DNA of 64,000 nucleotides from an uncultured Armatimonadetes bacterium (GTDB lineage Bacteria > Armatimonadota > Hebobacteria > Hebobacterales > Hebobacteraceae), in the NCBI GenBank assembly GCA_963716175.1, contig OY970296.1:4096001-4160000 (forward strand), written 5' to 3'. The translations under genes and the position numbers were made by a program. Each line of letters starts with the position of its first letter. The stretch's first letter is position 1. Shown piece after piece: positions 1-64,000 of this stretch. The notes below the pieces were generated by a model that was not told the DNA's origin, made no database searches, and saw only the letters and a program-made list of their open reading frames with translations.

Positions 1-467
1 GGGAGAAGGCGCTGGCTGATTTCTTCGAGGCCACCGTGGCCGCGGGCGCGCCGCCCAAGGGGGCCGCGAACTGGCTGATGGTGGAGCTGCTGCGTCTGCT
101 CAACGAGCGCCAGATGCAGATTGCCCAGGTGGCGGTCACGCCGGAGGCTCTGGCCGAGTTGGTCTCGCTGGTCGAGGCCGGCACCGTCAGCGCGCTGGCC
201 GCGAAGAGCGTGTTCGCCCAGCTTTTCGGGCGCGGCGGCTCCGCCGCGGCCATCGTGGCCGAACTCGGCCTGGCTCAGATCAGCGACGAGGCCCAGCTCG
301 CCGCGACCGTGGAGGAAGTGCTGACCGAGAACCCGGACGCGGTGGCCAACTTCAAGGCGGGAAACGAGAAGTCGCTGGGCTTCCTGGTCGGCCAGGTGAT
401 GCGCAAGAGCGGCAAGCGCGCCAACCCGCAACTGGTGAACAAGCTCCTCCGAGATCGGCTCCTGTAG
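1..467 (+). CDS. gatB: Asp-tRNA(Asn)/Glu-tRNA(Gln) amidotransferase subunit B, C-terminal part (5' truncated by window)
   Basis: GatB/YqeY C-terminal motifs AANWLMVEL, GLAQISDE, GFLVGQVMRKSGKRANP. Confidence 0.9.
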   Translation, partial: EKALADFFEATVAAGAPPKGAANWLMVELLRLLNERQMQIAQVAVTPEALAELVSLVEAGTVSALAAKSVFAQLFGRGGSAAAIVAELGLAQISDEAQLAATVEEVLTENPDAVANFKAGNEKSLGFLVGQVMRKSGKRANPQLVNKLLRDRLL

Positions 468-615
468 GGCGGGCATGTCTCTGCATGCCCGCCGGCCGTT
501 GCCCTTCTGTAGGGCGGGCATTCCCATGCCCGCCGGGGCAGGCCTGCCCTACCCCGCGCCGTCGTTGTAGGGGCGTGATTCATCACGCCCAGGGCGCAAT
601 GAATTGCTCCCCTAC
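464..615. repeat. Cluster of GTAG-headed REP-like palindromes
   Basis: GTAGGGCGGGCATGTCTCTGCATGCCCGCC at 464-493 (identical copy at 41569-41598), a second unit at 509-534, and an inverted doublet GTAGGGGCGTGATTCATCACGCCC...AATGAATTGCTCCCCTAC at 567-615. Confidence 0.85.
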
Positions 616-665
616 AGAGGCCTCCGTATCTGGTACAATAGACCAGCTTCCATACCGAGGGACGT

Positions 666-820
666 CCCCAAAAAGATCGGGGCCCGCCGAGAAAGCGGGC
701 CCCGAATCGGTTTGCGAAGGTGACGGCCAACGAGGCGATGTCACCTAGGAACGCTAGGCAACCACCTACGCGGCGGCCACCTCCGGTCTATGTAACATAG
801 GACACCACCTCCTTTCTCTA
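666..820 (-). ncRNA. Putative small structured RNA or short-ORF mRNA (ORF 798-766, MLHRPEVAAA)
   Basis: Own promoter, extended SD AGAAAGGAGGTG 7 nt before ATG, two internal hairpins and a terminator; ends are estimated. Confidence 0.6.
670..705 (-). terminator. Intrinsic terminator of the small transcript
   Basis: Stem TCGGGGCCCGC / GCGGGCCCCGA followed by TCTTTTT on the minus strand. Confidence 0.75.
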
Positions 821-825
821 CTCAG

Positions 826-854
826 AAAGTACCACATTTGGGCAGCCCGGTCAA
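826..854 (-). promoter_or_regulatory. Sigma70-type promoter
   Basis: TTGACC-17 nt-TACTTT with extended -10 TG. Confidence 0.7.
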
Positions 855-899
855 CCGCCCCGCGGCCGCTACGCGGACGCAGCCCGTCTGGTCTTCTCC

Positions 900-924
900 G
901 TTGGGCAGGAGCTGGCCTCCTGCC
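900..924 (+). repeat. GTTG-headed REP-like palindrome
   Basis: GTTGGGCAGGAGCTGGCCTCCTGCC; related copies at 1418, 4799, 5192, 8269, 24716, 41613, 44029 and 47431. Confidence 0.8.
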
Positions 925-963
925 CCCGCTGTGCCTCTGCGCCCCTGTGGTTCGGCCCTGCCG

Positions 964-1404
964 TCACACGTCGAACACCACGTGCCCCCGCCACAGCCCG
1001 TCCTGCTGCCAGATACGCAGCTCGTGGTAGGTCACAGCCTTCACCGGGGCGCCGGTGTGGGGCGTCTCCCGTGGCGCCGGGCCGCCCCGCGCCCGCGCCC
1101 GGAGCCGCCAGGGGTTCTCGCTCAGCGCCTCCACCTCGAACTCGCAGGGCACCGCCTCGTCCCTCTCCGCCACCCAGAGCAGCTCCGAGAGCCAGGCGTG
1201 CAGCAGATCCTCCAGGGAATCCGCCTCCACCTCTACCGCCCACTCCTGCTGGCGGCCGATGGCGTCCAAGTCCTCGCTCAGGCTGAACATCCCCTCCGCC
1301 GCCGCGCAGAAAAGCTCCGGAACCGTCCCACCCCAGGCCTCAATCGCCTTGTCCGCGGTGTGTGGAAGGAACTCAAAGCCGCGGCTTCCCGCCTCGTTCG
1401 CCAT
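964..1404 (-). CDS. Archease
   Basis: N-terminal FEFLPHTAD and C-terminal VKAVTYH...VVFDV archease motifs. Confidence 0.92.
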   Translation of the reverse strand: MANEAGSRGFEFLPHTADKAIEAWGGTVPELFCAAAEGMFSLSEDLDAIGRQQEWAVEVEADSLEDLLHAWLSELLWVAERDEAVPCEFEVEALSENPWRLRARARGGPAPRETPHTGAPVKAVTYHELRIWQQDGLWRGHVVFDV

Positions 1405-1417
1405 GCCCTAGGATTTC

Positions 1418-1494
1418 CGTTGGGCAGGGGCGTGCCCCTGCCACTATCCGCTGGGCAGCAGCTTCAGTCGCCTCTGGCGACGTGCCTCCTGCCC
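1418..1494 (+). repeat. Two GTTG/GCTG-headed REP-like palindromes
   Basis: GTTGGGCAGGGGCGTGCCCCTGCC, then a second unit with the loop insert AGTCGCCTCTGGCGAC that also occurs near 8285. Confidence 0.75.
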
Positions 1495-1552
1495 GGTTCG
1501 CCGCCGTGGTATAATGGCTGTTGGCCAAGTACAGCTCTGCGCGGAGGGAGTG

Positions 1553-1756
1553 ATGGTCTTCAAGGTGTTACTCGAGCCTAGTGATGAGGGTGGCTACACC
1601 GCGCTCGTCCCTGCTCTTCCCGGGTGCATCAGCGAGGGCGAGAGCGTCGAGGAGGCCATGAAGAACATCCGTGAGGCGATAGAGCTCTACCTGGAACCTG
1701 TGGATGGAGGCAACCTCGAGAAGGAAGGCGTCCTGGTCAGGGAACTTGCGCTGTGA
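1553..1756 (+). CDS. hicB: HicB-family antitoxin (short form)
   Basis: EGGYTALVPALPGCISEGESVEEAMKNIREAIELYLE; SD GGAGGGAG; TGGTATAAT upstream at 1507-1515. Confidence 0.9.
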   Translation: MVFKVLLEPSDEGGYTALVPALPGCISEGESVEEAMKNIREAIELYLEPVDGGNLEKEGVLVRELAL

Positions 1757-1980
1757 GCAAGGTTCCCAGCCTTCCGTACACTGACATCATCCGCGCCCTG
1801 GAACGGACTGGCTGGACCGGCGTGCCTCAACGTGGGAGTCACATCCGCCTGCACAAGATGGTGGGCAGCGAAGTGCTTAGGCTGACCGTTCCCGCCCACA
1901 AACCAGTCAAACGCTCAACCCTCTCACACATCCTCAAGCAAGCGCGGCTGGACGTGGACGACTTTCTCGCGCTGCTCTGA
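1753..1980 (+). CDS. hicA: HicA-family toxin (mRNA interferase)
   Basis: QRGSHIRL, TVPAHKPVKRSTLSHILKQA; GTGA overlap with hicB. Confidence 0.9.
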   Translation: MSKVPSLPYTDIIRALERTGWTGVPQRGSHIRLHKMVGSEVLRLTVPAHKPVKRSTLSHILKQARLDVDDFLALL

Positions 1981-2083
1981 CTTCGCCGAAACCAGTAGTC
2001 AGAAGAGACCTGGCTGGGCCCTTCGGGCCGCCACCCCGGCCTGCGGCAGGCAGGCTTAGAGGCTCCTGTCCTGCATCTTGTCT

Positions 2084-2111
2084 ATCTGCGCCATCTGCGT
2101 AATCTGCGGAT
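2084..2111. repeat. 9-nt tandem repeat ATCTGCGNN x3
   Basis: ATCTGCGCC ATCTGCGTA ATCTGCGGA T just downstream of the gyrA stop. Confidence 0.8.
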
Positions 2112-2115
2112 GTCC

Positions 2116-4671
2116 CTACCCCTCCCTCCCCTCCACCGCCACCCGCGCGATGTTGGCGACCTGGTCGCCGGGATCGAGGCGGATGAGGCGCACGCCCTGG
2201 GTGGAGCGGCCGATGCGGCGGAGGTCGGCGATGCGCTGGCGGATGACCTGGCCCGCGGTGGTGATGATCATCAGGTCCTCCCCCTGGTCCACGATCCGCA
2301 TCCCCACCACCGGCCCATTGCGCTTGGTGATGTTCAGGGTCTTGACCCCGATCCCACCCCGGCCCTGGGCGTGATACTCGTCCAGCGCGGTGCGCTTGCC
2401 GTGGCCCTCGCGGGTCGCCACCAGCACATCCGCGCCGGAGCGCGCCGCCCCCATGCCCACCACCACATCGCCCTTGCGCAGACGGATGCCCCGCACCCCG
2501 GTGGCGGGCCGGCCCATGGGGCGGACCTCCTCCTCCGCGAACCGGATCGCCATCCCCCGCTCTGTCACCATGATGATCTCGCGCCGGCCATCGGTCTCGA
2601 TTACCCAATGCAGCTCATCATCATCCGCCAGGCCAATGGCGATGATCCCACCCTTCACCCGGGTGTCATATTCGCTCAGGCGCGTCTTCTTCACCACCCC
2701 CCGCCTGGTGGCCATGAACAGGTAGCGGTCCTCCGAGAACTCCTTGATCGCCCGCACCCCGGTCACTCGCTCCCCGGACTCGATCTGGATCAAGTTGATC
2801 GCGGCGGTGCCGCGCGCCTGGCGGCTGGCCAGCGGCACCTCGTGCGCCCGCAGCCGGTAGACCTTGCCCCGGTTGGTGAAGAACAGGATGGTGGTGTGGG
2901 TGCTGGCGACAAACAGCTGCTCGACCACGTCCTCCTCTTTGCGGTTGAGCCCGATCACGCCCTTGCCGCCGCGGCCCTGCACCCGGTAGGTATCAACAGG
3001 CAAGCGCTTGATATAGCCATCCCGGGTCATGGTGATGACCATATCCTCTTCTGCGATCAGATCCTCCACGCTCAGGTCCTGCGCCTCACCCGCCCTGATC
3101 TGGGTGCGCCGCTCGTCCCCCCGCTGCGCCTTCAGCTCCAGCAGCTCGTTCTTCACGATCTGCATCACTTTGCGCGGCTGCCAGAGATGCTTGCGCAGCC
3201 AGGCCCGGGTTGCCGCCACCCGACCCTCGTTGCCCGCCAGGCCGGCGAGCGCGGGCCCCAGCGTATCCTCGAGCTGGGCGATAGTCTTGATCACCTCCCG
3301 ATACTCCTCCTCGATCTTCTCCCGCTCCAGGCTGGTCAGGCGCTGCAGCATGAGTTCGAGGATGGCCTGCGCCTGCCGCTCCGAGAGCTTGAACCGCCCC
3401 ATCAGGCGCTCTCGCGCGGCCGGGGGATTGGCCGCCTTGCGGATGATGGCGATCACCTCGTCCAGGTGCGTGAGCGCGACTCGATAGCCCTCCAGGATAT
3501 GCGCCCGCGCCTGCGCCCGCTCCAGGTCGTGCTGGCAGCGCAGCACCACCACTTCCCGGCGGTGGTCGAGGAACTGCTTGATCAAATCAACCAGCCCCAG
3601 GGTGCGCGGCACCAGGGGCACTCCCTCGCCCGGCTTCTGCGCGCTGTAGTCTGGGATCAGGCCCACCATGTTCGCCGGGAAGCTGGTGCGCATGCGGGTG
3701 TTCTTATAGAGCTGGTTGAGCAAGACGTGGGGGTTGCCCTCCCGCCTCAGCTCGATCACCACTCGCATCCCTTTGCGGTCGGACTCATCTCGCAGCGCGC
3801 TCACGCCCTGAATCCTCTTGCTGGTGACCAGCTCCGCGATCTGCTCCACCAGTTGCGCCTTGTTCACCTGGTAGGGCAGCTCGGTGATGATAATGGCGCT
3901 GCGGCCGCCCTCCATGGGCTCGATCGTCGCCCGCGCCTGCATAGTGATGGAACCGCGGCCGGTCTCGTAGGCCTGCTTGATGCCGGACTTGCCCAGGATC
4001 ATGGCCCCCGTGGGGAAGTCCGGGCCGGGCAGCACCTTCATCACTTCCTTCAGGCTGGCGTCCGCGTCCTGGATCAGCAAGGCGCAGGCGTCCACGACTT
4101 CACCCAGGTTCTGGGGCGGGATGTTGGTCGCCATCCCCACCGCGATCCCGGAGCCGCCGTTGCAGAGCAGGTTGGGGAAGCATCCTGGCAGCACCGTCGG
4201 CTCGGTGCGGGTCTGGTCGTAGTTGGGGACGAAGTCCACCGTGTCCCGGTCAATGTCGGCCAGCATCTCCGCGCCATAGGCCGACATGCGGGCCTCGGTG
4301 TACCGCATCGCCGCCGGCGGGTCGCCATCCACGGAGCCGAAGTTGCCGTGCCCATCCACCAGCGGATAGCGCATGTTCCAGTCCTGCGCCAGCCGCGCCA
4401 GCGTGGGATAGATCACCTCCTGGCCGTGGGGATGGTAGTTGCCCTGCGTATCGCCCGCGATCTTGGCGCACTTGCGGTGCTGCGCGCCGGCAGTGAGGTT
4501 GAGGTCGTGCATCGCGACCAGAATGCGCCGCTGCGCCGGCTTCAACCCATCTCGCACATCCGGCAGCGCCCGCGCGATAATCACGCTCATGGCGAAGGTC
4601 ATGAACGAATCGCGCATCTCCTGCTCGATCTCGACCTGCGTCTCTCCCAGTTGTCTCTTCGGCTCAGCCAT
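2116..4671 (-). CDS. gyrA: DNA gyrase subunit A
   Basis: RALPDVRDGLKP, YHPHG, AAMRYTEAR catalytic Tyr, GyrA-box QGRGGKG, C-terminal beta-pinwheel repeats. Confidence 0.97.
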   Translation of the reverse strand: MAEPKRQLGETQVEIEQEMRDSFMTFAMSVIIARALPDVRDGLKPAQRRILVAMHDLNLTAGAQHRKCAKIAGDTQGNYHPHGQEVIYPTLARLAQDWNMRYPLVDGHGNFGSVDGDPPAAMRYTEARMSAYGAEMLADIDRDTVDFVPNYDQTRTEPTVLPGCFPNLLCNGGSGIAVGMATNIPPQNLGEVVDACALLIQDADASLKEVMKVLPGPDFPTGAMILGKSGIKQAYETGRGSITMQARATIEPMEGGRSAIIITELPYQVNKAQLVEQIAELVTSKRIQGVSALRDESDRKGMRVVIELRREGNPHVLLNQLYKNTRMRTSFPANMVGLIPDYSAQKPGEGVPLVPRTLGLVDLIKQFLDHRREVVVLRCQHDLERAQARAHILEGYRVALTHLDEVIAIIRKAANPPAARERLMGRFKLSERQAQAILELMLQRLTSLEREKIEEEYREVIKTIAQLEDTLGPALAGLAGNEGRVAATRAWLRKHLWQPRKVMQIVKNELLELKAQRGDERRTQIRAGEAQDLSVEDLIAEEDMVITMTRDGYIKRLPVDTYRVQGRGGKGVIGLNRKEEDVVEQLFVASTHTTILFFTNRGKVYRLRAHEVPLASRQARGTAAINLIQIESGERVTGVRAIKEFSEDRYLFMATRRGVVKKTRLSEYDTRVKGGIIAIGLADDDELHWVIETDGRREIIMVTERGMAIRFAEEEVRPMGRPATGVRGIRLRKGDVVVGMGAARSGADVLVATREGHGKRTALDEYHAQGRGGIGVKTLNITKRNGPVVGMRIVDQGEDLMIITTAGQVIRQRIADLRRIGRSTQGVRLIRLDPGDQVANIARVAVEGREG

Positions 4672-4690
4672 ATCTCAGCACTATCTCCAA

Positions 4691-4866
4691 GTTGTCATCC
4701 TGAGCGAGGGCGAAGCCCGACGCGAAGGACCCCGCCGTTTGAGTGGCACAGGCGCCTGCCCTTCGGGGCCTTCGCGAAGGAGGGTCCCGCCTGTGACCGT
4801 TGGGCAGGAGCTTGTCTCCTGCCAGTTGTTCAACTCGCTAGACGGGGGCGCGTCTCCTGCGCTAGC
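4691..4866. repeat. Mixed palindromic repeat cluster (left flank of small gene)
   Basis: GTTGTCATCCTGAGCG at 4691-4706; GTTGGGCAGGAGCTTGTCTCCTGCC at 4799-4823. Confidence 0.75.
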
Positions 4867-4910
4867 GGATTCGACCTGACGTAGCGGTCAGCGGCACCAT
4901 CCAAGGGAAC

Positions 4911-5153
4911 TCACTTGGACTGGCGATACTGCCGCTTCTCCACTGCCCTCTGAAACTTCGTCCAATCAAGCTCGAAAAAGACCTTCTTGCTATTGGCGGG
5001 CCACCACTCTATCGTCCCCTCGCTGATCTTCAGAGTACCCAACGTCTTGGTCTTGGGAGTACCCGAAGCAGGTCTCATCTTGACCTTGAATACGACGTCT
5101 GCCTTACCCAGTGTTACCTCTGGAACCTTGGATAACGTCACCGTGTGGTCCAC
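4911..5153 (-). CDS. Small hypothetical protein (80 aa) between gyrB and gyrA
   Basis: SD GAGGAGG before GTG; protein-like composition; visibly lower GC than flanking genes. Confidence 0.75.
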   Translation of the reverse strand: MDHTVTLSKVPEVTLGKADVVFKVKMRPASGTPKTKTLGTLKISEGTIEWWPANSKKVFFELDWTKFQRAVEKRQYRQSK

Positions 5154-5187
5154 TGCCTGACCTCCTCTCTCGACACGCTGTAGTCAG

Positions 5188-5361
5188 GTTCGGCAGGAGC
5201 TTGCTCCTGCCCTAACTGCCCAGACCACGGCGGGATTCTTCGCTGCGCTCAGAATGACAACAGAACGGCCGGCGGGCATGCCCTTCGACCGCGCATCAGG
5301 GTGAACTCCGACATGCCCGCCCTACAGCATCTCATCTGTGCCATCTGCGTAATCTGCGGAT
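5188..5361. repeat. Mixed repeat cluster (right flank): REP-like units plus 9-nt tandem array
   Basis: GGCAGGAGCTTGCTCCTGCCCTAAC 5192-5216; GATTCTTCGCTGCGCTCAGAATGACAAC 5234-5261; GGCGGGCATG...CATGCCCGCCCTAC 5271-5325; ATCTGTGCC ATCTGCGTA ATCTGCGGA 5334-5360. Confidence 0.8.
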
Positions 5362-5375
5362 AGTGTCGTTCGCCG

Positions 5376-7365
<1,990 letters not shown>

Positions 7366-7490
7366 GAACTCCTTCGTAACCACCTGACTGGCGATTTCGC
7401 GGCCCCGTGGAACCCCCCGCTCAGAGCTCTCTCAGCCCGGCCGCCAGGCGAGAAAATGCTAGGCTAGGCCTAGCTTTTTCCGACCCACTG

Positions 7491-7519
7491 AGTATACCAT
7501 TTCCGGCCCGAAGAATCAA
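7491..7519 (-). promoter_or_regulatory. Sigma70-type promoter of gyrB
   Basis: TTGATT-17 nt-TATACT with extended -10 TG. Confidence 0.65.
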
Positions 7520-7659
7520 GCGAAACCGGGGTCCACGCCACCTCTATTTCGCCCTCGGCCACGCCTTCTTTCGAGCATAAGTGCATACATCGCAGTGTAT
7601 ATCAAAACACACAGCATGCTGAGAACCCGTACCCCGGCCTGCCTCCCGGACCTGGCCAC

Positions 7660-8196
7660 CTAGATCCCCAGGTCCCTCTTCCGAAACAGTGCCGCGGGCT
7701 CGAACCCGGCCGCCGTGATGTTAGCTTCGGCGCCCTCCTCACGGTCAATCACGTAGAGAATGCGGACAACTTGCAGGCCCAGGTTGGTGAGGCGCTGGGC
7801 GGCCGAGATGGCCTGGGAGGCCGTGGTCAGCACGTCCTCCACCAGCACCACTCGCTCGCCGGGGTTCATGACTCCCTCGATCTCTTTGGCGGTGCCGTAC
7901 TCCTTTGCCTCCCGGCGCACGATCAGATACGGGATGCCGGTCTCGAGGGCGAGCGCGGTCGCCAGAGGCACGCCGCCCAGCTCCACCCCAGCGATCCTAT
8001 CCGGGGGCGGCGAGGGCAGCAGACCGGCCAAGGCCTTCGCGATCTCACCCAGCAGCTTGGGCTCAGTCTCGAACCGCCACTTGTCGAGGTAGTACCTGCT
8101 CCGCTTCCCGGAGGAGAGGATGAAATCACCCTCGAGATAGGCGGCGGCCTTGACGGCCTGAGCCAGTTCCGTTCGAGTCAAGGCAATGCTCCTCAA
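7660..8196 (-). CDS. pyrE: Orotate phosphoribosyltransferase (start may be TTG at 8181)
   Basis: GDFILSSGKRSRYYLDK, RREAKEYGT, PRPP motif VVLVEDVLTT. Confidence 0.93.
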   Translation of the reverse strand: MRSIALTRTELAQAVKAAAYLEGDFILSSGKRSRYYLDKWRFETEPKLLGEIAKALAGLLPSPPPDRIAGVELGGVPLATALALETGIPYLIVRREAKEYGTAKEIEGVMNPGERVVLVEDVLTTASQAISAAQRLTNLGLQVVRILYVIDREEGAEANITAAGFEPAALFRKRDLGI

Positions 8197-8202
8197 CGGC
8201 CG

Positions 8203-8367
8203 ATCTGTGGACTACGCGGATTGCACAGATCCGAGGCGGCCATGCGCATGCCCGCCCGTGGCATTTCCGTTGGGCAGGAGCTTTAGTCGCCTCTGGCGAC
8301 CTGCTCCTGCCCGCTTCTCGCCTTTCCCTCATCTGTGTAATCTGCGCAATCTGCGTAATCTGCGGAT
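8203..8367. repeat. Inverted 9-nt arrays enclosing REP-like palindromes
   Basis: ATCTGTGTA ATCTGCGCA ATCTGCGTA ATCTGCGGA at 8331-8366, opposite-orientation degenerate copy at 8203-8230, REP units between them. Confidence 0.75.
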
Positions 8368-8371
8368 ACTT

Positions 8372-8935
8372 CTAGTATTCGATCCCCGGCCGCGCGCTCA
8401 CTCCCTGCCCATAGGGATGCTTGACCGCTTTCATCTCGGTCACCAGATCCGCGGCCCGGATGATCTCTTCCGGCGCGCCGCGGCCCGTGAGGACAAGCTC
8501 GACCGCCGGCGGCTTGGCGCAGACCAGCTCCATGAGCTGATCGAGCGAGAGCAGCTGATACTGCAGGGCCTGGAAGATCTCGTCCAGCACCACCAGATCA
8601 TAGCTTCCGCTGGAGAGGGCGCGCCGGGCGAAGACGGTCCCCTCCTGGGCCTTGGCGCGGTCTTCCTCCGACGGTGGGAGCTGCCACCAGGGCGTGCCCT
8701 CCGGCGCCTTGCTGGGATCACCCCACCGGGCTGCGGAGAACCAATGGAACTCCAGCTCGGGGCCCAGGCGAGCCGCGGCTTTGCGCTCTCCCAGGTCCCA
8801 GTTCCCTTTCATAAACTGGATGAAGCAGACCCGCAGTCCGTGGCCCGCCGCGCGCAGCGCCAGGCCCAAGGCGGCCGTGGTCTTGCCCTTGCCATCACCC
8901 GTGTAGACTTGCACCAGGCCGCGAGCTAGTGGCAT
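8372..8935 (-). CDS. cobO: Cob(I)yrinic acid a,c-diamide adenosyltransferase (CobO/BtuR family)
   Basis: VQVYTGDGKGKTTAALG, FIQFMKG, DLVVLDE, ELVLTGR, ADLVTEM...KHPY...GIEY. Confidence 0.93.
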   Translation of the reverse strand: MPLARGLVQVYTGDGKGKTTAALGLALRAAGHGLRVCFIQFMKGNWDLGERKAAARLGPELEFHWFSAARWGDPSKAPEGTPWWQLPPSEEDRAKAQEGTVFARRALSSGSYDLVVLDEIFQALQYQLLSLDQLMELVCAKPPAVELVLTGRGAPEEIIRAADLVTEMKAVKHPYGQGVSARPGIEY

Positions 8936-8938
8936 GCT

Positions 8939-9634
8939 CTACTCCAGCGCCTCGCTGGGCCCGGGCGCCAGGCCTTCCAGATGGCAAATGTCGTTCAAGG
9001 TCACCAGCCGCAGCACATCCACAGTGCCGCGGAGCGTGGTGATGGAGCCATTCGCAATGAAGCTCAGGCTCCACAACGACATGGGGATGCGCAGGGTGTC
9101 GTAGACCACAGACTTGATCGGGCCTCCGTGGGTGGCGATGGCGACATTCCCCCCAGCGTGAGACTCAATGATGCGCCGCATGACTTCCATTACCCGCTCG
9201 CACATCTCCGGCTGTCTCTCCCCGTCCGGCGGGGACTTGAGCAGGCGATTGGCCTGCCACCCGAGGAACCAGCTCCCGGAAGTGCGGGCGGCCTCTTGCA
9301 GGGTCTTTCCTTCCAGCACCCCAAAGCTGCGCTCGCGCAGGGCCGGTGATACCGTGACCTTCAGGCCCCGGCCGGCCGCAATCAACTCGGCCGTTTCCTG
9401 GGCCCGCGGCAGGTCGCTGGCGTAGATGGCATCCAGCTTGATCCCGGCCAGCCGCTGCGCCGCGCGCCGGCCCTGCTCTCGCCCCCGCTGGGTGAGGCCG
9501 GAGTGCTGCTGTCCCTGCACTCGGCCCGCCACATTCCACACCGTCTCGCCGTGGCGGACCAGGAACAGCGTGGTCTCCCGCTCCTCCTCTTCCTCCGGCC
9601 TTCCCCATGTCATGCTGCCTGCGGAACTCGTCAT
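8939..9634 (-). CDS. Histidine phosphatase family protein (phosphoglycerate mutase/CobC-like)
   Basis: LFLVRHGETVWN, ASDLPRAQETA, LRERSFG, THGG. Confidence 0.9.
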   Translation of the reverse strand: MTSSAGSMTWGRPEEEEERETTLFLVRHGETVWNVAGRVQGQQHSGLTQRGREQGRRAAQRLAGIKLDAIYASDLPRAQETAELIAAGRGLKVTVSPALRERSFGVLEGKTLQEAARTSGSWFLGWQANRLLKSPPDGERQPEMCERVMEVMRRIIESHAGGNVAIATHGGPIKSVVYDTLRIPMSLWSLSFIANGSITTLRGTVDVLRLVTLNDICHLEGLAPGPSEALE

Positions 9635-10734
9635 CCCAGTTCTCCCGGATCATTCCAGCCCAGTTCCGTCCCATCTCGCGCCACCCGCACCGCGCCCAGG
9701 CGCACACCCTTCGCCTTGTCGAGGTCACTTATCGGCGTGAAGATGCGCAGCCGGCGAGAGCCGAACTCAACTCCTTCCAGGATCCCGACGCCCAGGGTCT
9801 CGCCTCGCTCTCCCAGTAGGCCAACCAGCAGATGCTGAAGCGCGGCGGCGTCAATGGCGCGGGCGCTGCCTCCGAAGTCGGCGCCCAGCGAGCGCAGGCC
9901 CTCCGCATTGGGCCTCCCGGAGACGATCAGCAGCAACCCGTCGGCGCGCAGCTCGGCATGGAGCACCTCGCACTCGACCCGTTCCTCCGCGAAGGCGCGG
10001 ATGTGACCGGGGGCAGTCTCACCGGTAGTCCAGGCGGTGTTCTCCATGGGCAGCTGATCCCACGCCACCTCGGCGGCGCGGCCGCCCGCGAAATAGGCGG
10101 CGAACAGGCCCTGGCGCCGGGCAGTGCGCTGCTCCCGGGTGCGAACCTTGACGCGGCGCGAGCGCCGCAGCCGCAGCACGCGGGGCCTGGCTCTGTGCGC
10201 GAAAGCGGCGAGCAGGTGCTCGACCTCATCTTCGGCCTGCACCGCCACCACCACGTCCGGGTCCAGCAGGCGCACTTTGGCCGACTTGAGCGCCCGCGCC
10301 ACACCCCCCGAGACCAGGCCGGTGGTGTCCACAATGATGGTCTCGGCTCCCAGGCGGCGAGCCGCGGTGGCCATCGCCTGGGCGCTGGCCGCAGCATTGA
10401 GCAGATGCCCCACCGGGGAAGAGCTGCCCACGAAGTCAATCGCCTCCGCGGAGAGCTCCTCCAAGCGGCGAATGGGATGAGTGACGCGGGCCATGCCCAC
10501 ACACGTGGGCGGGCCCAGGTTGGACTGCCCGGTATCGGCGTCAACCACGGCCGCGGCTCGCCCCGCTTCCACCGCGGCGCTGGCGAGGATGGCGGCCAGC
10601 GTGCTCTTCCCGGAGTCAATCGCGCCGATGAGGAACAGTGTGGCGCCAGCGCGGGCCGCCTCCACGGCGGGAGACCAGGAAGGTGGAATGTCCCAAGCGG
10701 GTTGGGACGAGGTCATGACGGTCTGTTTAGCCAA
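9631..10734 (-). CDS. Clp1/Grc3-like polynucleotide 5'-kinase
   Basis: P-loop GAIDSGKST, VDADTGQSNLGPP, IIVDTTGLV, R-rich lid, C-terminal LLVGLLG...LGVG. Confidence 0.8.
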   Translation of the reverse strand: MAKQTVMTSSQPAWDIPPSWSPAVEAARAGATLFLIGAIDSGKSTLAAILASAAVEAGRAAAVVDADTGQSNLGPPTCVGMARVTHPIRRLEELSAEAIDFVGSSSPVGHLLNAAASAQAMATAARRLGAETIIVDTTGLVSGGVARALKSAKVRLLDPDVVVAVQAEDEVEHLLAAFAHRARPRVLRLRRSRRVKVRTREQRTARRQGLFAAYFAGGRAAEVAWDQLPMENTAWTTGETAPGHIRAFAEERVECEVLHAELRADGLLLIVSGRPNAEGLRSLGADFGGSARAIDAAALQHLLVGLLGERGETLGVGILEGVEFGSRRLRIFTPISDLDKAKGVRLGAVRVARDGTELGWNDPGELG

Positions 10735-10814
10735 GGCGAGTGCGTTTCCTGCCCGCGCCGGGGCGGCCAGAGGCCAGCTTGCGTCGCGGCCTGGCCAGAG
10801 GGTAGAATAGCAAG

Positions 10815-11291
10815 GTGTGGAAGCATATTACTGGAGTAGTGCTGGCGCTGGCGCTGGCCGGGGGGCTGGCCTGGTGGTTCTTCCACCCCCGGCCGACCGA
10901 CCGCGAACTGGTTGACAACCTGATCGCGAAAGCGGTGCATGGGGTGGAAACAAAGTCGGTGGACGAGATCATGGGCTGTGTCGCCGACGACTATCGAGAC
11001 GGGATCGGGCTGACCCGCACCGACATCTGGCGTGCGGCCAATAGCTGGGTGCGCAATCCCGACCAGGCCCAGGTGGTGATTGACGACTACGTGGTGGACA
11101 TCCAGCCTCCGACCGCGACCGGCAGCTTTGAGGTTAGACTGCTGCTGAACCAGAACAGCCAGTCTCTGGAGTCGGGCCTGCTGCACCTTAGCGTGGAGTT
11201 CGAGCAGCAGAAGCGGCGGTGGCGGAAGGTGTGGCTGGTCAAATCGGTCTCCGGGCCTGAGCTGGGCAAGCTTTTCGAGGACTACATGTGA
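10815..11291 (+). CDS. Membrane-anchored hypothetical protein (possible NTF2-like fold)
   Basis: N-terminal hydrophobic helix; VADDYRD and terminal VWLVKSV patterns; overlaps the start of the next gene. Confidence 0.7.
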   Translation: MWKHITGVVLALALAGGLAWWFFHPRPTDRELVDNLIAKAVHGVETKSVDEIMGCVADDYRDGIGLTRTDIWRAANSWVRNPDQAQVVIDDYVVDIQPPTATGSFEVRLLLNQNSQSLESGLLHLSVEFEQQKRRWRKVWLVKSVSGPELGKLFEDYM

Positions 11292-12214
11292 GCACAGAGG
11301 ACAGCCAGGGCGGGGTCGAGCTTGAGATCGGCGATCCGTACGAGCAGGAACGGGTCATCCGGCACCACGCGCGGATGCAGGCCGAGGACGAGCAGCGCCG
11401 GCACGAGGACATGTCGGTGCAGGCGCGCACGGCCTACCTGTGCATGCGCCTGGGCGATTTCTACATCCGCTGCGGGAAGATAGACCGGGCCTTGGGCGAG
11501 TACAAGCGCGCGGTCAAGATGGATCAGAACAACGCGATCTTCCGGACCCGGCTGGGCGACACCTATGTGCTGAAAGACATGTTCGAGCCGGCGCTCACCC
11601 AGTATCGGCAGGCGATCCGCAGCGACCCCCAGACTCCGGAGCCGCGGGTGAGCCTCGGCGATCTCTATCGGCGCTTCGGCATGAACATTCAGGCCATGGA
11701 GCAGTACCGCGTGGCGGTGAAGGCTGAGCCGAACCGGGCCTACTATCGCTTCAAGCTGGCCGACACGCTGACCGCCGCAGGGCACATGAACGGGGCCATG
11801 GAGGAGCTGCGGCTGACCGTCTCCCTCGCCCCCAACGACGCCTTCTACCGATTCCGCATGGGCGACCTCTGCCTCAAGCTGGGCCGGGTGAGAGAGGCGG
11901 TGCGGGAGCTGAAGGCCGCCGCCCGGCTCGCCCCCTACGATGGGTATTACCTGATCCGGTTCGCCATTGCCTCGCTGGCGGTGGGAGCGGTGGTGGAGGC
12001 GGTTGACGCCCTGCGAGCCGCGCTGCGGACGGAGCCGGGCAATCGCTGCTACCGGGTGCTGCTGGCTGACGCCTACCTGGAGGCCGGGCTGGAGAGTGAA
12101 GCGGTGCGGCTGATGGCGGCGGTGGGCGAGCTGGACAGCTACGAGATGGAGTTCGTCGGTCGCCGGCGACTAGAGCTGAACCGGGCGGAGAACGACGCCG
12201 CCGGACTGGCATGA
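11288..12214 (+). CDS. TPR-repeat protein
   Basis: Repeated LGDxY...A..EY..A...P.N helices. Confidence 0.88.
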   Translation: MSTEDSQGGVELEIGDPYEQERVIRHHARMQAEDEQRRHEDMSVQARTAYLCMRLGDFYIRCGKIDRALGEYKRAVKMDQNNAIFRTRLGDTYVLKDMFEPALTQYRQAIRSDPQTPEPRVSLGDLYRRFGMNIQAMEQYRVAVKAEPNRAYYRFKLADTLTAAGHMNGAMEELRLTVSLAPNDAFYRFRMGDLCLKLGRVREAVRELKAAARLAPYDGYYLIRFAIASLAVGAVVEAVDALRAALRTEPGNRCYRVLLADAYLEAGLESEAVRLMAAVGELDSYEMEFVGRRRLELNRAENDAAGLA

Positions 12215-12840
12215 ATGTCGCCACCCTCACCCTCGGGCCCATCGCCACCAACTGCTACCTGGTCTGGCAAGAGGGCCTGAGCCCGGCCCTGCTGGTGGAC
12301 TGCGCGGGTGACTCCGACGAAATCCAGCAAGCCGCCCAAGCGCGCGAGCTGCAGATCCGGCTGATCGTCATCACCCACGCCCATGCCGATCACTTCGATG
12401 CCCTGGCCGCAGTGAAGAAGCAGACCGGGGCCGCGGTGGCCATCCACGAGTTGGAGGCGCCACTGCTGGCCGACCCCACGCGCAATCTCACCGCCATGCT
12501 GGGCTATCCGAACCAACCGCTGGCGGCAGAACGGTTGCTTCACGAGGCCGATGTGATTCGCCTGGAGGGGAGCGAGATCGCGCTCACCGTGCTGCACACC
12601 CCAGGCCACACCCCAGCGAGCATATGCCTGCTGGGCAAGGGAGTGCTGTTCTCTGGCGACTGCCTCTTCGCCGGGGGCATTGGCCGGATGGACCTCCCCG
12701 GCGCGGACGAGCGGGCGATGGCAGCCTCCCTGGCGCGACTGATGAAGCTCGACCCTGATCTCACCGTCTACCCAGGCCACGGCCCCGCCACCACCATCGG
12801 GGAGGAGGGGAAGAGCAACCCGTGGGTGAGAGGGCTGTAG
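12211..12840 (+). CDS. MBL-fold metallo-hydrolase (glyoxalase II-like)
   Basis: THAHADH, HTPGHT, FSGDCLF, VYPGHG. Confidence 0.93.
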   Translation: MNVATLTLGPIATNCYLVWQEGLSPALLVDCAGDSDEIQQAAQARELQIRLIVITHAHADHFDALAAVKKQTGAAVAIHELEAPLLADPTRNLTAMLGYPNQPLAAERLLHEADVIRLEGSEIALTVLHTPGHTPASICLLGKGVLFSGDCLFAGGIGRMDLPGADERAMAASLARLMKLDPDLTVYPGHGPATTIGEEGKSNPWVRGL

Positions 12841-12887
12841 CCCCAGCCGGAGGTGTGATCCTCTTCTTTCGGTCCCGCGGGCCGTGT

Positions 12888-13074
12888 GTAGGGCGGGCAT
12901 GTCCTGATCCTACGAAGCCCTTGGCAAAATAGGACCCATACCCGCCGGCCGTTGCCGTTCTGTAGGGCGGCCATGCGAAGTCCGCCGGAGGCGGACAAGC
13001 ATCGCCGCCGAGCCTTCCGTCCCGTAGGGGAGCCCCCGAGTCCACCCTGAGCGGAGCCGAAGGGCCGGCCCCCC
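12888..13074. repeat. Cluster of three GTAG-headed REP-like units with loop insertions
   Basis: GTAGGGCGGGCATG at 12888, GTAGGGCGG at 12962, GTAGGGG at 13024; shares the linker CCGCCGGCCGTTGCCnTTCTGTAGGGCGG with the 464-534 cluster. Confidence 0.75.
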
Positions 13075-13105
13075 TGGCTTGGTCGTATGGTATAATGTGC
13101 CGCGA

Positions 13106-13177
13106 GGGCCCGTAGCTCAGTGGCAGAGCAGGCGGCTCATAACCGCTCGGTCGCAGGTTCGAATCCTGCCGGGCCCA
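13106..13177 (+). tRNA. tRNA with CAT anticodon, probably tRNA-Ile2 (lysidine); elongator Met possible
   Basis: Acceptor GGGCCCG/CGGGCCC, D-arm, anticodon loop CTCATAA, GGTTCGAATCC T-arm; CCA not fully encoded; TGGTATAAT at 13088-13096. Confidence 0.92.
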
Positions 13178-13246
13178 CCGGCCCGCTGCGCTCTTCTCCG
13201 CTGACTCGCGATAGGCGCGGGCCGGGGCCGCGGCGAAATCATCCAC

Positions 13247-14344
13247 ATGCGCTCCATCACGCTGCTCGCGTTGTGCCTGCTCGTCTGCGGCCTGGCCGCC
13301 GGCCAGGAGAACCCTCCGGCCGGCCTCCAGGTGGTGTATGCGCTGACGGCGACGACGCAGAAGCAGATGCTCAGCGCCATCTACGCCTACGAGCCGGCCT
13401 CCGGGCTGCGCTCTCTCCTCTACCGAGACACCCCGGAGGGGAGCCGGCTGCTCCTCAAGATGGGCGGGTCCGACCTCCAGGGAGTGGCGCGCGCCATTCC
13501 GCCCGGGGATGTCTACGGGGTAATGGGCCCGACTACCGCGCCCGGCGGCCCAGCTCCGAGCGACGCGCTCAGCCGAATTCGCCTCAGCGAGCAGGGGGGC
13601 AAGCCACCAATCCCGGAGCGCGTGTTCCCACTGCCGCTCTGTTTCAGCCTCGCATCGGCCTACGGGCTGTGGAACCGGGCGCCAGTTTTCGCGGTTTCCC
13701 CGGATGCCACCCGCTTCGCAGTCTATGCCCTGCGCGTGGGCGAGGTCCGGCTGGACCGCCCCACCATCCGACTCCTCTCCGCCAGCGGGGCTGAGGAATG
13801 GCGGATCCCTCTCGATCATCCCGACCTCTACGTCGCCGATCTCGCCTTCTCGCCAGATGGCGGATCGCTGGCCTACAGCGTCATGCCCCAGGGCGATGAG
13901 CACACCCTGGACGAGGCCCTTCTGCCCAAGGCCGGGGTCTACCTGGCCGACATCGCAGCCCGCACCACCCGCCAGCTCTACCCTGGCTTCGTGGACGCCG
14001 TCGCCTGGGGGCCCAGGCCCGATCAGATCACCGCCGCCGCCCGGGTCGGCGATTTCTGGAGCACGCGCTACATCGGGCTGGTGCTCGTCCTGCCCCTTGG
14101 GCGGAAGGTGAGGGAGTTCTCGCTCCGGGGCGCAGTGACCGCGCTCGCCTACTCGGATGACGGCGAGTGGCTGGCGGTAGCCGCCCATTACCAGAGGGCC
14201 GAGCGGATCTGGATCTACCCGGTGAGCGGCGGATGGGGCCAGCAGGCGAAGATCGAGCCGCAGAGCGGAGAACGCATCGCCTTGCTGGGCTGGGCGCGAC
14301 TCGCGCTACAAACGAGGGCCGAAAGTGCGCCTGCCAGGCCATAG
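13247..14344 (+). CDS. Secreted hypothetical protein, TolB/WD40-like beta-propeller
   Basis: Signal peptide; repeated AVSPDA, AFSPDG, AWGP, AYSDDG blade motifs. Confidence 0.75.
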   Translation: MRSITLLALCLLVCGLAAGQENPPAGLQVVYALTATTQKQMLSAIYAYEPASGLRSLLYRDTPEGSRLLLKMGGSDLQGVARAIPPGDVYGVMGPTTAPGGPAPSDALSRIRLSEQGGKPPIPERVFPLPLCFSLASAYGLWNRAPVFAVSPDATRFAVYALRVGEVRLDRPTIRLLSASGAEEWRIPLDHPDLYVADLAFSPDGGSLAYSVMPQGDEHTLDEALLPKAGVYLADIAARTTRQLYPGFVDAVAWGPRPDQITAAARVGDFWSTRYIGLVLVLPLGRKVREFSLRGAVTALAYSDDGEWLAVAAHYQRAERIWIYPVSGGWGQQAKIEPQSGERIALLGWARLALQTRAESAPARP

Positions 14345-14415
14345 CCATTCGCCATCGCCGGGCATCCGGGGTAATATCAGGCTGGGAAGCGGTTCTCCGA
14401 ACTGGATATAAGGCC

Positions 14416-15369
14416 ATGGCAACCCCGCACAGCCACATGAGCGAGTCGCCGCACCAGTTCTCCACTGCGCGGGCATCGGAACCCACCAGAAGGCGGCTGC
14501 TTTTCGCCATCGGGCTCACCGTCATCGTGCTGGCAGCCGAGGTGGCGGGAGGCCTCTGGTCGGGCAGCCTGGCCCTGCTCAGCGATGCCGCCCACGTTTT
14601 CACAGACCTGGTCTCTCTCGCTCTCAGCCTGGGCGCCATCGTGATCGCCTCTCGGCCGGTGAGCAAGGAGCATACCTTTGGCTGGCACCGGGCCGAGGTG
14701 TTCGCCGCGCTGATCAACGGGCTGCTGCTCCTGTTCATCTCGGGCGAGCTGCTGCGGGCGGCCTATCTCCGCCTGCACCATCCCCCGCAAGTGAAGGTAG
14801 AGGGGATGCTGATCATCGCGGTGGCGGGCCTGATCGCCAATGGCGTGATCGCCCTTCGCTTGCGCGGGCATACGCACAATGATCTGAATGTCCGCAGCGC
14901 CTACCTGCACGTGCTGGCCGACTTGGGGGGCAGTGTCGGCGTGGTGGTGGCGGCCGGCGTCATGATGGTCACCGGCTGGTACCTTGCTGACCCGGTGATC
15001 AGCATCTTCATCACCCTGCTCATTCTTCTGGGCTCGCTCCACCTGCTCCGCGAAACCGCCCACATCCTGCTCGAGGGTGTGCCCGCGGGCGTGGATCTCG
15101 AGGCGGTGGCAGAGGCGGTGCGGTCCGTGCCAGGCGTGCTCGCCATCCACGATCTTCACATCTGGACCATCTGCTCCAATCTCCTGGCGCTCAGCGTCCA
15201 CGCCACAGTCGGGGACTGCCCGGCCGAGGAGCGGGACCGGATCGTGTGCGAGATCACGGAGCGGCTGAGCAAGCAGTTCGACATCGCCGAGACCACAGTG
15301 CAGACGGAGAGCATCCCGTGCCGCACGGACGAGCTCATCCACATCGTGCCCCATCGCCGCGAGTTCTGA
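14416..15369 (+). CDS. czcD: Cation diffusion facilitator (CzcD/ZitB-like)
   Basis: SGSLALLSDAAH, TFGWHRAE, LNVRSAYLHVLAD, HDLHIWTI. Confidence 0.9.
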   Translation: MATPHSHMSESPHQFSTARASEPTRRRLLFAIGLTVIVLAAEVAGGLWSGSLALLSDAAHVFTDLVSLALSLGAIVIASRPVSKEHTFGWHRAEVFAALINGLLLLFISGELLRAAYLRLHHPPQVKVEGMLIIAVAGLIANGVIALRLRGHTHNDLNVRSAYLHVLADLGGSVGVVVAAGVMMVTGWYLADPVISIFITLLILLGSLHLLRETAHILLEGVPAGVDLEAVAEAVRSVPGVLAIHDLHIWTICSNLLALSVHATVGDCPAEERDRIVCEITERLSKQFDIAETTVQTESIPCRTDELIHIVPHRREF

Positions 15370-15492
15370 TCCACAGGTGGCCCGGCTAGACCCCAGGGTC
15401 TGTTGCTGAATTGGACGCCTCAGGGCGAGAAGGTCCGAGGAGGCATGGCGGGCCCGGAGAAGAGGCGGTTATCACCTTCATGGGAGGTGCCC

Positions 15493-16557
15493 GTGAGAAT
15501 CCTGGCTTTGGCCCTGCTGGTGCTGGCGGCATGTGGGACGGCCTATACGGCGGGAGGAGGCGCCTCCGCTCCGCCGGAGTTGCTGGCCGCGCAGGAGGCG
15601 CTGAAGCAGAACCTTGCCCTCGGAGCTGCTCTCGACGGGCGATCTGCCACGTCTGAGCAGGCAGATGAGGCCACCCAGCTCGTGGAAGACGGCCTGGCGA
15701 AAGCTCGCGCTTATGCCACGCAGCAGCCGCGAGCCGCAGAGGCCCACCACCTGATCGGCCTCTTCCTGCTGTTCGCCTATCGGCCGGTTAAGTCCGGGTC
15801 CGCCTCCGTCACTGACAGCAAGACCGGCCAGGTGAGCCAGACCACGCTCACCGTCCTGCGCCTTGGTGGCAAGGAGGCCTGCGAAGAGGGCCTGGCAGAG
15901 CTGCGGACCGCGGCGAGACTCGACGCCGGTGATGTCGGCATCCAGCTCGACTACGCCGAGGCCCTGCAGCAGTGCGACCAGGCGAAGCATTCCGGCAACC
16001 TGCTCTCTGCGCTCTGGCAGCGCAGGACCGGCCTCACCGGAGCGCAGCGGGCGCGGGCGGCGCGTCTCGCAGCCCAGGCCTACCGAGCCCAGAACCAACC
16101 CGGGGACGAGGTGCGCTGGCTGCACGAGGTGCTGGCGAGCGACCCCAAGGACGAGGCGGCGCGGCAGCGGCTGGCTGAGCTCGCCCCCGCCTCCGGCTCT
16201 GCCATCGCCTGGGAGAGCTACCAGGTCGGCATGAACCAGAGGCGGCCGGTGATGATGGACTTCATGGCCGAGTGGTGCGGATGGTGCAAGAAGCTGGACA
16301 AGGAGGTCTACACCGACCCCGAGGTGCTGAAGGTCAGCAGGCAGTTCTCATGCATCAAAGTAGATGGCGATCGGAACCGGGAGCTGGTGCGCAGCTATCG
16401 CGTGGATGGCTACCCGACTATCGTCTTCCTGGACGCGAGCGGAAAGGAAGTCCATCGCGTGGTCGGCTACCGGCCGGCCCAGGCCTTCCTGGCCGAGATG
16501 CAGAAAGCTCTGGCGGCTAACGCGCCGTTACCGAAATCTGGAGGTGGGAGGCGATGA
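15493..16557 (+). CDS. Exported TPR-like protein with C-terminal thioredoxin domain
   Basis: Signal/lipobox-like LAAC; MDFMAEWCGWCKKL and cis-Pro loop GYPT. Confidence 0.82.
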   Translation: MRILALALLVLAACGTAYTAGGGASAPPELLAAQEALKQNLALGAALDGRSATSEQADEATQLVEDGLAKARAYATQQPRAAEAHHLIGLFLLFAYRPVKSGSASVTDSKTGQVSQTTLTVLRLGGKEACEEGLAELRTAARLDAGDVGIQLDYAEALQQCDQAKHSGNLLSALWQRRTGLTGAQRARAARLAAQAYRAQNQPGDEVRWLHEVLASDPKDEAARQRLAELAPASGSAIAWESYQVGMNQRRPVMMDFMAEWCGWCKKLDKEVYTDPEVLKVSRQFSCIKVDGDRNRELVRSYRVDGYPTIVFLDASGKEVHRVVGYRPAQAFLAEMQKALAANAPLPKSGGGRR

Positions 16558-17477
16558 AGCTCTCTTGCTGGGCGATGGGACTGATCCTTCTGACCGGGCT
16601 GGCCTGCGCAGGCGCGGCCGCTCCCCCCAAGCAGCCGGCTTCGGTGGCGGCGGGGATGCACGACTTCGACCGCAATACCACCCTGGGAGGGGAGCTGACC
16701 GGCCGCCCTGGGACGAAGCAGGAACTGGCGCAACTGCAGGCCCTGGCCGACCGCGGCCTGAACACAGCGCGGAAGCTGGTGGCGGCCGATCCCAAGTCGG
16801 CGGACGCCCAGTACCTGCTGGGCAGTTGGCTGATCTACGGCTATGGCGTGGTCCCGAGTGAAGAGACCTACACCAATGAGGACGGCGAGACCGAGGTGCA
16901 GCAAGTGCAGCAGGTCGTGGTGGGGCTCAGCGAGGATCCTCAGGAGGGATTGGATGCCCTGCAGAAGGCCGCCGCGCTGGCTCCCAACCGGGGCGACTAC
17001 ACCCTCGATTACGCCGCCGCACTGCTGGACACCGATCACCCGGATGAAGCGATAGCCGTGTTGAAGACAGCCTGGGCGGGACAGCCAGAGCTGACCCCGG
17101 CCGAGAAGATGCGGGCCGGGCTCATGGTGAGCGATGCGCTGGCGGGGCAAGGTCTGCTGTCACAAGCCCGCGAGTGGATCTATGCCGCCCTCCTGGTGAA
17201 CCCGGACAACGTCGAGGCGGTCAGGCGGCTGCGGCTGCTCGATGCCGGCCTGGTGCCGGCCGAAGCTCCGCCCGCCGCCGAGGCCTTCCCTGAAGCCCCG
17301 GCCCCCGAAGAGGAAGTGGCTCCAGAGGGCCCCGAGGCAGCCCCAGAGGAAGTCGCTCCGGAAGCGCCGGCGGAGCCGGGCGAGGAAGCGGCGCCCCCGG
17401 CGGCCGAGGAGCCATCCGAGGAGTACGCACCGGAGTCGGATGAGGAGGCCCCTGAAGAAGCTGCGCCGGAGAATTAG
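16554..17477 (+). CDS. Exported TPR-like protein with acidic Glu/Pro/Ala tail; paralogue of the preceding N-domain
   Basis: Signal peptide; alignable by eye with 15493-16200; ATGA overlap. Confidence 0.78.
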   Translation: MKLSCWAMGLILLTGLACAGAAAPPKQPASVAAGMHDFDRNTTLGGELTGRPGTKQELAQLQALADRGLNTARKLVAADPKSADAQYLLGSWLIYGYGVVPSEETYTNEDGETEVQQVQQVVVGLSEDPQEGLDALQKAAALAPNRGDYTLDYAAALLDTDHPDEAIAVLKTAWAGQPELTPAEKMRAGLMVSDALAGQGLLSQAREWIYAALLVNPDNVEAVRRLRLLDAGLVPAEAPPAAEAFPEAPAPEEEVAPEGPEAAPEEVAPEAPAEPGEEAAPPAAEEPSEEYAPESDEEAPEEAAPEN

Positions 17478-17599
17478 GGCCCCGAGCAGGAGGACAGCGG
17501 CAGTCTCGGCGGTGATACACTGCCGCAGATGCTGGGCGAGGAATAGCGCGCCTGAGGGCGAACCGGGACGATAGCGGGCTGCGTACCGGAGCGACGACG

Positions 17600-18295
17600 A
17601 TGGTGATCACGGTCTCCCGAGAGGCCGAATCCGGCGGAGAAGAGCTGGCGCGCCTGGTGGCCGAACGGCACGGCCTCCAGCTAGCCGATCGGGCGATCCT
17701 GGAGCGCATCGCCCAGCAGGAAGGCACTCCGGCGGCCCACCTGAGCGTTTTCGATGAGACCGTGCCGGGAACGATCGAGGCCCTGATCGCTGAGTGGCAG
17801 ACCTCCATCAGCCAGACCGTCTACTTGCGGCACCTCGTGCATTTGCTGGCGCTGCTCGAGCGCGAGGATAACGTCGTGATCATGGGGCGCGGCGGGGCCT
17901 TCGTGCTCACGAATCCGGGCACGCTCCATATCCGCGTGGTCGCCCCCATGCCCTGCCGCGTCGCCCGCCTGGTGCAGAGAGGTGTGCCGCGCACGGAGGG
18001 GGAGCGGCTGCTGCGGCGCAGCGACTCCGAGCGGGCGAAATTCGTGCGGCAGACCTTCGATGCCGACATCGAGTCACCCACCCACTATGACCTGGTAATC
18101 AACACCGCCGAGCTTTCCGCCGAGGCCGGGGCCGAGATCGTTGGCCTCGCCGCCCTGCGCAAGGCGACGCGGCGGGTGGCGGCCGGGGCCTCAGAGGACT
18201 TCCTCAGCCACCTTTCGCGCTTGCGGCGCCGACCGCGCCTACCCCGGGTGAGTGAGATCACCTGGGAGCGCTGCCGGCGTCGCGTGCAGTGGTAG
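17600..18295 (+). CDS. Cytidylate kinase-like family protein
   Basis: VITVSREAESGG, VVIMGRGG, HYDLVINT. Confidence 0.85.
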   Translation: MVITVSREAESGGEELARLVAERHGLQLADRAILERIAQQEGTPAAHLSVFDETVPGTIEALIAEWQTSISQTVYLRHLVHLLALLEREDNVVIMGRGGAFVLTNPGTLHIRVVAPMPCRVARLVQRGVPRTEGERLLRRSDSERAKFVRQTFDADIESPTHYDLVINTAELSAEAGAEIVGLAALRKATRRVAAGASEDFLSHLSRLRRRPRLPRVSEITWERCRRRVQW

Positions 18296-18310
18296 CGCCG
18301 CGCCGTCGGC

Positions 18311-19384
18311 TCACCCGATCAGGCCGGGCACGGCGCGGGCCTGTTGCGCCGCGTGGTAGGCGGCATCCAGGAAGTCCTCGGGTTCTCCGCTCCTATCCAC
18401 CACGCCCATGATGAGTCGCACCTCCGCTGGCAGCTCGCCGGACGCGTTCAGATCATTGATCTGCCCCCTGACGCGCGCCAGGGCGATCATCGCCTCCGGG
18501 CGCGAAGTCTCGGGGAAGAGCAGGGCGAACTCGTCTCCCCCGACCCGCGCCACCAAGTCAGTCTGCCTGACAGTGGAGGCGAGGCATTGGGCGACGCTGC
18601 GCAGCACGGCGTCACCAGTGTCGTGCCCAAACTCATCGTTCACGCTGTGGAAGCCCTCGATGTCCAGCACCGCCACCGACAAGGTGCGCTTGTAGCGCCG
18701 CACTCGCAGCACCTCTGCCTCCAGAACGGCGCAGAACCGCCGCCGGTTGGCCACTCCGGTCACCGGGTCAATGGTCACATGCTCCTGAATCCACCGGCTC
18801 TGCTCGCGGATGCGCTCGGCCAGGCGCAGATTGCGCCGCCGCGTGGCCGCCAGCGTGCCGGCTACGGAGGCCAGTACCGAGATTCCGGCTGCCGCGCTTT
18901 CCATTTCCGCGTGGGACCGCCGGTCCAGCCGGGCCAGGAACGCGAGCCCTTCCTCCGCCTCCCCGGGCTGCTCCTCCCCGGTGGGCCCGAGGCCCACGCA
19001 TTCGCCCTCCAGGCTCACCTGCGCAGTCACCAGGTAGCCCAGGGTTTCGCCAGCTGCGCGCACGGGAGCTGCGGCGTCAGCCAGGCCTAACGGGCAGATG
19101 TGGACCAAGGAGCTGAGTCTGAGCGTTTCTCCGTCGGCCTCGGCGAGCCGTTCCAACTGCTCGCAGCGGCCGCACTCCAGGCAGGGACGAGACAGGGTGA
19201 CGGTGCGGGTGAACCAACGGCAGAAGTCCGATAGATCCTCACAAGCGGCGAGCGGCCAACCGGCGGCATGAACGAACAGGATCGGTAGGCCCAGCGCGCC
19301 GCTGAAACTATCTTGCACCTCTTGCAGGTTGTCCGGCCACAAGCGTTCGGCCAGATCCTCGCATCTGCGCCCCATTGCTTTCAC
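18311..19384 (-). CDS. PocR-sensor diguanylate cyclase
   Basis: PocR-like SDFC...C...HICPLGL...GYLVTAQV; DPVTGVANRR, NDEFGH, ARVGGDEF. Confidence 0.87.
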   Translation of the reverse strand: MKAMGRRCEDLAERLWPDNLQEVQDSFSGALGLPILFVHAAGWPLAACEDLSDFCRWFTRTVTLSRPCLECGRCEQLERLAEADGETLRLSSLVHICPLGLADAAAPVRAAGETLGYLVTAQVSLEGECVGLGPTGEEQPGEAEEGLAFLARLDRRSHAEMESAAAGISVLASVAGTLAATRRRNLRLAERIREQSRWIQEHVTIDPVTGVANRRRFCAVLEAEVLRVRRYKRTLSVAVLDIEGFHSVNDEFGHDTGDAVLRSVAQCLASTVRQTDLVARVGGDEFALLFPETSRPEAMIALARVRGQINDLNASGELPAEVRLIMGVVDRSGEPEDFLDAAYHAAQQARAVPGLIG

Positions 19385-19506
19385 CTCGATGGGAGGGGCC
19401 TGGCCTGCTCACCTAGCAGGCTATTCCACGTTTTCTGGGCCTGCGAGGCGGGATGGGCGACGGCCGTCAGCATGCACGCGGCCAATCACGCGACACAAAC
19501 TGACGT

Positions 19507-19535
19507 TTGACAACGCCCCCCGGCTGTGCTAATCT
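19507..19535 (+). promoter_or_regulatory. Sigma70-type promoter of the radical SAM gene
   Basis: TTGACA-17 nt-TAATCT. Confidence 0.6.
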
Positions 19536-19545
19536 CTCGCCGGGA

Positions 19546-20749
19546 ATGACGATGGCCGCCTCCCTCGACGAAAAGCTCGCCCTCCTCTCCGCGGCCGCGG
19601 AGTTCGACATCTGCACCTCTTGCGGCACGCGCGCTGGCTACCAGTTCGCGCCCTCCATCACCCGCCTCTACCTTCCCAACGGCGGCGCTCTCTCTGTGCT
19701 GAAGATCCTGATGACCGATGCCTGCCACTATGACTGCTACTACTGCGCGAACCGGGCAGAGCGGCGCCGTCGCCGCCACTCCTTCCGGCCCGGAGGAGCT
19801 GGCCAACGCTTTCCGCGAGCTGCACCATCGAGGCCTGGCGAGTGGGCTCTTCCTCAGCTCCGGGATTCACGGTTCCGCGGCCGAGACCATGGAGAGGATG
19901 ATCGCGGCGGCGGAGATGGTGCGGGAGAGGGATCGCTTCCGCGGCTATCTGCATCTGAAGATCCTCCCGGGCGCCCCCTATCAGGCCGTGGCGCGGGCGG
20001 TGGAGCTGGCCGATCGCGTATCGGTCAACATGGAGGCCCCCAGCCAGAAAGCCCTCAGTCTGCTCTCCGGCAGAAAGAGAACCGCCGAAGACGTGATCAC
20101 CCGTATGCACTGGATTCGTCAGGCCGCCGACCGGGCTGGACCCGGCGCGCTCCGGTCAGGTCAGACCACGCAGTTCATCGTTGGAGCCGCAGGTGAGTCG
20201 GACCGGGAGGTCCTCACCGCCAGCGAAGGGCTGCGCCGCAGCGTCGGCCTACGCCGCGCCTACTTCTCGGCCTTCCGCCCGGTGCCCGACACCCCGCTGG
20301 AGGGTGAGCCGCCCACTCCTCCTCTCCGCCAGCACCGGCTCTACCAGGCGGATTGGCTGCTGCGCTGCTATGGCTTCGATTTCTCCGACCTGCCCTTCGA
20401 CCAGCAGGGCCGCCTGCCGCTGGGCCTCGACCCCAAGCTGGGCTTCGCCCTCCGCCACCCTGAGTGCTTCCCGGTCGAGGTCAACCGCGCCTCCCGGCAG
20501 GAGCTGCTGCACGTTCCCGGCATTGGGGTGCGTTCGGCCGACCGCATCCTGGCCGCCCGGCGCCAGGGCCGGCTCACCTCGCTCGACGACCTGCGCAACC
20601 TTGGAGCGGTCACCCGTCGCGCCGCCCCGTTCCTGCTCGTGAACGGGCGGCGGGAAGGCCCAAGCAGCGCCCCGCGAGAGGGTCGTGCGGCCGCAGAGCA
20701 GATGGAGCTGAGCCTATCCCCCCCCTCCGCCTCCGCGGCGGCGGTATGA
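19546..20749 (+). CDS. Putative DNA modification/repair radical SAM protein with HhH (frameshift near 19790)
   Basis: LKILMTDACHYDCYYC, GLFLSSG, GYLHLKILPGA, GQTTQFIVG, RQHRLYQADWLLRCYGF, FPVEVNRA...VPGIG. Confidence 0.85.
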
Positions 20750-20818
20750 GGCCTCCAGCCGCCAGGCGGGCAGGGCTGGTGGGCCCAGCGTGGAACCTGC
20801 TACCTGAGGGATCGGCAA

Positions 20819-21436
20819 ATGGTTGACCCCACTTACTTCGGCTACGGGGGCTTCAGCTTCTCCTGGGGCGACCATATCTGTGCCATCTTCGAGGAACCCT
20901 CCCAGCAGGATGAGATCATGGGCGGGTTCATGGCACAGGGCCTGCGCGCCGCGCAGCGGTGCGTGTGGGTGGCTCCAGGCAACTCGGCCCAGCACCTCCG
21001 AGATTCCCTGGCGAATATGCGCGCTGATCTGCCCACCCTGGAAGCCTCGGAACAGCTCCTGGTGATCTCCGATGTTGACTTCTACCTCCAGGATAACCTG
21101 TTCGAGCCGGATCGCGTGATGGCGCTGCTGGAAGCTCTTCTCGCGGACGGCCAGCGCGCCGGCTATCCCACCATGCGCATCGCCACCGACTTGTCGTGGC
21201 TGCGAGGCAACCGGATCGACCCCGACCTGTGGGAGGAGTTCGAGGGTCGCCAGACCCAGGACCTGGCGGGCCTGCCCGTAGTGCTGGTTTGTCAATATGA
21301 CCGGCGCCAGCTCTCCGGGTCAATCATGGTGTCCGCCTTCCGCACCCACCCCATCGTCATCGTGGGCGATGCCATCCACCAGAACCCGTTCTTCGTCGCC
21401 CGCGCTGCCGGGCCTGCCATCTCGGAGATCATGTGA
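20819..21436 (+). CDS. Stand-alone MEDS domain protein
   Basis: WGDHICAIFE, GLRAAQRCVWV, MRIATDLSW, LVCQYD, THP. Confidence 0.85.
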   Translation: MVDPTYFGYGGFSFSWGDHICAIFEEPSQQDEIMGGFMAQGLRAAQRCVWVAPGNSAQHLRDSLANMRADLPTLEASEQLLVISDVDFYLQDNLFEPDRVMALLEALLADGQRAGYPTMRIATDLSWLRGNRIDPDLWEEFEGRQTQDLAGLPVVLVCQYDRRQLSGSIMVSAFRTHPIVIVGDAIHQNPFFVARAAGPAISEIM

Positions 21437-22702
21437 TCATCCCGCGGGAAGGGCGCGGCGCAGCAGCTCCGTGAGGTGCAGCACCTCCACTGGCACGCCG
21501 AATCGCCTGGCGCCGTATCTGAGTTGCATCATACAGGCCGGACAGGGCGTGACCACGATCCCGGCCCCGGTGGACCGGATGTTCTCCATCTTTCGCGCCA
21601 GAATCTGGCTGGCCAGCTCGTGGTGTGTCAGCGCGTAGCTGCCCGCGCCCCCGCAGCACCAGTCGGCCTCCGGCAGCTCGCGGTACTCCACGCCCGGGAT
21701 GCGCCGGAGCAGCTCCCGTGGCTGGCGCACGATCTTCTGATAGCGGCTGAGGTGACAGGGATCGTGGTAGGTGACCACCGCGGGGACGGGCCGCAGACCT
21801 TCCGGAAGTTCGAGCTCGGCGAGGAACTCCGAGAGATCACGCACGCGGGAGGCCATCGCTTCCGCCTCCTCGCGCCGGGGGTCGTCAGCCGCAAACAGCC
21901 GCGGGTAGTCCTTGAGGAAGGAAGAGCAGCTCGCGCAATCGGTGACGATGGCGCTGCTTCCCAGGGGGCGCAGCGCCTCCAGGTTTCTCCCCGCCAGTTT
22001 GCGCGCTGACTCCAGGTCGCCATAGGCATAGGGCGGCAACCCGCAGCAGACGTTGGGCGCGATGGCCACCTGATAGCCGGCGGCCGCGAGCAGGTCCAGG
22101 CTGGCCTCGCCCACCTCGGGGAGAGCATAGTCAATGGCGCAGCCCAGGAAATAGGTGACCTGCCTGACGCCGGTGGCCTGCGAGGTCATGCCGGCCACCC
22201 GGTCGCGGAGGAACGATGACGGGGCGGGCAGCATGGCCGGCGCCTCTCCCAGCCCCCGATCGAGCCAGGGCAGCAGGCGAACCAGTTTCGCCAGGCTGGT
22301 GAGGCGAGTCCGCTTCAGCCACCCCAGCCCGCGGACCACCGTCCGAAGCGCGGCCGGGTTGGGCAGAATCCGCCGGAACAGGAAGCGCTGCAGGCGCGAT
22401 TGGCGCTGCGCCAGATAGCTGGCACGGGCGGCGGCGATGATCCGATCGGTCTCGATTGCCGGCGGGCATTCGGCGGTGCAAGCGCGGCACATCAGGCAGG
22501 CGAAAAGCGAGGCGCGGATATCACCATCGAGCGGCAGATCCTCCTCCACCACCGCCTGGAGGCGAGCGAAATGCCCTCTCGCCACAGACGATTCCAGGCC
22601 GGTGATGCGATAGACGGGACATCGGGTCTGGCAGAAGCCGCACCGGTTGCACTTGTAGAGCTCGTCAGCTACAGCTTGAACCAGCGGAGGGGCCTCCGGC
22701 AC
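21437..22702 (-). CDS. GlcF-like Fe-S protein (two 4Fe-4S motifs plus two CCG domains)
   Basis: CNRCGFCQTRCP, CLMCRACTAECP, CCG, TYHDPCHL, CCGGAGSY. Confidence 0.88.
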   Translation of the reverse strand: MPEAPPLVQAVADELYKCNRCGFCQTRCPVYRITGLESSVARGHFARLQAVVEEDLPLDGDIRASLFACLMCRACTAECPPAIETDRIIAAARASYLAQRQSRLQRFLFRRILPNPAALRTVVRGLGWLKRTRLTSLAKLVRLLPWLDRGLGEAPAMLPAPSSFLRDRVAGMTSQATGVRQVTYFLGCAIDYALPEVGEASLDLLAAAGYQVAIAPNVCCGLPPYAYGDLESARKLAGRNLEALRPLGSSAIVTDCASCSSFLKDYPRLFAADDPRREEAEAMASRVRDLSEFLAELELPEGLRPVPAVVTYHDPCHLSRYQKIVRQPRELLRRIPGVEYRELPEADWCCGGAGSYALTHHELASQILARKMENIRSTGAGIVVTPCPACMMQLRYGARRFGVPVEVLHLTELLRRALPAG

Positions 22703-22766
22703 TACGCACTCCTGATTGCTGGCGGCGATAGCTCATTATACCACGCCGCTCACTGCCGCCGCCACA

Positions 22767-24098
22767 TCACGCCGCCTCGCGGCCCAGCGCCTGCATCGCC
22801 TCCCCCACCACGTAGAGCGACCCTGTCACCACGATGGCATCGCTGGGGCGGGCCTGATCCAGCGCCTCCCGCAGCGCCAGCGAAACCGGGGTGTAGGCCG
22901 CGGTGTGCCGGCAGTGAGTGTAGACCACGCGCTGGAGTTCCTCCGCCGGCACGGCGCGGGGCGAGGAGCTGGCGGTGACGATCACCCGGTCGGCGATCGG
23001 GCACAGCCGAACGGCAACCGCCTCCGGGTCGTGGCCGCGCTGAACGCCCAACACCAGGATGATGCGATAGCCCGAGAACAGGGATTCCAGCGTGGCCGCC
23101 AGCGCCTCGGCGCTGGGCGCGTTGTGCGCGCCATCGAGGATGAGATAGGGCCGGCGGTTCACGATCTCGAACCTGCCAGGCCACTTCACGGACTCGATGC
23201 CCTGGCGGATGGCCTCGGCCGACACCGGGATGCCATGCGCTGCCAGGCCCTCGATCAGACCTACTGCCACCGCCGCGTTCTCGGCCTGGTGAGGTCCGAG
23301 GAGATGGCACTCCAGGTCGGCATAGGTGGCCTTCGCGGTCTGGATAGTGAAGACCTGGCGGTGGTGATTGGCGCTGCTGATGGAGACACGCGGTCCTCCC
23401 GGCTCCCCCACCACGATGAGCTGGGCCCGGCGCTCCAGGCAGACCTCCTGGAACAGATCGAGCACCTCTGGGGACTGAGGAGCGGAGATCACCGCCACGC
23501 CGGGCTTGATGATCCCGGCCTTCTCGGCCGCGATCTGTGGGATGGTATCGCCCAGTTCCTGCATGTGATCGAAGCCGATGCGAGTGATCGCGCAGATCAG
23601 GGGCTTGACGATATTGGTGGCATCCAGGCGGCCCCCCAGGCCGGTCTCGATCACGGCCAGATCAACCTGCTGTTGGGCGAAGTAGAGAAAGCCGAGGAGG
23701 GTGTAGGCCTCGAAGAAGCTGGGCTCGCCCAGCTCGGACCCGCGCAGCGACTCGATCACCGGGAAGGCCTGCTCCACCAGAGAGACCACGTCGGCCTCCG
23801 GGATCATCTTGCCCTCCACGCGGATGCGCTCGCGAAACGAGATCAGGTGGGGCTTGCTGTAGAGGCCGATCTTCAGCCCGGCCGCGGCCAGCATGGAGGC
23901 CGTGATCGCCGCGGTGGAACCCTTGCCCTTGGTGCCGGCGATGTGCACGCAGCGCAGCCCCAGGTGCGGGTCGCCGAACTCGTGCAGCATGTGTCCGATT
24001 CGATCCAGGTTCCACAGCCGCGCCGCGGCCGCGCCCGCGGGTGTGCGCTCATAGTCAATCAGGGATTCGAGGTAGGCGACCGCCTCGGCATAGGTCAT
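22767..24098 (-). CDS. folC: Folylpolyglutamate synthase/dihydrofolate synthase
   Basis: HIAGTKGKGST, PHLISFRERI, ETGLGGRLDATN, WPGRFE, LDGAHN, TGSLYVVG. Confidence 0.95.
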   Translation of the reverse strand: MTYAEAVAYLESLIDYERTPAGAAAARLWNLDRIGHMLHEFGDPHLGLRCVHIAGTKGKGSTAAITASMLAAAGLKIGLYSKPHLISFRERIRVEGKMIPEADVVSLVEQAFPVIESLRGSELGEPSFFEAYTLLGFLYFAQQQVDLAVIETGLGGRLDATNIVKPLICAITRIGFDHMQELGDTIPQIAAEKAGIIKPGVAVISAPQSPEVLDLFQEVCLERRAQLIVVGEPGGPRVSISSANHHRQVFTIQTAKATYADLECHLLGPHQAENAAVAVGLIEGLAAHGIPVSAEAIRQGIESVKWPGRFEIVNRRPYLILDGAHNAPSAEALAATLESLFSGYRIILVLGVQRGHDPEAVAVRLCPIADRVIVTASSSPRAVPAEELQRVVYTHCRHTAAYTPVSLALREALDQARPSDAIVVTGSLYVVGEAMQALGREAA

Positions 24099-24346
24099 GG
24101 CTGGCGGTAGACGACGTCGCGCTTCCGTATTCGGGTTACGATGGTCACCCCTTCGGAGTGCCGATAGAGCATCCGGTAGTTGCCGACGCGCAACGACCGT
24201 CCTCCGCCAAACTCGCCGCGTAGCCGTTTCCCGACCGCTGGGTTCTCCCTCAACCTATCGAGAGCTTCCAGCAGACGCGGGCGCTCGCTTCGAGGAGCCG
24301 CGCTTAGGTCGCGCTCGGCGCCCGCGGTGAGCTGCATCGGAGGCAT
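24095..24346 (-). CDS. RelE/ParE-family toxin
   Basis: L.ENP..GKRLRG...RSLRVGNYRMLY...IRKRDVVY. Confidence 0.85.
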   Translation of the reverse strand: MPPMQLTAGAERDLSAAPRSERPRLLEALDRLRENPAVGKRLRGEFGGGRSLRVGNYRMLYRHSEGVTIVTRIRKRDVVYRQP

Positions 24347-24617
24347 CTCTCAGTAGCCTCTCCTTCACAACCTCGTAGTCCACAGTCCGACCCGCGCGGA
24401 TGTCCTCTTCGCCCTCCCGGATCGCTTTCACCAGCTCCGGGTCGGACATGATCTCGATGGTCTCCTGCATCCCATCGTAATCATCGTACGCGAGAAGCAC
24501 GGCCGCGGGATGCCCGCCCCGCGTGATGATGACCCGATCGAACGTCTCGTCGGTCTCCCGGACCAGCTCGCAGAAGGACTTCTTGGCTTCTGTCACCGTC
24601 AGGAATCGCTCTGGCAT
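24255..24617 (-). CDS. Phd/YefM-family antitoxin
   Basis: [42 protein letters not shown]. Confidence 0.88.
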
Positions 24618-24644
24618 GGTCTTCACCTTCTCGATCGCCTGCGG

Positions 24645-24686
24645 CGATCTGACCATTATTATGGTCAGATCGGGTGGCGCTGTCAA
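24645..24686 (-). promoter_or_regulatory. TA promoter with palindromic operator
   Basis: TTGACA-17 nt-CATAAT; 12-bp inverted repeat CGATCTGACCAT-TATT-ATGGTCAGATCG at 24645-24672 covers the -10. Confidence 0.8.
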
Positions 24687-24715
24687 TGGCCTCAACGAGG
24701 AAGGAAGAGCGCTCT

Positions 24716-24778
24716 GGGCAGGAGATACGCTCCTGCCCTACCAGCTCCATCCGCGTTCATCGGCGTCCATCTGCGGCT
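24716..24778. repeat. REP-like palindrome plus 10-nt variant of the ATCTGCG array
   Basis: GGGCAGGAGATACGCTCCTGCCCTAC; CATCCGCGTT CATCGGCGTC CATCTGCGGC. Confidence 0.7.
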
Positions 24779-24798
24779 CAGGCCGTTCTCGCGCGTCC

Positions 24799-26064
24799 TC
24801 AATCCACCTCCAGCTCATCGTAGATCGGGAACCGCGCGCAAAGCTTGCCCACTTCCTCTCTCACCTGCCTGCGCACTTCCGGGTTGAGGGGGCTGCGCAG
24901 CACCCGCCCCATCATCTCACCAATCTGCGCCATCTCCGGCTCCTTCATGCCCCGGGTGGTGACCGCGGGCGTGCCCGGCCGGATGCCGGAGGCGATGGCG
25001 GGAGGCTGATGGTCGTAGGGGATGCTGTTCTTGTTCACGATAATGCCGGCCTCCTCCAGTATGTTGGCCGCATCCCGCCCGCTCAATGGCAGGGGCCGGA
25101 GGTCGCACAGCACGAGGTGGGTATCGGTGCCGCCGCTCACCAGCCGGATGCCCTGGCCCTGCAAGCTCTCGGCCAGGGCGCGGGCATTCTTCACGATCTG
25201 ATGCTGATAGGCGCGGAAGCTCTCCGTCATCGCCTCCTTGAAGGCCACCGCCTTGGCCGCGATCACGTGCATCAGCGGCCCGGCCTGGATGCCGGGGAAG
25301 ATCGCCCGGTCAACGGCATCCGCGAGGTGGCGCTTGCACATGATGAAGGCGCCGCGCGGGCCTCGCAGCGTCTTGTGCGTGGTGGAGGTCACGATGTCGG
25401 CATAGGGCACCGGGCTGGGGTGGGCGTCGGCCGCGATCAGGCCCACGATATGGGCGATGTCCGCCATCAAGAAGGCGCTAACCTCATCTGCGATCAAGCG
25501 CCAGGCCTCCCAATCTATGGTGCGGGGATAGGCGCTGAAGCCGACCACGATCAGTTTCGGCCGATAGAGCTGGGCGATCTTGCGCGCGGATTCGTAGTCC
25601 AGCAGCTCCGTATCCCGGTCCAGCGGGTAATGGTGGACGCGGTAGTAGCGGCCCGAGAAATTGACCGCCTGCCCGTGGCTGAGGTGACCCCCGTGGTCCA
25701 CGGACAGAGAAAGGATAGTGTCGCCCGGCTCCAGCACCGCATAGTAGGCGGCCATGTTGGCCTGGGAGCCGGTATGGGCCTGCACGTTGACGTGGTCGGC
25801 CCCGAACAGCTCCTTGGCGCGGTCTATCGCCAGCTGCTCCGCCCGGTCCACGGGCCCGCAGCCATTGTACCAGCGGGCGCCAGGGTAGCCCTCCGCGTAC
25901 TTGTTGGTCATGATGCAGCCCTGGGCCTGGAGCACGGCCTTGGAGGCGTAGTTCTCGGAAGGGATCATCACCAGGCAGGTGCGCTGGCGCTCCAGTTCCT
26001 CCTCGAGCGCGGCGGCGATCTCGGGGTCGGACTGGCGCAGGGTGAGGTTCATCATCTTCGTCAT
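24799..26064 (-). CDS. glyA: Serine hydroxymethyltransferase
   Basis: [42 protein letters not shown]. Confidence 0.96.
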
Positions 26065-26105
26065 CTCTCCGGGTGGAATGGCGGAACCATCGGCCAACGA
26101 TCGGC

Positions 26106-27665
26106 TCAGTGTCGGAAGTGCCGGACTCCGGTGAACACCATGGCCATGCCATGCTCGTCGCAGGCCGCGATCGCCTGCTCGTCGCCGCGCGACCCTCCGG
26201 GCTGGATGATAGCGGTGACGCCCGCCTTCGCCGCCGCCTCCACCGCGTCCGGGTAGGGGAAGTAAGCATCGGAGGCCAGCACCGCTCCCTGCGCGCGCTC
26301 GCCGGCCTTCTTCACCGCCAGCTCGGCCGCATCCACCCGGCTGGTCACCCCGCCGCCGATACCAACCGCCTTGGAGCCCTGGGCGATGACGATGGCGTTG
26401 GACTTGGTGTGCTTGCAGACCACCCAGGCAAAGCGCAGCGCGGCCCGCTCCTCCGGGGTGGGAGCGCGCTTGGTCACCCCTCGCATTTCCTCCGGCTCGC
26501 CGGGGGTGTCGCGCGTCTGCACGATCAGGCCCCCAGTGACCTGCTTGAAGGCCCACGGGTCGGTCGCGCTCAGATTGGGCAGCTCCAACAGGCGGAGGTC
26601 CTTCTTGACTGACAGGGCCGCCGCCGCCTCCTGGTGGTAGCCGGGCGCGAGCACGCACTCCATGAAGCCGTACTGCTGGATGCCATCCAGGATGGCCTGC
26701 GCCGTCGCCAGGTCAACTGGCTGGTTGCACCCGATGATCCCGCCGAAGGCCGACATGGGGTCGGTGGCGAGGGCATCCAGGTAGGCCTGGCGCAGGTTGT
26801 CCGCCGCGGCCGCCCCGCAGGGGCTGTTGTGCTTGACGATGATGGCGGCCGGCCGCTGGAACTCCCGCACGAACCCCAGCACCGCCTCCAGGTCGAGGTA
26901 GTTGTTGAAGGAGAGCGCTTTGCCATGAAGCTGGCGCGCGGCCGCCAGGCCCAATGGCGTCAGCGTGAGGCGGCGGTAGAAGGCGCCCTCCTGATGGGGG
27001 TTCTCCCCGTACCGGAGGTCCGTGGTCTTCTGATATGGGTGCAGAAAGAGACCGGGGAAAGTCTCGGCCCCCACGATGTGGTGCGCCAGATAGTTGTAGA
27101 TGGCGGCGTCGTAGCGGGCGGTATGGGCAAAGGCCTCCCGCGCCAGCCGCGCTCGCGAGTCCTCGGGCACCTCGCCCCCGAGCTTCTGCATCTCGTCCAG
27201 CACGCCTGGATAGCGCTGCGGATTGCAGATCGCGGTGACGTAGCGATGGTTCTTCGCGGCCGAGCGGAGCATGGCGGGCCCGCCGATGTCAATGTTCTCG
27301 ATGGCTTCGGCGAGGGTGACATCGGGCCGCGCCACCGTCTGCTCGAAGGGATAGAGATTCACCACTACCAGGTCAATCATGGTGATGCCATGCTTCTCCG
27401 CAGCCGCCATGTGCACCGGGTTGTCGCGCAGCGCGAGCAGACCCCCATGCACCCTGGGGTGAAGGGTCTTCACCCGCCCATCCATCATCTCCGGGAAACC
27501 AGTGTACTCGGAGACATCGGTGACCGGAATCCCGGCCTGGCGGAGATGCGCGGCGGTCCCTCCCGAGGAGAGGATGGTGACCTCCAGCGCGATCAGGCCC
27601 TTGGCGAACTCGCGCAGGCCGGCCTTATCCGAGACGCTCATCAAAGCAGTGCGAACCCGGGCCAT
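26106..27665 (-). CDS. purH: Bifunctional AICAR formyltransferase/IMP cyclohydrolase
   Basis: [52 protein letters not shown]. Confidence 0.96.
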
Positions 27666-27741
27666 GTCAGGGGGCCTCCGTGGAGAATCCGACCGGGCGA
27701 GTATAGCAGGCCGGCCGGGGGGTGTCAAAGCGCAGAGCGCG

Positions 27742-28419
27742 TTAGAGACCGCCGCCGCGGCGCGGCCCCAGCTTGGCGAGCAGGCGCTTCGGATTGGTCA
27801 CCAGCGCGGCCTCCATCTCCTCCCGGGACAGGCCCGCCCCGGCCGCGACGCGGCGCGCGAAGTCCTCGGTCAGGATATCCTCCGGCGCGTGGGCATCGCT
27901 GTTGACCAGAAGCAGCGCCCCGGCCTGCCTGGCGGCCGCAGCCACCGCGCCGTTGCCAAGCGAATGGCCCTGGCGCGCGGAGATCTCGAGCCAGATGCCA
28001 TTGCCCGCGGCCAGCCCAGCCAGCTCCGCGTCGATGGGCCCGGGGTGGGCCAGAATGTCCACCTCCGGGCAGCGCAGCGCCGCCAGATTCGTGCCGGCAG
28101 CGACCGGCTCCACCGGGGTCTCCCCATGCACCACCACGATCTGAGCGCCGCGGCGGCGCGCCTCTCGCGCCAGCTCGGGGATGGCCGCCGGGGGCAGATG
28201 AGTGAGCTCCACACCGGGGATCGCGCGAATCTCCCAATGCTCTTCCGCCAGCCGACACTCCGCCACCAGAGCAGTAACGACCGAGTCGAGATTGCCGCGG
28301 GAAACGTGGTCCGTGAGGGCGATCGCGGTGTAGCCCCGGCAGATCGCCCGGCGAATCAGCTCGATTGGCAGAAGCCCACCGTCGCTCAGCAGAGTATGAG
28401 TGTGGAAATCGTAGAGCAT
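27742..28419 (-). CDS. PHP-domain phosphoesterase
   Basis: DFHTHTLLSDG, ALTDH, VVHGET, ILAHPG, NSDAH. Confidence 0.88.
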   Translation of the reverse strand: MLYDFHTHTLLSDGGLLPIELIRRAICRGYTAIALTDHVSRGNLDSVVTALVAECRLAEEHWEIRAIPGVELTHLPPAAIPELAREARRRGAQIVVVHGETPVEPVAAGTNLAALRCPEVDILAHPGPIDAELAGLAAGNGIWLEISARQGHSLGNGAVAAAARQAGALLLVNSDAHAPEDILTEDFARRVAAGAGLSREEMEAALVTNPKRLLAKLGPRRGGGL

Positions 28420-28434
28420 AGCTCTCTCTCTCGG

Positions 28435-29556
28435 TCAAGCATCCGGAGCGGCCCCGACTGCGATCAGGGCTCGCGCTAGCGCCTCCTCGGGCACTTCGAC
28501 GCCAATCTCGACCACGCCGATCGCTCTCGGCAGCACGAACCGCGGCGCTCCGCCCGCGGCCTTCTTGTCAGACCTCATCGCCGCCAATACCTCCCGCGCC
28601 GGGATGGCAGGAGAGCGCGTGGGGAGTCCACAGCGCTCCAGCAGGCCCTGAATCTGGTCGGCAGTGCTCTCTTCCAGCCTCCCCAGATCCTGGGCTAGAC
28701 GAGACGCGGCGGCCATGCCGATAGCAACGGCCTCGCCGTGCCGCAGGCCGCGATAGCCGGCCAGGGTCTCCAGGGCGTGGCCGACTGTGTGCCCGAGGTT
28801 CAACATCGCGCGCGGCCCGGCCTCCCGCTCATCCTGGCGGACTACGTCGGCCTTGATCTCGCAGCTCCGCCGCACTACGTGGGCGATGGCATCGGGCTGG
28901 CGCTTACTCAGCGCCTCGGCGTTCTCCTCCAGCCACCGGAAGAGCCCGGCGTCGGCGATGATGGCGTGTTTCACCACTTCCGCCAGGCCCGCGCGGTAAT
29001 CTCGCGCGCTCAGCGTACGGAGCACGCCGGAATCGGCGATCACCGCCCGGGGCTGGTAGAAAGCGCCGACCAGGTTCTTGGCCTGCGGGCGGTCCACCGC
29101 CACTTTGCCCCCGACGGAGGCGTCCACTTGGGCGAGCAGGGTGGTGGGGATCTGGACATAGGGCAGGCCCCGCATGTACGTGGCGGCGACGAAGCCGGCC
29201 AGATCGCCGATCACCCCTCCCCCGAAGGCGATCACCGCCGAGCCCCGATCGGCTCCCCGGGAGAGGAGCTGGTCGTAGAGGATCGCTGCCTGCCGCAGGG
29301 ATTTGTGCCGCTCTCCGGCGGGCACGGCGATGGTGTCGAAGGGGAGACCGGCGAGGCCCCGCCGCAGCGACTCACCATGGAGTCGGTCGACGCGAGGATG
29401 AGTGATGACGAAGCCGCGATTCGCTGCCACCGCGTCGGCGATGAGCTGGCCCGCACGCTCCAGCAACCCCTGGCCCAGATGGATCTGGTAGGACCGCGGG
29501 CCCAGCTCGACGCGCAGGGAGATGGTGCACTCCGGGTGGTGCGACGGTGATAGCAT
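28435..29556 (-). CDS. aroB: 3-dehydroquinate synthase
   Basis: GGGVIGDLAGF, PTTLLAQVDASVGGK, KNLVGAFYQP, LNLGHTVGHALE, HGEAV. Confidence 0.95.
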   Translation of the reverse strand: MLSPSHHPECTISLRVELGPRSYQIHLGQGLLERAGQLIADAVAANRGFVITHPRVDRLHGESLRRGLAGLPFDTIAVPAGERHKSLRQAAILYDQLLSRGADRGSAVIAFGGGVIGDLAGFVAATYMRGLPYVQIPTTLLAQVDASVGGKVAVDRPQAKNLVGAFYQPRAVIADSGVLRTLSARDYRAGLAEVVKHAIIADAGLFRWLEENAEALSKRQPDAIAHVVRRSCEIKADVVRQDEREAGPRAMLNLGHTVGHALETLAGYRGLRHGEAVAIGMAAASRLAQDLGRLEESTADQIQGLLERCGLPTRSPAIPAREVLAAMRSDKKAAGGAPRFVLPRAIGVVEIGVEVPEEALARALIAVGAAPDA

Positions 29557-29636
29557 GCTCAGGCTCCACAGGTTGAAGGAAGCGGCACCCCGGGGGGAGC
29601 GCCGCTTCCGGACGCATGCTCGTCCTCAGGCTGCGG

Positions 29637-31274
29637 CTAGATCGGCCCCAGGCTGGCCGGCACCGCCTCTTCCTTCACGATGCGCGGGGTGATGAAGAGC
29701 AAGGTCTCCGTCTCGGAGAAGTGGTGGGTGCGTGTCGTGAACAGGAGGTCTCCGATCAAAGGCAGGCTGCCCAGGATCGGAAGCCTGAGCTCGGTGTCCT
29801 GGACCTCGCCTCCGATGAACCCGCCCACCACGAAAGTCTCGCCGTCTCGCACGTTCACCGTGGTGAGCAGTTGGTTGGTAGTCCAGATCGGGGCGTTGTA
29901 GCTGCCGTAGTTGGCGAGCGGGACCGGGACGGTGCCGGTCTGTCTGGTCCTGACGTACGGGATCACCATGTTGATGGTCCCATCCCCCAGGATCTGGGGC
30001 AGAATGCTCAACTGGGTGAGAATGGGCATGTAAGTGATGCTGACGGTTTGCACCCCGCCGCCGCCCAGGCCGCCGCCGGCCACGCCTCCCACCTGGACTA
30101 GCGGGTAGGTGACGGTGACCGAGTTGTAGGCGGGAAGCAGGTTCATGGTAGAGATGCGGATCGCGTCGGTGACTCGGCCGCGGCCGGTGGTGAGCAAGTA
30201 TTGCAGGGTGGCCTGGAAGTTGTGGCGACCCGCATACCCGATGCGCAGGCTGTTGGCTCCCGGCGGAAGGAAGCCGACCGGCTGGATGGTGGTGTCGCCG
30301 ACAGAGTAGAACCACTGAATGCCGAAGCTCTTCTCCAACTCGGTGCTGACCGCCACCGACTGCAGCTCCACGATGATCTGCTGAGGCTTCCGGTCAATGA
30401 TCTTGATGAACTCGATCAGCTTGTCAACGCCCTCCTCGCTGCCGCGGATGATGATCCCGTTGAGGATGGGCACGGCCACGACATCGGTGACATCGGCCGG
30501 CATGAACTGAGTCAGAGTCCCGCCGCCCCCGGCGGCCCCGCCCAGGCCACCGCCCCGGCCGCCGCCACCCGCACCCCCGCCGCGGCCACCTCCACCCGCA
30601 CCCCCGCCGCGGCCACCTCCACCCGCACCGCCGCCCCGGCCGCCACCGCCGCCTCCACCCATTCCGCCTCCACCCATTCCGCCTCCGCCGCCGCCGCCTC
30701 GGCCGCCTCCAGCCAACTCACCGAGGCCGCCCGCGCCAACTCCCGGCCCCACGGGAAGGGCAGGGCCCGCCTGCGAGAAGTAGTGGCTATCGGCATAGGG
30801 TACGGGGCCCGGGTCGTCCATGGTGCCGAAGAGATAGCAGAGGTACTGAGGCGGCCAGAAGTGCACGGTGTGCATCCTGGAGATGATGGCCGGCTTGGCG
30901 TCAGCCGCCGCGGCCGGCGCGGCGCTGGGCTGCGAGTTGGGAGCCGGCTGGGCATGGGTGGAGACGAAGTAAGTGCCGTCCTGATCCCGCCACCAGTAGA
31001 AGCCCTTGGCCTGGTAGATGTCCTCCAGCACGCGCTCGACCGGGACGTTGTCGCGGGAGAGTGTGATGGGCCCGCGGACATCACCGTCCAGCACGATGTT
31101 GGCGCCGGCGTTCTTCATGATGGTCTGGATCACATCCGGGATGCTGGCGTCGCGCACGTGAATGCTTATCGGTCCACCCGCGGCCTGCTCCGGGGCCTCG
31201 GCCGCGACTGCGGCCAGGGTGGCCAGGCCTACGATCAGGCTGCCCAGGACCAGCGCGATGACACTTCGCCTCAT
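29637..31274 (-). CDS. Secretin (PilQ/GspD-like) with STN domain and Gly-rich insertion
   Basis: Signal peptide MRRSVIALV; STN-like ISIHVRDASIPDVI; secretin C-terminus VRDGETFVVGG, LPILGSLPLIGDLLF, TLLFITPRIV. Confidence 0.85.
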   Translation of the reverse strand: MRRSVIALVLGSLIVGLATLAAVAAEAPEQAAGGPISIHVRDASIPDVIQTIMKNAGANIVLDGDVRGPITLSRDNVPVERVLEDIYQAKGFYWWRDQDGTYFVSTHAQPAPNSQPSAAPAAAADAKPAIISRMHTVHFWPPQYLCYLFGTMDDPGPVPYADSHYFSQAGPALPVGPGVGAGGLGELAGGGRGGGGGGGMGGGGMGGGGGGGRGGGAGGGGRGGGAGGGGRGGGAGGGGRGGGLGGAAGGGGTLTQFMPADVTDVVAVPILNGIIIRGSEEGVDKLIEFIKIIDRKPQQIIVELQSVAVSTELEKSFGIQWFYSVGDTTIQPVGFLPPGANSLRIGYAGRHNFQATLQYLLTTGRGRVTDAIRISTMNLLPAYNSVTVTYPLVQVGGVAGGGLGGGGVQTVSITYMPILTQLSILPQILGDGTINMVIPYVRTRQTGTVPVPLANYGSYNAPIWTTNQLLTTVNVRDGETFVVGGFIGGEVQDTELRLPILGSLPLIGDLLFTTRTHHFSETETLLFITPRIVKEEAVPASLGPI

Positions 31275-31417
31275 CTCATGACCTCCGAACTCAGTGACTG
31301 GCGCCGCCAGCATGACGCGACTGGCCAACCCGCGAGGAGATTCCCCTCGCCCTTCAATCGCGGCTCTCCCCTCGCCCCTCCGTTGCTCACCGACCCTCGC
31401 CCGGAACCGGCTCGAGG

Positions 31418-32353
31418 TTACCCGCCGCCTCCGATGCCGCCCCCTCCACCGCCGCCGGTGCGACCGCCACCGCCACCACCGCCGGTCCCGCCACCACCAC
31501 CACCGGTCCCGCCGCCACCACCACCGGTCCCGCCGCCACCACCGCCGGTCCCGCCACCTCCACCGCCCGTACCGCCGCCACCAGCGCCGCCGGTGCGAAC
31601 TCCACCGCCACCGCCGCCGCCAGCGCCACCGCCTCCGCCTCCGCCGGTGCGAACTCCACCGCCGCCGCCACCACCGAGGCCGCCACCGCCACCACCGATG
31701 CCGCCGCCACCGCCGCCCAGGCCGCCAAGGCCGCCACCACCAGCGCCGCCGATGCCGCCACCACCACCCATGCCGCCGCCACCGCCGCCGCCACCGTAGC
31801 CGCCGCCCATGCCGCCCATACCGCCGCCGGCGCCTCCGGCGCTGGGGGTGGCCACCGCATATGGGACCGGCGATGGGTTGATCGAGTAGCCACCGAACCA
31901 CTGCGCGATGTAGCGGCTGTCAAGCGCTTGCAGCTCGTAGCGCCCGCCGGGGCCGATCCAGAACACGGGGTACTCGGAGGCCGGGGTCTCCACCGCGGGA
32001 GGCGGTGCAGTCGGGGTCTCCGGCTTCTCCTGGCGGCGCGAGATCACGTAGAGGTTGTTGGCCTCCTTGCGATAGGTGAGATGGTTCAGGTCGAGGATGG
32101 CGCGAAGCGCCTGGGAGAAAGTGACGTCGTGCAACGACACGGTCACGGTCCCGGTCACGCCCGGTTCCAAGGTGAAGCTGTAGGGGGGCCGGAAGATCAG
32201 CCGGAGCGCGTCCTCGAGGCGCGCATCCTTGAGGTCGAGAGTGATCGGGTTCTCTTCCTCCTGGGCATAGGCGAACGCGGTCACAGCCAGCCCCGCGGCC
32301 ACCGCGAGAAGCAGCGCCAGCACGACCAGCAGCGGACGGACTTGCTTGCCCAT
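31418..32353 (-). CDS. STN-domain exported protein with long poly-Gly tail (no secretin barrel)
   Basis: Signal peptide; ITLDLKDARLEDALRLIF...GTVTVSLHDVTFSQALRAIL; C-terminal region almost entirely Gly. Confidence 0.8.
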   Translation of the reverse strand: MGKQVRPLLVVLALLLAVAAGLAVTAFAYAQEEENPITLDLKDARLEDALRLIFRPPYSFTLEPGVTGTVTVSLHDVTFSQALRAILDLNHLTYRKEANNLYVISRRQEKPETPTAPPPAVETPASEYPVFWIGPGGRYELQALDSRYIAQWFGGYSINPSPVPYAVATPSAGGAGGGMGGMGGGYGGGGGGGGMGGGGGIGGAGGGGLGGLGGGGGGIGGGGGGLGGGGGGGVRTGGGGGGGAGGGGGGGVRTGGAGGGGTGGGGGGTGGGGGGTGGGGGGTGGGGGGTGGGGGGGRTGGGGGGGIGGGG

Positions 32354-32500
32354 CTTCTTCTCCTCCGGCCTCAGCCGCACCCCATCACCGGGCGCCAGCG
32401 GCCGCTCGTAGTGTAGCACACCATGGTTAGACTGTTAAGTGCGCGGTTTCGTTCCTGCGCTGGGACTGGCTGGTGCCAGCCGACGGAGGTGCGGTCCGGC

Positions 32501-33238
32501 TCACTCCTCAGCCGGCGGCGCCGCCGGCATTCCCGGGATGCTGATGGCAGCCGACGCCGCCCCACCAGGCGACAGAGAGCGCAGGGCCACGCGCCACCGC
32601 TTTCCCTGGGCATCGGTGACGAAGATCGAGTCCGGCCCCACGGCGGTGACGCGGCTGCCGTCCACCATATCTCCCGGCTTGACGATGAAGGTGCGGCCAT
32701 CCTGCTCCAGGATCGCCCAGGCCCCGTCGTCGAAGAGCAGACCCGCCACCCGGCGCCGACCCAAGGGACCGGCGGCCTCCGGCATCCCCGGCGGGCGCAG
32801 CCCGCCGGCCTGCAAGATCACCGGGGGAAGATTGGCCAGCATTTCCGGGGAAATGGGCTGAGGAGGCGCCTCGAAGGTGAGGAAGGGATCCGGCCGGCTG
32901 CGCTCCTCGGGACCAGCGCCCATCCGCACCTGCCCGACATAAGGGGAAACGGCCGGGCCAGCGGCAGGCGCACCCTCGGCGGCGCCCGGCGCACCCGGGG
33001 CACTCGGCGCCCCCGGCGCCGCACCACCGGGCGCGGCGGGCACGTTCTCACCCGGAGCCACCGCGCCGCCCGGCTGCGCAGCACCGCCGGCGGCCACCTG
33101 TTGGGCCGCGCCGAATCCCCCGGCGCCGGCCGCGCGCTGCCTTCCGCCCCGGCCCCGCAGGAAGAAGACGATGACGATGATGGCGATAAGAGCCACCCCG
33201 CCGGCGATGATGATCTTGTTCCGATCGGCCGCGCTCAT
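32501..33238 (-). CDS. PilP-like pilus assembly protein
   Basis: N-terminal TM helix, RPDPF motif, AILEQDGRTFIVKPGDMVDGSRVTAV; follows the pilO-like gene. Confidence 0.7.
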   Translation of the reverse strand: MSAADRNKIIIAGGVALIAIIVIVFFLRGRGGRQRAAGAGGFGAAQQVAAGGAAQPGGAVAPGENVPAAPGGAAPGAPSAPGAPGAAEGAPAAGPAVSPYVGQVRMGAGPEERSRPDPFLTFEAPPQPISPEMLANLPPVILQAGGLRPPGMPEAAGPLGRRRVAGLLFDDGAWAILEQDGRTFIVKPGDMVDGSRVTAVGPDSIFVTDAQGKRWRVALRSLSPGGAASAAISIPGMPAAPPAEE

Positions 33239-33320
33239 TGGTCACTCCGCCCCGGAGAAGCTGTCTGCTCCGCGATCCCTGTAGCTCCTTCGGCAGCGCC
33301 GGGCGCGCTGCCGCTCAGAC

Positions 33321-34137
33321 TCATCCCCCGCCCCGGCCCCCGCGACCGCCCCCGCGGCCGCCGCCGCCACCACCGCGCATCCCTCGACCTCCGCCGCCTC
33401 CGCCCCGGCCGCCGCGCATTCCCCGGCCGCCACCCCGGCCCCCACCAGCGGCAGGGCCCGCGCCCGCGCCGCCCGTCTCCCCGACCGCCGCGGGGGCGAC
33501 CACAGGAGTCTGCAGCGCGGTCTGCGCCGCCTTGGTCCACTCATACAGCACCACCGGCACGCTGGCGTTCAGCGGCTGGCCGGGCTGCCGGGGGCCGCCG
33601 ATGGTGACGCTCTGCATCACCATGAAGCGGGGGGCCGTGGGCAGCTTCTCCAACCACTTGAGAAGTGACGCGAAATCCCTCACCTGAACGCTGAGATTCC
33701 AGCTCCAGGGGCCCAGCACTTTCTGAGCCGGGTTCGGGGGCTGGGTGCCATAGCCCGGGAAGCTATAGCCCGCAACCTCCGCCCCCGAGGACCGGAACCA
33801 CTTGTCTATCAGCAGGCCCTCCTCGCGGGAAGCTCCAGAGACGCATCATGCCGGCGATGGGGTCCGAGAGGTCTATGTCGGGCATGTACATCTTCATAAT
33901 CTGGTCGAAGCTGGCCTTGATCACGGCCTCTTGCTGCTTGGCCGTCTCCAGGTCGCGCTGCGCCTTGGGGCCGTTGGCCCTGGCCCAGTCCTCCTGCTCC
34001 TTGGCGCCGGCATTGATCTTGCCGATCTCGGCCGTCTGGGGCCGAATGAAGGCGAAGAGGAATGCCACCGCGACCCCGACGATCACCACCAGCCCGGCGA
34101 TCAGCACCTGAATTCTGGTCACCCGAAACTGCTTCAC
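33321..34137 (-). CDS. PilO-like protein (frameshift near 33825) with RGG tail
   Basis: TM helix plus coiled coil; DFASLLKWLEKLPTAPRFMVMQSVTI; downstream of pilN. Confidence 0.7.
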
Positions 34138-34197
34138 AGGACGGCTCCTCTATCTCCCGCCAAGCAGAATCCTGCCGGCCCGGCCGGCGCCTGCCGA

Positions 34198-35031
34198 TCA
34201 ACCACCCCGGCCGCGGCCTCCGCCGCGCCCGCCACCGCCGCCGCGCCCGCCACCGCCGCCACGACCGCCACCGCCCGCGCCGCGGCCTCCGCCACCGCCA
34301 CCGCGAGCGCCGCCCACGCCGCCACCGCGACCGCCACCGCCGCCGCGGCCGCCGCCCATGCGCCCGCCGCCTCCGGCGCGGCCGCCGCCCACCCCGGCGT
34401 CGGCAGGGGGCGCCGGGATCAGACCGAGAGGAACATAGTCGGGGCTAAGCGCAATGGAGATGCTGACCGGAGTCTGCATCTTGGGGTTGCCGCCTGTGGG
34501 CAGCTCCCCGGGCCAGCCCACGGTGGCAGTGGAGAAACTGACCGCCCCCGGCCCGGCGTTGGGGTCCACCATCTCGCACCGCAGCATATTCAGGTACCAG
34601 CGGGTGGCGGCCATCAGGCTGCTCGTGGTTCCGCTGAGATTGAGGCGATTCCCGCTGGGCAGCGGGAAACCATTCACCACCACCTCGTCCGGGATGTACT
34701 TGTTGAGGATGGTGAAGTAGCGAATCCACCGCGTCGGTATCTTGTCGGACTCGAGCTTCCACTGCACCCAGTTCGCCTTGCTGGCATAGCGGGCCCGGGT
34801 GGCATCCACTTCCGCTTGCAGTTGCTCCACCTTGCCGGCTTCCTGCGCCGCCAGGCTCTGGCGGTCGAGCGCGTGGCCGCGCTGCGAGACCAGGGAGAAA
34901 GGCGCGGGCGCCCAGATGTAGGCGCAGAACAGCGCCAGCTCGATCACCAGCACCACCGCCAGCAGCCGCAGGATCGCCTTGACGCGGCGACCCTCCAGAA
35001 TGTAGCCCGGCAGCAGGTTGATCTTGATCAT
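34198..35031 (-). CDS. pilN: PilN-like protein with RGG tail
   Basis: MIKINLLP PilM-binding motif, TM helix, LNKYIPDEV, LNLSG. Confidence 0.8.
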   Translation of the reverse strand: MIKINLLPGYILEGRRVKAILRLLAVVLVIELALFCAYIWAPAPFSLVSQRGHALDRQSLAAQEAGKVEQLQAEVDATRARYASKANWVQWKLESDKIPTRWIRYFTILNKYIPDEVVVNGFPLPSGNRLNLSGTTSSLMAATRWYLNMLRCEMVDPNAGPGAVSFSTATVGWPGELPTGGNPKMQTPVSISIALSPDYVPLGLIPAPPADAGVGGGRAGGGGRMGGGRGGGGGRGGGVGGARGGGGGGRGAGGGGRGGGGGRGGGGGRGGGRGRGG

Positions 35032-35048
35032 GGGCCGTCTCCTGGAGT

Positions 35049-36359
35049 CTACTCCAACATGTCCCGGATCGCCAGCCCCACGACGATGGGCAGATAGGGC
35101 CCGTTCTCCTGGACGAACTGGGAGGGAACCCCACTCTCGTCCACCTCCAGCCGCAGGAACGGGTTGCCCACCTCCACCGAGGTTCCCACCTCACCGGCCA
35201 GGAACTCGGCGAAGTTGGGCAGGCGTGCGGTGCCCCCATAGACCAGAATCTTGTCCACGCGGGAATCGGGGAACCGGTTGCTATAGTACTCGATGGAGCG
35301 CCTGATCTCCGTGACCAGCTCCACCAAGGTAGGCAGCATCACATCGTACACCTGCCGGCCCGGGGTGCCCGCCCCCGGGGTGTGCAGCACGGGCAGGCCG
35401 GCCATGCGCGCCGGCGGGGGCTGCTCGGAGGAAGGCGGGGCCACCGGGCCGGCCTCGGCCCCCAGATCGAAGACGGGGCCGGCCGGCACTTCCTCCTCCC
35501 CTTCCTCGATGGAGAACACCCGCTCGATATCGGGCTCCATGATGCGGGTGGGCGGCTGCTGCTGGGCCGGCAGCGTCTCCCGCGGCGCCTCCAGGGCGGG
35601 GGCGCTCTCGATGTAGAGGCTGGCCTGCTCCAGCTTCACCCGCTCCGCCTCGTGGAACTCATAGCCCAGGCCCTCGGCGATGGCATTGGTGATGTTGTCT
35701 CCGGCCAGCGGCACCGGGCGAGTGAAGCTCAGCAGGCCCCGGCGCACGATGCTCAGGTCGGTAGTGTTGGCCCCCACATTGAGCAAGGCGTAAGTGTGGT
35801 CGTAGGCGCCCTGATCCCGGTTGATATCAATCAGCGAGCGGCTCGCGGCCAGGGGCTCGACATCCAGGGCCGAAGGCTCCAGCCCGGCCCGGAAGAGGGT
35901 GTCCACATGGGCGTTGATCATGTCCTCCTGGGCCACCGCCAGCAGCACCTCCATGTTCTGGGCCTCCGGCGGCAGCTCTTCAGGAGGGATCAACGGCTGG
36001 AAATCCATCACCACTTCGCTGGCGGCAAAGGGGATATGGCGCTCCACCTCCCACTGCATGGTCTCGGCCAGCTCCTGCCGGGTCATGCGCGGCACCTCGA
36101 TGGGGCGCACCACCAGCGAGGACTGGCTGGCCACCGAGCTGACCACGTTCTTGGTGCGGATGCCGTGCTGATCCAGCATCTGGCGCAGCGCGGCGGCCAG
36201 GGTGCTGGCATCCACGATCACGCCATTGGAGATGGTGTCGCGCGGGGTGTACCCGATGCCGGCGTTGGTGATGATAGGCCCGCGCCGCCCGACCCGGGCC
36301 TCGACGAACTTGATCCGGTTGGTCCCGATGTCGAGACCGAGAACGGCTTGATCCGCCAT
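35049..36359 (-). CDS. pilM: Type IV pilus assembly protein PilM
   Basis: LGLDIG, WEVERHIPF, LDVEPLA, EIRRSIEYY, VYGGTARL, VGLAIR. Confidence 0.92.
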   Translation of the reverse strand: MADQAVLGLDIGTNRIKFVEARVGRRGPIITNAGIGYTPRDTISNGVIVDASTLAAALRQMLDQHGIRTKNVVSSVASQSSLVVRPIEVPRMTRQELAETMQWEVERHIPFAASEVVMDFQPLIPPEELPPEAQNMEVLLAVAQEDMINAHVDTLFRAGLEPSALDVEPLAASRSLIDINRDQGAYDHTYALLNVGANTTDLSIVRRGLLSFTRPVPLAGDNITNAIAEGLGYEFHEAERVKLEQASLYIESAPALEAPRETLPAQQQPPTRIMEPDIERVFSIEEGEEEVPAGPVFDLGAEAGPVAPPSSEQPPPARMAGLPVLHTPGAGTPGRQVYDVMLPTLVELVTEIRRSIEYYSNRFPDSRVDKILVYGGTARLPNFAEFLAGEVGTSVEVGNPFLRLEVDESGVPSQFVQENGPYLPIVVGLAIRDMLE

Positions 36360-36543
36360 GGCGCCCGTCGTCCCCTTGGCTGGGGGACAAGGCAGATCGC
36401 CCGCCCATCAGGCAGCCGCTCTGCCCTTCACCCCCTGCCGAATGTTAGATTATAGCACCGGGTTGATGGTTCCGCAAGAAACCCGGCGAATTCACCAGCG
36501 CCGTTTCAATGTCCGCTGCCGGCGGCGAGCGAACGCTCTTCGT

Positions 36544-36635
36544 GTAGGGCGGGGTCACCGAACCCCGCCTCATCCCTCAACAACAAGAACGGCCGGCGGG
36601 CAAGCCCCGGAGGGCGTGATGAATCACGCCCCTAC
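36544..36635. repeat. Inverted pair of GTAG REP-like palindromes
   Basis: GTAGGGCGGGGTCACCGAACCCCGCC ... GGGCGTGATGAATCACGCCCCTAC (the latter is the reverse complement of 567-590). Confidence 0.8.
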
Positions 36636-36654
36636 GGAGTTCCCCTGCGCCCGG

Positions 36655-39600
36655 CTAGCCTCCTGCCTGCCCGGAGATTCGCTCTCCCCAGACCATCAGA
36701 TCCGGCGTCAACGGAAAGCCGGGGAAGCGCACGGTGGTGATGGTGGTATTGCCCTGGGGGCTGAGCGGATCAACCCGCGAGCGGGTGTAGCGCAGCAGCG
36801 GGTCATAGGCATAGCTGAGATAGGTGGGCAGAGGCGGGGCGGTGAACATGCCCCCCCACTTGCCGGTCCAGTCCGCCACATCGCCCAGGGGAGCCGGCAT
36901 ATTCTCGGAGATGGCGCCGTAGACCGAGATGCAGATATTGAGGGGCTCGTGGTAGGCGGGGTAGTCTACGCTGGGATAGGAGTCCTTGGTGCTGAAGTCC
37001 TCGTTGAACCACGGCCCCGGGATGATGAACCAGGAGCCATTCTGCGCGTAGATCAGGGCCTGCACCTGGACCTGCAAAGGAATCATGACCTGCTTATCTT
37101 CTGCGTTGATATCCATGTACCGCGGTGGGGCGATGGCGATGGGGCCGAGGAGGTAGCCGAGTTCGTCAGGCCTGACGACCCAGGAGTAGCTCCCGTCGGC
37201 TGCCTGTTCTCGCACCGGCATGACCTTGGGTGTGAATGTGAGGGTGTCTCTTCCGGTGAGGGTGATGCCGGAGAGGGCCATGGTCTGCCGGCCCGCGATG
37301 GGCAGGAACTCAGGAACACCGTTAGCGGGGAGACCGCTCGTGGAATCGAAGTTGAACCAGACGCCGGACTTGGTGGTGCCGGAGCCAGCGTCGGCTACGA
37401 ATGTGTAAGGATCTGAGGCGTCCCAGACTGGGGTCTCGTTAACAGCTAGCTGCTCGACCTGCACGCTCGCCTTCTTGTCCGTAGGCATTGTCGGCGGGCT
37501 CGGGGTGATGTCGTCTGCGCCCTCCCACGGCTGAGTCCCGTCCTGCATATACCATGCCGAATGCCCGATGATCAGGCGCAGGTCGAGCATCTGCTGGTAG
37601 TTCGCCGGGAAGGCGGCGAGGCGCACGCTGCGATAGGTGTAGGTGATGTTCGCAGGGATCGTGGGGATTGGAGTGGTGTCATCCCAGTTCCCAGGGGTGG
37701 GATCAAGCTCGGGGTCGCCCTGCGCGAAGGCGTACTGCGGGTACTGCTGCCGCGGGTAGCGCGGCTGCAAGTCGTTGTAGTATTGCGGGTTGTTGCTCCC
37801 GTCGAGCGGCGCGCTCAGCAGATCCTGCGGCCGGGGGTTGAGGGCGGTGGTGTTGAGGCAGACGTAATCGCGGGCGATGAGGGCGAGGCGGGAGCCCCAG
37901 GCCAGCTCATCATCGAGGGTCAAGGGGGTGGTGGCGCCCTGCACGGCGAGGCCAGCGCCCAGCGGCCCCGGGGTGAGCAGGTCGCCCTCGATGTAGATGG
38001 TGCCGCCGGACACCACCTGCAAGTCGAAGCGGCGGCGCTGGCCGTCGGTCTTGCTGTACCCGCCCGCATCGAAGTAGGTGGTGGGATAGACACCCGCGGT
38101 GGGGCCGGGCCGCGCCGGGGGCATGATGCCGCGAATGCGGACATTGCCATCGGCGTAGATCACGCCATTCGGAGGAAACGGGAAATAGGCGGCGGCTTGT
38201 TCCACCCTGACCGCGTGTCCCGTGCCCAGGGGCAGGCAGTATCCAGGCACGGACGAATACGGCAAGGTCCCGGTGGCGGAGACGACCGTACCATCGGGGC
38301 CCTGCCAGTAGTACTGGCTGCCCGTCGCACCCTTGACGTCGTCGCGGGTGATCTCCAGGTAGGGGCACTTGCTCTCCCCATGCAGCACGATCTCCACGCC
38401 GGGGGGCGCGTAGTAGCGAGCGGTCCGGTCCCACCAGTCGGCGGGGCCGAGGGGAGGCGAAGTCGGTACGGTCGAAGCCGCGGCGGTGGTTCTCTGGTCG
38501 CCTCGAGGCGCGGGCGAAAGGTTGGTGTCGTGCACTCCCACCGAGCCCACCCAGTTCAGCCGCAGCTTCTCGAGGTCGTGGTTGTACTGGATATCTTCCC
38601 GGTTATCAATGTAGAGGCCGCCGTAGTTGGTCCACCCCCAGCCATAGAGGCCGGTGTTGTAGAACTCCTGGCGCTGCCCGACGATTCTCGACTTCCACTC
38701 GCCGGAATCCCGGGTGAGGGCGAGGTAGCGGTTGGTGAGCAGCTCGGGCTGGACGGCGTCCATGAGCGGGGGCCGCACCCGGGGCACGGCCAGGTAGGGC
38801 GCCGGAAGCGGGTCCGCTCCTCCCGCCGGCGTGTAGGGCGGCAGGCTGGCCAGCACCCGGCAGGTGTTGGGATCAGCGGTGTTGTCGGACCGCAGGGCAT
38901 CGGGATAGCCGTTCATGTAGAGCAGGGACTCGGTGCCGGTGGCGGGATGAAAGACATCGCTGGCGCGGGAGACGCCATCCACGAAGAGGTTGAGCACGCT
39001 GAGGCCGCTGACGGGGGTGATCTCCGGATTGCCCGGGCGGAAGTCGCCCGCCACCTCGATGCGGTCATCGCGAAAGAGGTTGACATTCGCGTCCTTGGTG
39101 AAAAGCTCGACCCGGGAGGGGCCATACCAGTAGAGCTGGGTGTTGGAGCGAACGGGCCCGGAGATGCGAAACGGGATGGTCTCCCGGCCCAGGCCGGTGG
39201 GATACTCCACCCCAGTGACGCCCAGGGCGGCGGGCCGGCCGGTCTCGAAGCGGTCGGTGATGAAGCGGGCGTAGTCGGTGAGCAGGAGGGGCTTGAGGGC
39301 GAGCACGGTGTGGCGCAGGAACGGGTTATCGGGGAAGACCGCGCTCGCCACCACCCGCACGAAGCGGGTCTGAAGGCGGCCGGGGCTGGGGTCGGGGCCA
39401 TAGCTGACCTCAACGCTGACGTCGCCGCCCCCGGAGCGGTAGACCTTCTGGCTGGGGCGCCAATCCGCGCCCTCCAGGCTGTAGGTGAGCTGCTCGTTGG
39501 CGAAGCGGAGGCCGGCCTCGGCGATGTTGCGAAGCTGGACGACATCGGTGCGCCGGCCGGTCTGGGCGAGGTGAGAGCTGATGATGGCGGCGAAGAGGGC

Positions 39601-39750
39601 AGCCAGGGTGGCCACCGCGAAGAGCACCAGGATGGCGATCATGAGGGCTTGGCCGTGTTGTTGCCGCCACGGCGCGCGAAGCGCCCCAGGCTGGGAGCCT
39701 GGGCTACCGGCCGCTGGTCGCGGACCTGCGCTACTGGTTCTGCTTGGCAT
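36655..39750 (-). CDS. Large PilX/GspK-like minor pilin (1031 aa)
   Basis: HG|QALMIAILVLF class III signal without E5, IAEAGLRFA motif, GVIYADGNVRIRG. Confidence 0.75.
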   Translation of the reverse strand: MPSRTSSAGPRPAAGSPGSQPGALRAPWRQQHGQALMIAILVLFAVATLAALFAAIISSHLAQTGRRTDVVQLRNIAEAGLRFANEQLTYSLEGADWRPSQKVYRSGGGDVSVEVSYGPDPSPGRLQTRFVRVVASAVFPDNPFLRHTVLALKPLLLTDYARFITDRFETGRPAALGVTGVEYPTGLGRETIPFRISGPVRSNTQLYWYGPSRVELFTKDANVNLFRDDRIEVAGDFRPGNPEITPVSGLSVLNLFVDGVSRASDVFHPATGTESLLYMNGYPDALRSDNTADPNTCRVLASLPPYTPAGGADPLPAPYLAVPRVRPPLMDAVQPELLTNRYLALTRDSGEWKSRIVGQRQEFYNTGLYGWGWTNYGGLYIDNREDIQYNHDLEKLRLNWVGSVGVHDTNLSPAPRGDQRTTAAASTVPTSPPLGPADWWDRTARYYAPPGVEIVLHGESKCPYLEITRDDVKGATGSQYYWQGPDGTVVSATGTLPYSSVPGYCLPLGTGHAVRVEQAAAYFPFPPNGVIYADGNVRIRGIMPPARPGPTAGVYPTTYFDAGGYSKTDGQRRRFDLQVVSGGTIYIEGDLLTPGPLGAGLAVQGATTPLTLDDELAWGSRLALIARDYVCLNTTALNPRPQDLLSAPLDGSNNPQYYNDLQPRYPRQQYPQYAFAQGDPELDPTPGNWDDTTPIPTIPANITYTYRSVRLAAFPANYQQMLDLRLIIGHSAWYMQDGTQPWEGADDITPSPPTMPTDKKASVQVEQLAVNETPVWDASDPYTFVADAGSGTTKSGVWFNFDSTSGLPANGVPEFLPIAGRQTMALSGITLTGRDTLTFTPKVMPVREQAADGSYSWVVRPDELGYLLGPIAIAPPRYMDINAEDKQVMIPLQVQVQALIYAQNGSWFIIPGPWFNEDFSTKDSYPSVDYPAYHEPLNICISVYGAISENMPAPLGDVADWTGKWGGMFTAPPLPTYLSYAYDPLLRYTRSRVDPLSPQGNTTITTVRFPGFPLTPDLMVWGERISGQAGG

Positions 39751-41734
39751 AGGGGATCTCGCGCAGCAAATTGTGCAGCTTCACCCGGCGGGTGAGGTAG
39801 GAGGCCTGGGCGATGCGCTCGCCCGCCGGGGCGCTGGGGTCGGCGCGGGAGACGGTGAGGCCGATGTCAATGATGGCGGCGGTGCGGTAGTAGGCGGTGA
39901 TGAGGTCGGGGTGCTCGACCATCTCCTTGGTGATGGCGTCCTGGGCGGTCACGCTGTTGTTGCGCCAGCGGTAGTCCACCTGGAGCTTGGTGGTCGTGGC
40001 GTTGGTCGCCTCACCCGCGGACAGGTTGTCGGGCAAGCGGATCCAGCCGTACCGCGGCTGGTCGGGGTTGTTCACCAGGATGGTCGGGTCCAGGCCCAAC
40101 TGGAACTCATCGCGGCGCTCGCGCGGCGTGCAGTAGACCTGCCTGAGCACCCTGACCACGTTGCCGCTGGGATCCAGGAGCTTCACGGACACGGAATCGG
40201 GGACGACAAAGAGCGTCAGCGCCGAGGTGGCCGTATAGTCTCTCCACTCGTCTCGGAGCGAGAACTCCCAGACTTTGCGGCCTGGCACGCCCGCATTAGC
40301 TAACGGCGTGTCGCTGTTGGGAATCGCCTGGGGCGGGGCCGGGAAGTCGAACCGCAGGGAGCCATCTATCCAGTCTATGGAGAAGCCGAACGCGGGGCTG
40401 TTCGAGGCCGTGAGGGAGCGGAACAGCGACATGTCGCCCGGCTTCGCCAGATGCTGCTGATAGGCGACGACGTCATAGGCCCCGGTGGCAAAGTCGTTGG
40501 TGTCATAGGCGAGACCGGTGGTCAGGTCGAGCACCTTCATGGTGCGGGTGCGCGGGTCGAAGGCGCCGAGGGCCGAGGGCTGGTCGGCGTAGCCGAGCAG
40601 AGTGGTGTTGTAGCGATAGATCATGAGGAAGGGATCGCGCGCCCACTGATCCCAGCGCAACTGTTTCAGCTGCGCCACCAGTGCGGGATTGCTGGCGAGC
40701 GCGGACCACCCGGTGTAGGGAGTGCCCTGCCGCCACAGGGAATAGCGCGCGCGGTAGATGGTGCCATCAGGGCCGGCCGGGCCGTCCAGGGGCCGCATGC
40801 GCTCGCCCGCCACCACCAGGGGGGTGAAGGAGAGCCGAGGGACATCGTACTCGGGAGCGTTGGGGCTGAGGCCGACCACCTTGCTGCGATAGAGGCGCAC
40901 CTGGTCCGGCGTGAGCTTGGTGCCGTAGCTGTTGTAGATGGCCATGAGATAGGGATAGCCGGGCTGAAGGGTGCGGTTGCGGGCGCCAATCCGACTCCCC
41001 GTGGTCACCCAGGTGCGATAGTCCACATCGGAGTGGACCAGGCGCGCAATCGGCGCCCAGTTCTTGGGCCAGTCCGGCACGCCCGTCGGCCGCATGGTGT
41101 CCTGCTCGGCGGCCCATGCCTCATTCCACTGGTTCCAGTCATCGTCGGTGCGGAAGGGCTCAGGCACCACGGTGCGGGCGAGGAAGAAGAGGTTGCCGGG
41201 CTCGAGATGAGTGCCGGGGGTGTAGTTGCGAGTGGGATCGTTGAGCGCCTGCCAGTAGCGGATGGCGCGGCTGTAGTCGGGCCGGGGCGGGGTGACGATC
41301 TCGCTGTTGGGGTCGTCCGGGTTGAGGCGCAGGGGGGGCACGAAGGCGATCATGCTGTTGTCGTACATATCGAGCTGGACGTACATGGCCTCGGCGAGCT
41401 CGCGGGCCATGGTGTCAACCGCGGTGCGGGCCACGGTCTGCGCGTCGGCGCGGGCGGTGGCGGTGCGGAAGTAGCCCAAGCTGTTGGTGATGGGGATGAA
41501 GAGCAGCATCAGCACGATGGCGAGCAGCCCGATGGTGATGAGGAGCTCGGTCAGAGTGAAGGCGCGCTGTAGGGCGGGCATGTCTCTGCATGCCCGCCGT
41601 GTTTCGAAGCGGGGCAGGAGCAAGCTCCTGCCGAACGGGCTTCCCTGTAGGGCGGGTATGCAAAGCATGCCCGCCGCAGGCTGCGTATTCCGATAGGCGG
41701 CGGGCATAGGCATGCCCGCCCTACACACGGACAT
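39731..41734 (-). CDS. Large prepilin-type (PilW/GspJ-like) protein with repeat-filled leader
   Basis: RA|FTLTELLITIGLL, TMARELAEA; ATG overlaps the upstream TGA (TGATG). Confidence 0.82.
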   Translation of the reverse strand: MSVCRAGMPMPAAYRNTQPAAGMLCIPALQGSPFGRSLLLPRFETRRACRDMPALQRAFTLTELLITIGLLAIVLMLLFIPITNSLGYFRTATARADAQTVARTAVDTMARELAEAMYVQLDMYDNSMIAFVPPLRLNPDDPNSEIVTPPRPDYSRAIRYWQALNDPTRNYTPGTHLEPGNLFFLARTVVPEPFRTDDDWNQWNEAWAAEQDTMRPTGVPDWPKNWAPIARLVHSDVDYRTWVTTGSRIGARNRTLQPGYPYLMAIYNSYGTKLTPDQVRLYRSKVVGLSPNAPEYDVPRLSFTPLVVAGERMRPLDGPAGPDGTIYRARYSLWRQGTPYTGWSALASNPALVAQLKQLRWDQWARDPFLMIYRYNTTLLGYADQPSALGAFDPRTRTMKVLDLTTGLAYDTNDFATGAYDVVAYQQHLAKPGDMSLFRSLTASNSPAFGFSIDWIDGSLRFDFPAPPQAIPNSDTPLANAGVPGRKVWEFSLRDEWRDYTATSALTLFVVPDSVSVKLLDPSGNVVRVLRQVYCTPRERRDEFQLGLDPTILVNNPDQPRYGWIRLPDNLSAGEATNATTTKLQVDYRWRNNSVTAQDAITKEMVEHPDLITAYYRTAAIIDIGLTVSRADPSAPAGERIAQASYLTRRVKLHNLLREIPYAKQNQ
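41569..41730. repeat. Four REP-like palindromes inside a prepilin leader
   Basis: 41569-41598 identical to 464-493; 41613-41636 GTTCG/GTTG type; 41647-41730 inverted doublet similar to 45077-45169. Confidence 0.85.
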
Positions 41735-44178
41735 CAGATTGGCCCTCGGGTGAGGTAGGTGCTGACGAAGACCTGGTGCCAGGCCTCCTGCAGAGGGGCT
41801 TTGCGGGGAGCGCCGGCGAGGCCGGCCACCAGCTCCTGGAGGGTAACCGAGCGCCCGGTGGTGACCCAGGTGCTGCGGGCGCGCACGCTCAGCCCGCGCA
41901 CCGCGATGGGCCCCCAGTCGTTGGCCGCGTGCGTGAGCAGAGGATAGGCGAGGGGGCAGACCCACTCGATGTGGGCCTCGGTGCCGAGGTTGAAGTTCAC
42001 GGCGGCGGGGGCGCCGATGGCGTGCACCTCACCCTCCACGAACTCGGGCCGGCCGGTGGTGGGGTTGTCCCAGTAGTAGTCTATGGCGACGGATTGGCCG
42101 GCCTCGCTGAGGGGGAAGTAGATCTGCTGGCGTTCGGCCCAGGCATCGAGCCTCCAGCCATAGGTGAGCTGAGTGGGGTTGGCGCCGGTGGGCGGCCCCC
42201 CGGGCAGGCCGTTGAAGGAGCGCGCGTACTGGCGGGCGGCGAGCGAGAGCTGCACCCCCCAGTCGTTCTGGGCGCGGCAGAAGATGCGATAGGTGCGCCC
42301 TCCCCGGTTCGGGGTGTCTATGTCGGGGTTGTAGCCATAGACGCGGGCCGGGCTGTAGTTGAAGTAGAGCAGCCCTTCCTTGTAGTCAACATTGAAGCGC
42401 ACCCGGCGCATGAACGGGTTGGTGGGCCAGCCGCCGGTCTCGGCCAGCTCGTTATCGCTGAGGATCTCGCCGCTCTGGCGGTCCACCGCCACCACGTAGG
42501 CGTAGCTCCGCTTGTCAGTCACCCAGGTGCTCAGGTCTCGCACGTCATTGCCGTTGGCGTCGTAGATCCGCCTCACACCCCTGCCGACCTCCTGAGGTAC
42601 GGGCTGGCGGGGAGGGTTCATGTAGCCCGCGGACTTGAGACTGCCCACCGGGAGCTGGACCGAGACGCTGGCGAGCTGGTCGAGCAGGGCCTTCTCGGCC
42701 GCGGTGAGCTGAGCCACCGACTTGCGCATCAGCCAATCCTCCAGCGCAAAAGGCGGGACCTCCACATCGAACACCAGGATCTGCCAGTCGGCGACGCGGT
42801 AGTCCGCTTTCGCCACCGTGATGTCGGTGTCGCGCGGGTCGGTCTGAAGCCCGGGGGCGAACAGGATGCGGCCGCTGACCGTGCTCTCCCCGTCCACATA
42901 GTAGCCGTTGCGGGGCCAGTCCTTCAGCGCCAGCGCGCTCTGCCTGTACCCGTTGTACTGCTCAGCGGTGAGCGCGTTCATGCGCTCGTAGACCTGAATG
43001 CTGTTTGCATCCACTCCGAGAGGGAGGGTGGGATCGCCTGGCCCTATGCTGCCCGAAAGCACCTTCACCGTCACGCCGGTCACCCGCTGCCGGCTCAGCG
43101 GATCGGCGTAGTCCACCTTGAAAAAGCGCGCCATCATCGGCGTCTTGGTGCCCGGGCCGAAGTAGAGCTGACCGGTCTCCGTCTTGAGTGTGAACTCGCG
43201 CTCCAGGAGCTGGAAGGGGTCGGCGGATTTGGGTGCGTAGTGCCAGGGCCGGGCGTCGTAGATGTCGAAGTAGACTTGGCTCAGCGTCTGCGTCACTCCC
43301 ACCGTCGGCACCGCGCTCTGTGGTTCATACCGCAGCACGTCCACCGGGGCGTGGGAGAGCAGATAGAAGGGCACGCCGAAGCCGGTCTGGGGCAAGGTGC
43401 GCAGGTCCATGCGCTCGCCGAGGATGGTGCGCGGCAGATACAGGCTGTTGGGCTGCCAGTTGGGGTGGGGCTGGCCGGCCCGTTTGCCGTCCGAGCCCAG
43501 CATTTTCTGGGCGCCATCGAACTGGCTGGGCGTCAGGTCGGCGGGGTTGTAGACGAAGGGCCGCGCGATCCGGTCCAGGTCGGCGATCTGGGCCGTCCCG
43601 AGCGGGAGAGGCGAATAGCGCGCCGCGTCGCCGTAGACCAGCAACTGCCGCAGGCTGCCGCTGTCGTTGGTGACCGTGGCCGGGATCACCTTTCCGTCAT
43701 AGTCGGTGGCGATGATGGCATCCGGGAGCGCGTCCGGGTCGAGCTTCCAGCGGCCCAGCTCGGCGTCGGCGAGCTGGGAGGCGGTGGTCTGCTGCTGGCC
43801 GGCCTCGATGGCGGTGTAGCCGGGGGGGAAGACGCGCAGCATTCCATACACGCCGATGAGCAATACCACCAGCGCGATCAGCAGCTCGATCAGGGTGAAT
43901 GCGCGGGCCGCTCGTAGGGCGGGCGTGGCCAGGTCCGACGGGTCGGACCGCCATGGCGGCCTGTAGGGTGTATCGCAAAAGGGCTCACCGCGGGTGAGCG
44001 ACTTCAGCCAGGGGGCCTGCGAGGCAACTGGGCAGGAGCAAGCTCCTGCCGAACGGGTTTCGCGATACACTCTGCAGGGTCTAGCCGTTCCCAGGCCCGG
44101 CAAGGCTGGCATGGGAATGCCAGCCCTACCATCACCCCGGCGCCGCCGATGGAAACCGATCACGCCTGTTGCGACCAT
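41734..44178 (-). CDS. Large prepilin-type (PilV/GspI-like) protein with repeat-filled leader
   Basis: RA|FTLIELLIALVVLLIG, ASQLADAEL. Confidence 0.82.
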   Translation of the reverse strand: MVATGVIGFHRRRRGDGRAGIPMPALPGLGTARPCRVYRETRSAGACSCPVASQAPWLKSLTRGEPFCDTPYRPPWRSDPSDLATPALRAARAFTLIELLIALVVLLIGVYGMLRVFPPGYTAIEAGQQQTTASQLADAELGRWKLDPDALPDAIIATDYDGKVIPATVTNDSGSLRQLLVYGDAARYSPLPLGTAQIADLDRIARPFVYNPADLTPSQFDGAQKMLGSDGKRAGQPHPNWQPNSLYLPRTILGERMDLRTLPQTGFGVPFYLLSHAPVDVLRYEPQSAVPTVGVTQTLSQVYFDIYDARPWHYAPKSADPFQLLEREFTLKTETGQLYFGPGTKTPMMARFFKVDYADPLSRQRVTGVTVKVLSGSIGPGDPTLPLGVDANSIQVYERMNALTAEQYNGYRQSALALKDWPRNGYYVDGESTVSGRILFAPGLQTDPRDTDITVAKADYRVADWQILVFDVEVPPFALEDWLMRKSVAQLTAAEKALLDQLASVSVQLPVGSLKSAGYMNPPRQPVPQEVGRGVRRIYDANGNDVRDLSTWVTDKRSYAYVVAVDRQSGEILSDNELAETGGWPTNPFMRRVRFNVDYKEGLLYFNYSPARVYGYNPDIDTPNRGGRTYRIFCRAQNDWGVQLSLAARQYARSFNGLPGGPPTGANPTQLTYGWRLDAWAERQQIYFPLSEAGQSVAIDYYWDNPTTGRPEFVEGEVHAIGAPAAVNFNLGTEAHIEWVCPLAYPLLTHAANDWGPIAVRGLSVRARSTWVTTGRSVTLQELVAGLAGAPRKAPLQEAWHQVFVSTYLTRGPI
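43914..44130. repeat. REP-like palindromes inside a prepilin leader
   Basis: GTAGGGCGGGCGTGG at 43914, GTAGGGTGTATCGC / GCGATACACTCTGC inverted pair, GGGCAGGAGCAAGCTCCTGCCGAAC, GGCTGGCATGGGAATGCCAGCCCTAC. Confidence 0.8.
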
Positions 44179-44198
44179 GTCGCCCTACTTACCACCTG

Positions 44199-45212
44199 TC
44201 ACATCACAGGTCCTGCGGGCCAGCCGGTATCGTTCTTGGGTTCCTCGAACATGCGGTTGTCTTTGCGGCTGGCCATGCGGTGCACGCTGCCATCGGCGAA
44301 GAGCACCAGGTCCTTGTCGCCGGCGCTGACCGGGCCCTCGATCCCAGGGCCACGCGGGGCCTTCGCCAGGCGATGGTTGGCGCACCAGGTGACTACGGTG
44401 TCGGCCGGGGGGTAGGGCTGGAGCAGATGGCGGTCCTCCACCCTGTCGCCGACCAGGAAATTCATGGTGCCGGGATTCCAGAAGTTCCGGCGGTAGTACA
44501 TGTCGTAGTTGTTCCAGCCGCTGAGGTCCGGCAGGCGGTCCCTGGTGGTGAGGTCGTTCTCCCTCAACTGGAGGGTGTTGGCGGGGCAGTGGAAGAGGTT
44601 GAGCCGGGTGACGTAGCCGCCGCTCCGGAACCAGAGCAGACCGTCGAAGCCCTGGCGCTTGCCGGCCACCGCCTGCCGGAGGTCGGCCCCGATTCGCGCT
44701 GTGGGCTCCAGGGTGACCGGCGGGAGCACCGAGGAGTAGATCCCCAGGTAGTAGAGGGTATAGAGCCCGAGACCGTGGACGCCGGTGTTGAGCGGGGTGC
44801 CGTCTGTGCCATAGGCGGCGTGGACGACGTCCGCGGGGTTGTCGGTGATCTTATTGGGGTCGGCCGGCAGGGGCAGGTACTCGGTGGAATCGGGAGGGAA
44901 GCACTGGTAGTCTTCGCGAAAGAGAGCGAGCGCCTGGCCGATGGCCTTGAGGTTGGCGGCGCAGGCGTTGCGTTCACCCTGGGCGCTCATGGCCTGGTAG
45001 CCGGGAACCACGATGGCGAGCAAGATGATCATGATCGCCACCACGATCATGAGTTCGACCAGGGTGAAGGCCGCTTGTAGGGCGGGTATGCGAAGCATGC
45101 CCGCCGCAGGCTGCGCCTTCTGATCGGCGGCGGGCATCCGCCTGCGGCGGATACCCGCCCTACACACGGCAACTTCCGGCGCCTGCCGGTGTAGATAGGG
45201 ACGTACGCTCAT
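44199..45212 (-). CDS. Prepilin-type N-terminal cleavage/methylation protein
   Basis: AA|FTLVELMIVVAIMIILLAI, C.ANLK.IG.AL..F, DLVLFADGSV; SD GGGGAG. Confidence 0.85.
   Translation of the reverse strand: MSVRPYLHRQAPEVAVCRAGIRRRRMPAADQKAQPAAGMLRIPALQAAFTLVELMIVVAIMIILLAIVVPGYQAMSAQGERNACAANLKAIGQALALFREDYQCFPPDSTEYLPLPADPNKITDNPADVVHAAYGTDGTPLNTGVHGLGLYTLYYLGIYSSVLPPVTLEPTARIGADLRQAVAGKRQGFDGLLWFRSGGYVTRLNLFHCPANTLQLRENDLTTRDRLPDLSGWNNYDMYYRRNFWNPGTMNFLVGDRVEDRHLLQPYPPADTVVTWCANHRLAKAPRGPGIEGPVSAGDKDLVLFADGSVHRMASRKDNRMFEEPKNDTGWPAGPVM
45077..45169. repeat. Inverted REP doublet (REPIN-like) inside a prepilin leader
   Basis: GTAGGGCGGGTATGCGAAGCATGCCCGCCGCAGGCTGCG ... ATACCCGCCCTACACACGG. 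Confidence 0.85.
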
Positions 45213-45259
45213 CCACTCCCCCCGGTCTGCGGCTGCGGTCCGGTTCACAGCGGCCCGCA

Positions 45260-46582
45260 TCAGTGCGTCAGGCGGGGCTGCTCCGCCCATTGGTACTCGT
45301 ACTGCGGGGGCCCGGCGATGATCTCGGCGGTGCCGTCAAGCCGCAGGACGATGTCGGCTCCACGGTTGGCTTGCTCGTAGGTCACGGTGGGAGCGCCCCC
45401 GCCGCGCCGGCCGCGGCCGCGGCCGCGCTCGCCCGCGGTCCCCTGGGCCGTCGCGGTGCGCCGCTCGGGCGGTTTCACCGTAGTGGTATAGGGCCGATGG
45501 TAGGGACAGCGCGTGACGATGGTGTTCTCGGGGGCATTGCGGTTGATGAGGCCGGGGAAGACGCCGCTGGGCAGGCCCACGTCGTAATTGTGGGCCGCAT
45601 CCGCAGCGTGATAGGGCAGGAGGCTGAGGCTGGCGTCGTCGGTGCCATACCAATCCCACAGGGGCCTCTGCAGGCTGTCCTGGAGGGGATAGCGCCTGTG
45701 GTCGTTCGGGTCGTAGGGATTGACCAGCTCTCCCGCGGTCTGGTCCTCAGGGTTGTAGCTGAACCAGTAGATCTGCTGGGCGAGAGAATAGGGAAGGACG
45801 TCATTCACGAAGGCGAACTTATCGTTGCCCGGCGCGTCCGCGGTTGGCCTGACCACACCGAACTTGCCCTCGGGATCCCAGAAGACCCACCGATACCAGA
45901 AGGCGATGTTGTCGGCCCAGTTCACTCGCTGATTGCCACCCGTTCCCCCCGCCACACCGGGGAGGGGAATAGGGACGTAGGCCTCGTAGCGCCCTTGTTC
46001 TATCGACTTGGAGGGGTCGGGCTGCCACCAGATATAGCCCAGCCAGTTGTAGAGCATGTTATAGCTGGAGTAGTGCTCGCCGAACCAGGTCGGGTTGAGC
46101 CAGTTGCAGCCGGGATAGGGCTGCCTGGTGCCAGGGTAATACCCACCGTCGGGCGGGTCGTACATCTGGCGGGCCTGGATGAGGAGGGTGGCCGTGGGGT
46201 CGGTCAGGAACAGGTCTTGCGTACCGTCGGCTGACCGGAGGTGGAAGGCGCCCTGCTCTGCATAAGTCTTTCCGTCCTCGATGGGATCGTCCGGGCAGAT
46301 GAGGGACTTGCGGTTGTCCAGGTAGGTGGGATAGAGGGCGTTGAACCCGCCGGCCCCGATGACCGGATCATAGGGCCCCGGAAAGCCGCCTTCCTCCAGG
46401 CGGTACATGCGCAGGGCCATGCCGAGGGAGTGCAGGTTGGAGATGCAGACGGCCTGGCGCGCCTTCTCCCGGGCGCGCATCATCACCGGCAGGCCGATGG
46501 CGATGAGCACGGTGATGATGGCGATGACCACCAGCAGCTCGACCAGGGTGAACCCGGTCCGCCGCACGCGGACAGCTTTCAT
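45260..46582 (-). CDS. Prepilin-type protein (DUF1559-like N-terminus)
   Basis: MKAVRVRRTG|FTLVELLVVIAII, AREKARQAVCISNLHSLGMALRMY, DIVLRLDGTA. Confidence 0.88.
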   Translation of the reverse strand: MKAVRVRRTGFTLVELLVVIAIITVLIAIGLPVMMRAREKARQAVCISNLHSLGMALRMYRLEEGGFPGPYDPVIGAGGFNALYPTYLDNRKSLICPDDPIEDGKTYAEQGAFHLRSADGTQDLFLTDPTATLLIQARQMYDPPDGGYYPGTRQPYPGCNWLNPTWFGEHYSSYNMLYNWLGYIWWQPDPSKSIEQGRYEAYVPIPLPGVAGGTGGNQRVNWADNIAFWYRWVFWDPEGKFGVVRPTADAPGNDKFAFVNDVLPYSLAQQIYWFSYNPEDQTAGELVNPYDPNDHRRYPLQDSLQRPLWDWYGTDDASLSLLPYHAADAAHNYDVGLPSGVFPGLINRNAPENTIVTRCPYHRPYTTTVKPPERRTATAQGTAGERGRGRGRRGGGAPTVTYEQANRGADIVLRLDGTAEIIAGPPQYEYQWAEQPRLTH

Positions 46583-46733
46583 GCTTGCACCTCGCTCCTC
46601 TGATCCTGCCTGCAAAGCGGCCGGCACCGCGCCGGCCTCGCCGCGCGAAGCACGGCGCGCCCGCGGTCATGCCTACTCTTCGTATACCCGCAGCCCCGCG
46701 GCGGCCAAACGCTGGCCCAGCTCCCACGACGCT

Positions 46734-46855
46734 GTAGGGCGGGGTCCCCTGACCCCGCCAGGCGGCTGTAGGGCGGGGTCCCCTGACCCCGCCAGGCGGC
46801 ATGCGGAGATGCCGCCCTACAGCCCGTTCGAGGGCGCAATGAATTGCGCCCCTAC
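46734..46855. repeat. REP-like cluster with a 34-bp tandem duplication
   Basis: GTAGGGCGGGGTCCCCTGACCCCGCCAGGCGGC x2, then two inverted units ending CCCTAC. Confidence 0.85.
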
Positions 46856-47781
46856 CCCATGAACAACCCCGCCCAGTGATGATACAGCGACAGGGCGGCT
46901 TTTTCCAGCGCGGCCGGGGCCAGCAGCACGGCGAGGGCCGAGACCGCGAGAAAAGGCCCGAAAGGCAGGTACTCCATGCGGCGCCGCAGCCGCAGGGCGA
47001 GCAGCGCCACCCCGAGCACCGCACCGATGGCGATGGCCAGGCCGAAGCTGAGCAGGGCCAGCGCAGGCCCCAGCATGGCGCCGATGGCCCCGGCGAGCTT
47101 GACGTCCCCTAGGCCCATGCCCTCCCGGCGGAAGAGGAGCTGGCTGAAGCCGCGGATGAAGACGAACACCAGCAGGCCCACCACGCCTCCGGCCACCACC
47201 CGGGGCACCGCCAGGGCGGTGCCGGGGAGGCGGACCGAGAGCAGCGGCTGCCCGGAGGCCACCAACAAGCCCTCGCTCAGCACCGCCGCCGCCAGGGCGG
47301 CCCATACCAGCTTGTCCGGTATGATCATATGGTCGAGGTCGGTGAACACGACCGCGATGACAACGGAGGCGAAGATCCAGTACGACAGCACCTGCGCCAG
47401 GGCCAGCAGCGTAGGCTCCCAGCCTCCAGGGGCAGGAGGCAAGCTCCTGCCCAACATACCAACGGCGGCAGGAGGCATAGTGCCAGGCCCCGACGCCTCC
47501 CAGACGGCCACGAACACCAGCCCGGTGATCAGCTCGACGCCGAAATAGCGCCAGGATATGGGGCCGCCGCAGCGGCGGCACTTGCGCCCCAGGGCGAGGA
47601 AGCTCAGCAGGGGCACCAGATCTATGGGCTGCAGCCGCACGCCGCACCGGGGGCAGTAGGACGGCGGCGCGACCACCGATCGGTCCCTGGGCAGGCGGTA
47701 GATGCAGACATTGAGGAAGCTGCCCACCACACAGCCCAGCACAAACACCAGCGGATAGGCCAGCACCCTCGGCAGCGCCAA
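46852..47781 (-). CDS. pilD: Prepilin peptidase/N-methyltransferase
   Basis: GSFLNVCIYRLP, PPSYCPRC, GRKCRRC, DLDHMIIPD, GMGLGDVKL, LPFGPFL. Confidence 0.93.
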   Translation of the reverse strand: MALPRVLAYPLVFVLGCVVGSFLNVCIYRLPRDRSVVAPPSYCPRCGVRLQPIDLVPLLSFLALGRKCRRCGGPISWRYFGVELITGLVFVAVWEASGPGTMPPAAVGMLGRSLPPAPGGWEPTLLALAQVLSYWIFASVVIAVVFTDLDHMIIPDKLVWAALAAAVLSEGLLVASGQPLLSVRLPGTALAVPRVVAGGVVGLLVFVFIRGFSQLLFRREGMGLGDVKLAGAIGAMLGPALALLSFGLAIAIGAVLGVALLALRLRRRMEYLPFGPFLAVSALAVLLAPAALEKAALSLYHHWAGLFMG

Positions 47782-47793
47782 CCGAGGGCCTCC

Positions 47794-49083
47794 TTAACCT
47801 CCGCCTCCGCCCCCGCCGCTCGATCCTTTCTCCAGCGCGCCGGACTGAAGCTCGCTGATGGCGTGAACCAGCGGCAGGAACATGGAGATCACGATGAAGC
47901 CCACGATCACGCCCAGCACCACGATCAGGATAGGCTCCAGGGCGGCGGTGAGGCTGGCCAAGGTGGCGTCCACTTCCGACTCGTAGAAGTCTGCGATCTT
48001 GGACAGCATGGCGTCCAGGGAGCCGGTCTCTTCCCCGATCGCCACCATCTGCACCACCATGGGCGGGAACATGCCGCTGCGCTGGAGGGGATCGCCGATC
48101 TGCTCGCCTTCCCGGATGGCGGCGCGAGCGGCGAGGATGGCGTCGGACATGATCTCATTGTCCACGGCCCCGGCCACGGTCTCCAGGGCCTGCAAGATGG
48201 GGACGCCGCTGACCAGCAGGGTGCTGAGGGTGCGGGAGAAGCGGGCGATGCAGATCTTGTGGTTCAGCTTCCCGAAGATGGGGAGCTTGAGCTTCATCCA
48301 GTCGGTGTGACGGCGCCCGATGCGGGTGCGCCCGTACTGGGTGACGGCGATGATAGCCAGGACGACGCCGCCGATGAGCACGTACCATCTGGTGGTGAGG
48401 AAGTTGCTTATCTGCACCATGATGCGGGTGGGCAAGGGGAGCTTGTCGCTGATGCCGAGGTCGGTGAACACCTGGATGAACTTGGGCAAGATGAAGGTGA
48501 CCAGGCCGATGACCACGCCGGTGGCGAAGACCAGCACCAGGGTGGGGTAGGTCATGGCCGACTTCACCTTGCGGCGCAGGCGCTCGTTCTCTTCCATGAA
48601 GGTGGCGAGCCGGTTGAGGGTCTCGTCCAGCACACCGCCGATCTCTCCGGCGCGCACCAGGCCCAGGAACAGGTTGCTGAAGATGCGGGGGTAGCGGCTG
48701 AGGGCGCGGGAGAGAGTCTCGCCGGACTCCACCGAGCCCTGCACCTCGCGGATGATCTGGCGCAGGCGGGCGCTCCCGGTCTGCTCCTCCAGCACCGACA
48801 GGCAGCGCACCAAAGACACGCCCGCGTCGATCATGGTGGCGAACTGCCGGCAGAAGATGGCCAGGTCCCGGCCGCTGACCCGGCCGAAGGAGGCCATGAA
48901 GCCCCCGCCCTTGGCCACGCTGGTGGTGGTCCGCGCGGCCGGGGCGCGGGCGGAGCTCACCTTTTGCACCCAGTAGCCCTTCTCCCGCAGCCGGCGGACC
49001 AGGATCTGCTCGTTCTCCGCCTCCGAGGTGCCGGTGATGACCTTGCCCAGGGCATCCTTGGCTACATAGTTGTAGGTCGCCAT
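47794..49083 (-). CDS. pilC: Type IV pilus platform protein (PilC/GspF)
   Basis: FCRQFATMIDAGV, AGEIGGVLD, SAMTYP, FSRTLSTLLVSGVP, IGEETGSLD. Confidence 0.93.
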   Translation of the reverse strand: MATYNYVAKDALGKVITGTSEAENEQILVRRLREKGYWVQKVSSARAPAARTTTSVAKGGGFMASFGRVSGRDLAIFCRQFATMIDAGVSLVRCLSVLEEQTGSARLRQIIREVQGSVESGETLSRALSRYPRIFSNLFLGLVRAGEIGGVLDETLNRLATFMEENERLRRKVKSAMTYPTLVLVFATGVVIGLVTFILPKFIQVFTDLGISDKLPLPTRIMVQISNFLTTRWYVLIGGVVLAIIAVTQYGRTRIGRRHTDWMKLKLPIFGKLNHKICIARFSRTLSTLLVSGVPILQALETVAGAVDNEIMSDAILAARAAIREGEQIGDPLQRSGMFPPMVVQMVAIGEETGSLDAMLSKIADFYESEVDATLASLTAALEPILIVVLGVIVGFIVISMFLPLVHAISELQSGALEKGSSGGGGGGG

Positions 49084-49176
49084 GCCACCGCCTCCCTAGC
49101 CCGGTATGCGGCTGTATCAAGGCCGACGCGGCTGGCCGAGCCAGGGCGCGCGGAGGATTGATACAGCCCTTTCAGG

Positions 49177-50335
49177 CTACCCTTCTTCGCCTCGCGTGAA
49201 CAGCATCTTCTTCAGCTCATCTTGATTCATCGCCCGCCCCATCGCTTCCTCGTAGGTGATCAGGCCCCGCTGGTAGAGGTCGCGCAGGCACTGATCCATG
49301 GTCTGCATGCCCAGGTGAGCGCTGGTCTGGATGATGGAGGTGATCTGGTGCGCCTTTGCCTCCCGGATCAGGTTGCGAACGGCGGGCGAGGCGACCATGA
49401 TCTCCATCGCCGGCACCCGGCCGGGAGTGCCGGCGCGGGGCAGCAACTGCTGGGAGAGCACCGCCTCCAGGTTGTTGGAGAGCTGGATGCGGATCTGCTC
49501 CTGCTGTCCGGGCGGGAACACGTCCACGATGCGGTCTACGGTCTGCGCCGCGCTGTTGGTGTGAACCGTGGAGAAGACCAAGTGGCCGGTCTCGGCGGCG
49601 GTGATGGCCAGGGCCATGGTCTCCAGGTCCCGCATCTCACCCACCAGGATGACATCCGGGTCCTCCCGCAGGGCGTGCTTGCAGCGCGGCCGGGAAGGAG
49701 CGGGTGTCGGCTCCCAGCTCCCGCTGGTTGATGAGGCTGCGGCGGTGGGTGTGGAGATACTCGATGGGGTCCTCGATGGTGACGATATGGCAGGAGCGCT
49801 CATTGTTGATCTGGCCGATCATGGCGGCCAGGGTGGTGGACTTGCCGGAGCCGGTGGGCCCGGTTACCAGGATCAGGCCGCGAGGACGCCGGCTGAGATC
49901 CTCCAGCACCAGGGGCAACCCCAGCTCGCGCACCGTGGGGATGCGGGAGGGGATCACGCGGAAGGCGCCGGCCACGGAGCCGCGATCGCGATAGACGTTG
50001 ACCCGGAAGCGGGAGATACCCTTCAACTCGTAGGAGCAGTCCAGCTCATAATCGGTCTCGAAAGCACGGATCTGCTCATCCGTGAGGATGGCGTAGACCA
50101 TGCGCTGCACTGCGAAATCCGTCAGCACCTCGTAGTTGGTGGCGAGAAGCTGGCCGTCAATGCGCAGCACCGGGGGGACGCCCGCGGCCATGTGCAGGTC
50201 GGAGCCCCGCTTCTCCACCACCAGCCGGAGCAGGTCGTCAATGTGCACTTCCTCGATGGCGCGCACCTGGGCGACGCGGGCGGTGGGCAGTCGCTGGGTG
50301 GTGGCCGCGCCCAGAGACTCACTGCCTTCTCCCAT
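49177..50335 (-). CDS. pilT: Pilus retraction ATPase (frameshift near 49681)
   Basis: [61 protein letters not shown]. Confidence 0.9.
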
Positions 50336-50635
50336 GCTAGCACTTCCTCTCTACGACAGAATGCACGTTAGTAAGGCGCATGCCGCACAACCACACTATC
50401 GGCTCCACCGGAACGCCTCGCGCCTGGCGCCGGCGGGAGGCTGTGGTCGAGCAGCACCTTTACCATCAGTTATACCGCTTGCGGCCGCCCTATCTTGATA
50501 GCGCGGGCAACAATCTGCGGCTGCCGCCCGTGCGCTGACACGGCATCGGCCGCCCTTCCCGGACGGCCGACGGCGATCAGGCCTCGAGCTGCGCGGTGAG
50601 GGCGGCTCTGCCTCCGCCCCGGCCGGCGGGCAGCA

Positions 50636-52378
50636 CTAACTGCCTCCTGCCGTGAACACCACCCGCATCACCTCTTCGACCGTGGTTAGCCCTTCGAGGA
50701 CTTTCTGGAAGCCGTCCATCTTGAGAGTCTTCATGCCACTGGCGAGGGCGGCATTGCGGACCTCGGAGAGAGGGGCGCGCTTCACAATCAAGTCCTGGAT
50801 CTCCTCATTCAACATCATCAGCTCGAAGATACCCAGACGGGTCCGGTAGCCGGAGTGCCGGCACTGCTCGCAGCCCCGGCCCCGGTAGAAGACGACGCTG
50901 TCCGCGTCGTCCAGCTTGAACCCCACCCGCCGCAGCGCCTCCGCGGGCGGCTTGTAGGGCTCCTTGCAGTTGGGGCAGATGCGCCGGCCCAGCCGCTGGG
51001 CGAGCACCCCGATGACGGAGGCGGCGATGAGGAAGGGCTCGACCCCCATGTCCACCATACGAGTCACGGCGGAAGGCGCATCATTGGTGTGCAGGGTGGA
51101 GAGCACCAGGTGGCCGGTGAGGGAGGCCTGAATGGCGGTCTCGGCGGTCTCCAGGTCGCGGATCTCGCCGACCATGATGATGTCAGGGTCCTGGCGCACG
51201 AAGTAGCGCATAGCGTTGGCAAAAGTGAGGCCCGCTTTCCGGTTCACATGCACCTGGTTGAGACCCCGGAGCTGGTACTCCACCGGGTCCTCGATGGTGA
51301 TGATGTTCTTCTCCACGGAGTTGATCTTGTTCAACACCGAGTACTGGGTGGTGGTCTTGCCGGAGCCGGTGGGTCCGGTGGAGAGGATCATGCCGTTGGG
51401 CTGGATGATGATGGATTCGAGCTCGGCCTGGGTTTCCGGGGACATCCCCAGCTTGTTGAGGCCGATCAAGATGCTGCTTTGATCGAGGATACGCATCACG
51501 CACTTCTCGCCGAACACCGTGGGCAGGCTGGAAACGCGGAGGTCGAAGTCCTTGCCCTCGTGGCGGATATGGATGCGGCCGTCCTGAGGGAGGCGGCGCT
51601 CGGCGATGTTCATATCTCCCATGATCTTGATGCGGGAGATGAGTGGGGCGTGGACGTACTTGGGCATCTGCATCACTTCGTGCAGCACGCCGTCAACCCG
51701 GTAGCGGATGCGAATCCCCCGCCGGTCGGGCTCCACGTGGATGTCGCTGGCGCGGTCATTGATCGCCTGCTGGATGATGACGTTGACCACCCGGATGATG
51801 GGGGCTTCGCCCTCCAGGGCTGCGGCCCGGTCCACGTCCTCGTCCGTGCCGCCGCCGGTAACATCCATGTCGTCGGGCAACATCCCGGCGGTTCCGGTCA
51901 GCGCGCTGAGGGCCGTGTCCAGGCTCTCCTGAGTGGCGCCGTTGTCCGAGGTGCGCAGCAGCGCGCTGATGTCATCGGGCGCGGCCAGCATGGGGTCAAT
52001 CTCGTAGCCGGTGATCAGCCGAATGTCGTCGAGGGCGAAGACATTGGTGGGGTCGGCCATGGCCACAGTGAGGCGATTGCCGCTGCGGCGAATCGGCACC
52101 GCGTTGTAGCGCTGCACCACGCTCTGCGGAATCGCCTTAGCGACGTCCTCGTCTACACTGGTGCGGTCCAGCTCAAGGAACGGAATGCCCAGCTGCTCGG
52201 CGTGCGCGCGCAGCACGTCGCGCTCGGTCACATGCCCCAGTTCGACCAGGATGCGGCCGAGCTGCTCCGTGGTGTTCTTCTGTACCTTGAGCGCTTCCTC
52301 CAGTTGTTCCGACTTGACCAGACCCTTCTCGAGAAGGATCTGACCAAGCGGCTTCTTCGGTCCCCGTGGAGTCGCCAC
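50636..52378 (-). CDS. pilB: Pilus assembly ATPase (PilB/GspE) with MshEN-like N-terminus
   Basis: PLGQILLEKGLV..EQLEEAL..Q...LGRILVELG, ASDIHVEP, GPTGSGKTTT, RQDPDIIMVGEIRD, Zn-binding Cys pairs. Confidence 0.93.
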   Translation of the reverse strand: MATPRGPKKPLGQILLEKGLVKSEQLEEALKVQKNTTEQLGRILVELGHVTERDVLRAHAEQLGIPFLELDRTSVDEDVAKAIPQSVVQRYNAVPIRRSGNRLTVAMADPTNVFALDDIRLITGYEIDPMLAAPDDISALLRTSDNGATQESLDTALSALTGTAGMLPDDMDVTGGGTDEDVDRAAALEGEAPIIRVVNVIIQQAINDRASDIHVEPDRRGIRIRYRVDGVLHEVMQMPKYVHAPLISRIKIMGDMNIAERRLPQDGRIHIRHEGKDFDLRVSSLPTVFGEKCVMRILDQSSILIGLNKLGMSPETQAELESIIIQPNGMILSTGPTGSGKTTTQYSVLNKINSVEKNIITIEDPVEYQLRGLNQVHVNRKAGLTFANAMRYFVRQDPDIIMVGEIRDLETAETAIQASLTGHLVLSTLHTNDAPSAVTRMVDMGVEPFLIAASVIGVLAQRLGRRICPNCKEPYKPPAEALRRVGFKLDDADSVVFYRGRGCEQCRHSGYRTRLGIFELMMLNEEIQDLIVKRAPLSEVRNAALASGMKTLKMDGFQKVLEGLTTVEEVMRVVFTAGGS

Positions 52379-52828
52379 GCGACTTCCCTCCAGTCACACC
52401 GGGGGGTGCACTGGCAATAAAGGATCGATGAAGCAAGTCGAGACACCCACTAGACCCACCGGAATTATACCACCGAGCACGGCCCTGCGCAACTCCTTCC
52501 GGGCCCGCGCGCGTCACGCCGGGCGCCGAGGCGCCCGCAGCTCATACCGGCATCCTGTAGGACGCGAGGTCCCCCTGGAAAGTTCTCGCAGCAGTGCCGA
52601 AGACAGGCCCCGCGCTGGAAGTGACTGCCGGAATGATGTGACCCGATCCGCGCCTGCCGCCCTGAAGGGCCCCCACAGGGAACGCGCGTCTGTACGCCGT
52701 CTTGTCCCGCGACGAGACAGAAGATGCCGTTGGGCAGGCCACGCTGGTATCGCCTTCCCGCGGCTCACGCTCCGCAGAGAGATTATACCACAGGCGTGAC
52801 GAAAAGCAGCGCGATGTCGCCCCTAGCA

Positions 52829-52867
52829 GCTGTTTCATAGCCTTCCCAGGGGAGGTTATGAAACAGC
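52829..52867. repeat. 15-bp-stem inverted repeat
   Basis: GCTGTTTCATAGCCT ... AGGTTATGAAACAGC. Confidence 0.7.
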
Positions 52868-52950
52868 ACTGCACAACGTCAGGCCGTGGCAGGCGCATTT
52901 CATGCGAAGGCGTGGTGCGGCCAGCCAGCAGGTAGGTTACGAAATGCGCT

Positions 52951-53544
52951 CTAGTCGCCGGTTCCGGCTCTCTCTTTCCCGCGGTTCATGGGCTGGCCGC
53001 TCCCAGCAGGTGGGCCGTGGGCGCCGCGTCTGGCGGCCCCGCGTGCCGCCCCTCGGGCCCACCGGCGCCGCAGAGGTCGCTCCAAGAGACGGATCAGGCG
53101 AGTGTGGGGCGATTCCCTCGGACTCAGCGGGTGCAACAGGATAGTGGTAAGGCCCAGCCAGTTCGCTCCCAGCATGTCAGTGAAGAGCTGGTCGCCGATG
53201 GCGCAGGTGCTGCGTGGGTCGGTGCCAAGCACCGCCATACCCCGCCGGAACGCGATCGGGAACGGCTTTCCCGCCCGCACCACCGCGACCAGACCGAGGT
53301 CCCTGGCCACCCGGGCGACTCGCGCCCCCCGGAACGCATTGCTCACCAGGCAGAGGCCCAGGCCGGAGCGCCGGGCCGCGTTGACCCAAGCGCGCACCTC
53401 CGGGCGGACCCAACTGCCGTTCCAGTCAACAAGGGTGTTGTCCAGGTCCAACAGCAGGCCGCGGATGCCGCGCCGCAGCAGCGCGTCGAGGTCAATGGCC
53501 CAGACTGCTTCGGCGAGAAAGGTCGGTCTCACAAGGCTGCGCAC
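52951..53544 (-). CDS. YqeG-family HAD IIIA phosphatase
   Basis: LLLDLDNTLV, LVSN, AGKP, IGDQLFTDMLGAN. Confidence 0.9.
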   Translation of the reverse strand: MRSLVRPTFLAEAVWAIDLDALLRRGIRGLLLDLDNTLVDWNGSWVRPEVRAWVNAARRSGLGLCLVSNAFRGARVARVARDLGLVAVVRAGKPFPIAFRRGMAVLGTDPRSTCAIGDQLFTDMLGANWLGLTTILLHPLSPRESPHTRLIRLLERPLRRRWARGAARGAARRGAHGPPAGSGQPMNRGKERAGTGD

Positions 53545-53607
53545 GCGCGAGCGTCCATCACAGTGTAGTGGGAGGCCGCGCCTGAGGGGGGGGAATCCAG
53601 GCCCCGC

Positions 53608-54771
53608 TCACCGCAGCGGCCAGCGGCCATCGCCCAGCTCCCGGCCCACCAGCAGCAGACGCAGGGTGCGCTCGGCGGCCGCCTGCAGCAGCTCCCCGGC
53701 GCGACTCATCGCCTCCTGCTCCGGCATGGGGCCGGGGATGATGGGCACCACGGCCTGCACACCGCGGCGGGCCAGCTGCTCCGGCTCCTCCTCCAGGCTG
53801 CCGGTGAAGGCGATCAGCGGCACTCCGTGCTTCTCGGCCAGCAGGGCCACCCCGCTGATGGCCTTCCCGAACTCGATCTGACGGTCTATCTTGCCCTCGC
53901 CGGTAATCACCAGGTCGGCCGCCTCCAGGTAGTCCTCAAACCCCAGGATCTCCAGCACGAGGCTGGCGCCGGAGCGGATCTGCGCTCCGCAGAAAGCTAT
54001 CATCCCAGCGCCCAGGCCGCCAGCCGCGCCCGCGCCGCTCATCTCCCTCACATCCACTCCCAGGTCTCGCTCAATGACCTGCGCGAAATGGGCCAGCGCC
54101 TGATCGAGCTGGGCCACCATCTCCGGGGTGGCGCCCTTCTGCGGGCCGTAAATGGCGGCGGCGCCCTTGGGGCCACAGAGAGGGTTAGTGACATCCGAGG
54201 CGGCGGAGATGACCACCTGACCCACCCGCGGGTCAACACCGGACAGGTCAATCCGGTCCAGGTGGGCCAGCGCGGCTCCGCCGCGGGGCAACTCGCCGCC
54301 GCCCGCGGACAGCAGCCGCGCCCCCAGGGCCTGCGCCATCCCCGCTCCCCCGTCATTGGTGGCGCTCCCGCCCAGGCCCACGATGAGACGGGTGCACCCC
54401 GCCGACAGGGCCGCCAAGATCAGCTCGCCCACACCATAGGTGGTAGTAAGCAGTGGGTTCCTCTGCTCCCGAGGGATCAGCCCCAGGCCGGCGGCCGCGG
54501 CCATCTCCACCACGCCGGTGACGTCGTCACCCAGGACCCCGAAGGTGGCCTCCACCGGATCGCCCAGCGGCCCGGCAACCTTCTTGGTCAGGAACCGCCC
54601 CCTGGTGGCCAGGACCAGTGACTCCACCGTGCCCTCCCCGCCGTCCGCCAGGGGGATGGAGACGATCTCGGCCTCCGGGGCCACGTCCCGGATGCCCTGG
54701 ACGATGGCGTCCGCGGCCTGCAGCGCGGTCAGGCTGCCCTTGAAGCTGTCCGGAGCGACGATGATGTTCAT
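53608..54771 (-). CDS. glxK: Glycerate kinase
   Basis: IIVAPDSFKGSL, PLADGGEGT, GLGGSATNDGG, GAGAAGGLG, VITGEG. Confidence 0.93.
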   Translation of the reverse strand: MNIIVAPDSFKGSLTALQAADAIVQGIRDVAPEAEIVSIPLADGGEGTVESLVLATRGRFLTKKVAGPLGDPVEATFGVLGDDVTGVVEMAAAAGLGLIPREQRNPLLTTTYGVGELILAALSAGCTRLIVGLGGSATNDGGAGMAQALGARLLSAGGGELPRGGAALAHLDRIDLSGVDPRVGQVVISAASDVTNPLCGPKGAAAIYGPQKGATPEMVAQLDQALAHFAQVIERDLGVDVREMSGAGAAGGLGAGMIAFCGAQIRSGASLVLEILGFEDYLEAADLVITGEGKIDRQIEFGKAISGVALLAEKHGVPLIAFTGSLEEEPEQLARRGVQAVVPIIPGPMPEQEAMSRAGELLQAAAERTLRLLLVGRELGDGRWPLR

Positions 54772-54882
54772 TCGCCCATGCTCCCGGCGCCCACTCCCCC
54801 AGACCGGGGCTCAAGCATTACAGTACCGCAAAAGGGGCGTTTGTGCCAAGGCGTTCGGGCTGCCCCAGGCCGGGCGCCCCCC

Positions 54883-55113
54883 TCAGCGTCTCCAGGCCGA
54901 GATCAGCCAGAGGATGAAGGTCAGGACCAGGCTGAGCAGGATCGAAGTGGCGATGGGGAAGATGAAGGTGAAGTTGGGCCGGGAGATCACGATATCACCT
55001 GGCAGCAGCTTGCCTCCCCTGACGCCGACCGCGCCCAGGAGAAGGCCGAGCGCGGCCACCAGGATGCCCAGCCCCACCAGGGTCAGCCCGAGCCAGATCA
55101 GCACCCTGTCCAT
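54883..55113 (-). CDS. DUF2905 family small membrane protein
   Basis: LPGDIVISRPNFTFIFPIATSILLSLVLT. Confidence 0.88.
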   Translation of the reverse strand: MDRVLIWLGLTLVGLGILVAALGLLLGAVGVRGGKLLPGDIVISRPNFTFIFPIATSILLSLVLTFILWLISAWRR

Positions 55114-55125
55114 GATCGCCCGCCC

Positions 55126-55749
55126 TCACCGCTGGGCGGCCATCGCCTTTCGCGCGCTCTCGATGGCGCGCCCTGCCCGCCGCTCCGACCGCTCCAGGAG
55201 GCTGAATAGACAGCCGCAGTAGTTCTGCCGATAGAGGTCGAGCTCCCGGGCGCGCTCACAGCTCTCGGCGTATCGGCCGCGGAGGTCAGCGAAGCCGAAC
55301 TCGACCCCGAGGCGCGCGCCGATGGCCGCGCCCAACTCGCCGATCGCCTCCACCTCCTGATGGGGGCTGATGAGCAGAGTAGTCGAGAACGAATCGAACC
55401 CCTCCGACCGGGCCGCTGCTGCAGCCGCTTCCAGACGAAGCCCATAGCAGGCGCGACAGCGCTTCCCTCCCTGGCTGGCAAGGGCCAAAAGAAAGCCGCG
55501 CAGGCCCTCTTCTGCCTCTGGCAGGGTGGGCGTGCCCACGTCCGCGGCGATGCTGCCAGCAGGGCGGTGCACTGGCAGCCCAATCGCGTGCGCGGTCTGC
55601 TCGAAGGTGGCCTGGCGGCGCCGCAGCTCCTCGGCGGGGTGGATGTTGGGGTTGAAGAACCATCCGGTTACCTGGGCCCCGAGAGACCGGAAGTGATCCA
55701 CCACCACACTGGTGCACGGACCACAACAGCAGTGGAGGAGCAGCTTCAT
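55126..55749 (-). CDS. queH: Epoxyqueuosine reductase QueH
   Basis: KLLLHCCCGPC, FFNPNIHP, RCRACY.LRL, FSTTLLISPHQ, LYRQNYCGCLFS. Confidence 0.92.
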   Translation of the reverse strand: MKLLLHCCCGPCTSVVVDHFRSLGAQVTGWFFNPNIHPAEELRRRQATFEQTAHAIGLPVHRPAGSIAADVGTPTLPEAEEGLRGFLLALASQGGKRCRACYGLRLEAAAAAARSEGFDSFSTTLLISPHQEVEAIGELGAAIGARLGVEFGFADLRGRYAESCERARELDLYRQNYCGCLFSLLERSERRAGRAIESARKAMAAQR

Positions 55750-55792
55750 CCGTCGCGGTTTCGCAGGCGCGGCGCAGCCGGCAGCAGCGGGC

Positions 55793-57401
55793 TCACTCCC
55801 CACTGCTCGTCAGGTCTGCCGCGAGCTGGCGGGCCTGGGCGCGGGCCTTGCGAAAGGCGTCGCGCAGGAGGGCGGCGCGGCGCTGGCGGTCCTGGTCATG
55901 GGTCTGGGAGTAGAGCAGGGCCTCGAAGTCCGACTGATTCAGCAGGTTGTAGGCCAGCACCCGGTAGCGATGAGCGGGGTCCAGCCGCGGCGATACCGAC
56001 ATCCGCTCCCCGAGGGTGGCGAGCCGATCGGAGCGCTGGTGCAAGTCCTCCAGCTTGTCGCCGCGCTGGTCATCGCCGAGCTGGTCGGGCGGGGGGCGGG
56101 TGAGGTCGGCGACCTGCTGCGCGATCTGCTCGCCCTCGTCATCCAGCCCGGCTGCGATCTCCAGGTAATCCGGGTCGGTGTAGGGCGGCCGCTGCGCATT
56201 CACCTGATAGTCGAGCAGCAGGCGGACTCCCTCCGAGTAGTAGCCGTTGCGCAGATAGAGCCGGCCCAAGGGCAGGTTGATCTCCCCGGCCGGCAAGACA
56301 GTCAGGCGGATGCTATCGTCCTGCTGGTCGGCGAGCAGCCCAGCCAGCCAGGAGGGGGCGGAGGAAAGCTCTGGCAGGCTGGCGATGAGCTGCTGGTAGT
56401 ACTGCTGAGCGCGCGCTGCCTGGCCCTGGGCGCGCGCCGACCTCGCCAGTCCTTCTACCGCGCGGATCAGGAGGGTCGGTGTCCGCGGCCTGCAGGAAGG
56501 CGGCCTCGGCCTGAACGGGCTGGCCCGCGAGCAGGGCCAGGTTGCCGGCCCGCAGCAGCACCTCCTGGTCCGGCCGCAGCTCCACCAGGCGCCGGTAGAG
56601 CGTCGCCGCGGTCTCATAGTCCCCGAACCCGGCTGCGGCTTCCCCGGCTCCGCGGAGATAGTCTGGATTATCGGGTGCAGCCAATAGCGCCGCGGCAAAC
56701 TCGAGCGCGGCATCCCGGTATCGGCGATCGGTGAGGGCGGCCTGACCGGAGGCATAGCGCTCGGTCGCTGCACACTGCTGGCCGGCCTCGTCGGCCCCGG
56801 CCTGCGCCCAGAGTTCGGGCGTGAGCTTGGCCGCCAGGCCTTGCGCCAGCGCGCGAGCCTGCTGCTCGCGGTCTCCCGCGGCGGGCAGAGTGAACTCGAC
56901 GCTCACCCGGTAGTGGGATATGGCGCCGACCAACTGGGCGCGGAGGGTGACCTCTGGCGGGGCCTCTGCCACCTCGGCCACCAGGCCGGCCTCCACCCCG
57001 GCCGCCACCGCCATGTGCTGGGCTGACTCCACCCGATCTTTTTCCGGGGTGTCGGGCCTCACGGTCCGCTCCCCCCACTCGGGAGGCGCCGCCTCCGGGT
57101 CCCAGAGCGTGGCGCTGATGCCGGCGGCGGTCAGCGCCTCCGGCAATTCCTGGGTCACAGCCTGAGCCAGCGGCGCGCTGACCCAATGGCCGCCAACTGG
57201 AAGGAGCAGCAGGGTGCGAGCCTGGTCGGCCCGCGCGGACGGCAGGCGCGAGGGCACCACCAGCAGCGCCAGCGCAACTGCGCAGGCGATGGCGCGGGTC
57301 TGGCGCAAGGGAAGCAGGCGCCTGCTAGCGCGCTTGCAGGGCTCGGAGCGCGGACTCACAGGTGCGCACACCATGCCGGGCGGCCTCCACATTGTGTCCA
57401 C
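55793..57401 (-). CDS. Exported TPR-containing protein (frameshift near 56463; start uncertain)
   Basis: ORF 56313-57401 (signal-like segment, TPRs) continues in the frame of ORF 55793-56773 at AVEGLARSA. Confidence 0.65.
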
Positions 57402-58494
57402 GGTTGAAGTCGGACTGGTACTGATCGAGGGCCTGGTGGTATTGCTGAGTGGCTCTCTGCCGATCTCCAGCCTCGGTGTAGACCCAGGCCAGCTCTTCCC
57501 GAGGGGCCGCGCCGGCGCGAGGGTTCTGCGCCAGGTAGGACTGATAGGCAGCTATTGATTGCTGGTAATTGCCCTGGAAGTAGTAATCACGGGCGGCCTG
57601 GGTATAGGCCCTGGCCGGCATCACGGGGCCTGCCGGCCTCCCCCAGACGGGCGTGCCCACGGTCGGCGGACCCGCCCCGGTCATGGGCACCGCCCCCAGG
57701 AACGGGCCGGCCGCAGGGGCGGCAGGCCGCGGAGCAGCGGCGCGCTGCGCGCCAGTCACCGGAAGGAAGTAGGTGCCTGGCGCCACCCAGGTTCCGCCGC
57801 CATAGCCCTGCCAGACGCGGGCCGCGGTGGAAGGCCGCGCCCTGGGGGCCGCGAACATGCGGGGGGCGGCAAACCGCGCGGGGGCGTAGACGCTACCCGG
57901 GCTGGGAACGAACTGGGCCGGCGCGGATACCGCGGTCTGCTGGGCCCCCGCAGGCGCCGCCGGTGCCATCGCCGCCGGCTGTCGCCTGGGCTGGGGCGGG
58001 CGCTGCATGGTCAGCATGAGGGCCCCAATGAGCACCAGCACCACGACCACGCCACCTCCGGTCACGGCCAGGCGGGCGGTGCGCGGCGAGATCCCCATCA
58101 CCGCCTCGCGGGCGGCCGGCAGTCCCATCAGCTCGTTCAGGCGGCGCCGCTCCACCGTGCTGCCGGGGCTGAGAGTGAGGACCTGCTCGTACTCCCGGAT
58201 GGCGTTGTCGCGGTCGCCCTGGCGCTCATAGAGAGTGCCCAGGAGGGAGTGCGCGGAGGTGGAATTGGGGTTGACCGTGACCGCCTGATGGCAGACCTGG
58301 ATGGCGGCCAGCAGTTTGCCCTCTTCGCTCAAGCGAAAGGCTTCTTCCAGCAGACGGCGCGCCCGCTCCTCGGGCGTCATCCCGGCCAGGGGAGAAACGC
58401 CGGCCCGGCCCGGGCCGCCCAAGGCCTGGCCACAGGCGCGGCAGAACCGAGCCTGGTCGGGGCTTTCCGCGCCGCACTTAGGACACCGCACCAC
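57325..58494 (-). CDS. Zinc-ribbon plus TPR membrane protein
   Basis: CPKCG...FCRACG, TPRs on both sides of a TM helix; SD AGGAGG before GTG. Confidence 0.82.
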   Translation of the reverse strand: MVRCPKCGAESPDQARFCRACGQALGGPGRAGVSPLAGMTPEERARRLLEEAFRLSEEGKLLAAIQVCHQAVTVNPNSTSAHSLLGTLYERQGDRDNAIREYEQVLTLSPGSTVERRRLNELMGLPAAREAVMGISPRTARLAVTGGGVVVVLVLIGALMLTMQRPPQPRRQPAAMAPAAPAGAQQTAVSAPAQFVPSPGSVYAPARFAAPRMFAAPRARPSTAARVWQGYGGGTWVAPGTYFLPVTGAQRAAAPRPAAPAAGPFLGAVPMTGAGPPTVGTPVWGRPAGPVMPARAYTQAARDYYFQGNYQQSIAAYQSYLAQNPRAGAAPREELAWVYTEAGDRQRATQQYHQALDQYQSDFNRGHNVEAARHGVRTCESALRALQAR

Positions 58495-58558
58495 CGCACG
58501 CCTCCTGCTCGGCCCGGGCTCTCCCCGGGCCGCCATCGAGCTATAGTCTACGCCACAG

Positions 58559-59428
58559 CTACGGGATTACTTTGTTCAGTGGATACTCGACAATCCCCTC
58601 GGCGCCGGCCCGGCGCAAGGCCGGGATGAGGTCGCGCGCCGCGCGCTCGTCCAACACCGTCTCCACCGCTACCCAGTGGGTGTTGGTGAGCGGGGATACC
58701 GTGGGCTGGCGTAAGGCGGGAAGCAGGGCCAGCACCTTCTCCAGGTCGGCGCGGGCGACGTTCATCTTCAGCCCGACCTTCTGCTCCCCCAGCAGCGCGC
58801 CCTGGAGCAGCATGGCGAGAGTCTCGATCTTGTTGCGCTTCCAGGGATCGGCCCAGGCGGAGCGGCTCGCGATCACCTTGGTGTTGGTCTCCAGCACCGT
58901 GTCGAGGATGCGCAGGTCGTTCTCCCGCAGGGAGGCCCCGGTCTCGGTCAGCTCGCAGATGGCGTCCACCAGGTCCGGCACCTTGACCTCGGTCGCGCCC
59001 CAGGAGAACTCGACATCGGCCGCCACGCCGTGCCGGGCGAGGTAGCTGCGGGTGATGTTGACCACCTCGGTGGCGATGCGCTTGCCCTGCAGATCAGCGA
59101 CCGACTGGATGGGACTAGCTACCGCCACGGCCAGCACCCAGCGGGCGGTGCGGTTGCTGGCCTTGGAGTAGACGAGATCGCAGACATCGCACACGTTGGC
59201 CTGGGTCTCGAGGATCCAGTCCAGCCCGCAGAGGCCGGCGTCCAGGGCGCCAGAGCTGACATAGCGCGGAATCTCCTGGGCCCGCATCAGCACTCCCTCC
59301 ATCTCCGGGTCGTCTATCTCCGGGTAGTAGGAGCGGGAGCCAGCGCTGACGTAGTAGCCCGCCCGAGCGAAGAGCTCGAAAGTGGCTTGCTGTAAGCTCC
59401 CCTTGGGCAGGCCGAGACGCAGGACCAA
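58559..59428 (-). CDS. hisG: ATP phosphoribosyltransferase (long form)
   Basis: [32 protein letters not shown]-terminal regulatory domain; SD GGAGG before TTG. Confidence 0.95.
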
Positions 59429-59547
59429 GGCCGACCTCCAGGCCGAAGGCACGTCTGAACCGAGTATATCCTGCGGGGGAAACAGCGTCAAGGTGAGGCG
59501 AGCCCGCGGCCCCCACCCCCGGCCGACCGGAGGCGGGCGAAGTCAGG

Positions 59548-59742
59548 TCAATGCACGATCCCGTCCACCCCATCGCCCCGGCGCACAGGCGCCGGGATCT
59601 GGGTGCGCGCCACCAGCCAGCGCAGGAGCGCGGGCCGACCGGCGAGACGAAGCGCCAGCCCCACCAGGTACAGCAGGGCCATGATCACAAACGGGCCGTA
59701 AGCCAGCAGCATGGCGGCCAGCAGCAGGTGCTTGCTCATCAT
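59548..59742 (-). CDS. Small membrane protein
   Basis: SD GGAGG, hydrophobic 64-aa ORF. Confidence 0.6.
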   Translation of the reverse strand: MMSKHLLLAAMLLAYGPFVIMALLYLVGLALRLAGRPALLRWLVARTQIPAPVRRGDGVDGIVH

Positions 59743-59933
59743 GACCTCCGCGGATTATGGTACGACCTTCTGAGGCCGCTGGCAAGAGGAGGCGGTTCGA
59801 GCCGCGGGAGAGCCATTCCCAGGCGCGCGAGCAGACAGCCGCGCGGCCAGGATACAGCGGCCTGGAGGTGGAGGCGCTGAACGGGGGGTTGGTGCGGGAG
59901 GACAGGGAGTTCGAGACGAGACCGGGAATCACA

Positions 59934-59992
59934 TATCTGAGATCTCAGATTTGAGATTTGAGATTTGAGATTTCAGATTTGAGATTTGAGAT
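59934..59992. repeat. 7-nt tandem repeat (GATTTGA consensus), 8 units
   Basis: TATCTGA GATCTCA GATTTGA x3 GATTTCA GATTTGA x2. Confidence 0.92.
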
Positions 59993-60046
59993 GGGGCATT
60001 CCAGTGCGGGCCGAAACCCTGGTTGCGGCGGCCAGATGACGGGGCG

Positions 60047-60589
60047 ATGATGCGGTACTCCCGTTTCGAGGAGCTGCCGGTCTGGCAGTCTGGCCTCCAG
60101 TTGGCGAAGGCTGTGTACGGGCTGACGAAGGCTCAGCGCCTGCGGCCCAGCCTGCGCGACCAGCTGGAACGGGCCGCGCTATCAGTGAGCAACAACATCG
60201 CGGAGGGGTTCGAGCGCGGGACTACCCAGGAGCTGCTCACCTTCCTTTACATTGCCAGAGGGTCAGCAGGCGAAGTGCGGTCCATGCTCCACTTCGTGGA
60301 GACACTGCCGGAGTGCGAGCATCTCGAATCTGAAATCTCGAATCTCAAATCCCTGGCGGAGAGTGTGTCTCGCCAACTGCGCGCTTGGGCCGATTCTCTC
60401 CAGAACTCAGAGATCAAGGGCCAGCGCTATCTCACCGAGGCGGTGCGGGCCCGCGAGAAGGCAGAGCAGGACAGAGAGGCGTTCCTGGCAGAGGCGGAGG
60501 AGATGGTGAGGCGGGCGCGAGAGGAGCGGGAGAAGAAAGCGCAGCAGGAAGGGCCGGAGGCGCCGCCGGACTCGCCGTCGGAGGCGTGA
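60047..60589 (+). CDS. Four-helix-bundle protein (23S rRNA IVP / Avd-like family)
   Basis: RFEELPVWQ, LRDQLERAALSVSNNIAEGFER, FLYIARGSAGEVRSML. Confidence 0.92.
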   Translation: MMRYSRFEELPVWQSGLQLAKAVYGLTKAQRLRPSLRDQLERAALSVSNNIAEGFERGTTQELLTFLYIARGSAGEVRSMLHFVETLPECEHLESEISNLKSLAESVSRQLRAWADSLQNSEIKGQRYLTEAVRAREKAEQDREAFLAEAEEMVRRAREEREKKAQQEGPEAPPDSPSEA

Positions 60590-60596
60590 AGCGTGC

Positions 60597-60687
60597 GATC
60601 TGAGAGTTGAGAGTTGAGATTCGAGATCTCAGATTTGAGATTTGAGATTTCAGATTTGAGATTTGAGATTTCAGATTCGAGAGTTGC
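60597..60687. repeat. 7-nt tandem repeat (GATTTGA consensus), about 13 units
   Basis: GATCTGA GAGTTGA x2 GATTCGA GATCTCA GATTTGA x2 GATTTCA GATTTGA x2 GATTTCA GATTCGA GAGTTGC. Confidence 0.92.
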
Positions 60688-60693
60688 GCGGCG

Positions 60694-63600
60694 CTAGGCC
60701 GCGTCCGCGGCGATGACGTGCTCTGCGGCCACCTCAGCCTCCGCGGTTTCCTGCGCCTTCTCCCGTTGGGAAGGGCCGGATGAGACGGGCTGCTCGTCCC
60801 GCAGGCGCAGGCCGATGAGCTTGCTGACCCCGGCTTCTTCCATGGTGACGCCGTAGAGGATGTCGGCCGCCTCCATGGTCCCCTTGTTGTGAGTGATGAT
60901 GATGAACTGGGACTGCTGGGCGAACTCCCGCAGCACCTCGCAGTAGCGCCCCACATTGCTGTCGTCCAGGGGTGCGTCCACCTCGTCGAGGATGACAAAG
61001 GGCGAGGGCTTCACCTTGAGCAGCGCGAACAGGATGGCGGCCGCGGTCAGCGCCCGCTCACCACCGGAGAGCTGAAGGAGATCGCGCGTCTTCTTGCCCG
61101 GGGCGGTGACGGTGACATCCACGCCGGACTCCAGCACATTCTCTCCGCTGGTCAAGGTGAGATCGGCGTGGCCTCCGCCAAAGAGCCGCACGAAGAACCC
61201 GCGAAACTCGCGCTGGAGGGCCTCGAAGGCAGTCAGGAAGCGGGCGGTAGCCTCCTGGTCAATGGTGACGATGGCCTGCTGCAAGTCCTCCTGCGCGGCC
61301 TCCAGATCGCTGCGCTGAGCGCCGAGGAACTCGATCCGCTGCTTCACCCGCTCGTACTCCTCGATGGCGCCCAGGTTGACCTCACCCAGGGCCTCTATGC
61401 GGGACTGCAGTTCAGCCATCTTCTCCTTGGAGGCGGCGCGGCCCTCGATGGGCTTCGCCACCTGCTCGGCCTGCTCCAAGGTGAGGCGGAACTCCTCCAG
61501 CAGGGCGCGCTCGGTGAAGCCGATCTCACTGTCCAGTTGGGTGGTGCGCATCTGCGAGCGGTGGAGGCGCTGCTGCATCGCCTCCAGCTCTTCCCGGTGG
61601 CGGGCGGCGGCCTCCAGGTCGGAGGCGATCTGCTCCAGCAACTGCTGCCGCTCTCCCTGAGCGCGGGCCAGCTCCTGCTCGGCCGCCTGATGCCGCTCCC
61701 GCATGTTCTGGCACTCGACCTGCGCCCCCTGAAGTCCACCCTGCGCCTGCTCAAGGGACTTGGCGACCTGCTCCAGCAGGGCCTGCTTGTCCTCGATCGC
61801 GCTCTTCAGGGCTTCGCCGCGCTCCCGCTCTCTGCCCATGCGGACCTCGAGCGCGCGGAGATCGCCCTCCACCGCGGTCAGACTCACACGCAGCTCAGAG
61901 GTGGCAGCGTTGAGCTCCTCCCGCGCGTCGCGGCCCGAGCGCACCGCGGTCTCGAACTCGGCCATGGCGGACTCGACTGCGCGCTGCCGCTCCTCCAAGC
62001 CCTGTACCCGCGCGCCAACTGCGGCGCTCTCCTGCTCGATCTGCGCAACTTCGCCCTCCAGCCCGCTTTGCTCGGCCGCCAGCGCTTCCTCCCGCTCGCT
62101 CTCGAGACGCAGATTCTCAGCGAGCACCTGTGCCTCTCGCTCCGCCTCGGCCAGCGCCGCCACCGCGTCCTCCAGCTCGCGCTGGCGAGCCTGGGTGCTG
62201 GCCCGCCCCGCTTCCAGCTCCTGCTGGGCGCGACGCGAATCGGCCACGACCTGCTCCAGGTGGGCCTGGAGCTGCTGCTGCTCGTGCTCCAGGGCCGCGA
62301 TCTCCCGCTCGCGGCCGATGAGCTGTGGCCCTGTCGGCCTGCTGCCCCCGCTGATCGCACCCCAGGGCCTGATCACATCGCCGTCGGTGGTGACAATCGC
62401 CCGCCATCCCTGATGAGCGCGGCTGAGCTGCAGCGCGACCTCCAACTTCGCGGCCACCACCACCCGGCCCAGCAAATGCTCCACCACGGGTTGGGCCTCG
62501 GGGCTGCAGGACACCAGGTCGGCGGCTAGGCCAAGGCATCCGGGCTGGCGCGCCAGCTCCGCCAGCCCCTGCGGGCGCGGCGCGGGCCGCAGGTGCGAAA
62601 GCGGGAGAAACGTGGCGCGCCCGCCTCTGGTCTCCTTCAGGAATGCGATCGCGTCCGCCGCCTCCGCCTGAGTTGCCACCACCAAGTCGCCCACGGCCGG
62701 GCCGAGACTGGCCTCGATCGCCAGCTCCAGCTCCTGGGGGACATGGAGCAGATTGGCCACCGTCTGATAGCCGCCAGCGAGGCGGCCGCTCTGGGCCGCT
62801 GTCAGCACCGCCTTCACCCCTGCGCGCAGCCCGTCGCCCAGACGCTGCATCTCCTGCAGCGCTCCGCGCCGGGAGGCCACCGCGGAGAGCTGCTCTCGCA
62901 GCCGCAGCTCCTCTTTCGCCGCCTCCGCCAGGGCCCGGGCTGCGTCCTCGGCCTGTGAACCCAGGGAGTGCACCTCGGCCTGAATCCGGTTCCGGCGCGC
63001 TTCCGATTCCCGGGCCGCCCGGGTGGCCTCGCCCGCCCGGCCTTCGATCTCCCCCCGCCGAGCCTGGAGGGCGGTGCGCTGCTCTCCCAGCCGGGCGATG
63101 CGCGCTCGCGCCGCTTGCAGCAGTGATTCGCACTGCACCTGCTGGTTGCGGGCATCGGCCAGCTCGCGCAGCAGGTCCAGGTGGTCAGCGCGCTGCTGAT
63201 CCACGGAGTCGCCCGCGCTGCGCAGAGAACCGGCCTCGTCTCGCAGGCGTTTCTCGCGCGCAGCTATGTCTGCTCGCAACTGGCTCGCCCGCTCCGCCAG
63301 CTCTGGCCGCTGCCGCTCGGCCTCGGCCAGCTCTTGCTCGGCGGCGGCGAGCTGGCTCTGCAGTCGGGCCAGCTCATCGCCGGTGAGCGCCATCTGCCGC
63401 TGCAGGTCCTCGATCCGCTGCGTGGTCAGGTTCAGCCGCCCATCGGCGCGCTCCGTCTCCCGCGCCAGCCGCGCCACCAGCACCCGGGTCTCGTCCAGCC
63501 GCCCCTCCACCACTTGCACCTGGGCACGAAGCTCGGCCTCCTGGGCCGCGAACTGGTGAGTCCGGGTGCGGGCCGCCTCTATCTCCCGCTCCAGCTCCGT

Positions 63601-64000
63601 CTCCCGGTCCCGCGCCCGCGCCAGGTTCTCGGAGAGCGCCTGGTGCTCGTGCACGAGCAGGCTGAGCTTCAGGTCGAACAGCTCCTTGGAGAGCGCGCGG
63701 TACTCGCGCGCCGCCTCGGACTGCTGCGCGAGCGGGGCGACCTGGGCCTCCAGCTCGTGGAGGATATCGCTGACGCGGAGCAGGTTGGCGCACACTCTGT
63801 CGAGCTTGCGCTGGGCCTCGTTCTTGCGCTGGCGATAGCGCTGAATGCCGGCCGCCTGCTCGAAGATCTCTCTTCGGTCCTCGGAGCGGACGGAGAGGAT
63901 GCGGTCAATCTCGTTCTGGCTGATCACCGAGTAGGCATGCTTGCCAATGCCAGTGTCGAGCAAGAGCTCGTGGATATCGCGCAGCCGGCAGGGGACGCGG
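60694..64000 (-). CDS. smc: Chromosome segregation protein SMC (5' truncated by window)
   Basis: CRLRDI..L.LDTGIG, long coiled coils, hinge GGRATFLPL, LSGGE signature, ILDEVDAPLD, FIIITH. Confidence 0.95.
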   Translation of the reverse strand, partial: RVPCRLRDIHELLLDTGIGKHAYSVISQNEIDRILSVRSEDRREIFEQAAGIQRYRQRKNEAQRKLDRVCANLLRVSDILHELEAQVAPLAQQSEAAREYRALSKELFDLKLSLLVHEHQALSENLARARDRETELEREIEAARTRTHQFAAQEAELRAQVQVVEGRLDETRVLVARLARETERADGRLNLTTQRIEDLQRQMALTGDELARLQSQLAAAEQELAEAERQRPELAERASQLRADIAAREKRLRDEAGSLRSAGDSVDQQRADHLDLLRELADARNQQVQCESLLQAARARIARLGEQRTALQARRGEIEGRAGEATRAARESEARRNRIQAEVHSLGSQAEDAARALAEAAKEELRLREQLSAVASRRGALQEMQRLGDGLRAGVKAVLTAAQSGRLAGGYQTVANLLHVPQELELAIEASLGPAVGDLVVATQAEAADAIAFLKETRGGRATFLPLSHLRPAPRPQGLAELARQPGCLGLAADLVSCSPEAQPVVEHLLGRVVVAAKLEVALQLSRAHQGWRAIVTTDGDVIRPWGAISGGSRPTGPQLIGREREIAALEHEQQQLQAHLEQVVADSRRAQQELEAGRASTQARQRELEDAVAALAEAEREAQVLAENLRLESEREEALAAEQSGLEGEVAQIEQESAAVGARVQGLEERQRAVESAMAEFETAVRSGRDAREELNAATSELRVSLTAVEGDLRALEVRMGRERERGEALKSAIEDKQALLEQVAKSLEQAQGGLQGAQVECQNMRERHQAAEQELARAQGERQQLLEQIASDLEAAARHREELEAMQQRLHRSQMRTTQLDSEIGFTERALLEEFRLTLEQAEQVAKPIEGRAASKEKMAELQSRIEALGEVNLGAIEEYERVKQRIEFLGAQRSDLEAAQEDLQQAIVTIDQEATARFLTAFEALQREFRGFFVRLFGGGHADLTLTSGENVLESGVDVTVTAPGKKTRDLLQLSGGERALTAAAILFALLKVKPSPFVILDEVDAPLDDSNVGRYCEVLREFAQQSQFIIITHNKGTMEAADILYGVTMEEAGVSKLIGLRLRDEQPVSSGPSQREKAQETAEAEVAAEHVIAADAA

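Follow-up and report, generated by a model that had tools for sequence, protein, structure and literature searches.

In-frame REP repeats in the leader-coding DNA of consecutive prepilin-type genes of an uncultured Armatimonadota bacterium

In the 64,000-nucleotide stretch of DNA analysed here (the window), the segments ahead of the predicted class III cleavage site in three consecutive prepilin-type genes, g2, g3 and g4, consist largely of GTAG-headed repeats of the REP/REPIN family. These repeats are probably translated and then cut off by the prepilin peptidase PilD, with the leader acting as a tolerated landing pad. The actual translation of the repeats, the cleavage of leaders this long by PilD and the neutrality of the insertions are what we infer.

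The pilD-g1-g5 block and its leaders

Five prepilin-type genes (g1-g5) lie on the minus strand downstream of pilD, and the gene order pilD-g1-g2-g3-g4-g5 is kept in relatives. A pilT-like gene nearby in the studied genome (G000) is split by one frameshift. The coordinates and frames given by the original prediction for the g1-g5 leaders were all reproduced.

46852..47781, minus: pilD, prepilin peptidase (A24), first gene of the pilD-g1-g5 block; Pfam A24_N_bact 5.5e-31, Peptidase_A24 5.1e-15
46732..46856, minus: REP cluster, truly intergenic, in the pilD/g1 gap; region covered by up to 10 or more copies from elsewhere in the genome
45260..46582, minus: g1, GspG/DUF1559-like pilin with a 10-aa leader; N_methyl and DUF1559; TIGR02532 25.4 bits
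45069..45212, minus: g2 leader, 48 codons; ATG 45212, F codon 45068; net charge +7
45077..45169, minus: REPIN-like inverted REP doublet, 93 nt, in the g2 leader; in-frame ATGs at -23 and -10
44199..45068, minus: g2 mature part, 289 aa; 46-60% identity to relatives by tblastn
43900..44178, minus: g3 leader, 93 codons; ATG 44178, F at 43899; net charge +9
44104..44129, minus: GTAG-headed hairpin variant (GTAGGGCTGGCAT type) in the g3 leader
43965..44075, minus: composite palindromic element, 111 nt, in the g3 leader; includes the GGCAGGAGCTTGCTCCTGCC hairpin, 16 copies genome-wide
43912..43961, minus: degenerate REP in the g3 leader; head 12 nt before the F codon
41734..43899, minus: g3 mature part, 721 aa, PilV-like N terminus
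41561..41734, minus: g4 leader, 58 codons; ATG 41734, F at 41560; net charge +6
41647..41730, minus: REPIN-like doublet, 84 nt, sibling of the g2 doublet; missing from the g4 leader of L031
41609..41640, minus: second-family hairpin (GGCAGGAGCTTGCTCCTGCC) in the g4 leader; also in the g3, G011 g5 and L031 g4 leaders
41569..41598, minus: single REP; head 6 nt ahead of the F codon; source of the in-frame ATG in MPALQRA/F
39731..41560, minus: g4 mature part, 609 aa
39652..39750, minus: g5 leader, 33 aa; ATG within the g4 C terminus
39684..39708, minus: small palindrome from a different repeat family, within the g5 leader; 15-nt core, 29 copies
36655..39651, minus: g5 mature part, about 1000 aa, PilX/GspK-like N terminus without F1/E5

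The leader of g1 (MKAVRVRRTG/F, start 46582) is short and ordinary, and a re-reading of the sequence agrees with the 10 aa first given for this fifth paralogue. Of nine related genomes, eight have the sole or nearest g1 ATG 8-9 codons ahead of the conserved G, and L025 has it 22 codons ahead; in most metagenome loci the distance is 9 codons, with 34-52 in three. Repeat-filled leaders had been claimed for four genes; the claim stands for g2, g3 and g4 (48, 93 and 58 codons) but not for g5, whose 33-aa leader is of ancestral length. In g5, ATG 39750 is the sole in-frame start, giving 32 codons and G, then QALMIAIL. As an expanded case g5 was rejected: its length fits that of relatives (20-31 codons), and it holds just one small palindrome of another family.

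Class III signals, which combine G or A in position -1, F in position +1 and E in position +5 with some 20 hydrophobic residues, can be recognised in the predicted proteins. The cleavage motifs are G/FTLVEL (g1), A/FTLVEL (g2), A/FTLIEL (g3), A/FTLTEL (g4) and, without F1 and E5, G/QALMIAIL (g5). TIGR02532 matches above its cut-off in g1, g3 and g4, and the N_methyl score of g2 is just under the cut-off of that model (20.5 against 21.2 bits). Residue -1 is Ala in g2, g3 and g4, which is permitted although less usual. All leader repeats of g2, g3 and g4 sit upstream of the cleavage motif, and the repeat-encoded peptide is expected from the sequence to be removed rather than kept in the functional protein; PilD would have to cleave leaders of 48-93 aa. 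The leaders are hydrophilic and all net positive (+4 to +9), and a cytoplasmic leader needs positive charge under the positive-inside rule (PMC10191384, in the passage cited).

The repeat family and its distribution

The 10-nt core GTAGGGCGGG occurs in 245 copies genome-wide, on both strands, where about 37 are expected, and a 13-nt core in 120 copies against about 0.4 expected. The consensus of the 245 cores, CTGTAGGGCGGGCAT-loop-ATGCCCGCCG, is an imperfect palindrome with the GTAG head at one end. Five matches to PF01797 (Y1_Tnp) above cut-off are present in the genome, three of them with this REP within 700 nt, and the match at 962134-962391 is flanked by inverted REP copies at 961982 and 962582. 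The search for RAYT genes proposed beforehand therefore found them, flanked by the same REP, and the leader repeats belong to a GTAG-type REP/RAYT system. That RAYTs mobilised these REPs is suggested, indirectly, by the sequences of relatives, where REP presence varies between 95%-identical contigs and between G000 and L031.

Two relationships among individual copies were confirmed. The unit at 41569-41598 is identical to window positions 464-493, and the doublets at 45077-45169 (93 nt, g2) and 41647-41730 (84 nt, g4) are siblings, 89% identical over 70 nt, with a spacer that is found genome-wide only in these two places, so that the doublet is a candidate rather than an established mobile unit.

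The pilin operon is the densest REP cluster of the genome: counted from the g4 leader, 6 cores fall within 3.7 kb and 8 within 5.4 kb, the genome maximum, and the accumulation exceeds chance. Of 63 FTLxE-type prepilin genes, only three, all of them in this operon (g2, g3 and g4), carry a REP core no more than 60 nt from the F codon.

The original prediction had also relied on the repeats being free of stops and frameshifts. The frames are open, but this is weak evidence alone: in a genome of 66% GC an open frame carries little weight, and the 245 cores include 78 core-and-frame cases, in which a core lies in an open frame ahead of a coding-like stretch.

Starts and reading frames in relatives

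Comparative frame conservation, over the open frame alone, is the decisive evidence. The comparison covered 11 genomes of relatives and 23 contigs from metagenomes; the frame test was made without choosing frames, and its counts are of distinct junctions, which are mutually related and not independent. The starts of g2-g5 are found at conserved positions by the upstream stop, with start-to-motif distances of 54-279 nt. For g4, an ATG lies within 2 nt of the g3 stop in 19 of 24 distinct junctions (the other five are without an adjacent ATG), and each of these 19 reads in frame and without a stop to F, at 13 different distances ranging from 54 to 273 nt; counted by ATGs found, 20 of 21 are in frame. 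For g5, the ATG is inside the g4 C terminus in 17 of 19 junctions, 17/17 in frame and 15 open (60-234 nt). An ATG 17-20 nt past the g2 stop in 14 junctions is in frame and open for g3 in 13 (72-279 nt). For g2, AGAC[CT] followed by ATG occurs in 12 of 23 junctions, all 12 in frame (66-186 nt), by a motif picked after the starts had been seen. The exceptions are g3 of L043, which is out of frame, and an in-frame stop in L032 g5, L035 g5 and L034 g3. Translation of the repeats, as first proposed, is thus supported insofar as conserved starts keep frame with the cleavage motif despite several-fold variation in leader length.

The starts in the window agree with this pattern. The g2 ATG 45212 is preceded by a G-rich SD-like run and a conserved AGACC motif; the g3 ATG is 20 nt past the g2 stop, likewise in G005 and G011; and the g4 ATG 41734 does overlap the g3 stop, sharing one base (TGATG).

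The repeats could instead be untranslated intercistronic RNA, with initiation at REP-borne ATGs (MLRIPALQAA/F in g2, MPALQRA/F in g4) and at a non-canonical codon in g3, and with the long open frames as a by-product of 66% GC. The last REP does hold in-frame ATGs 10 codons (g2) and 7 codons (g4) before F, either of which would give a leader of normal length; in one X1 contig the codons ahead of F in g4 number only about 10; the 78 core-and-frame cases point the same way; and most N-terminal REPs in three species were rated non-coding by Di Nocera et al. (PMC3733652, in its cited passages). This explanation is nevertheless unlikely. At the position of the ATG in the g2 and g4 copies, the degenerate REP of g3 reads ACG, and no canonical start (ATG, GTG or TTG) lies within 57 codons of the g3 cleavage site in G000; the closest in-frame ones upstream are GTG at -57, TTG at -68 and ATG at -71, which also corroborates the earlier statement that g3 (44178) has no in-frame ATG within about 70 codons. 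The REP-borne ATGs are buried in hairpin stems with no spaced SD, and the upstream ATGs would have no reason to be in frame, yet they are in 19/19 (g4), 17/17 (g5) and 13/14 (g3) cases. An outcome in which all four genes really start downstream of their repeats had been named as telling against the original prediction; it does not fit g3, nor g3 and g4 of G011, where no alternative start is found within 43 (g3) and 74 (g4) codons.

The family baseline of the class III leader appears to be about 18-31 aa, which is unusually long and free to vary, and leader expansion appears to have recurred independently in relatives. The g4 leaders of seven related genomes are short and repeat-free (18-23 aa). 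The expanded leaders of relatives reach 41-91 aa and are built from each genome's own dispersed repeats. Those of G011 (82, 91 and 78 aa, in an assembly with frame breaks in pilD, g4 and g5) are repeats of G011 itself; its g4 leader has at least 48 matches elsewhere in G011, with 40 of 112 candidates scored, and for the g4 and g3 leaders of G005 there are matches in 6 and 21 further places. Inside a single leader of G011, one repeat unit occurs in two reading frames, and the REP beside the g2 F codon, common to G000 and L032, is read in differing frames.

Between close contigs the leaders differ by multiples of three, in line with the expectation set beforehand for orthologue indels (contigs about 95% identical). 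L032 and L035, 95% identical around g2, differ in the g2 leader by a net 30 nt (10 codons), with the REP in L032, and in a contig about 98% identical the sole indel is 6 nt upstream of the g2 ATG. Two joints come from run X1, each in one contig, one with a 30-nt side and the other seen from its two sides only: in one contig the g4 leader is replaced (10 codons by hand reading, the ATG abutting the stop and in frame), and another skips exactly 43965..44075 (111 nt), a joint of 43964 to 44076 known by its two sides only.

It is also conceivable, although unlikely, that the hairpins are selected RNA-level regulators, which lower or couple minor-pilin translation or stabilise the mRNA, the frame being a side condition. 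mRNA stability is affected by REPs (PMC3733652, as cited), this is the genome's densest REP cluster, the predicted folds are very stable (g4 leader -106.8 kcal/mol, z -6.4; others z -3.75 and -3.46), a REP head stands next to the F codon of g2, g3 and g4 (6, 12 and 6 nt away), and REPs or hairpins are found at the same positions in G000, L031 and L032. Such a role is hard to reconcile with the repeat-free g4 leaders of the seven related genomes, with repeat families that differ from genome to genome, and with repeats whose presence varies between 95%-identical contigs. Decay of the operon, with repeats piling up on pseudogenes under relaxed selection, would suit the extreme repeat load, the ATG lost by g3 from among its sister REPs and the split pilT-like gene, but is very unlikely, as none of the five pilin ORFs is interrupted over its 290-1000 codons and they share 41-60% identity with orthologues at full length, frames are held through the repeats and the pattern recurs in many relatives.

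The preferred explanation, translation followed by removal, can be described as follows. g2, g3 and g4 would be minor-pilin genes of a type IV filament cluster, translated from ancestral starts right after the upstream stop (g3, g4) or about 45 nt after it (g2). REP/REPIN elements, mobilised by RAYTs, may have inserted into leader-coding DNA alongside other small palindromic repeats; with adjacent genes so tightly coupled, hardly any DNA of the operon other than the leader would be free of constraint. If insertions persist only when they preserve the frame and bring in no stop, the repeats would therefore be translated and form basic, cytoplasmic extensions of the leader (48, 93 and 58 aa). 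PilD would trim these extensions and leave the mature pilin unaffected, and the leader can apparently absorb junk DNA because it is removed after translation.

Known systems and significance

Insertion of REPs or MITEs in frame is in itself already on record (PMC3733652, PMC2229807, in part). The closest parallel may be the Rickettsia palindromic elements (RPE), found in frame within protein genes (Ogata et al. 2000, as related in passages of PMC2229807 and PMC3733652). Like RPE, the present repeats are small, mobile and palindromic, would be translated in frame with the host protein and would be tolerated where harmless; frame and openness are preserved, as in RPE-like repeats, and translation can be presumed. 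RPE are kept on the surface of the mature protein as described there, whereas here several repeats of the GTAG REP/RAYT family are stacked per gene in a segment that would be proteolytically removed. What appears new relative to RPE-type insertions is this position in a cleaved-off leader.

The intragenic GTAG/CGTC REPs of Di Nocera et al. (2013, PMC3733652) belong to the same superfamily, with GTAG head, hairpin and RAYT link. Its cited passages report REP dimers coding for 20-30 aa and clusters coding for 43-82 aa inside ORFs, many at N termini. These were mostly judged to be mis-annotated starts, whereas here conserved starts and frame argue for translation; prepilin leaders are not mentioned in its main-text passages. 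The doublets also resemble the REPIN-RAYT system of Bertels and Rainey (2011, PMC3116915) in their inverted REPs with spacer, hundreds of copies and REP-flanked RAYTs; REPINs are described as extragenic in the passages cited, whereas two sibling doublets here lie within leader-coding DNA. A Yersinia YPAL repeat in YPO1552 (Delihas, PMC2229807) likewise codes for part of an N-terminal targeting peptide. According to the cited part of that paper it concerns a single hypothetical protein, in which the repeat forms the hydrophobic part of a predicted Sec-type signal, while here the repeats occupy a hydrophilic leader that conserved pilins can dispense with, and do so repeatedly and in different genera.

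Long type IVb and some type IVa leaders are likewise hydrophilic, positive, cytoplasmic, variable in length, ended by Gly or Ala and removed by the prepilin peptidase (PMC4471445, PMC10191384, in part). The lengths given in the cited passages of PMC4471445 are 6-26 aa, and about 15-30 aa for type IVb; the repeat-derived leaders of these minor pilins, at 48-93 aa, lie outside that 6-30 aa range. If such leaders are processed, the class III range would widen several-fold, from about 6-30 to 48-93 aa, and leader sequence would be nearly irrelevant to the prepilin peptidase. Gene callers will either cut such genes short at repeat-borne ATGs or be blamed for over-extension, and comparative anchoring of starts resolves this.

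Cleaved leader DNA would be a REP/REPIN niche absent from the cited passages of the REP literature. It is possible, if doubtful, that class III leaders are a general protein-level laundering site for selfish DNA, where mobile palindromes could settle in tightly packed pilin operons because the prepilin peptidase deletes their translation product, and that giant structured leaders were co-opted in this lineage; in leaders of up to 93 aa, hairpins and repeat-borne internal starts could set the dose of each minor pilin, or the leaders could delay membrane insertion of very large pilins. The operon may represent a natural experiment on selfish DNA, in which compact operons appear to filter insertions by frame only.

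The filament operon and its prepilin leaders

On the minus strand of the window, the single-contig genome of the uncultured Armatimonadetes bacterium (G000; 4.56 Mb, 66% GC) carries a type IV filament cluster comprising a PilB/GspE-type ATPase, a PilT-like ATPase, PilC/GspF, PilD, five consecutive prepilin-type genes (g1-g5) and PilM, with a secretin further on. The leader is the stretch from the ATG to the class III cleavage site (arrow), whose motif is A↓FTL(V/I/T)EL in g2, g3 and g4 and G↓QALMIAIL in g5.

46852-47781, minus strand: PilD
45260-46582, minus strand: g1, GspG/DUF1559-like pilin; its leader, MKAVRVRRTG↓F, is ordinary
ATG 45212, minus strand: g2 leader, 48 codons upstream of the F codon
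ATG 44178, minus strand: g3 leader, 93 codons upstream of the F codon
ATG 41734, minus strand: g4 leader, 58 codons upstream of the F codon; one base shared with the g3 stop
ATG 39750, minus strand: g5 leader, 32 codons upstream of the conserved G
In the leaders, other small dispersed palindromes: GGCAGGAGCTTGCTCCTGCC hairpin, 16 copies in the genome
In the leaders, other small dispersed palindromes: composite element of 111 nt
In the g5 leader, other small dispersed palindromes: CAGGCTCCCAGCCTG palindrome, 29 copies in the genome

The PilT-like ATPase (49177-50335, minus strand) consists of two overlapping ORFs with a frame change between them, and is either a frameshifted gene or the site of an assembly indel.

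All coordinates of the original prediction were correct on re-checking. Its claim that repeats fill four leaders held for g2, g3 and g4; the g5 leader is not expanded. As it had stated, g3 lacks an in-frame ATG for about 70 codons, the closest canonical in-frame starts being GTG at -57, TTG at -68 and ATG at -71. The g2 and g3 leaders begin with ~15 codons of unique sequence, and in the g4 leader the repeats set in after just three codons. The computed net charge of the g2-g4 leaders is +6 to +9. Class III leaders are known to be hydrophilic, to end in Gly or Ala, to be cytoplasmic by the positive-inside rule and to be removed by prepilin peptidase (PMC10191384, PMC4471445). Two features count against leaders that are translated and then cut off: the residue at -1 is Ala in g2, g3 and g4, and the predicted lengths of 48-93 aa lie far outside the described range.

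Repeat families and their distribution

The core of the GTAG-headed palindromic repeat (REP), GTAGGGCGGG, occurs in 245 copies in the genome against about 37 expected. The alignment of these copies reads CTGTAGGGCGGGCAT-loop-ATGCCCGCCG, often flanked by GGCCGT at either end, a layout which is the anatomy of GTAG-tagged REPs (PMC3733652). A search for the RAYT transposases of such repeats yielded five Y1_Tnp (RAYT-type) matches above the Pfam cut-off; this REP occurs no more than 700 nt from three of them, and one match lies between inverted copies. The unit 41569-41598 is identical to window 464-493, and the doublets (inverted REP pairs) 41647-41730 and 45077-45169 are siblings, both as predicted; the doublet spacer has no other copy in the genome.

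Mapped genome-wide, the highest REP counts fall in windows from the g4 leader (6 cores in 3.7 kb, 8 in 5.4 kb), and repeats are present at every operon junction. Among the 63 genes with the FTLxE motif in a genome scan, only g2, g3 and g4 have a REP core at 60 nt or less from the F codon. REP accumulation in the operon exceeds chance. In relatives, an exact scan with two G000 cores gave 7 matches within junctions (15.9 kb) and 9 outside them (280 kb), a weak signal that includes near-duplicate loci, other genomes having other families.

Among the other 60 FTLxE genes, at least 52 have one common N-terminus, and in most the start is just 5-13 residues before F; these form a large DUF1559-like paralogue family, most of whose members have leaders of 6-12 aa. 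The pilD-g1 intergenic spacer (46732-46856) holds a cluster of at least three REP-type hairpins.

Absence of a stop codon was dropped as evidence, since REPs in this genome are commonly crossed by open frames: the 245 cores give 78 core-and-frame cases with the core in an open frame and a coding-like stretch downstream of it. In ten core-and-frame cases, a coding-like GC3 signal stands on both sides of the core in the same frame (genome positions 1524722, 3377678, 3378430 and others). Some are true hairpin REPs, and the ten may represent additional insertions lying in frame within genes, or neighbouring genes sharing a frame by chance. Of the REP heads in the G000 leaders, the three in forward orientation all avoid the TAG frame, which is likewise uninformative, its chance being about 0.3.

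Starts and reading frames across relatives

The order pilD-g1-g2-g3-g4-g5 is kept in genomes of relatives from the same family, where g3 was found in 13 of the 14 searched (50-59% identity), and in 23 metagenome contigs (41-57% identity; best locus 57% in g3). Leaders with a single possible start are already long in these relatives, with 24-27 aa in g2, 18-23 in g4, 20-31 in g5 and about 17-40 in g3; g1 mostly has its ATG 8-9 codons before the conserved G. Start positions are conserved as well. The g4 ATG lies at most 2 nt from the g3 stop, the g5 ATG within the conserved g4 end, the g3 ATG 17-20 nt past the g2 stop after a purine-rich SD-like run, and the g2 ATG after a conserved AGAC(C/T) motif. 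The G000 ATGs at 45212, 44178, 41734 and 39750 are orthologues of the conserved starts.

ATGs were then sought in any frame at these positions, in loci which are related and hence not independent trials. In g4, an ATG was present in 19 of 24 distinct junctions, always in frame and open to F (19/19), at 13 different distances of 54-273 nt; counting every ATG found at g4 junctions, 20 of 21 were in frame. In g5, all 17 ATGs from 19 junctions were in frame, 15 of them open. For g3, 16 of 22 ATGs at 10-30 nt past the stop were in frame, and at 17-20 nt 13 of 14 were in frame and open, the exception being the relative's locus L043. For g2, motif and ATG occurred together in 12 of 23 junctions (12/12 in frame, 66-186 nt), the motif having been picked after the starts had been seen. 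Each distinct leader length needs at least one indel, and these indels are all multiples of three. The exceptions count against leaders that are translated and then cut off. Overall, this comparison of sequences is the decisive evidence for the reading of the leaders, and through its starts and frames it supports the original interpretation; most likely, the repeats are translated in the leader and cut off by PilD.

In the two loci L032 and L035, the conserved g5 ATG in the g4 end is in frame but runs into an in-frame stop. Another in-frame ATG comes next, 22 nt past the g4 stop and 54 codons before G, and the g5 start seems to have shifted in this lineage.

In close relatives, where the original prediction had asked whether leader indels are multiples of three, all three within-leader differences preserve the frame. 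Around g2, L032 and L035 are 95% identical, with a net difference of 30 nt between their g2 leaders, in which L032 has a REP. Strain-level data were Logan contigs of four runs, which are short and broken at repeats, each joint being a single contig; many joints with sides below 30 nt between repeats were left out, as probably from other loci. In one contig of the run X1, 171 nt of the g4 leader are swapped for 28 other letters, with a side of just 30 nt after the joint; read by hand, an ATG comes immediately after the stop, in frame with F and 10 codons before F. In a second X1 contig (two sides only), the stretch left out of the g3 leader is precisely the 111-nt composite element. A ~98%-identical contig across the g2 leader has a single indel, of one base and just outside the leader, in a G-run 6 nt upstream of ATG 45212.

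Expanded leaders and probable tolerance of insertions

Expanded leaders recur in other genomes. In G011, from another genus of the same family, they reach 82 (g3), 91 (g4) and 78 aa (g5). In its g4, ATG and GTG are absent over 91 codons, leaving a TTG at -74 as the sole alternative start; the leader has at least 48 matches elsewhere in G011, its own g3 and g5 leaders included (40 of 112 candidates scored), and holds one repeat unit in two different reading frames. The related genome G005 has g3 and g4 leaders of 41 aa, with 21 and 6 matches elsewhere in it, respectively. In metagenome contigs, g4 leaders measure 36-53 aa and those of g2 or g3 up to 62-67 aa, with recognisable palindromes. The L031 g4 leader has the same hairpin and REP as G000 in the same order, without the doublet, and the REP adjoining the g2 F codon is common to L032 and G000 in differing reading frames. 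G011 is a single-contig genome scored 65% complete; tblastn matches at its locus (L021) shift frame inside pilD, g4 and g5, and its assembly probably has many indel errors. Such breaks, as in the PilT-like gene of G000, would destroy frames rather than create them.

A hairpin GGCAGGAGCTTG(C/T)TCCTGCC with a CCGTTC flank occurs in G000 (41609-41640 and 44030-44061), L021 (10800-10827) and the L031 g4 leader, three genomes of different genera; it is translated as PFGRSLLLP in some leaders and RSAGACSC in others. The widespread palindrome type GTCATCCTGAGCG...CGAAGGATC is present in g3 and g5 leaders of L031, L032 and L042, and thus several unrelated repeat families share the same niche.

The hairpins may also act at the RNA level: folding predictions give very stable leader mRNAs (z -6.4, -3.75 and -3.46), REP heads adjoin the F codon in three genes, and the operon is the top REP hotspot of the genome. 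Repeat families differ between genomes, presence differs between close relatives, and one repeat is read in several frames, all of which fit tolerance rather than function. Short-leader forms could also arise from the REP-borne ATGs of g2 and g4.

ORFs with palindromic repeats in frame are already known, Rickettsia RPEs and intragenic GTAG REPs being examples (PMC3733652, PMC2229807). The latter encode up to 43-82 aa, N-terminal ones being mostly taken as mis-called starts (PMC3733652), and in Yersinia one repeat is part of a predicted signal peptide (PMC2229807). A literature search returned no paper that connects prepilin leaders with REPs or MITEs, although the intragenic REP list (Additional file 3, PMC3733652) could contain pilin genes; within these sources, repeat-filled class III leaders were not found described. 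Unlike the known cases as these sources present them, those of G000 and its relatives lie in a class III leader, a niche that is cut off by proteolysis and has been colonised repeatedly, in different genera. Because the starts of g3, g4 and g5 overlap or closely follow the stop of the preceding gene, leader-coding DNA is the only slack between the genes. RAYT-mobilised REPs and other small palindromes would insert there, and selection would purge those that disrupt the frame or introduce a stop. Those that survive would be translated as extra basic leader and then discarded by PilD.
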